From Paraphysomonas bandaiensis (Eukaryota > Protista > Chrysophyceae), in assembly GCA_965644295.1 (NCBI GenBank), contig CBFFRP010000633.1, positions 1 through 18,247 on the forward strand: a DNA stretch of 18,247 bases, given 5' to 3'. The position numbers and the translations under genes were made by a program. Below the pieces are notes generated by a model. That model worked only from the letters and a program-made list of their open reading frames with translations. It was not told the origin of the DNA and did no database searches. Below are positions 1-18,247 of the stretch, one piece after another. Within the stretch, counting starts at the first letter, position 1; each line of letters starts with the position of its first letter.

Positions 1-471
1 ATTCACGTCGATCATATCATGTTTAGCATTTATATTGTTCTGTAATGTTATATCTTGGGCTTCTAAATTTGCAACATCCGCTTGTAAATTAGGTATATTA
101 ATTAAGTCTATATCTTGAAGAGCATCAAGACCGTTAAAACTTGCTGTCAATGTGTTCAATTGTGATTGTATAGTTTCATTGGTATTTATACCGTCTAATG
201 TTTGTATTTCATTTTCAGTCAGGTTTAATAATCTTGTGTTCATATCTAATAACATATTATTTTTTGAATCTGTAAAGGCCAATGTTTGGGGTTCATTGTT
301 TATGGTTAAGTTATTACCATTCAAGATTTCAACGTTCGCTGTAAATTTAGCATTGTCTAATCTTGCATATTCCGCCATATTTAATATTACTCTTGCTGTT
401 TCAATCTGTTTATGATTTTCTGCATTGAAAATGGAATTATTGCTTGTTTTCGGCTTTGTATAAATTGACAT
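1..471 (-). CDS. Intronless ORF, 5' part only (runs off window); viral fibre/structural-like protein, probably from an endogenous Polinton-like virus/virophage
   Basis: Manual translation from ATG at 471: MSIYTKPKTSNNSIFNAENHKQIETARVILNMAEYARLDNAKF...LTENEIQTLDGINTNETIQSQLNTL...LQADVANLEAQDITLQNNINAKHDMIDVN, 157 codons with no stop (absent from the ORF track, presumably because it lacks a stop in the window). N/T/I-rich and AT-rich. EIQTLDGINTNETIQSQLN and LQNNINAKHDMI resemble the ELxxLDGVTSNIQTQLN and KQDxI motifs of viral fibre proteins (recognised from memory, not searched). Confidence 0.6.
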   Translation of the reverse strand, partial: MSIYTKPKTSNNSIFNAENHKQIETARVILNMAEYARLDNAKFTANVEILNGNNLTINNEPQTLAFTDSKNNMLLDMNTRLLNLTENEIQTLDGINTNETIQSQLNTLTASFNGLDALQDIDLINIPNLQADVANLEAQDITLQNNINAKHDMIDVN

Positions 472-852
472 CTATATATAATATAACAACATTATTATAT
501 TCTATATTTAAATTAGAATTCAAGGTTTTATGAGTTTTTGCTTAAAGCTTCGCCATTATATCACTACAACTACATTCCAGAGCTTAAAGCATGAGTATCA
601 CCATTATTATATAAAAGTCATATAGATAACAAAGTAGATTTAATAAGTAGTTTTCATGGTAGAATCCCGGAGTTTTACAAACCTTACAAATTTAAATTAT
701 TTTTCATTTTAATTTTTCCCTCCCCCTATATCTACTATTAAATCTACTTATTAAATCTACTTTACTATCTATATTACTTTTTATTATATACATTATAAAT
801 AATATATAAAGTTATTAATTTTATTTAAGAATATAAATAATATATAAAGTAA

Positions 853-958
853 TTATAACTTATTAATAATAAGTTATAAGTTAAACTCACAAAGAGAAGG
901 AATTACAACCGAAGGTTGTAATTGGAAACACTCGAAGAGAAGAAGCCCCTTGAGGGGC
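853..958. other. Cluster of perfect inverted repeats/hairpins
   Basis: TTATAACTTATT-aat-AATAAGTTATAA (853-879); AATTACAACC-gaa-GGTTGTAATT (901-923); CTC-gaa-GAG (931-939); GCCCCT-tg-AGGGGC (945-958). Confidence 0.85.
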
Positions 959-1490
959 ATATGGGGTAGAAAAAGGCTTGCCCTTGTCCTCTCCTCCTCG
1001 TTTTTCTCTATCGTGTTCTTTACTTACACTCTAATAATCACAACATTGTTTTACTATTATAAAGATCAATTCTTTATTGTTATGGGTAGAGGTCTAACTA
1101 GTATGTCTAGCATTCAACTAGCCACTATATTGGCACAGGTTTTTAACGCCTATTGCTAAATAAAAGACTTTCAATATACTGATAGTAACGGGTGATTTTA
1201 GGTACAAAGGAATTAAATTCAGTTACTGATGTGTGACTATATAAGATATAGAACTGACTGATGAACATATGAGAAACAGATGTTGCTGAGGACAGATGTT
1301 TCAACATATGTTACACGAATATGTAGTGAAGTGTTCAGAATAATAATTATAATTTCTTACTTGAAAGTGCATTGTGTTCAACATAGCAGGATTAAGGTTT
1401 ACGTGTAGAGCAAAGTTAACTTCAGTGAAATGTCCAATTCTAACACATCACACATACCTCTGCAGCAGCTACCTCTTGCTGTCTATGCCT

Positions 1491-3461
1491 CTAAGCCTAT
1501 ACAATACACACACACTCAAATAAAGCCAAAGTATACTCGACACCTGTATAATCCATCAACCATACCATACTATCAACCATATCATACCATATAACCACAT
1601 AACCATCACACATACCTCTACAGCAGCTTCCTCTTGCTGCCTCTGCCTCTCAGCCTATACAATCCACATATGATTCCAGTGAGGCCATACTCTGGTTCTA
1701 TGAATAGATGGAGCATCCAGTACACATACTCACATGTGTGTTTATGATGAGCTCACGCATCTCATCATCTTTAGCCACATCAACAGGAGTCTCTCCCTCC
1801 TGCAAAAACAACAATAAACACTTAAAAAGAAGTGACACAGTGCATCACCACATACACATACATATATGAGCCCTCATAACACTGTATGTATGTATGTATG
1901 TATGTATGTATGTATGTATGTATGTATGTATGTATGTGTGTATGTATGTATGTATGTATGTATGTATGTATGTATGTATGTATGTATGTATGTATGTATG
2001 TATGTGTGTATGTATGTATGTATGTATGTATGTATGTATGTATGTATGTATGCATGTATGTATGTATGTATGTATGTATGTATGTATGTATGTATGTATG
2101 TATGTATGTATGTATGTATGTATGTATGTATGTATGTATGTATGTATGTATGTATGTATGTATGTGTGTATGTATGTATGTATGTATGCATGTATGTATG
2201 TATGCATGTATGTATGTATGTATGTATGTATGTATGTATTTATGTATGTATGTATGTATGTATGTATGTATGTATGTATGTATGTATGTATGTATGTATG
2301 TATGTATGTATGTGTGTATGTATGTATGTATGTATGTGTGTATGTATGTATGTATGTATGCATGTATGTATGTATGCATGTATGTATGTATGTATGTATG
2401 TATGTATGTATGTATGTATGTATGTATGTATGTATGTATGTATGTATGTATGTATGTATGTATGTATGTATGTATGCATGTATGCATGCATGTATGTATG
2501 TATGTATGTATGTATGTATGTATGTATGTATGTATGTATGTATGTATGCATGTATGTATGTATGTATGTATGTATGTATTTATGTATGTATGTATGTATG
2601 TATGTATGTATGTATGTATGTATGTATGTATGTATGTATGTATGTATGTATGTATGTATGTATGTATGTATGTATGTATGTATGTATGTATGTATGTGTG
2701 TATGTATGTATGTATGTATGTATGTGTGTATGTATGTATGTATGTATGTATGTATGTATGTATGTATGTATGTATGTATGTATGTATGTATGTATGTATG
2801 TATGTATGTATGTATGTATGTATGTATGTATGTATGTATGTATGTATGTATTTATGTATGTATGTATGTATGATGTATGTATGTATGTATGTATGTATGT
2901 ATGTATGTATGTATGTATGTATGTATGTATGTATGTATGTATGTATGTATGTATGTATGTATGTATGTATGTATGTATGTATGTATGTATGTATGTATGT
3001 ATGTATGTATGTATGTATGTATGTATGTATGTATTTATGTATGTATGTATGATGTATGTATGTATGTATGTATGTATGTATGTATGTATGTATGTATGTA
3101 TGTATGTATGTATGTATGTATGTATGTATGTATGTATGTATGTATGTATGTATGTATGTATGTATGTATGTATGTATGTATGTATGATGTATGTATGTAT
3201 GTATGTATGTATGTATGTATGTATGTATGTATGTATGTATGTATGTATGTATGTATGTATGTATGTATGTATGTATGTATGTATGTATGTATGTATGTAT
3301 GTATGTATGTATGTATGTATGTATGTATGTGTGTATGTATGTATGTATGTATGTATGTGTGTATGTATGTATGTATGTATGCATGTATGTATGTATGCAT
3401 GTATGTATGTATGTATGTATGTATGTATGTATGTATGCATGTATGCATGCATGTATGTATG

Positions 3462-3492
<31 letters not shown>

Positions 3493-4853
3493 TGTATGTA
3501 TGTGTATATATGTATGTATGTATGTATATATCGAGGGGTTACTTACATTGTCTCGTATAGTTATATCTGCTCCTTCTCTTATAAGATACTCAGCTGTATC
3601 TCTGTGACCAAAAAAGACAGCCCAGTGAAGAGCTGTACTACCACCCTATAAAACAATAACAATAATCACATATGAGCCTCATAACACTCTGTATGTATGT
3701 ATGTATGTATGTATGTACTGTAAGTATGTATGTATGTATATGTATGTATGTTGTTTGTATGTATGTACGTATGTATGTATGTATATGTATGTATGTGTGT
3801 ATGTATATGTATGTATGTATGTATCGAGGGGTTACTTACATTGTCTCGTATGTTGATATCTGCTCCTGCTCCTATAAGATACTCAGCTGTATCTGTGTGA
3901 CCTCTAGAGGCAGCCTTTTGAAGAGCTGTATAACCAACCTATACAATAACAATCATAATCACATATGAGCCCTCTTAACACTGTAAGTTGATATGTATCT
4001 ATGTATGAATGTATGTATATGTATAGAGGGGTTACTTACATTGTCTACAATAGTTGTATCTGCTCCTGCTCCTATAAGATACTCAGCTGTATCTCTGTGA
4101 CCATAAGAGGCAGCATAGTGAAGAGCCGTGCAACCAAACTATAAAACAATAACAGTGTACACATATGAGCCCTCATAACACTCTATATATGTATGTATGT
4201 ATGTGTGTGTATGTATGTATGTATGTATGTATGTATGTATGTCTGTGTATGTATGTATGTATGTACGTGTGTATGTATGTATGTATACGTATGTATGTAT
4301 GTATGTATGTGCGTGTGTATGTATGTATGTGTGTGTGTATGTATGTATGTGGGAGTTACTTACATTGTCTCGTATAGTTATATCTGCTCCTTCTCTTATA
4401 AGATACTCAGCTGTATCTCTGTGACAATTAGAGGCAGCCTCGTGAAGAGCTGTACAACCATCCTATAAAACCATAATAATAATCACATATTAGCCCTCAT
4501 AACACTGTATGTATGTATGTATGCATGTGTGTATGTATGTATGCATGTATGTATGTATGTATGTATGTATGTATGTATGTATGTATGTATGTATGTATGT
4601 ATGTATGTATGTATCGAGGGGTTACTGACATTGTTTCGTATATTGATATCTGCTCCTGCTCTTATAAGATAGTCAGCTATATCTCTGTGACCATAAATGA
4701 CAGCCAAGTGAAGAGCTGTACAACCCTCCTATACAACAACAATAATAATCACATATGAGCCCTCATAACACTCTATGTATGTATGTATGTATGTATGTAT
4801 GTATGTATGTATGTATGTATGTATGTATGTATGTATGTATGTATATATGTATG

Positions 4854-4887
<34 letters not shown>

Positions 4888-5155
4888 TGTATGTATGTAT
4901 GTATGTATGTATGTATCGAGGGGTTACTGACATTGTTTCGTATATTGATATCTGCTCCTGCTCTTATAAGATAGTCAGCTATATCTCTGTGACCATAAAT
5001 GACAGCCAAGTGAAGAGCTGTACAACCCTCCTATACAACAACAATAATAATCACATATGAGCCCTCATAACACTCTATGTATGTATGTATGTATGTATGT
5101 ATGTATGTATGTATGTATGTATGTATGTATGTATGTATGTATGTATATATGTATG

Positions 5156-5187
<32 letters not shown>

Positions 5188-5349
5188 CATGTATGTATGT
5201 ATGTATGTATGAAGGGGTTACTTACATTGTTTCGTATAGTTGTATCTGCTCCATCTCGTATAAGATAGTCAGCTATATCTCTGTGACCATAAATGACAGC
5301 CAAGTGAAGAGCTGTACAACCCTCCTATACAACAACAATAATAATAATC

Positions 5350-5382
<33 letters not shown>

Positions 5383-5497
5383 TGTGTGTGTGGTTGACCT
5401 TATCTTGTTTATTGGTGTTGTCACCCCTCGTAACACACCTCCTGACTGCATTGATATCACCCCTCCTAGCAGCTGTAATAATGCCAGACCTCGACAT
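1491..5497 (-). CDS. Ankyrin-repeat protein (~300 aa), 11 exons: 5497-5399, 5324-5226, 5030-4932, 4728-4630, 4462-4364, 4138-4040, 3938-3840, 3645-3547, 1799-1734, 1654-1616, 1496-1491(stop)
   Basis: All junctions are GT..AG, phase 0. Exon 1 MSRSGIITAARRGDINAVRRCVTRGDNTNKQDK (N-cap). Exons 2-8 are each 99 nt, one 33-aa ANK repeat (e.g. EGCTALHLAVIYGHRDIADYLIRAGADINIRNN, FGCTALHYAASYGHRDTAEYLIGAGADTTIVDN, GGSTALHWAVFFGHRDTAEYLIREGADITIRDN). Exon 9 EGETPVDVAKDDEMRELIINTH (C-cap), exon 10 AERQRQQEEAAVE, then GCT TAG. The start and the last two exons are less certain than the core. Confidence 0.88.
1883..3530. repeat. ~1.65 kb (TATG)n/(CATA)n microsatellite inside intron 8 of the ankyrin gene
   Basis: Direct reading: about 400 tetranucleotide units with scattered TGTG, CATG and TTTA variants and single-base deletions. 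Confidence 0.98.
3530..5398 (-). repeat. Tandem array of seven ANK exon+intron units with variable-length TATG tracts
   Basis: Typical unit on the minus strand: 99-nt exon, GT(A/C)AGTAACCCCT, (CATA)n, GTGTTATGAGGGCTCATATGTGATTATT..GTATAG. Exon-to-exon spacing is 200-324 bp depending on microsatellite length. Confidence 0.93.
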
Positions 5498-5597
5498 ATC
5501 AGACGACAGAAGTGAAGTGTATGTATATGTATGTACCTGCAGCAGCACATCACTTTATTGTGATGACACACACAACACAACAGAACAAAAAAAAGAT

Positions 5598-5812
5598 ACC
5601 CTTCCTTATATACCCCCCCCGTATATACCCCCCTCCACCCCCGTATATACCCCCTCCCGTATATACCCCTCCCGTATCTACCCCCTATACCCCCCCGTAT
5701 ATACCCCCCGTATCTACCCCTCCCGTATCTACCCCCTCCCGTATCTACCCCCCTATATACCCCCCTATATACCCCCCTATATACCCCTATATACCCCCTC
5801 CCGTACACCCCC
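5598..5812. repeat. C-rich degenerate minisatellite (CCCCC[C/T]..GTAT[A/C]TAC) in the divergent intergenic region; G-quadruplex-prone on the minus strand
   Basis: More than 15 runs of 3-9 C separated by short GTATATA/GTATCTA/TATATA linkers. Confidence 0.85.
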
Positions 5813-6113
5813 ATGTGGATATCTGGGCAAAATTTGGATCTTTTTGGCATGATGGTCGTGTGTAGAATCTGACTGTAGCATCAGCAGAGTTCATTTCCGT
5901 ATCGGCAGTCAGCATCATATTATTCGAAAATAAATTGAAGCAAATATCCTCTATATTACTGTGATAAAACTACGGCCGGAATACACATAATTATTGTCTC
6001 AATATTAGAGGCATCTTGGAACAAAAATAAACAAAGGATGCCGATACGTCTATCTGAAGCTTCCTTGAGAGACTATCAAATCAATCAAGTCATTGTGCAG
6101 TCCATAGAGGAGT

Positions 6114-9100
6114 ATGTCAACAGAAGAGTTAAGATTATTCGCGACATGTAAGTATGAGTATGAAGGTATTTAATTTATGTGTTCTGATGTGGATTATTGA
6201 AGTGGCTTTTGATGCTTATAATCAGTGGGATCCTGAAAAGCATCCTTATCCATATATAAGACACGAGTCAGCGGATGAGGATGTTGAAAGATGGCGTTTC
6301 CATAAAGAGGATTTACAATCAGTTGGATGCGTAACAACAAACACGCCTCTAATTTTAACGTCTGATGTACATGTGCGCTGTTGGAGGCGTGCTGCATCTG
6401 AGGGTCGTGTAGAGATATTTGTATCATTCAGAGGAACTGTTGTTGAAAAGTTTGGGAATATAATCACTGATATTGATTTAGCACAAGTACGTATGAACCC
6501 CGAAACAATGTCAGAAATACCCGCTGATACTCCTCATGAAAGTGAACAGTGTATATATGTTCATCGTGGATTCCTGCGTGCTTACACAGCTTGTCGAAAG
6601 GAACTCTTGAGTGTACTAAGAAGGGCATTTGAGGAGTTCACGGTCACTCGCATTGCCTTCACGGGACACTCTTTAGGAGGAGCTTTGGCAACACTTGCAG
6701 CCGTAGATGTTCAATTGATTAATCAATCTCTTGGAAACAACCCGCCTGAGTCTTCGCCTGGGAGGGAATGTCATACTTTTGGATCCCCCCATGTTGGTGG
6801 GATGACATTTGAGCAACACTTTAGAACCATTGATCTGACACAGTGCAACCGTTATGTGAACGCCATGGATATTGTGCCCAATCTGCTCACTTTGGTTAAT
6901 ATGACCACCCAATATCCTGCGACGAATATCGAAAAAGTGTTTCAGAGGTATGAGGACTTTAAACACGCTCCCATCAGGGAGTGCATCCTGGGGGGGGCGG
7001 TGGACGTGGCTGTTGACATCGTGCTCCCATACGTTATGGCTTCGGACCTGGACACGGATGACACGCAAAGTCCTGTCATGGCTGCTCTCCAGCAGTTCGG
7101 TCTAGCTCCTGTGCAGCAGCACTCCATGCCTGCATACTTGGCGGGAGTGGAGGCCCATGTTGGAGGCTATAAGAGATACATTAAAGTGGTGAAAGGCAAG
7201 CTGGTGCAGAAAGGAATGCAATTGGCTCGCGAGTATTTGGAAGGTGCGGTTATTCCCAAAGGGCGCTCAGGGGTTGGGACTTTAGCAGCTAATTTTGCAG
7301 GTGGGGCGACGAGAGCAGGGGTGGGGGCTGTGATGTCATGGGCCGGGCATTTGTCTGGGGCGGATCTGGTTGTGAATGTGGCGGGACATATTGCCACGAA
7401 TATTCAGTTGAGCAAGCTGCGATCTCAAGTGGACATGTTGCAAGAGAGTGTGGATCAGTTACACGGGAAAATAGACGATATGCACTTGAGAGTGGACGGC
7501 ATACATACAGCTGTTAATGTTCTCGGAGATAGAGTGGAGAGGGGGTTTGATGCTGTGAGCGGTCAGCTGGTGGGATTGTCGAATGTAGTATCGCAGATTC
7601 CAGATCAAGTTCAGGACTTGCTGCTGAAAGATAAAATTAGCGATTTGTGTGAGCAAATGGCATGTATTGAGGAGAAAGTTCAGCATGACGAATATAGGCT
7701 ACGTGGTGAATCTGTTCGCAACGATATCAATTTATTGAGATCGCGTCGTGTGAGAATTGTAAATACTATTAAGGACGAGCTGATGGATATGAATGACAAG
7801 GCACATTTGGCCCACAGCGCGATCACCGCCTTATGCATGGCTTGTATTCTGGAGGTGAACATGCGTTTTTATGAGGTACGGCTGCTGCAGGGGGTGCATG
7901 ATCAGACCTCTAATAACTTTACAGCCGCCTGTTCGAGTTTCGATAGAATGAAACGTATATGCAGTGAATATGTTGGGTGCTGGATTTTCCAAAATGCGAC
8001 AAGCACAGAAAGAATGCAGTCGTTGGCAGTGGAGCTGTCTTCTCTCTGTGGTATGCTCTATTCAATCCATCTACACCAAGAGAGTCAGTCAATGGAGCTT
8101 TGCCTTTTCAATTGTGGTATAGCTTTGATGGATTGCTTGAGTGGCAGTAATGATATCAGTGCAAAAACAATCGTGGCTTTGGGTTATGCATACACAGGTG
8201 TGAACACGTCTCCCCAGTCCCAATACCTACACGGAGTGCTTCTACTGGCCCACCTCTTTTCCAATCGGCACGAATCTTTAGCTGGAGTTCGAAAAGAGTG
8301 TATGGCTATCATCCTTCACCACACGCATGGACATCAGATTGTTCGTTATTTGGTATATGAAATGCCCTCGTATGGGTTAATTTTTTCGCTGCATTGCTAT
8401 CATACCCATCTCCGCAACTGGGAGTGTGACGGCAATACGTGTTCACTGGGTTCATTGTGTGAGATGCTGGATGATAACGAAAAAGAACGTTTATTTGCTA
8501 AAGTATTACACTCTATCACCCTCCTGGCAGATGGTTTCACTGACAAAGTTGATGATCTTCCTCTTCCTGTGTGGGTTTTGTCAATCATTAGTGAGTCTGA
8601 GACTAATACGACATCTCGTAGTTTGTTCACGATTTTCAAGTCATCCTTGTGTAATTTGGAGCCTCAACAACTGGTGCATTTCGTGGAATGTTTTCTCAAC
8701 TACAGTATCCAGAGTCCTGATCCTAAAAAACAAGTGATGTGTAGAAATCTACTGGATGCTGTCAGCAAGGATTTATCCGAAGATGAATTTGGGTCTATAT
8801 TTGTTCTTATGAGCACAGCCACCTCATGTACAGAAGCCAGCGATCTTTCCAAAGAGTGGTTGGATACGTATGGCTGCTATAATGAGCTGTTGCCTGTTGT
8901 TTGCTTGTCTAAGCTATGGGAGACGTTTCATTCTGACAGCGTTCGCTTGTTGTTGAATGAAGCTTTGGATAACACATATGAAAAAGCCGAAACCAAAGTC
9001 ACTATTGATCGTAGCACAAAGCTTTCAGTTCCATGTACGAATGATCTGGGTAATGTTGTGGCGATGGTGGAGAGATGTGCGTCGCTGGGTCACCCTCCCT

Positions 9101-12100
9101 CTCAGGCGGCTTACGGGACGATGCATTTCTTCGGCATAGGGAATGAAGTGCGTCTCGACAAGATTAAGGCGGTGCAGTTGTTTAACATGTGTATTCCTGA
9201 TCTCGTGGCGGAGGTGCGTAGGGGGAACCCATCGATGTTTGTACACTTTTGGTTGGGCTGTATTAAGCTGCGTGGACGAGGACAATTATCAGGAGATGAG
9301 GACGAGGCCATGGAGCTCTTCGCTTGTGCACACGCATCGGGTCACAGGCTGGCTGCCGTTTTTGTGAACAGCCTCTCGCAGGTATATATATGAAGTATTG
9401 TTCTGTGATGGAAATGATATGTGTACAACATCCCACATGTTATCTGTTGAATATTACTCCAGTGATTTTGTAATTATGATCCTTCTGTTTCTATCTTTCT
9501 TGGACACAGGAGGGTTCTGATCCTGAGAATTGGGCATATCTTCACGAGCTCGGAGGCCACAGAAGTGTGAGTTTAATTGCTTGGTTGTTTTGATATTTTA
9601 TGTCATAATACAGTGGAATATATATATTATATTTTGCCTTCATATATGACCATGCAGTATAATATATATGATTGGGCAGCCATGAAATGTGCTTGGTTGC
9701 TGGCTGTATATGTATACTGCCGGTGGTATGTGTGTGGTAATATAAGTATGGGATATATATGTTATATGTTTGTGTAGCGTGTGGTATTTGGTGTTTGGTG
9801 CATGGTATAGGATATGATCAATCTATACAGGAGCCTTTCATTAGATATATGTTTTTCACCTATTCTTCTTGCTTTTATGTGTTTACTTGTGGATGTGATG
9901 ACTATGCAACAGATTGTGAAAGCAGTAGCGGTGTTTCCGGATGGGAGGGTTGCCAGTGGATCTGCTGATGAGACTGTAAGAATATGGGATTCCAGGACCC
10001 AGGCGTGTCCCTTCATACTCAGTGGTCACAGTGGGGTGAGTAAGATGACATGCCAAACACCTAAAGCTGCTATCTACCATTATCCGAAATGAATATTTAC
10101 CTGTAGATAATCGCATATTTGTAATTACTCACTATATTAGCAATCAATATACATGCCCTGTATGTTATGATGCTGTCACATGTGTGGTATATATGCATGG
10201 TGTATGATATGATCAATCTATACAGGAGCCTTTCATGAGAGATATATGTTTTTCACCTATTCTTCTTGCTTTTATGTGTTTACTTGTGGATGTGATGACT
10301 GTACAACAGATTGTGGAAGCAGTAGCGGTGTTTCCGGATGGGAGGGTTGCCAGTGGGTCCACTGATAAGACTGTAAAAATATGGGATTCCGTGACCGGGA
10401 AATGTCTGCACACTCTCACTGGGCATGATGATGTGAGTCGATTGGCATGATTTGGTGCACTGTGTGATGTTTCTGTGTTTCTGTGTTCCTGTGTGGTGTG
10501 TGCCTATGGCGTGTAATGTATATGATTAGGCAGCCATGAAATGTGCTTGGTTGTTTGCTGTATATGTATACTGTCGGTGGTATGTGTGTAGTAATATAAG
10601 TATGGGATATATATGTTATATGCTTGTGTAGCGTGTGGTATTTGGTGTTTGGTGCATGGTATAGGATATGATCAATCTATACAGGAGCCTTTCATTAGAT
10701 ATATGTTTTTCACCTATTCTTCTTGCTTTTATGTGTTTACTTGTGGATGTGATGACTATGCAACAGATTGTGGAAGCAGTAGCGGTGTTTCCAGATAGGA
10801 GGGTTGCTAGTGGGTCCACTGATAAGACTGTAAGAATATGGGATTCCAGGGACGGGAAATGTCTGCACACTCTCACTGGGCATGATGATGTGAGTCGATT
10901 GGCATGATTTGGTGCACTGTGTGATGTTTCTGTGTTCCTGTGTGGTGTGTGCCTATGGCGTGTAATGTATATGATTAGGCAGCCATGAAATGTGCTTGGT
11001 TGTTTGCTGTATATGTATACTGCCGGTGGTATGTGTGTAGTAATATAAGTATGGGATATATATGTTATATGTTTGTGTAGCGTGTGGTATTTGGTGTTTG
11101 GTGCATGGTATAGGATATGATCAATCTATACAGGAGCCTTTCATTAGATATATGTTTTTCACCTATTCTTCTTGCTTTTATGTGTTTAATTGTGGATGTG
11201 ATGACTATGCATCAGATTGTGGAAGCAGTAGCGGTGTTTCCGGATAGGAGGGTTGCTAGTGGGTCCACTGATAAGACTGTAAGAATATGGGATTCCAGGG
11301 ACGGGAAATGTCTGCACACTCTCACTGGGCATGATGATGTGAGTCGATTGGCATGATTTGGTGCACTGTGTGATGTTTCTGTGTTCCTGTGTGGTGTGTG
11401 CCTATGGCGTGTAATGTATATGATTGGGCAGCCATGAAATGTGCTTGGTTGTTTGCTGTATATGTATACTGTCCGTGGTATGTGTGTAGTAATATAAGTA
11501 TGGGATATATATGTTATATGTTTGTGTAGCGTGTGGTATTTGGTGTTTGGTGCATGGTATAGGATATGATCAATCTATACAGGAGCCTTTCATGATATAT
11601 ATGTTTTTCACCTATTCTTCTTGCTTTTATGTGTTTACTTGTGGATGTGATGACTATGCAACAGCGGGTTGTAGCAGTAGCGGTGTTTCCGGATAGGAGG
11701 ATTGCCAGTGGGTCTTGGGATAAGACTGTAAAAATATGGGATTCCGTGACCGGGATATGTCTGCACACTCTCACTGGGCATGATGATGTGAGTCGATTGG
11801 CATGATTTGGTGCACTGTGTGATGTTTCTGTGTTCCTGTATGGTGTGTGCCTATGGCGTGTAATGTATATGATTAGGCAGCCATGAAATGTGCTTGGTTG
11901 TTTGCTGTATATATATACTGTCGGTGGTATGTGTGTAGTAATATAAGTATGGGATATATATGTTATATGTTTGTGTAGCGTGTGGTATTTGGTGTTTGGT
12001 GCATGGTATAGGATATGATCAATCTATACAGGAGCCTTTCATTAGATATATGTTTTTCACCTATTCTTCTTGCTTTTATGTGTTTACTTGTGGATGTGAT

Positions 12101-12661
12101 GACTATGCAACAGCGGGTTGTAGCGGTTGCGGTGTTTCCGGATGGGAGGGTTGCTAGTGGGTCCACTGATAAGACTGTAAGAATATGGGATTCCAGGGAC
12201 GGGAAATGTCTGCACACTCTCACTGGGCATGATGATGTGAGTCGATTGGCATGATTTGGTGCACTGTGTGATGTTTCTGTGTTCCTGTGTGGTGTATGCC
12301 TATGGCGTGTAATGTATATGATTGGGCAGCCATGAAATGTGCTTGGTTGTTTGCTGTATATATATACTGTCGGTGGTATGTGTGTAGTAATATAAGTATG
12401 GGATATATATGTTATATGTTTGTGTAGCGTGTGGTATTTGGTGTTTGGTGCATGGTATAGGATATGATCAATCTATACAGGAGCCTTTCATTAGATATAT
12501 GTTTTTCACCTATTCTTCTTGCTTTTATGTGTTTACTTGTGGATGTGATGACTATGCAACAGCGGGTTGTAGCAGTAGCGGTGTTTCCGGATGGGAGGAT
12601 TGCCAGTGGGTCTTGGGATAAGACTGTAAAAATATGGAGTCATGACGCGATTTGGTTGTGA
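6114..12661 (+). CDS. Class-3 lipase / coiled-coil / Sel1-like / 7xWD40 multidomain protein (~1368 aa), 10 exons: 6114-6147, 6203-9381, 9510-9566, 9913-10035, 10310-10432, 10767-10889, 11216-11338, 11665-11787, 12114-12236, 12563-12661
   Basis: Splicing 6148-6202 (GTAAGT..GAAG) gives [17 protein letters not shown]. Lipase_3 motifs: [22 protein letters not shown] (Ser 6670-6672), [15 protein letters not shown] (Asp 6868-6870), QHSMPAYL (His 7120-7122). Sel1-like [14 protein letters not shown] and [21 protein letters not shown] at ~9100-9350. CAG|GTATAT donor at 9381/9382, a 57-nt linker exon ending GHRS, then 123-nt phase-0 exons such as [41 protein letters not shown]. Last exon ends [10 protein letters not shown]. 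The fusion of the lipase part to the WD40 part is a prediction from splice sites. Confidence 0.85.
9660..12637 (+). repeat. Near-identical tandem array of WD40 exon+intron units, period 449 bp
   Basis: Exon starts at 9913, 10310, 10767, 11216, 11665, 12114, 12563 (spacings 397, 457, 449, 449, 449, 449). Introns of the last five units differ by only a few bases. Confidence 0.97.
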
Positions 12662-13550
12662 TAAGAAAGATGAAGTATGCCGCATTTGTTTTTAAAGTTA
12701 ACTGCTGATCATAAAGATATTTGACTACCTCAATATATATATTAGACTAAACCATTCTGTAACCATACTCTGTAACCAATGATATAAAGTAGAATTATTA
12801 CAACACTGAGCAAACCAATCACGGTACCCCTCTATTCTATAGTTTCCTTAGATAGAGTATCAGCATATGTGTACAATTCACTAGCTAACGAGTTACAGAA
12901 CTATAATAATCGATACTATTTGTATCTATCGAACAAATACTACAATAAGCATGGAATGTATTTTGCGAATCACAGCCGAACGCAAACGAGCTACACTTTC
13001 CTCTTTCGCCTAGATGCCCTCCATGTTGAGTATTGCTGTTTGTGAGCAATTAAAAGCTGTAGATTTTAAGATATTTGAATTATATCCGTTACACAAAGAA
13101 TACAGTAGTAGCTAACTGTATTATGAGAACCAATAATATGATAGCCATTGTAGTGATGAAACTGAAATACATCGGTGGGCCATATTAGGTACCTATTAAC
13201 AGAAGTTGACATTATTTGCTAAAGTTTACTATTCTCAAATGATAAGATGAAATTATAAACATTACATGATAAAGAACCTAAGTTGTGTTCGATGTGTTCA
13301 ACACCATTCATTTACTACTATAGTGTACAAACCACACACTCAGTGATCGTATCCTGTATAGTCACCCACTTCTGCTTCAGTTTCATACTACACAATTTAT
13401 GAAAGTGTGACAAATCCGCATGTAGTCCCATATATGGTGGGGCGAGTGTATCCTGACTACAGTGAGTATACAGTGGTAGGGTAGTTGTTGGGTGGAGGTA
13501 TGGGTGTACGTATGTACTTGAATACGTGTGTACGTACGCATTTGAGTATG

Positions 13551-13599
13551 AGGTACGATGAGTAGTAGATAGGTACGATGGGCAGTAGATAAGTACGAC
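13551..13599 (+). repeat. Short 20-bp tandem repeat (AGGTACGATG[A/G]G[T/C]AGTAGAT x ~2.4)
   Basis: aggtacgatgagtagtagat aggtacgatgggcagtagat aagtacgac. Confidence 0.7.
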
Positions 13600-13829
13600 T
13601 ACAGGGATAGTATTACGATAACTGTAGAGATACGGTGGTGATAAGTATGATATGGGTGCTTAAGTGTAGAGCCAGCTTGTAAGTGCAAGATTGCTATGTG
13701 AGTCACTCTTTAAGGTTATAAGAGCATAAGTAAGGATAGTTCTAATAATTGATAGTTATACGATTATCAGAGCTTAAGGGTCTGTTTAATAGCATCTAAC
13801 AGGCACCTAGTAAGATTAGACGTCACAGC

Positions 13830-14318
13830 ATGTGTAAGAAGTTATCCGCGGGTATGAGCACAAGGTACCCAACTGATGCATCAAGGCAAAGCCCTCTGCC
13901 AAGGACCCCCACATCTCCAATCGTCTCATGTGGTGGACAACGTGAGCTGCCCACGCGACCCAGTGGAATTGATCAACCACGAGGAAGCGGGGGCAGCAAA
14001 AAGTCATGGCGACGATCCCAAAGAGGAGAAGCGCATGGGGCAGAGCTATGGGAGGATGGTGTGGACAGTGCACAAGAAACATCATTCTCAGAGGCATGGT
14101 GGGATACCGGGGCCGGCCAAGGGACGGTCCCATTTGAGAAACCAGTCTACAACCGTGGTGACGTGAGTGGACACAGCAAGGGCAGGCCAGGGATGGAGGC
14201 CACCGGGGAGAGAATGTACAGGGACTGGAGTAGGTTACCAGACTATCAAGAGTCAGAGGAGGGGGACCCACTAACAGGGATGCCTGTACGAGCGAGGGAG
14301 ACAGGAGCGGGGGTGTAA
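13830..14318 (+). other. GC-rich 162-codon ORF of unknown function ending in a polypurine tract and TGTAAC; possibly the 3' internal remnant of an LTR retroelement
   Basis: The ORF coincides with a GC-rich island. Its end reads through GAGCGAGGGAGACAGGAGCGGGGG (14290-14313) and it stops at TAA inside TGTAACC. No recognisable domain. Confidence 0.3.
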
Positions 14319-14320
14319 CC
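14290..14320 (+). other. Candidate polypurine tract followed by an LTR 5' end (TGTAACC at 14314)
   Basis: A 24-nt purine-rich tract ending GGGGG directly before TGTAAC is the usual PPT/LTR junction of Ty3/Gypsy elements. No second LTR copy is in the window to confirm it. Confidence 0.4.
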
Positions 14321-15048
14321 CTGGGGGTTTATATAGTAGCAAGTGTAGTAGTGAAATAGGGTATTCAACAACAAGAAGAGAGTCAACAACAGAAGAAGGA
14401 CAGCAAACAGTACAAGATAATTATTTACGAAGGAAGTGCAAACATCTAGCCACGAGTCACGGAATTACAACAAGCCATTCACACTGAAGTGCATACATGC
14501 GGCTACTCTAGGCAGTTATTAATATCACGACACTCAAAACACGTTACCCAGTATCTCTACTTGCAATACATGTGAAGCCAGCCGACTGCATCTGTTGTTC
14601 TATGACGTAGAGGCAATAAGAGCAATGGAGAGAGACTTAGGTAGCATCAACGTGATGTACACACAATTCTCTCTGCATCATCCTCAGAACAGCATAAGAA
14701 GTGATCTTCAGATGTTGCTAGTACATCCTGAACATAAATGTCTCAAGTTAAGTGCAGAACTATGGATGTACACAGACCAATACCTCTGTGAGCTGCATTT
14801 TCATGATGGTGCTCTGGATATGGAGATGAGCAGGAGTTAGGACCATTCAAGAGCATACTATAGACGCTATGCATGGTGATGCTGCTAAGCAGGCATAGTG
14901 GGTGGCTATTATGGCAAGCGTGTGGCTTAAAGAGGAATATATGGAGAGAGTAAAGATGCAATGAGTTTTATATATGAGTTTAGGGAGTATGATAAGAGCA
15001 GAAGACTATCAGCGAATACGGTATCACGTTACTCATTTTAGTTAGCTG

Positions 15049-15126
15049 TTTTTCAGTTTTATCACTATGGTTTTATTTCAGTTTTATGCGCAGTTATTCA
15101 GTTTCATACGCTGTTATTCAGTTTTG
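15049..15126 (+). repeat. Degenerate ~20-bp tandem repeat with core TTCAGTTT
   Basis: ttcagttttatcac.. ttcagttttatgcgcagtta ttcagtttcatacgctgtta ttcagttttg. Confidence 0.65.
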
Positions 15127-15559
15127 TTTTATTGTCATAATACGTGTGGTATACACGGTGTATGCAAGAATGCATGCGGTGTGGTGTGTGTGATATAAAA
15201 TGAACTTGGTTCATTCTGTAGATGCGTACCATTCTATATGTTATTCCTTGCATGTCTTTGTTTTAAGTTACTTGACACTGTCTTAACAGCGATCTTTATT
15301 CTTAGAGGGAATACTGCGCGGCGTTATCTAGCGGATATCGTTGACCGTGTTAGGTGATTTAACAGTAATAATAAGTGTTTACTCATACCTTATTATATAT
15401 TTTGTTGGGAGCAAACTCGCAAGTCTGGTTTGTGCATAGTAATATTAATGCAAGTCCCATAAGGCCTTATATATTGCGTAATTGTGTAGTACATAGCAAT
15501 TATTTAGATTGGAAGTTGAATCTCATTGTGTCGTCGACGTTTGACGTAATAATATCTCA

Positions 15560-15754
15560 TCTTGTACAGTGCGGACGGATTTGCACGTCAAGACAGTAGA
15601 GTTGTTGCAGAAAATTTAGCATACACATAGAAACATAACAGACAATTATCGTAGCTAGCTGACTAATCTGTAATTGTTTTTAAGTTAATTTTGGGAACAG
15701 TGAGTTGGAAGAAATACTTGATCCAGTGCGGACGGATTTGCACGTTGATAGTAT
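15560..15754 (+). promoter_or_regulatory. Twin stem-loops (22-bp direct repeat CAGTGCGGACGGATTTGCACGT at 15567-15588 and 15724-15745) in the gag leader; candidate packaging/dimerisation signal
   Basis: Perfect 22-nt repeat whose core folds as GUGCGGA-cgga-UUUGCAC. The second copy ends ~50 nt before the gag ATG. Confidence 0.55.
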
Positions 15755-15797
15755 ATTACCCCAATAAGCTATTCACCGAGAATAACTACAAATAGTT

Positions 15798-17425
15798 ATG
15801 GATACTAGTCAAGAGGCTGTCACGGACCTGCAGGCTCTAATGCAAGGTTTCGTGGAACAAATCACCGGTGCCGTAAACACTTTGACAGAAACGGTAACAG
15901 AGGTCAAAGACGACCTCAAGGAATTGAAACAGAGGGTCTCGGTACTGGAAGGAGCTGGTTATTTTCCCAATCCAACCCCGCCTGCTAATTCTCCAGCAGA
16001 GGCCAGTGAAACCAGTCAGGGCCGAGCCATAGAAGAATTGAAATCTAAGCTAGAGCAATCTGAGAAACGAAGGAAGGATAGGCCCTCAGTTCTGCAAGAG
16101 ATAGCAAAAACCTCGCGAAGGCAATCTATTGAGGCTATAATCCCTACGCGTTTTTCAGCCGAAGAAGAGGACGAAGCGGATCCATTCGATGTAAAATCAG
16201 TTAGAGGAAGCATATTCAGAGAGATCGCAAGCAGTGAGAAGCAAGTGGCTGCTAGTGGGGAGGTGATAATAAGGCAAGCTAAAGAATGCAATGTACGGAT
16301 TGACAGCTTTCAACTTTCGAAAGTGACCAAAGCTATAAAAGCCATCATAAACTTTCAGGAGGAGGAGAATACTAAGGTCAGAGTTCAGAAAATACTTTCC
16401 AGGCCGTGCAAAGAGCATCTGCGTACAAAATACAAATTGACTCAGGGCCAGCTAGGGGCGTTGGGAATTACAGACTTGATCAGAGTTATAGCTAATGAAA
16501 CAAAGGTATTTTCTAGACCGGCTTTCTACAAAGAGTTGGAGGAGGCTTTGAGGCACACCAAGGTCATGGGGTGGTCTGTAGTCTCTCCTGTAAACCACGA
16601 GACATTCTACCACCAACAGTTAAAGTTGATTTCCGAGTTTGGTAGGATGCTTAACATCATGTTAGAAGGCAACAAAGACTGGTGCCCCAGAATTGATGAC
16701 AAGCCTGGAGGACTGATTCGACTCTTTAAAACGTGTAATGATCCGGTATACGTGGAGCATGTATTATCTTGTATGACTGAAACAAAATTCAAGACTATGC
16801 AAGAGTTTTTTGATCAGTTTTCGGAGATCATTTATGATGAATATGAATTGAGCGTTGCAGTACGAGAGATACCTTACAAAAGTCTGATTGAGCACAAGGA
16901 GAGGTTGAGGACTTACAGAGAAAAGAAAGAGAACGAGAAGAAGGTTTTTCGAAGCCACGTGTCATAAAACCCTTAAATGCTATTGATGGAGGAGCATATG
17001 AACTCTCAGAAAGTGACACTGAGCAACCAGTATCAGAGGAAACAGCTATGGATGAAGATGATTGGAGGAATTATTTACCAGAACCAGCTGCGCCTACGGT
17101 CACTATATCAGCTGATTTGAAACCAGAGGCTTCACTTAGCATTGATTTGAATGAGTCAGATGAGGAGTCCGATCAAATTCCAGAACATTTACACGTGGTG
17201 GGACCACCAGTCAAGTCTGATAAAAAGTTTGGGTGTCTTCAGAAGATACTGACTGGGACGTGTAGGAGGGAAAACTGCAAATATTTGCACCACGGACCAG
17301 AAGTGGTTAAAGCAGCAAATGAAATGAGACTAAAGATTGATCAGTTCATTCAAGGTACATCAAACTCTGGTGCGACCACGAAGACTTCCATCATGCGGAG
17401 GGAACCCTCGGGTACTCACGCTTGA
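15798..17425 (+). CDS. gag: Gag-like protein in two overlapping frames (15798-16967, then a -1 frame open ~16892-17425) with an N-terminal coiled coil and a C-terminal CCCH-type zinc finger
   Basis: ORF1 is 389 aa with heptads LTETVTEVKDDLKELKQRVSVLE. The -1 frame continues ..FSKPRVIKPLNAIDGGAYELSESDTEQPVSEETAMDEDDW.. to CLQKILTGTCRRENCKYLH (C-x8-C-x4-C-x3-H, 17234-17290). It lies directly upstream of the protease. Confidence 0.7.
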
Positions 17426-18247
17426 CTAGGAAGTCAAGACTCAAGCAATGTACATAGTAGTCATAGAGTCGAGTATGAAGAATCATGTGAGAGTGAAGAT
17501 GATGAGGACAAGAAGCACTTGCTAGATTCGGATTTACAAAGACCGAAACAAGGAGACAATAGGTCTTCAGTTTTATACGCCAGTTATCCAGATAAGAAAA
17601 TTCTATCCAGTAGTCACACGGTAGGAAGAGTAGTGCTAAACAGAAAAATGGACATCGAAGAATTAGTATATATATTATGTGATACGGGAGCCTTGTCAGC
17701 AAATTATGTTAGTGCTGATTTAATCAAAAGGATACGAAGTAGACTAGATGACAAAGACATTATGAAGACCAAGTGCAGAGTCATATTGGCGGACAGTCGA
17801 ACAGTGAAACCGTTGAAGGAGGCAGTGAAGTTAAATTTGAAAGTTGAAGACAAGAGAGCGAGGACTCACACATACACTGGAGAGTTTTTTGTCTTAGACA
17901 TGAAGAGTCAGGACATTATACTAGGATTGCCGGCACTCACTGGTAAATTATATCCTTTTATGGACGAGCTGCTTAGACAGGCTAACCGGGAGCTAAAGGA
18001 GCAGGATGTCCTAGACTCGCAATTAAACCAAATAGAAGAGATGAAAGACACAGAGAATCTGGAACAGAGGAGATCAAATACGTTTACAAGAGACAATTTA
18101 ATCAAGCCGTGGCTAAAATCCAATGATGAGGAAGCGCCAGAGGAAGCTGAAGTGGAACTGCCCGTAAACTTCGGGGATGCATTGACTTTCTTAGGGAAGC
18201 CTAGACAAGAAGCAGTTCAGGAATACCGTGACTTGATAGACAAACAT
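17426..18247 (+). CDS. pol: Pol polyprotein 5' part (aspartic protease), in frame with gag ORF2 after a single TGA; runs off window
   Basis: Manual translation gives 274 stop-free codons: LGSQDSSNV...VYILCDTGALSANYVS (DTG 17681-17689)...VILADSRTV...FFVLDMKSQDIILGLPAL...PWLKSNDEEAPEE...LIDKH. Not in the ORF track. Confidence 0.85.

Follow-up and report, generated by a model that had tools for sequence, protein, structure and literature searches.

Divergent ankyrin and lipase–WD40 genes built from one-repeat exons, with mosaic repeat arrays

The 18,247-nucleotide stretch of DNA analysed here (the window) contains two divergently oriented genes in which each repeat of the encoded protein corresponds to one phase-0 exon, 99 nt long in an ankyrin (ANK) gene and 123 nt long in a lipase–WD40 gene. 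In the lipase–WD40 gene, the repeat exons are more variable than the introns that separate them, and their differences consist of shared patches that have been re-assorted among the units. We favor, at about even confidence, an interpretation in which both are nuclear repeat genes enlarged by duplication of their units and the lipase–WD40 protein is a binding platform of changeable specificity. The pattern in this protein fits a fast-changing recognition protein; an immune role is not proven.

Organization of the locus

The ANK gene lies on the minus strand, with its ATG at 5497 and its stop at 1491, and encodes a product of ~300 aa. The lipase–WD40 gene lies on the plus strand, with its ATG at 6114 and its stop at 12661, and encodes ~1,370 aa. 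The protein starts with a class-3 lipase, continues with a coiled coil and a helical solenoid of Sel1-like type, and ends in a seven-blade WD40 propeller (Table 1). A previous sequence-only reading of this DNA had described head-to-head starts separated by 616 bp and, in both genes, single-repeat phase-0 exons set in homologous introns. Our analysis confirms both descriptions: the two ATGs have 616 bp between them, and the repeat exons number eight of 99 nt in the ANK gene and six of 123 nt plus a terminal exon in the WD40 array. The introns are homologous to each other within either gene, and all repeat exons of both genes keep open frames and splice sites (AG...GT). No further WD or ANK exons were found in the window, including inactivated ones within introns or antisense to the genes. 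The minisatellite in the intergenic region holds the pattern CCCCCGTATATAC, with 11 matches versus 0.49 expected. Very long microsatellites and one minisatellite surround the two genes.

Table 1. Coordinates of the features of the ANK and lipase–WD40 genes and of the region between them
Feature	Position	Strand	Description
ANK exon 1	5399..5497	-	99 nt, 33 codons; N-terminal capping repeat; read from sequence
Seven ANK repeat exons	5324-5226, 5030-4932, 4728-4630, 4462-4364, 4138-4040, 3938-3840, 3645-3547	-	exon scan
Last large ANK intron	1800..3546	-	1,747 nt; nearly all (TGTA)n microsatellite 1883-3531, 413 copies (TRF)
ANK C-terminal cap exon	1734..1799	-	66 nt, phase 0; AG acceptor, GTGAGT donor, open frame
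ANK 3' end (tentative)	1491..1654	-	mini-exon 1654-1616, then 1496-1491 (one codon + TAG)
Divergent intergenic region	5498..6113		616 bp; holds C-run/TATATA minisatellite 5596-5798 (TRF)
Lipase–WD40 exon 1	6114..6147	+	ATG 6114; followed by phase-1 intron 6148-6202
Lipase–WD40 large exon 2	6203..9381	+	lipase domain ~6418-6891; coiled coil and alpha-solenoid ~7171-9381
Short pre-WD exon	9510..9566	+	57 nt, phase 0; G-H motif at end; read from sequence
Six WD40 exons	9913-10035, 10310-10432, 10767-10889, 11216-11338, 11665-11787, 12114-12236	+	123 nt each; exon scan
Last WD40 exon	12563-12661	+	99 nt, stop included
WD tandem array	10194-12637	+	449-bp unit, 5.4 copies, 95% identity (TRF)

The first ANK exon has the length and register of the repeat exons and ends at a GTCAAC donor. 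Each repeat exon is 99 nt long and in phase 0, is preceded by AG and followed by GT[A/C]AGT, and contains zero in-frame stops; the three that were tested against Pfam (exons 1, 4 and 7) all match Ank at E values of 1e-10 to 2e-10. The introns between them (101–225 nt) begin alike at the 5′ end, contain an (ACAT)n core and finish in a common 3′ block of ~46 nt, and units 2 and 3 are identical, intron flanks included. The GC skew of the large final intron is ~+0.9 to +1.0. Our model of the 3′ end of the gene is tentative, as it was drawn from the local sequence alone without backing from relatives. Its last segment falls within a degenerate duplicate of the mini-exon, part of a direct repeat (1446–1510 and 1604–1668) with 91% identity.

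The lipase and central domains

The large exon matches Lipase_3 in Pfam (PF01764) with an E value of 1.2e-24 and a score of 87.3 bits versus a cut-off of 22, along with a sub-threshold match to Sel1, and NCBIfam returned sub-threshold similarity to the lipase domain and nothing else. In the PDB, the lipase domain matches Rhizomucor lipase, plant PLA1, EDS1 and PAD4, with the true lipases outscoring EDS1 and PAD4. The Ser, Asp and His motifs, which form a Ser-Asp-His triad with a GxSxG context, are conserved in three family members, and the class-3 lipase is probably active.

The AF2 model of residues 340–1076 is all-alpha, and a Foldseek search with the central-domain model retrieved alpha-solenoids only, of the Sel1/SEL1L type. 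Neither a NACHT, NB-ARC or P-loop domain nor a ROC-COR GTPase or NB-ARC signalling domain was found in the lipase–WD40 protein by Pfam, AF2 or Foldseek, and no family member contains a Walker A motif. A NOD domain is found in neither the ANK nor the lipase–WD40 protein, and PADLOC gave zero matches. Membership of the lipase–WD40 protein in the NLRs is ruled out because the nucleotide-binding oligomerisation domain is missing.

The family to which this protein belongs is tiny and not expanded, with six relatives of the orphan central domain (residues 340–1079), none of them named, among 1.84 billion representative proteins. When the complete large exon was compared with 5.8 billion proteins, we found one full-length relative, the remaining matches being to the lipase domain only. 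The family with this combination of lipase, coiled coil, solenoid and WD40 propeller is essentially undescribed. The relative P0001 (locus L001) is 40% identical across 98% of the large exon and has the same short exon 1, an intron 1 at the same position and in the same phase (phase 1), and WD repeats laid out one per exon in a matching register, which indicates that the architecture is old and constrained. Two WD exons can be seen in L001, and they share only ~51% identity; high internal conservation is therefore not established as a trait of the family. We observed no ANK exon upstream in the relatives' contigs L001–L004, whose flanks of 120–505 nt are too short to judge linkage; in L001, this flank amounts to 405 nt before the start codon. 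No WD exon is present in 4.7 kb downstream in L003. A scan of JGI metagenomes with the family alignment gave ten loci, all of them relatives in the lipase domain only and uninformative on ANK linkage.

The WD40 propeller

WD exons 1, 2 and 5 each match Pfam WD40 singly, above the gathering score, with E values of 6e-9 to 2e-6, and the other four are 88–100% identical to these three over the shared length. The pairwise identity of WD units 2, 3, 4 and 6 (164 aa) is likewise 88–100%. The best PDB match of single WD exons is the repetitive WD40 protein 2ymu. By analogy with the topology of WD40 blades (PMC3419727), we infer that the 57-nt exon provides the strand d that closes the propeller together with the last, partial repeat. 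The seven WD40 units and this N-terminal strand are predicted to form a complete canonical seven-blade propeller.

Exon and intron variation

The 326-nt introns of WD units 3–7 are 98–99% identical, while as many as 18 differences separate their 123-nt exons. Variable columns amount to 21 of 123 in the exons versus 11 of 326 in the introns (p = 3e-6), a frequency five times higher in the exons. Synonymous WD sites are also more variable than the WD introns (p = 0.0014), from which it follows that the exon variants arose before the introns were homogenised. Rfam, a tRNA scan and the folding of a WD intron (z = −0.71) gave no sign of a structured RNA behind the intron conservation. The WD introns serve as a built-in neutral yardstick, one that is missing in the intron-less fungal genes. 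Measured against it, the exon differences predate the homogenisation of the units, which points to the retention and re-assortment of cassettes and not to fresh mutation.

The differences among WD exons are shared patches, with 13 variable sites common to at least two units. The blades encoded by units 3 and 4 are identical, patches are common to units 5 and 7, and unit 6 combines both types as a chimera. The four-gamete test fails for 50 of 78 site pairs in the WD array and for 32 of 66 in the ANK array, in agreement with the earlier description of both as mosaic.

The top-face hotspots of WD40 proteins, R1-2, R1 and D-1 (PMC3419727), fall at WD exon positions 1, 3 and 18, which correspond to codons 7, 9 and 25 of HNWD (PMC1805685). 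All three vary, and they harbor the most radical WD changes, two of which replace all three bases of the codon. The proposal that variation concentrates at binding surfaces agrees with these three positions, but nine WD positions vary in all, and the other six lie outside the hotspots. Three of four HNWD-equivalent sites vary compared with 6 of 37 others (p = 0.028), a comparison of seven repeats from one haplotype for which such site tests have low power. Over the whole WD exons, pN/pS is 0.68 and thus not >1, so formal positive selection is not demonstrated. The ANK exons give a pN/pS of 1.66, with an exon divergence (0.14) close to that of the introns (0.16). ANK variation is highest at repeat positions 1, 3, 8, 11, 12 and 24, and the same positions vary in any ankyrin protein.

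Possible explanations for the locus

In our preferred interpretation, the pair would consist of distinct nuclear genes from a marine eukaryote rich in introns, both enlarged by tandem duplication of an exon and its intron, one repeat apiece. Unequal crossover or gene conversion would hold the 449-bp WD units nearly identical, while a small set of older exon patches, covering the top-face contact residues at exon positions 1, 3 and 18, has been retained and re-assorted among the blades. The most likely function would be that of a WD40 platform of changeable specificity that takes the lipase to a variable ligand, on the same principle as in HNWD, with the coiled coil, and not a NACHT ATPase, as the assumed oligomerisation device. 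The ANK gene may encode a small stand-alone binder, built likewise, whose surface positions have diverged more quickly. The head-to-head placement of the gene may mean a shared promoter; adjacency is the one observed link between ANK and lipase.

A less probable explanation, but one that deserves serious consideration, is that the protein is an ordinary scaffold with fixed blades and one constant partner, in which conversion homogenises the introns and purifying selection guards blade-specific contacts, with no role in diversification or immunity. Such a scaffold agrees with the low pN/pS of the WD exons, with the presence of exactly seven blades and a closing strand, with the architecture kept in a relative of 40% identity and with the small, non-expanded family; the retained differences between blades could equally reflect one constant partner per blade. 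The exchange of exons between blades (3 and 4 the same, patches common to 5 and 7, the chimeric 6) is, however, a poor fit with strict blade-specific constraint. It is unlikely that the arrays arose neutrally, as a side effect of tandem duplication in the recent past, with diverged exons blocking conversion, introns staying homogeneous and the adjacency of the genes being a regional effect. The long microsatellites and the minisatellite around both genes, the identity of ANK units 2 and 3 into their intron flanks and the similar divergence of ANK exons and introns are all consistent with this explanation, but it accounts neither for the greater divergence of WD exons than introns nor for the placement of the most radical differences at three hotspots, and every repeat exon has kept its open frame and splice sites. 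As the sole cause, we reject neutral recent duplication because exon variation exceeds intron variation.

Very unlikely, in our estimation, is the co-regulated sensor/effector immune pair put forward in the sequence-only reading, with ANK as partner or decoy and a specificity rearranged through unequal crossover, conversion or exon skipping. The divergent arrangement, the mosaic state of both arrays and the high ANK pN/pS would accord with it, as would the symmetric phase-0 repeat exons, whose skipping or duplication preserves the frame. There are also precedents in the lipase-type N-terminal domains of fungal NLRs (PMC4986451) and in EDS1 and PAD4, which are class-3-lipase-like immune proteins. 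Against such a pair stand the lack of a NOD domain in either protein and of any PADLOC match, and we found no second case of ANK linkage, the sequence upstream of L001 being without an ANK exon. The anatomy described in that reading is borne out, but the sensor/effector module is not, given the missing NOD, the WD pN/pS, the tiny family and a link by adjacency only. We are similarly doubtful, though slightly less so, of a NOD-less counterpart of HNWD that would combine a lipase effector, a coiled coil and a cassette-shuffled WD40 sensor with introns kept by conversion as recombination substrates and a co-evolving ANK partner.

Comparison with known repeat receptors

In the HNWD proteins of Podospora anserina (HET-E, HET-D and NWD), pairs of hypervariable residues flank conserved ones at two places on the top face, the d-a loop and the b-c turn (PMC1805685). 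The lipase–WD40 gene resembles them in its array of highly similar WD40 units with units or patches exchanged between repeats, in variation at the matching top-face positions and in starting with an enzymatic or killing domain. It differs in that NACHT or NB-ARC is replaced by a coiled coil followed by a Sel1-like solenoid and in that each repeat has a separate exon. HNWD are recognized by repeat-number polymorphism and top-face positive selection, and the locus described here is known from one haplotype. Lipase-like (sesB-like) domains are common at the N termini of fungal NLRs (PMC4986451); the lipase in our protein is assigned by Pfam Lipase_3. In Ectocarpus, receptors are proposed to diversify by shuffling of repeat exons in LRR-ROCO and NB-ARC-TPR genes, which likewise have single-repeat exons of equal length and phase 0 (PMC3341825). 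Our genes differ from these in encoding WD40 and ANK instead of LRR or TPR repeats, without ROC-COR or NB-ARC, and in that no inactivated repeat exons, intronic or antisense, were found.

Through its match to Lipase_3, the N-terminal domain resembles class-3 lipases, phospholipases A1 and plant EDS1 and PAD4. Unlike the latter two, the protein has no EP domain and keeps the Ser, Asp and His motifs, and its C-terminal architecture is unrelated. The nearly identical, near-consensus blades have a parallel in the Nostoc punctiforme protein 2ymu, which in contrast is prokaryotic and intron-less, with 14 repeats in another domain context. Plant head-to-head NLR pairs share the divergent orientation and the short common intergenic region, but neither gene here is an NLR. 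The analogies drawn earlier to HNWD and to the brown-algal genes are apt for the WD40 gene, in its internal conservation, mosaic cassettes and top-face positions, and the analogy to plant NLR pairs does not hold. Fungi have documented repeat receptors that diversify themselves (HNWD), and such receptors have been proposed in brown algae. If our preferred interpretation is true, the principle would extend to WD40 and ANK arrays with one exon per repeat, to an otherwise unsampled marine lineage and to a NOD-less protein.

Flanking sequences

The gene pair had been placed between a probable endogenous virus and a retrotransposon, and the evidence favors only the second of these labels. The left-flank ORF has no match in Pfam, PHROG or IMG/VR, its AF2 model has a pLDDT of 42, and its sole match is an unnamed Tara Oceans protein with 92% identity. 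On the right, a gag-like gene has 13 relatives, one of which, in L015, adjoins RVT_1 and RT_RNaseH ORFs. The next ORF in the right flank is 52% identical to the neighbor in L015 and contains a D-T-G motif. These similarities support the presence of a putative LTR-type retrotransposon in the right flank, with the reverse transcriptase itself lying beyond the window.

Structure of the lipase-WD40 gene

The exon model of the plus-strand lipase-WD40 gene can be compared with its only full-length relative, P0001, which lies on the metagenomic contig L001 and is 40% identical across 98% of the large exon. L001 has a comparably short first exon, and its intron 1 is identical in position and phase to that of the window gene, which supports the modelled splicing and also the assigned start codon. 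The analysis treated each exon separately, and the summed exon lengths give a product of about 1,370 aa. In exon 2, the Lipase_3 domain is detected by Pfam with an E value of 1.2e-24, and three family members keep its GxSxG, Asp and His motifs. Among solved structures, this domain comes closest to Rhizomucor lipase and to plant phospholipase A1; the plant proteins EDS1 and PAD4 score weaker. Its nearest named relatives come from algae, plants and assorted protists.

The remaining ~740 residues of the exon 2 product contain no above-threshold Pfam domain. An AF2 model of this central region, built from eight sequences, is all helical and consists of a ~100-residue helix followed by a solenoid, with a pLDDT of 68.5 that reaches 80-90 in the C-terminal half. 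Using this model, Foldseek returned SEL1L/Sel1-repeat proteins and other generic solenoids, all at low TM-scores. We considered and rejected an NLR or STAND identity for the protein, because the Walker A motif is absent from every family member examined and the central region models as a helical solenoid. Among 1.84 billion representative proteins, the central domain has six matches, all unnamed and environmental, and it is nearly an orphan. A second family member is present on contigs L003 (1-7814; ENA ERZ27332993, the sample that also yielded L001) and L004, where it is called as three consecutive ORFs of 189, 358 and 402 aa. On L003, the 4.7 kb downstream of these ORFs contained no detectable WD40 exon, and this member may be a pseudogene or a propeller-less variant.

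All exons of the WD array are in phase 0, and exons 1, 2 and 5, the three that were scanned alone, each pass the Pfam WD40 gathering score. The propeller is inferred to be closed, with seven blades, since a strand-d-like segment is provided by the first small exon of 57 nt and is missing from the last exon. In L001, two WD exons follow the large exon in an unchanged register, so the one-repeat-per-exon organization is older than the split of the two organisms. The blades of the window gene are near the WD40 consensus. For WD exons such as 10310-10432, the best solved-structure match is PDB 2ymu, a 14-repeat WD40 protein with nearly identical blades, followed by designed consensus propellers.

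Features of the two genes and their flanks
Feature	Position or length	Strand	Remarks
Left-flank ORF	1-471	minus	Continues beyond window edge; in 27%-GC block 1-1490
ANK 3' end (tentative)	Mini-exon 1654-1616; stop ending at 1491	minus	Stop within degenerate mini-exon duplicate
ANK cap exon	1799-1734 (66 nt)	minus	After microsatellite intron
Last large ANK intron	3546-1800	minus	Nearly all microsatellite
ANK exon 1	5497-5399 (99 nt)	minus	Start ATG at 5497; donor GTCAAC
Lipase-WD40 exon 1	34 nt, from ATG 6114	plus	
Lipase-WD40 intron 1	6148-6202 (55 nt)	plus	Phase 1
Lipase-WD40 exon 2	6203-9381	plus	Lipase_3 domain
Intron ahead of 57-nt exon	128 nt	plus	
57-nt exon	9510-9566	plus	G-H motif at end
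Six WD exons	123 nt each	plus	Followed by last exon
Last WD exon	From 12563 (99 nt)	plus	Stop at 12661
Gag-like gene	15798-17425		CCCH zinc-finger motif; retrotransposon 5' part within 15798-18247

Divergence among the WD units

The WD exons and their introns form tandem units of 449 bp, for which TRF reports 5.4 copies at 95% identity. Pairwise identity of the 326-nt introns in units 3-7 is 98-99%, whereas the exons differ at up to 18 of 123 nt; variable columns number 21/123 in the exons and 11/326 in the introns (Fisher p = 3e-6). Synonymous columns, with 6 of ~30 variable, also lie above the intron rate (p = 0.0014), and exon pS is 0.13-0.18 as against an intron divergence of 0.01-0.02. 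With a whole-exon pN/pS of 0.68, we reject new adaptive mutations following a recent duplication as the source of this pattern. The exon differences instead predate the homogenisation of the units.

A few alternative exon patches persist, at codons 1-3, at codons 11, 13, 18 and 23, and at codons 28-31. The majority of variable sites have two states that are common to several units, and within 123 nt four-gamete incompatibility is seen in 50 of the 78 site pairs. Units 3 and 4 encode identical blades, units 5 and 7 have patches in common and unit 6 is a chimera. The array had been described as mosaic in the sequence-only reading, and these incompatibilities, common patches and chimeric unit bear that out.

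By published primary-sequence rules for the WD40 top-face hotspots R1-2, R1 and D-1 (PMC3419727), these correspond to WD exon positions 1, 3 and 18, which match codons 7, 9 and 25 of the fungal HNWD family. Together with codon 27, those codons make up the set of positively selected sites in the Podospora family (PMC1805685). All three hotspots vary here (I/R, K/E/V and A/T/W), and two of the replacements alter all three codon bases. Enrichment of variation at the HNWD-equivalent sites is modest, with 3/4 variable compared with 6/37 of the other sites (p = 0.028); the remaining variable sites either carry conservative replacements or map to the loops a-b and c-d.

The reading best supported by these data is tandem duplication of exon plus intron with ongoing concerted evolution, under which the contact-residue differences of the propeller would be kept and re-assorted among the units. 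A serious rival is that the propeller is a fixed scaffold, each blade being constrained for one partner, and a lesser one is that a region-driven neutral process produced the pattern. Such retention and re-assortment under concerted evolution is the behaviour of the WD40 arrays with high internal conservation in fungal NLRs (PMC4986451), and there is a resemblance to the ROCO and NB-ARC-TPR genes of Ectocarpus, for which exon shuffling has been proposed (PMC3341825). The present locus differs from these systems in that both WD40 and ANK repeats are encoded one per exon, in that a lipase is joined by a coiled coil and solenoid with no NOD domain, and in that the introns serve as an internal neutral control. 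The head-to-head pair had been put forward as a candidate protist immune-receptor locus; the underlying observation is confirmed, and the immune-receptor interpretation is supported only in part. A PADLOC search returned no match.

The ankyrin gene and the divergent intergenic region

An exon scan of the minus-strand ANK gene found seven more exons beyond exon 1, of 99 nt apiece, so that each 99-nt exon encodes exactly 33 residues in a constant register. The exons are bordered by AG acceptors and GT[A/C]AGT donors (GTCAAC for exon 1), and the three that were scanned alone each match Pfam Ank at an E value of about 1e-10. Summing the exon lengths gives a product of ~300 aa. The introns, of 74-225 nt, are alike in their 5' blocks, their (ACAT)n cores and their 3' blocks of ~46 nt. 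One and the same tetranucleotide run, differing in length, is present in every ANK intron (introns of 101-225 nt; patches within 3690-5389). In the last large intron, TRF identifies a 1.65-kb (TGTA)413 microsatellite at 1883-3531 that is 96% pure, and the GC skew of the intron microsatellite DNA reaches +0.98. A 65-nt direct duplication (1446-1510 and 1604-1668, 91% identical) spans the terminal mini-exon and its splice sites; its distal copy contains stops and is the source of the modelled stop codon.

Variability among the ANK repeats is greatest at positions 1, 8, 12, 3, 11 and 24, of which 3, 11 and 12 align with the positions at which the modules of designed ankyrin binders differ from one another. 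Ankyrin proteins of any kind vary at these positions, and the numbers counted are small. The mean pN/pS of the exons is 1.66, likewise from small counts, and exon divergence (0.14) is similar to that of the introns (0.16).

The start codons of the two genes are separated by 616 bp. Within this interval, 100-300 nt upstream of the ANK ATG, lies a minisatellite (5596-5798) of about 14 units of 12-15 nt in which C-runs alternate with TATATA, a pattern with 11 matches observed and 0.49 expected. Its role may be that of a promoter element, or the DNA may form G-quadruplexes.

Composition and flanking regions

The window is AT-rich, with 25-54% GC and introns of spliceosomal type, and a tRNA scan and an Rfam search of it found no tRNA and no Rfam family. 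A GC-rich (52%) stretch at 13800-14330 is open for ~170 codons on both strands and has no Pfam match.

The pair had been placed between a probable endogenous virus and a retrotransposon. On the left, the virus was not confirmed: the flanking ORF has no match in Pfam, PHROG or IMG/VR, and it matches a single protein at 92% identity, an unnamed one in the Tara Oceans data for the mesopelagic 0.22-3 µm fraction, which makes the sequence a marine one. A 51-nt inverted repeat (613-663 and 731-781, 88% complementary) adjoins this ORF.

The retrotransposon on the right is supported by 13 relatives of the gag-like gene, of 355-650 aa, and by the contig of one of them, L015. Relative to its closest intact relative, P0083 (549 aa), the window's gag-like gene is in two reading frames, with one frameshift-type break. 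The protease-like ORF that follows it extends past the window end and is 52% identical to the ORF after the gag relative in L015, which additionally has RVT_1 and RT_RNaseH ORFs. Relatives of the retrotransposon are multi-copy in ENA marine metagenomes.

Follow-up and report, generated by a model that had tools for sequence, protein, structure and literature searches.

A predicted class 3 lipase joined by a helical scaffold to a tandemly amplified WD40 propeller: a candidate NTPase-free effector-sensor gene in Paraphysomonas bandaiensis

Introduction

The immune and allorecognition receptors of animals, plants, fungi and bacteria usually consist of an effector and diversifying repeats that are joined by a STAND NTPase. 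A locus of the chrysophyte Paraphysomonas bandaiensis raises the question of whether an effector and a repeat sensor could be combined in one protein with no nucleotide switch between them. The locus lies in an 18,247-nucleotide stretch of contig CBFFRP010000633.1 (assembly GCA_965644295.1), which was analysed at its full length and is referred to below as the window. A preliminary description of this DNA had proposed that a lipase, a coiled-coil scaffold and a WD40 propeller are fused here in an NLR-like layout.

Gene structure and splicing

Judged from its exon borders and reading frames, the locus appears to hold a single intron-containing gene on the plus strand (~6154-12661), predicted to comprise nine exons and to encode a product of ~1370 residues. 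The segments of this model are listed here, together with an alternative 5' exon.

6154..9381, plus strand: exon 1, 1076 codons from the first in-frame ATG to the donor (ORF list, translation, alignment with relatives)
6114..6165, plus strand: alternative 5' exon of the preliminary description, which needs a 37-nt intron at 6166-6202
9382..9509, plus strand: intron 1, 128 nt, GT..AG; the homology of the relatives ends exactly at its donor, 9382
9510..9566, plus strand: exon 2, 57 nt, 19 codons, resembling the strand-D/GH part of WD40 repeats
9913..10035, plus strand: WD40 exon E1, 41 codons, phase 0, a diverged copy
10310..10432, plus strand: WD40 exon E2, AG/GT borders, Pfam WD40
10767..10889, plus strand: WD40 exon E3, AG/GT borders, Pfam WD40
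11216..11338, plus strand: WD40 exon E4, with one silent difference from E3
11665..11787, plus strand: WD40 exon E5, AG/GT borders, Pfam WD40
12114..12236, plus strand: WD40 exon E6, AG/GT borders, Pfam WD40
12563..12661, plus strand: WD40 exon E7, strands A-C, unique tail SHDAIWL, stop codon TGA at 12659-12661

The uninterrupted ORF of 1079 residues (6154-9393, plus strand) ends at a TGA at 9391-9393, read-through of intron 1 meeting a stop after three codons. Its first in-frame ATG, at 6154, is followed by a second at 6160, and in the alignment codon 17 (6202) is equivalent to the start residue of the relatives described below, with all four full-length relatives beginning MAFD at this point. 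The start at 6114 with a 37-nt intron, as previously proposed, does not accord with this alignment; the remaining introns of the gene are 128-346 nt long, and a 5' exon at 6114-6165 seems less parsimonious than a start within the ORF.

The proposed splice coordinates 9381, 9510 and 9913 agree with the exon borders found. The view that the ORF is only part of a fusion gene is likewise sustained, in that exon 2, which lacks a start codon and contains no in-frame ATG beyond the stop at 9477, resembles the closing strand of the propeller, and in that borders and frames are intact. All eight predicted introns have GT-AG borders, and all seven WD40 exons retain their frame and length; each of these exons is open in only one of the three frames, and none encodes a Met. 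Exon 1 (0.47) and the WD40 exons (0.41-0.47) have similar GC3 values, and the introns have a GC content of 0.32-0.39.

A very rare family

The lipase-plus-scaffold part of the protein defines a very rare, unnamed family. A search of 1.84 billion protein representatives gave its helical middle just six relatives, all of them environmental sequences, and scans of metagenome contigs with two family alignments found no further relatives. The locus does not, on these numbers, belong to a widespread metabolic lipase family, an outcome that the preliminary description had identified as fatal to its proposal. The full-length relatives, which are known here as ORF proteins only, have the same lipase, and their ORFs end at the same point as exon 1. 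Their tails past this shared end are 5-35 residues long and unconserved, which fits an intron shared at that position. The combination of Lipase_3 and WD40 in one protein, for which an architecture search had been suggested, is absent from 73 word-search matches (0/73), and a literature search for such a fusion found nothing relevant.

The lipase domain and its catalytic residues

The N-terminal class 3 lipase of the preliminary description is confirmed by a Pfam profile search of the ORF, in which Lipase_3 (PF01764) scores 87.3 bits against a cut-off of 22; the relatives P0001, P0074 and P0077 also score above the cut-off. The domain and its candidate catalytic residues are placed as follows.

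6418..6891, plus strand: Lipase_3 (class 3 lipase) domain, residues 89-246 (Pfam E=1.2e-24, PDB matches)
6670..6672, plus strand: codon of Ser173, the nucleophile in GHSLGG, aligned to the GHSLGG Ser of the Rhizomucor and Thermomyces lipases
6868..6870, plus strand: codon of Asp239, the acid in MDIVP, aligned to the DIVP Asp of the Rhizomucor and Thermomyces lipases
7120..7122, plus strand: codon of His323 (QQHSMPAYL), the preferred candidate for the catalytic His, invariant in the family alignment

In the PDB, the lipase part matches the Rhizomucor and Thermomyces lipases and plant PLA1, as well as the lipase-like portion of EDS1/PAD4. By word search, the domain finds matches in green algae, plants, oomycetes, red algae and amoebozoa, and it stands closest to plant and algal C2-lipases and PLA1-type enzymes.

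Ser173, Asp239 and His323 are invariant across four full-length family members. Two histidines, His271 and His323, are invariant in the family, and both lie beyond the alignments to solved lipases, which end after the Asp, in a region where AF2 confidence is low. Of the two, we prefer His323 as the candidate catalytic residue, on the ground of motif resemblance. Of the Ser/Asp/His triad that had been described, Ser173 and Asp239 stand, being aligned to solved lipases, whereas the His is represented by two invariant candidates outside these alignments; since no alignment covers it, the triad is best called intact-looking, with two thirds verified.

Linker, helical middle and solenoid

Four features lie between the lipase and the end of exon 1.

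7249..7386, plus strand: Gly/Ala-rich segment, residues 366-411 (composition, hydropathy, alignment, AF2)
7363..8073, plus strand: long helices of coiled-coil or helical-bundle type, residues 404-640 (AF2, weak coiled-coil family matches)
8221..9369, plus strand: alpha-solenoid, residues 690-1072 (AF2, pLDDT mostly 80-90; Foldseek)
9094-9186, plus strand: Sel1-like repeat match, residues 981-1011, inside the alpha-solenoid and below the Pfam threshold

The first of these had been described as a Gly-rich hydrophobic segment. The Gly-rich stretch exists (41% Gly+Ala), but its maximum Kyte-Doolittle 19-residue score is only 1.1, and a membrane segment was ruled out on this value and on composition. 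Among the relatives the segment is rich in indels and differs in both length and sequence, and it is modelled at a pLDDT below 35; we conclude that it is probably a flexible linker. The term 'membrane-attacking' cannot be kept for a protein in which this stretch is a variable, low-confidence linker, and the wider reading as a ligand-gated membrane-attacking lipase is inference only. Just after the segment follows a conserved block, W.G..SG.DL.V.V.GHAAT..QL.

The coiled coil of the preliminary description corresponds to the long helices of residues 404-640 in the AF2 model, coiled-coil family matches being weak only. For the solenoid, Foldseek ranks SEL1L and bacterial Sel1-repeat proteins highest (E about 2e-4), with further matches to PP2A-A, AP2 and Tom70, and since HEAT and TPR solenoids score equally well only the designation 'alpha-solenoid' is secure. 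The label Sel1-like is thus apt for the fold, which is SLR-like, but not for the Pfam Sel1 profile, which reaches 21.1 bits against a cut-off of 30.7 (E=4e-4) here and 21.7 bits in the relative P0074.

No STAND NTPase was found, in agreement with the preliminary description. A pattern scan of the ORF detected no Walker A or B motifs, the AF2 model is all-helical from residue 325 on, including the well-modelled residues 700-1070, and no NTPase was matched by family, profile or fold (Pfam, NCBIfam, PADLOC, PDB, Foldseek). Foldseek matched alpha-solenoids and lipases only, and the PDB profile search lipases only; NCBIfam gave only a far-sub-threshold lipase-type match, and the PADLOC defence families only coiled-coil noise, in one relative. 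Nor was any death, pore or signalling domain found (Pfam, PDB, Foldseek, PADLOC). The order of effector, middle and repeats mimics that of NLRs, and a degenerate STAND NTPase concealed in the helical middle would make this a cryptic NLR. With no Walker motif in the ORF, no beta-alpha-beta core in a model that is helical throughout this part, and no NTPase match in Pfam, NCBIfam, PADLOC or PDB by sequence, profile or fold, that candidate was rejected (on the motif scan, AF2 model, Foldseek and PDB profile) and seems to us extremely improbable. That a helical scaffold 'replaces' NACHT/NB-ARC is an analogy only.

The WD40 propeller

Taken singly, all seven WD40 exons pass the Pfam WD40 cut-off of 27 bits (28.5-36.5 bits). 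Six are of 123 nt (E1-E6) and the last, E7, is of 99 nt including the stop codon; all are in phase 0. A strand count made from the exon sequences one by one, rather than on the joined protein, gives seven A-B-C sets (E1-E7) and seven D strands (exon 2 and the tails of E1-E6), which points to a closed 7-bladed propeller in which exon 2, from its sequence, would be the 'velcro' strand D that completes the ring. The single propeller previously proposed matches these strand sets. Its 'seven near-identical' repeats are seven in number, but near-identity holds for E2-E7 only, E1 being diverged. Among solved structures, a single blade matches the highly repetitive Nostoc propeller 2YMU best.

Exon and intron variation in the tandem array

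The WD40 exons and their introns together form the units of a tandem array.

9657..12637, plus strand: tandem array of exon + intron units (TRF, exon/intron identities, blastn)

TRF finds a 449-bp unit in 5.4 copies at 95% identity, flanked by unique sequence at both ends. Homogenised sequence starts inside the intron preceding E1, and this intron is 97% identical to the other array introns, although E1 itself is only 72-79% identical to E2-E6 and 83% identical to E7 over the shared 75 nt. The array introns are 326-334 nt long, and I3-I7 are 98-99% identical, as against 85-94% for the exons. Compared among themselves, E2-E7 span 85-99% nucleotide identity. In this array, sampled from one haplotype, segregating sites number 20/123 in the exons and 10/326 in the introns (Fisher p=3.7e-6).

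The exon variation takes the form of linked multi-nucleotide patches that are shuffled and present in all four combinations. Blade variation falls mostly in loops, and on both faces, not only the canonical top face. Silent differences are also raised in the exons (6 of 32 codons with an invariant amino acid), so that the pattern is not accounted for by simple positive selection acting on new point mutations. Over 205 residues, E2-E6 have a mean amino acid identity of 88% and surpass the 85% that defines 'high internal conservation', a feature uncommon in general but overrepresented among fungal NLRs (PMC4986451). With this identity and with its patches in loops, the array displays the internal conservation plus patchy variation that is known from NLR sensor domains. 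An excess of exon over intron variation of this kind characterises the rapidly diversifying domains with which immune-type receptors recognise their targets.

Blastn found no dispersed copies of the array intron elsewhere in the window, and tblastn of a blade finds only the seven exons there, with no extra, inactivated or antisense copies. The conserved introns contain no RNA genes detectable with Rfam or a tRNA search, and the minus-strand ORFs beneath the gene have no family match.

Neighbouring sequences

A neighbouring ankyrin gene lies head-to-head with the lipase gene, is divergently transcribed and has the same one-repeat-per-exon tandem design, so that the duplication of exons in tandem may be widespread in this genome and not an immune mark. 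The window also contains a repeated-element ORF (15798-16964) with environmental relatives only, and an AT-rich ORF (1-471, minus strand) with no Pfam match and no relative in viral contigs.

Comparison with known systems

The order of an N-terminal hydrolytic effector and a C-terminal WD40 propeller is shared with the fungal HET-E/HET-D/HET-R (HNWD) proteins and the sesB-like-lipase NLRs. Fungal WD40 repeats are 80-100% identical, with few variable positions, and combine concerted evolution with diversification (PMC4986451, PMC12222747); the blades described here, with their mean identity of 88%, are like these conserved WD40 NLRs. The fungal NLRs differ in possessing a NACHT/NB-ARC domain, and in an effector that is a sesB/SERAC1-type hydrolase, whereas the lipase here is Pfam Lipase_3. 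Their arrays are described as continuous repeat regions, in contrast to the present division into one repeat per exon with conserved introns, and the variable sites on both blade faces are unlike those of the HNWD-type arrays. Of the features that mark STAND/NLR proteins, highly conserved C-terminal repeats are present and a central P-loop NTPase is absent.

The ROCO-LRR and NB-ARC-TPR genes of Ectocarpus give each repeat its own phase-0 exon of identical length, a design that permits in-frame gain, loss and shuffling of repeats (PMC3341825). The same principle of one repeat per phase-0 exon is seen here (123 nt, the last 99 nt, n=7), although the repeats are WD40 instead of LRR or TPR and neither a GTPase nor an NB-ARC is present. 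The Ectocarpus introns include inactivated or antisense repeat exons, of which tblastn of the window found none here; the introns of the present gene, by contrast, form part of the tandem unit and show higher conservation than the exons.

With the lipases of Rhizomucor miehei and Thermomyces lanuginosus, plant PLA1/DAD1-like enzymes and C2-lipases, the N-terminal domain shares Lipase_3, GHSLGG and the DIVP Asp. It differs from these class 3 lipases in the ~84 residues, including a conserved hydrophobic insert, that separate the Asp from the preferred His, and in its fusion to some 1000 residues more; it has neither a C2 domain nor a secretion signal in common with relatives. Plant EDS1, PAD4 and SAG101, whose context is immune, likewise have a Lipase_3-type domain followed by an all-helical region, and EDS1/PAD4 are matched by the lipase part at E=3.6e-7 to 3.7e-5 by sequence and down to 2.5e-10 by profile. 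This similarity is confined to the lipase fold, with no match to the C-terminal EP domain. The helical part instead matches SEL1L/HEAT/TPR solenoids, with no EDS1 chain among the Foldseek matches listed, and EDS1-family proteins are without WD40 repeats, unlike this gene.

The consensus-like, nearly identical WD40 repeats have a counterpart in Nostoc punctiforme 2YMU, which differs in being bacterial and intron-free, with 14 repeats and another protein context. SEL1L and bacterial SLR proteins are the best fold matches of the C-terminal solenoid, and a weak Pfam Sel1 match occurs in two family members, although the Sel1 profile stays below the Pfam threshold here. Compared in this way, the gene would be a variant of known effector-plus-diversifying-repeat designs.

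Proposed function and alternative explanations

The predicted protein would present, in order, a class 3 serine lipase, a variable Gly/Ala linker, a long-helix bundle, an alpha-solenoid with Sel1-like repeats at its end and a 7-bladed WD40 propeller. We propose that unequal crossing-over or gene conversion (concerted evolution) drives the array while blade variation is retained or imported, in a manner that may be likened to that of recognition domains in the NLRs of fungi and the candidate receptors of brown algae. This combination of concerted evolution and kept variation suggests that the propeller is most likely a module that binds proteins or ligands and is diversifying. Its role would be to target or switch the lipase at the N-terminus, the helical scaffold perhaps acting as a spacer or oligomerisation element, and the protein would be an effector-sensor in two parts, of the conflict or non-self recognition type, with no need of a nucleotide switch. 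For this statement as a whole, covering gene model, architecture, diversifying array and effector-sensor role, we estimate a probability of about 0.5. The gene model and architecture taken together are highly probable; the sensor-effector function in itself is tentative and falls somewhat short of an even chance. Quite unlikely is a more elaborate form, namely an NTPase-free effector-sensor class in which coiled coil and solenoid replace the nucleotide switch, WD40 patches are exchanged as cassettes, introns are kept uniform by conversion as recombination substrates, and the ankyrin gene is a partner.

The protein could instead be an ordinary regulated lipase of lipid metabolism or membrane remodelling, with solenoid and propeller as plain scaffolds and near-identical blades that reflect recent tandem exon duplication, and no immune role. 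The plant/algal C2-lipases and PLA1-type enzymes that stand closest to its lipase would suit such a role, as would the lack of any NTPase, death, pore or signalling domain and the ankyrin gene, whose tandem design looks like a genome-wide mutational habit. Recent duplication alone, however, predicts that exons should be at least as similar as introns, whereas they are several-fold more variable and vary in shuffled patches, and the extreme rarity of the family is unlike that of a conserved metabolic enzyme. We therefore regard this explanation as unlikely, though a real contender.

The two other alternatives concern the gene itself. If the lipase-solenoid ORF simply ended at TGA 9391-9393, the WD40 exons would belong to another transcript or to a decaying duplication, as could be read from the database relatives, all of which are ORFs that stop at this point, and from a frame that is open for ~100 nt upstream of each WD40 exon and contains ATGs, for example at 9814. 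Such a division would leave exon 2, clearly a propeller part (strand D + GH), with no in-frame ATG after 9477. It also fits poorly with GT-AG borders at every intron, with frame and length kept in every WD40 exon, with seven A-B-C sets and seven D strands that close exactly, and with relatives' tails that are unconserved, as expected from reading into an intron; we consider it improbable. Slightly less probable again is that copy number and patch mosaic arose when a longer or allelic array was collapsed or chimerically joined in assembly. Highly conserved WD40 arrays are not reliably reconstructed from short reads and are prone to misassembly (PMC12222747), and 449-bp units with 98% intron identity would be open to this error; yet the array is undisturbed in its unit lengths, frames and splice sites, unique sequence marks both the start and the end of the array, and the strand number exactly fits one closed propeller.

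Implications

In this gene an effector and the repeat signature of recognition proteins occur together, but the NTPase is absent. If it does encode a true recognition protein, the nucleotide switch would be dispensable in some lineages, and the gene would provide a second eukaryotic case, after the brown algae, in which each repeat of a sensor has an exon to itself. Its exons, more variable than its introns, offer a compact test case for the coexistence of concerted evolution with diversification. Even if its function should prove ordinary, the locus would still define a lipase family of great rarity and illustrate clearly how exon and intron can be amplified together in tandem.

Lipase domain and N-terminus

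Pfam places a Lipase_3 domain at residues 89–246 of the ORF that contains exon 1 (E = 1.2e-24), and searches against solved structures, by sequence and by profile, pair its GHSLGG and DIVP segments with the corresponding catalytic motifs in the lipases of Rhizomucor miehei and Thermomyces lanuginosus. The relevant positions are as follows.

6154–9393, plus strand: exon-1 ORF of 1079 residues, from the ORF listing and translation
6670–6672, plus strand: Ser codon of GHSLGG, aligned with the catalytic motif of solved lipases
6868–6870, plus strand: Asp codon of DIVP, likewise aligned
7120–7122, plus strand: codon of His323 (H323), in QQHSMPAYL, invariant in the family

The preliminary description had noted an intact-looking Ser/Asp/His triad, of which the Ser and Asp stand. 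The alignments to solved lipases end before reaching the histidine, and the family alignment offers two invariant histidines, H323 among them. This residue is the better fit of the two to the H...Y motif of class-3 lipases, making it the better candidate for the catalytic histidine.

A start at ATG 6154 or 6160 would be simpler than a 5′ exon at 6114, because the latter requires a 37-nt intron, the remaining introns being 128–346 nt, and because the full-length relatives (4/4) start at MAFD, the position of codon 17 here. The 16 residues ahead of this conserved start (6154–6201) are hydrophobic and missing in all relatives, and the initiator Met of the family is replaced by Val (GTG). This stretch may act as an anchor or a signal-like extension at the N-terminus, or may not be translated.

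Helical middle region

The Gly-rich segment that follows, previously described as hydrophobic, is better read as a linker than as a membrane-attacking element: residues 366–411 are 41% Gly+Ala with a hydropathy maximum of 1.1, their length and sequence differ between relatives, and their pLDDT is below 35 in the AlphaFold2 model. That model, built on an eight-sequence family alignment, has a low mean pLDDT of 57 overall, with values mostly of 80–90 for residues 700–1070, and at this mean confidence comprises helices exclusively from residue 325 to the end. Foldseek comparison with the PDB matches the N-terminus to fungal lipases and the solenoid to SEL1L, bacterial Sel1-repeat proteins, PP2A-A, AP2, Tom70 and similar alpha-solenoids, with no NTPase among the matches. 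The Pfam Sel1 match is below threshold both here and in P0074, an environmental relative. Searched alone against PDB sequences, the middle region gives no significant match; the whole-family profile finds lipases only, and PADLOC and NCBIfam searches added nothing further. The sequence downstream of the lipase domain shows neither Walker motif (A or B), and no stretch of it makes a convincing membrane helix. The absence of a STAND NTPase noted in the preliminary description is thus supported by motif scan, model secondary structure, and sequence, profile and fold searches, and a cryptic NTPase within the protein is highly improbable.

Used whole as the query of a word search, the ORF gave a single full-length relative, P0001 (1079 residues, 40% identity, 98% coverage); its other matches cover the Lipase_3 domain only, and none has WD40 repeats. 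An exhaustive search of 1.84 billion representatives, using the 777-residue middle that family scans left unexplained, yielded six proteins: P0001, P0074 (1115 residues), three fragments, one of which represents the 1128-residue P0080, and a caspase-Sel1 protein whose match is confined to the Sel1-like end. The full-length relatives share the Lipase_3 N-terminus, with the Ser, the Asp and both His residues invariant. Homology with them ends exactly at the end of exon 1 and is followed by unconserved tails of 5–35 residues, as would be expected if the relatives' ORFs ran on into an intron placed at the same point. No relative was found in metagenome contigs scanned with the family alignments.

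Predicted gene model and propeller closure

Exon 1 is predicted to end at 9381 (CAG/GTATAT), and read-through meets a stop after three codons. The predicted exons that bound the downstream part of the gene are these.

9510–9566, plus strand: exon 2, 19 residues, preceded by a pyrimidine-rich tract and AG
12563–12661, plus strand: last WD40 exon (E7), ending in TGA

The exon 2 product resembles the strand-D/GH end of WD40 repeats. Seven exons (E1–E7) follow, each bordered by AG and GTGAGT; six of them are phase-0 exons of exactly 123 nt. Searched singly, each of the seven passes the Pfam WD40 cut-off, and each is open in one of three frames only. Together they supply seven A-B-C strand sets, matched by seven D strands from exon 2 and the tails of E1–E6, which would explain why E7 is "truncated", its D strand being supplied by exon 2. 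Argued from the exons taken singly, this predicts a closed seven-bladed propeller with velcro closure. As far as sequence can tell, the proposed domain architecture is real, and it is rare.

Variation within the WD40 array

The array is a tandem repeat of a 449-bp intron-plus-exon unit (TRF: 5.4 copies, 95% identity) in which the introns are the more uniform part. Introns I3–I7 are 97.9–99.1% identical, whereas exons E2–E7 are 81–94% identical, apart from E3/E4 and E5/E7 at 99%; in the four units in perfect register, 20/123 exon sites vary against 10/326 intron sites (Fisher p = 3.7e-6). Upstream of E1, 256 nt of intron match the other introns at 97% identity, yet E1 itself reaches only 72–79% against E2–E6, and 83% against E7 across the 75 nt they have in common. 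E1 and the first ∼160 nt of the next intron (9913–10193) form a diverged island between homogenised flanks, and the homogenisation boundary coincides with the 5′ edge of E1.

Exon differences fall into linked, multi-nucleotide, two-state patches (codons 1–3; 11; 13–18; 23 with 28–29). All four pairwise combinations are present among only six exons, implying exchange with breakpoints within the 123-nt exon. Silent variation accompanies them (6/32 codons with an invariant amino acid). The pattern agrees with short-tract conversion among blade types that have diverged, or with old variation retained under flank homogenisation; new adaptive point mutations arising in a burst are a poorer fit, because silent changes move with the patches.

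In WD40 propellers the D-A and B-C loops lie on the top face and the A-B and C-D loops below. With faces assigned by this textbook topology, the blade strands are constant and radical changes occur in loops of both faces: I/R at 1, E/V/K at 3 and T/W/A at 18 on top, and G/R at 11, RD/VT at 28–29 and K/I at 31 below. Among solved structures, a single blade is best matched by 2YMU, a highly repetitive propeller from Nostoc. Mean amino-acid identity among E2–E6 is 88%, exceeding the 85% criterion for "high internal conservation", a property in which fungal NLRs are enriched and which overall is seen in at most about 1% of ANK/TPR/WD repeats (PMC4986451). Beyond E1–E7 the window has no blade exons, inactivated or antisense ones included.

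Neighbouring ankyrin gene and the rest of the window

An ankyrin-repeat gene runs divergently from 5496 down to about 1700 (minus strand), starting about 650 bp upstream of the lipase gene.

5324–5226, 5030–4932, 4728–4630, 4462–4364, 4138–4040, 3938–3840 and 3645–3547, minus strand: ankyrin exons, 99 nt each

Its seven exons encode one repeat each (77–100% nucleotide identity, two identical), and the head-to-head genes share the same one-repeat-per-exon tandem design. The ankyrin-gene introns (1883–3531 and others up to 5389) are largely (TGTA)n microsatellite, with a longest run of 1.65 kb (413 units, 96% purity). In the short space between the genes, a C-rich tandem repeat of (CCCCCGTATATA)n type, with periods of 12–67 nt (5596–5798), lies within a possible bidirectional promoter region.

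The 18.2-kb window looks eukaryotic, with GT-AG introns, AT-rich spacers and long (TGTA)n microsatellites, and nothing in it points to a human contig; its coding GC is about 42–50%, tRNA and Rfam searches found nothing, and the close relatives of its proteins are all environmental sequences. Positions 1–1100 differ from the remainder in their 28–30% GC and may represent inserted DNA, foreign or organellar in type. They carry a perfect hairpin near 900–925 (aattacaacc gaa ggttgtaatt) and an Asn/Thr/Leu-rich minus-strand ORF (471 down to 1) that runs off the edge and has neither a Pfam family nor relatives among viral contigs. A GC-richer patch (48%) at 13816–14318 has overlapping ORFs of 151 and 162 residues on opposite strands, neither with a Pfam family. 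Consecutive plus-strand ORFs at 15798–16967 and 17048–17425 (389 and 125 residues), the second with a CCCH zinc-knuckle-like motif, have 13 environmental relatives of 355–650 residues (best 79% identity) and probably belong to a single, interrupted ORF from a repeated or mobile element.

Interpretation

We consider an effector-sensor in two parts the most likely mechanism. The WD40 propeller would act as a binding module that diversifies, the helical bundle with the solenoid as a spacer or oligomerisation scaffold, and the lipase, with catalytic residues conserved across the family, as the output; "ligand-gated" and "membrane-attacking" are conjecture. Concerted units with maintained or imported blade variation resemble the evolutionary mode of fungal HNWD WD40 arrays (PMC4986451, PMC12222747), and the one-repeat-per-exon design that of Ectocarpus LRR and TPR candidate receptors (PMC3341825). 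The NTPase that defines NLRs was looked for and is absent, so the protein is not one of them; nor is it a member of the EDS1 family, because the likeness is restricted to the lipase fold.

An ordinary scaffolded lipase is unlikely, yet holds a real share of the probability: exon-plus-intron amplification, seen also in the adjacent ankyrin gene, may be a general habit of the host genome, and such a lipase would accord with that. It is improbable that the WD40 exons are a separate gene or a dead array; exon 2 lacks an in-frame ATG beyond the stop at 9477, and methionine is present in 0/7 WD40 exons, so that the propeller-closing strand is translatable only as a continuation of an upstream exon. 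We give little credence to an assembly artefact; such arrays are often misassembled from short reads (PMC12222747), but intact frames, unique flanks and the exact strand count speak against a gross one. The effector-sensor reading would make this gene a new combination of known kinds, an effector joined to highly conserved, diversifying repeats in exon-per-repeat arrays, in a protein family that is nearly unsampled.
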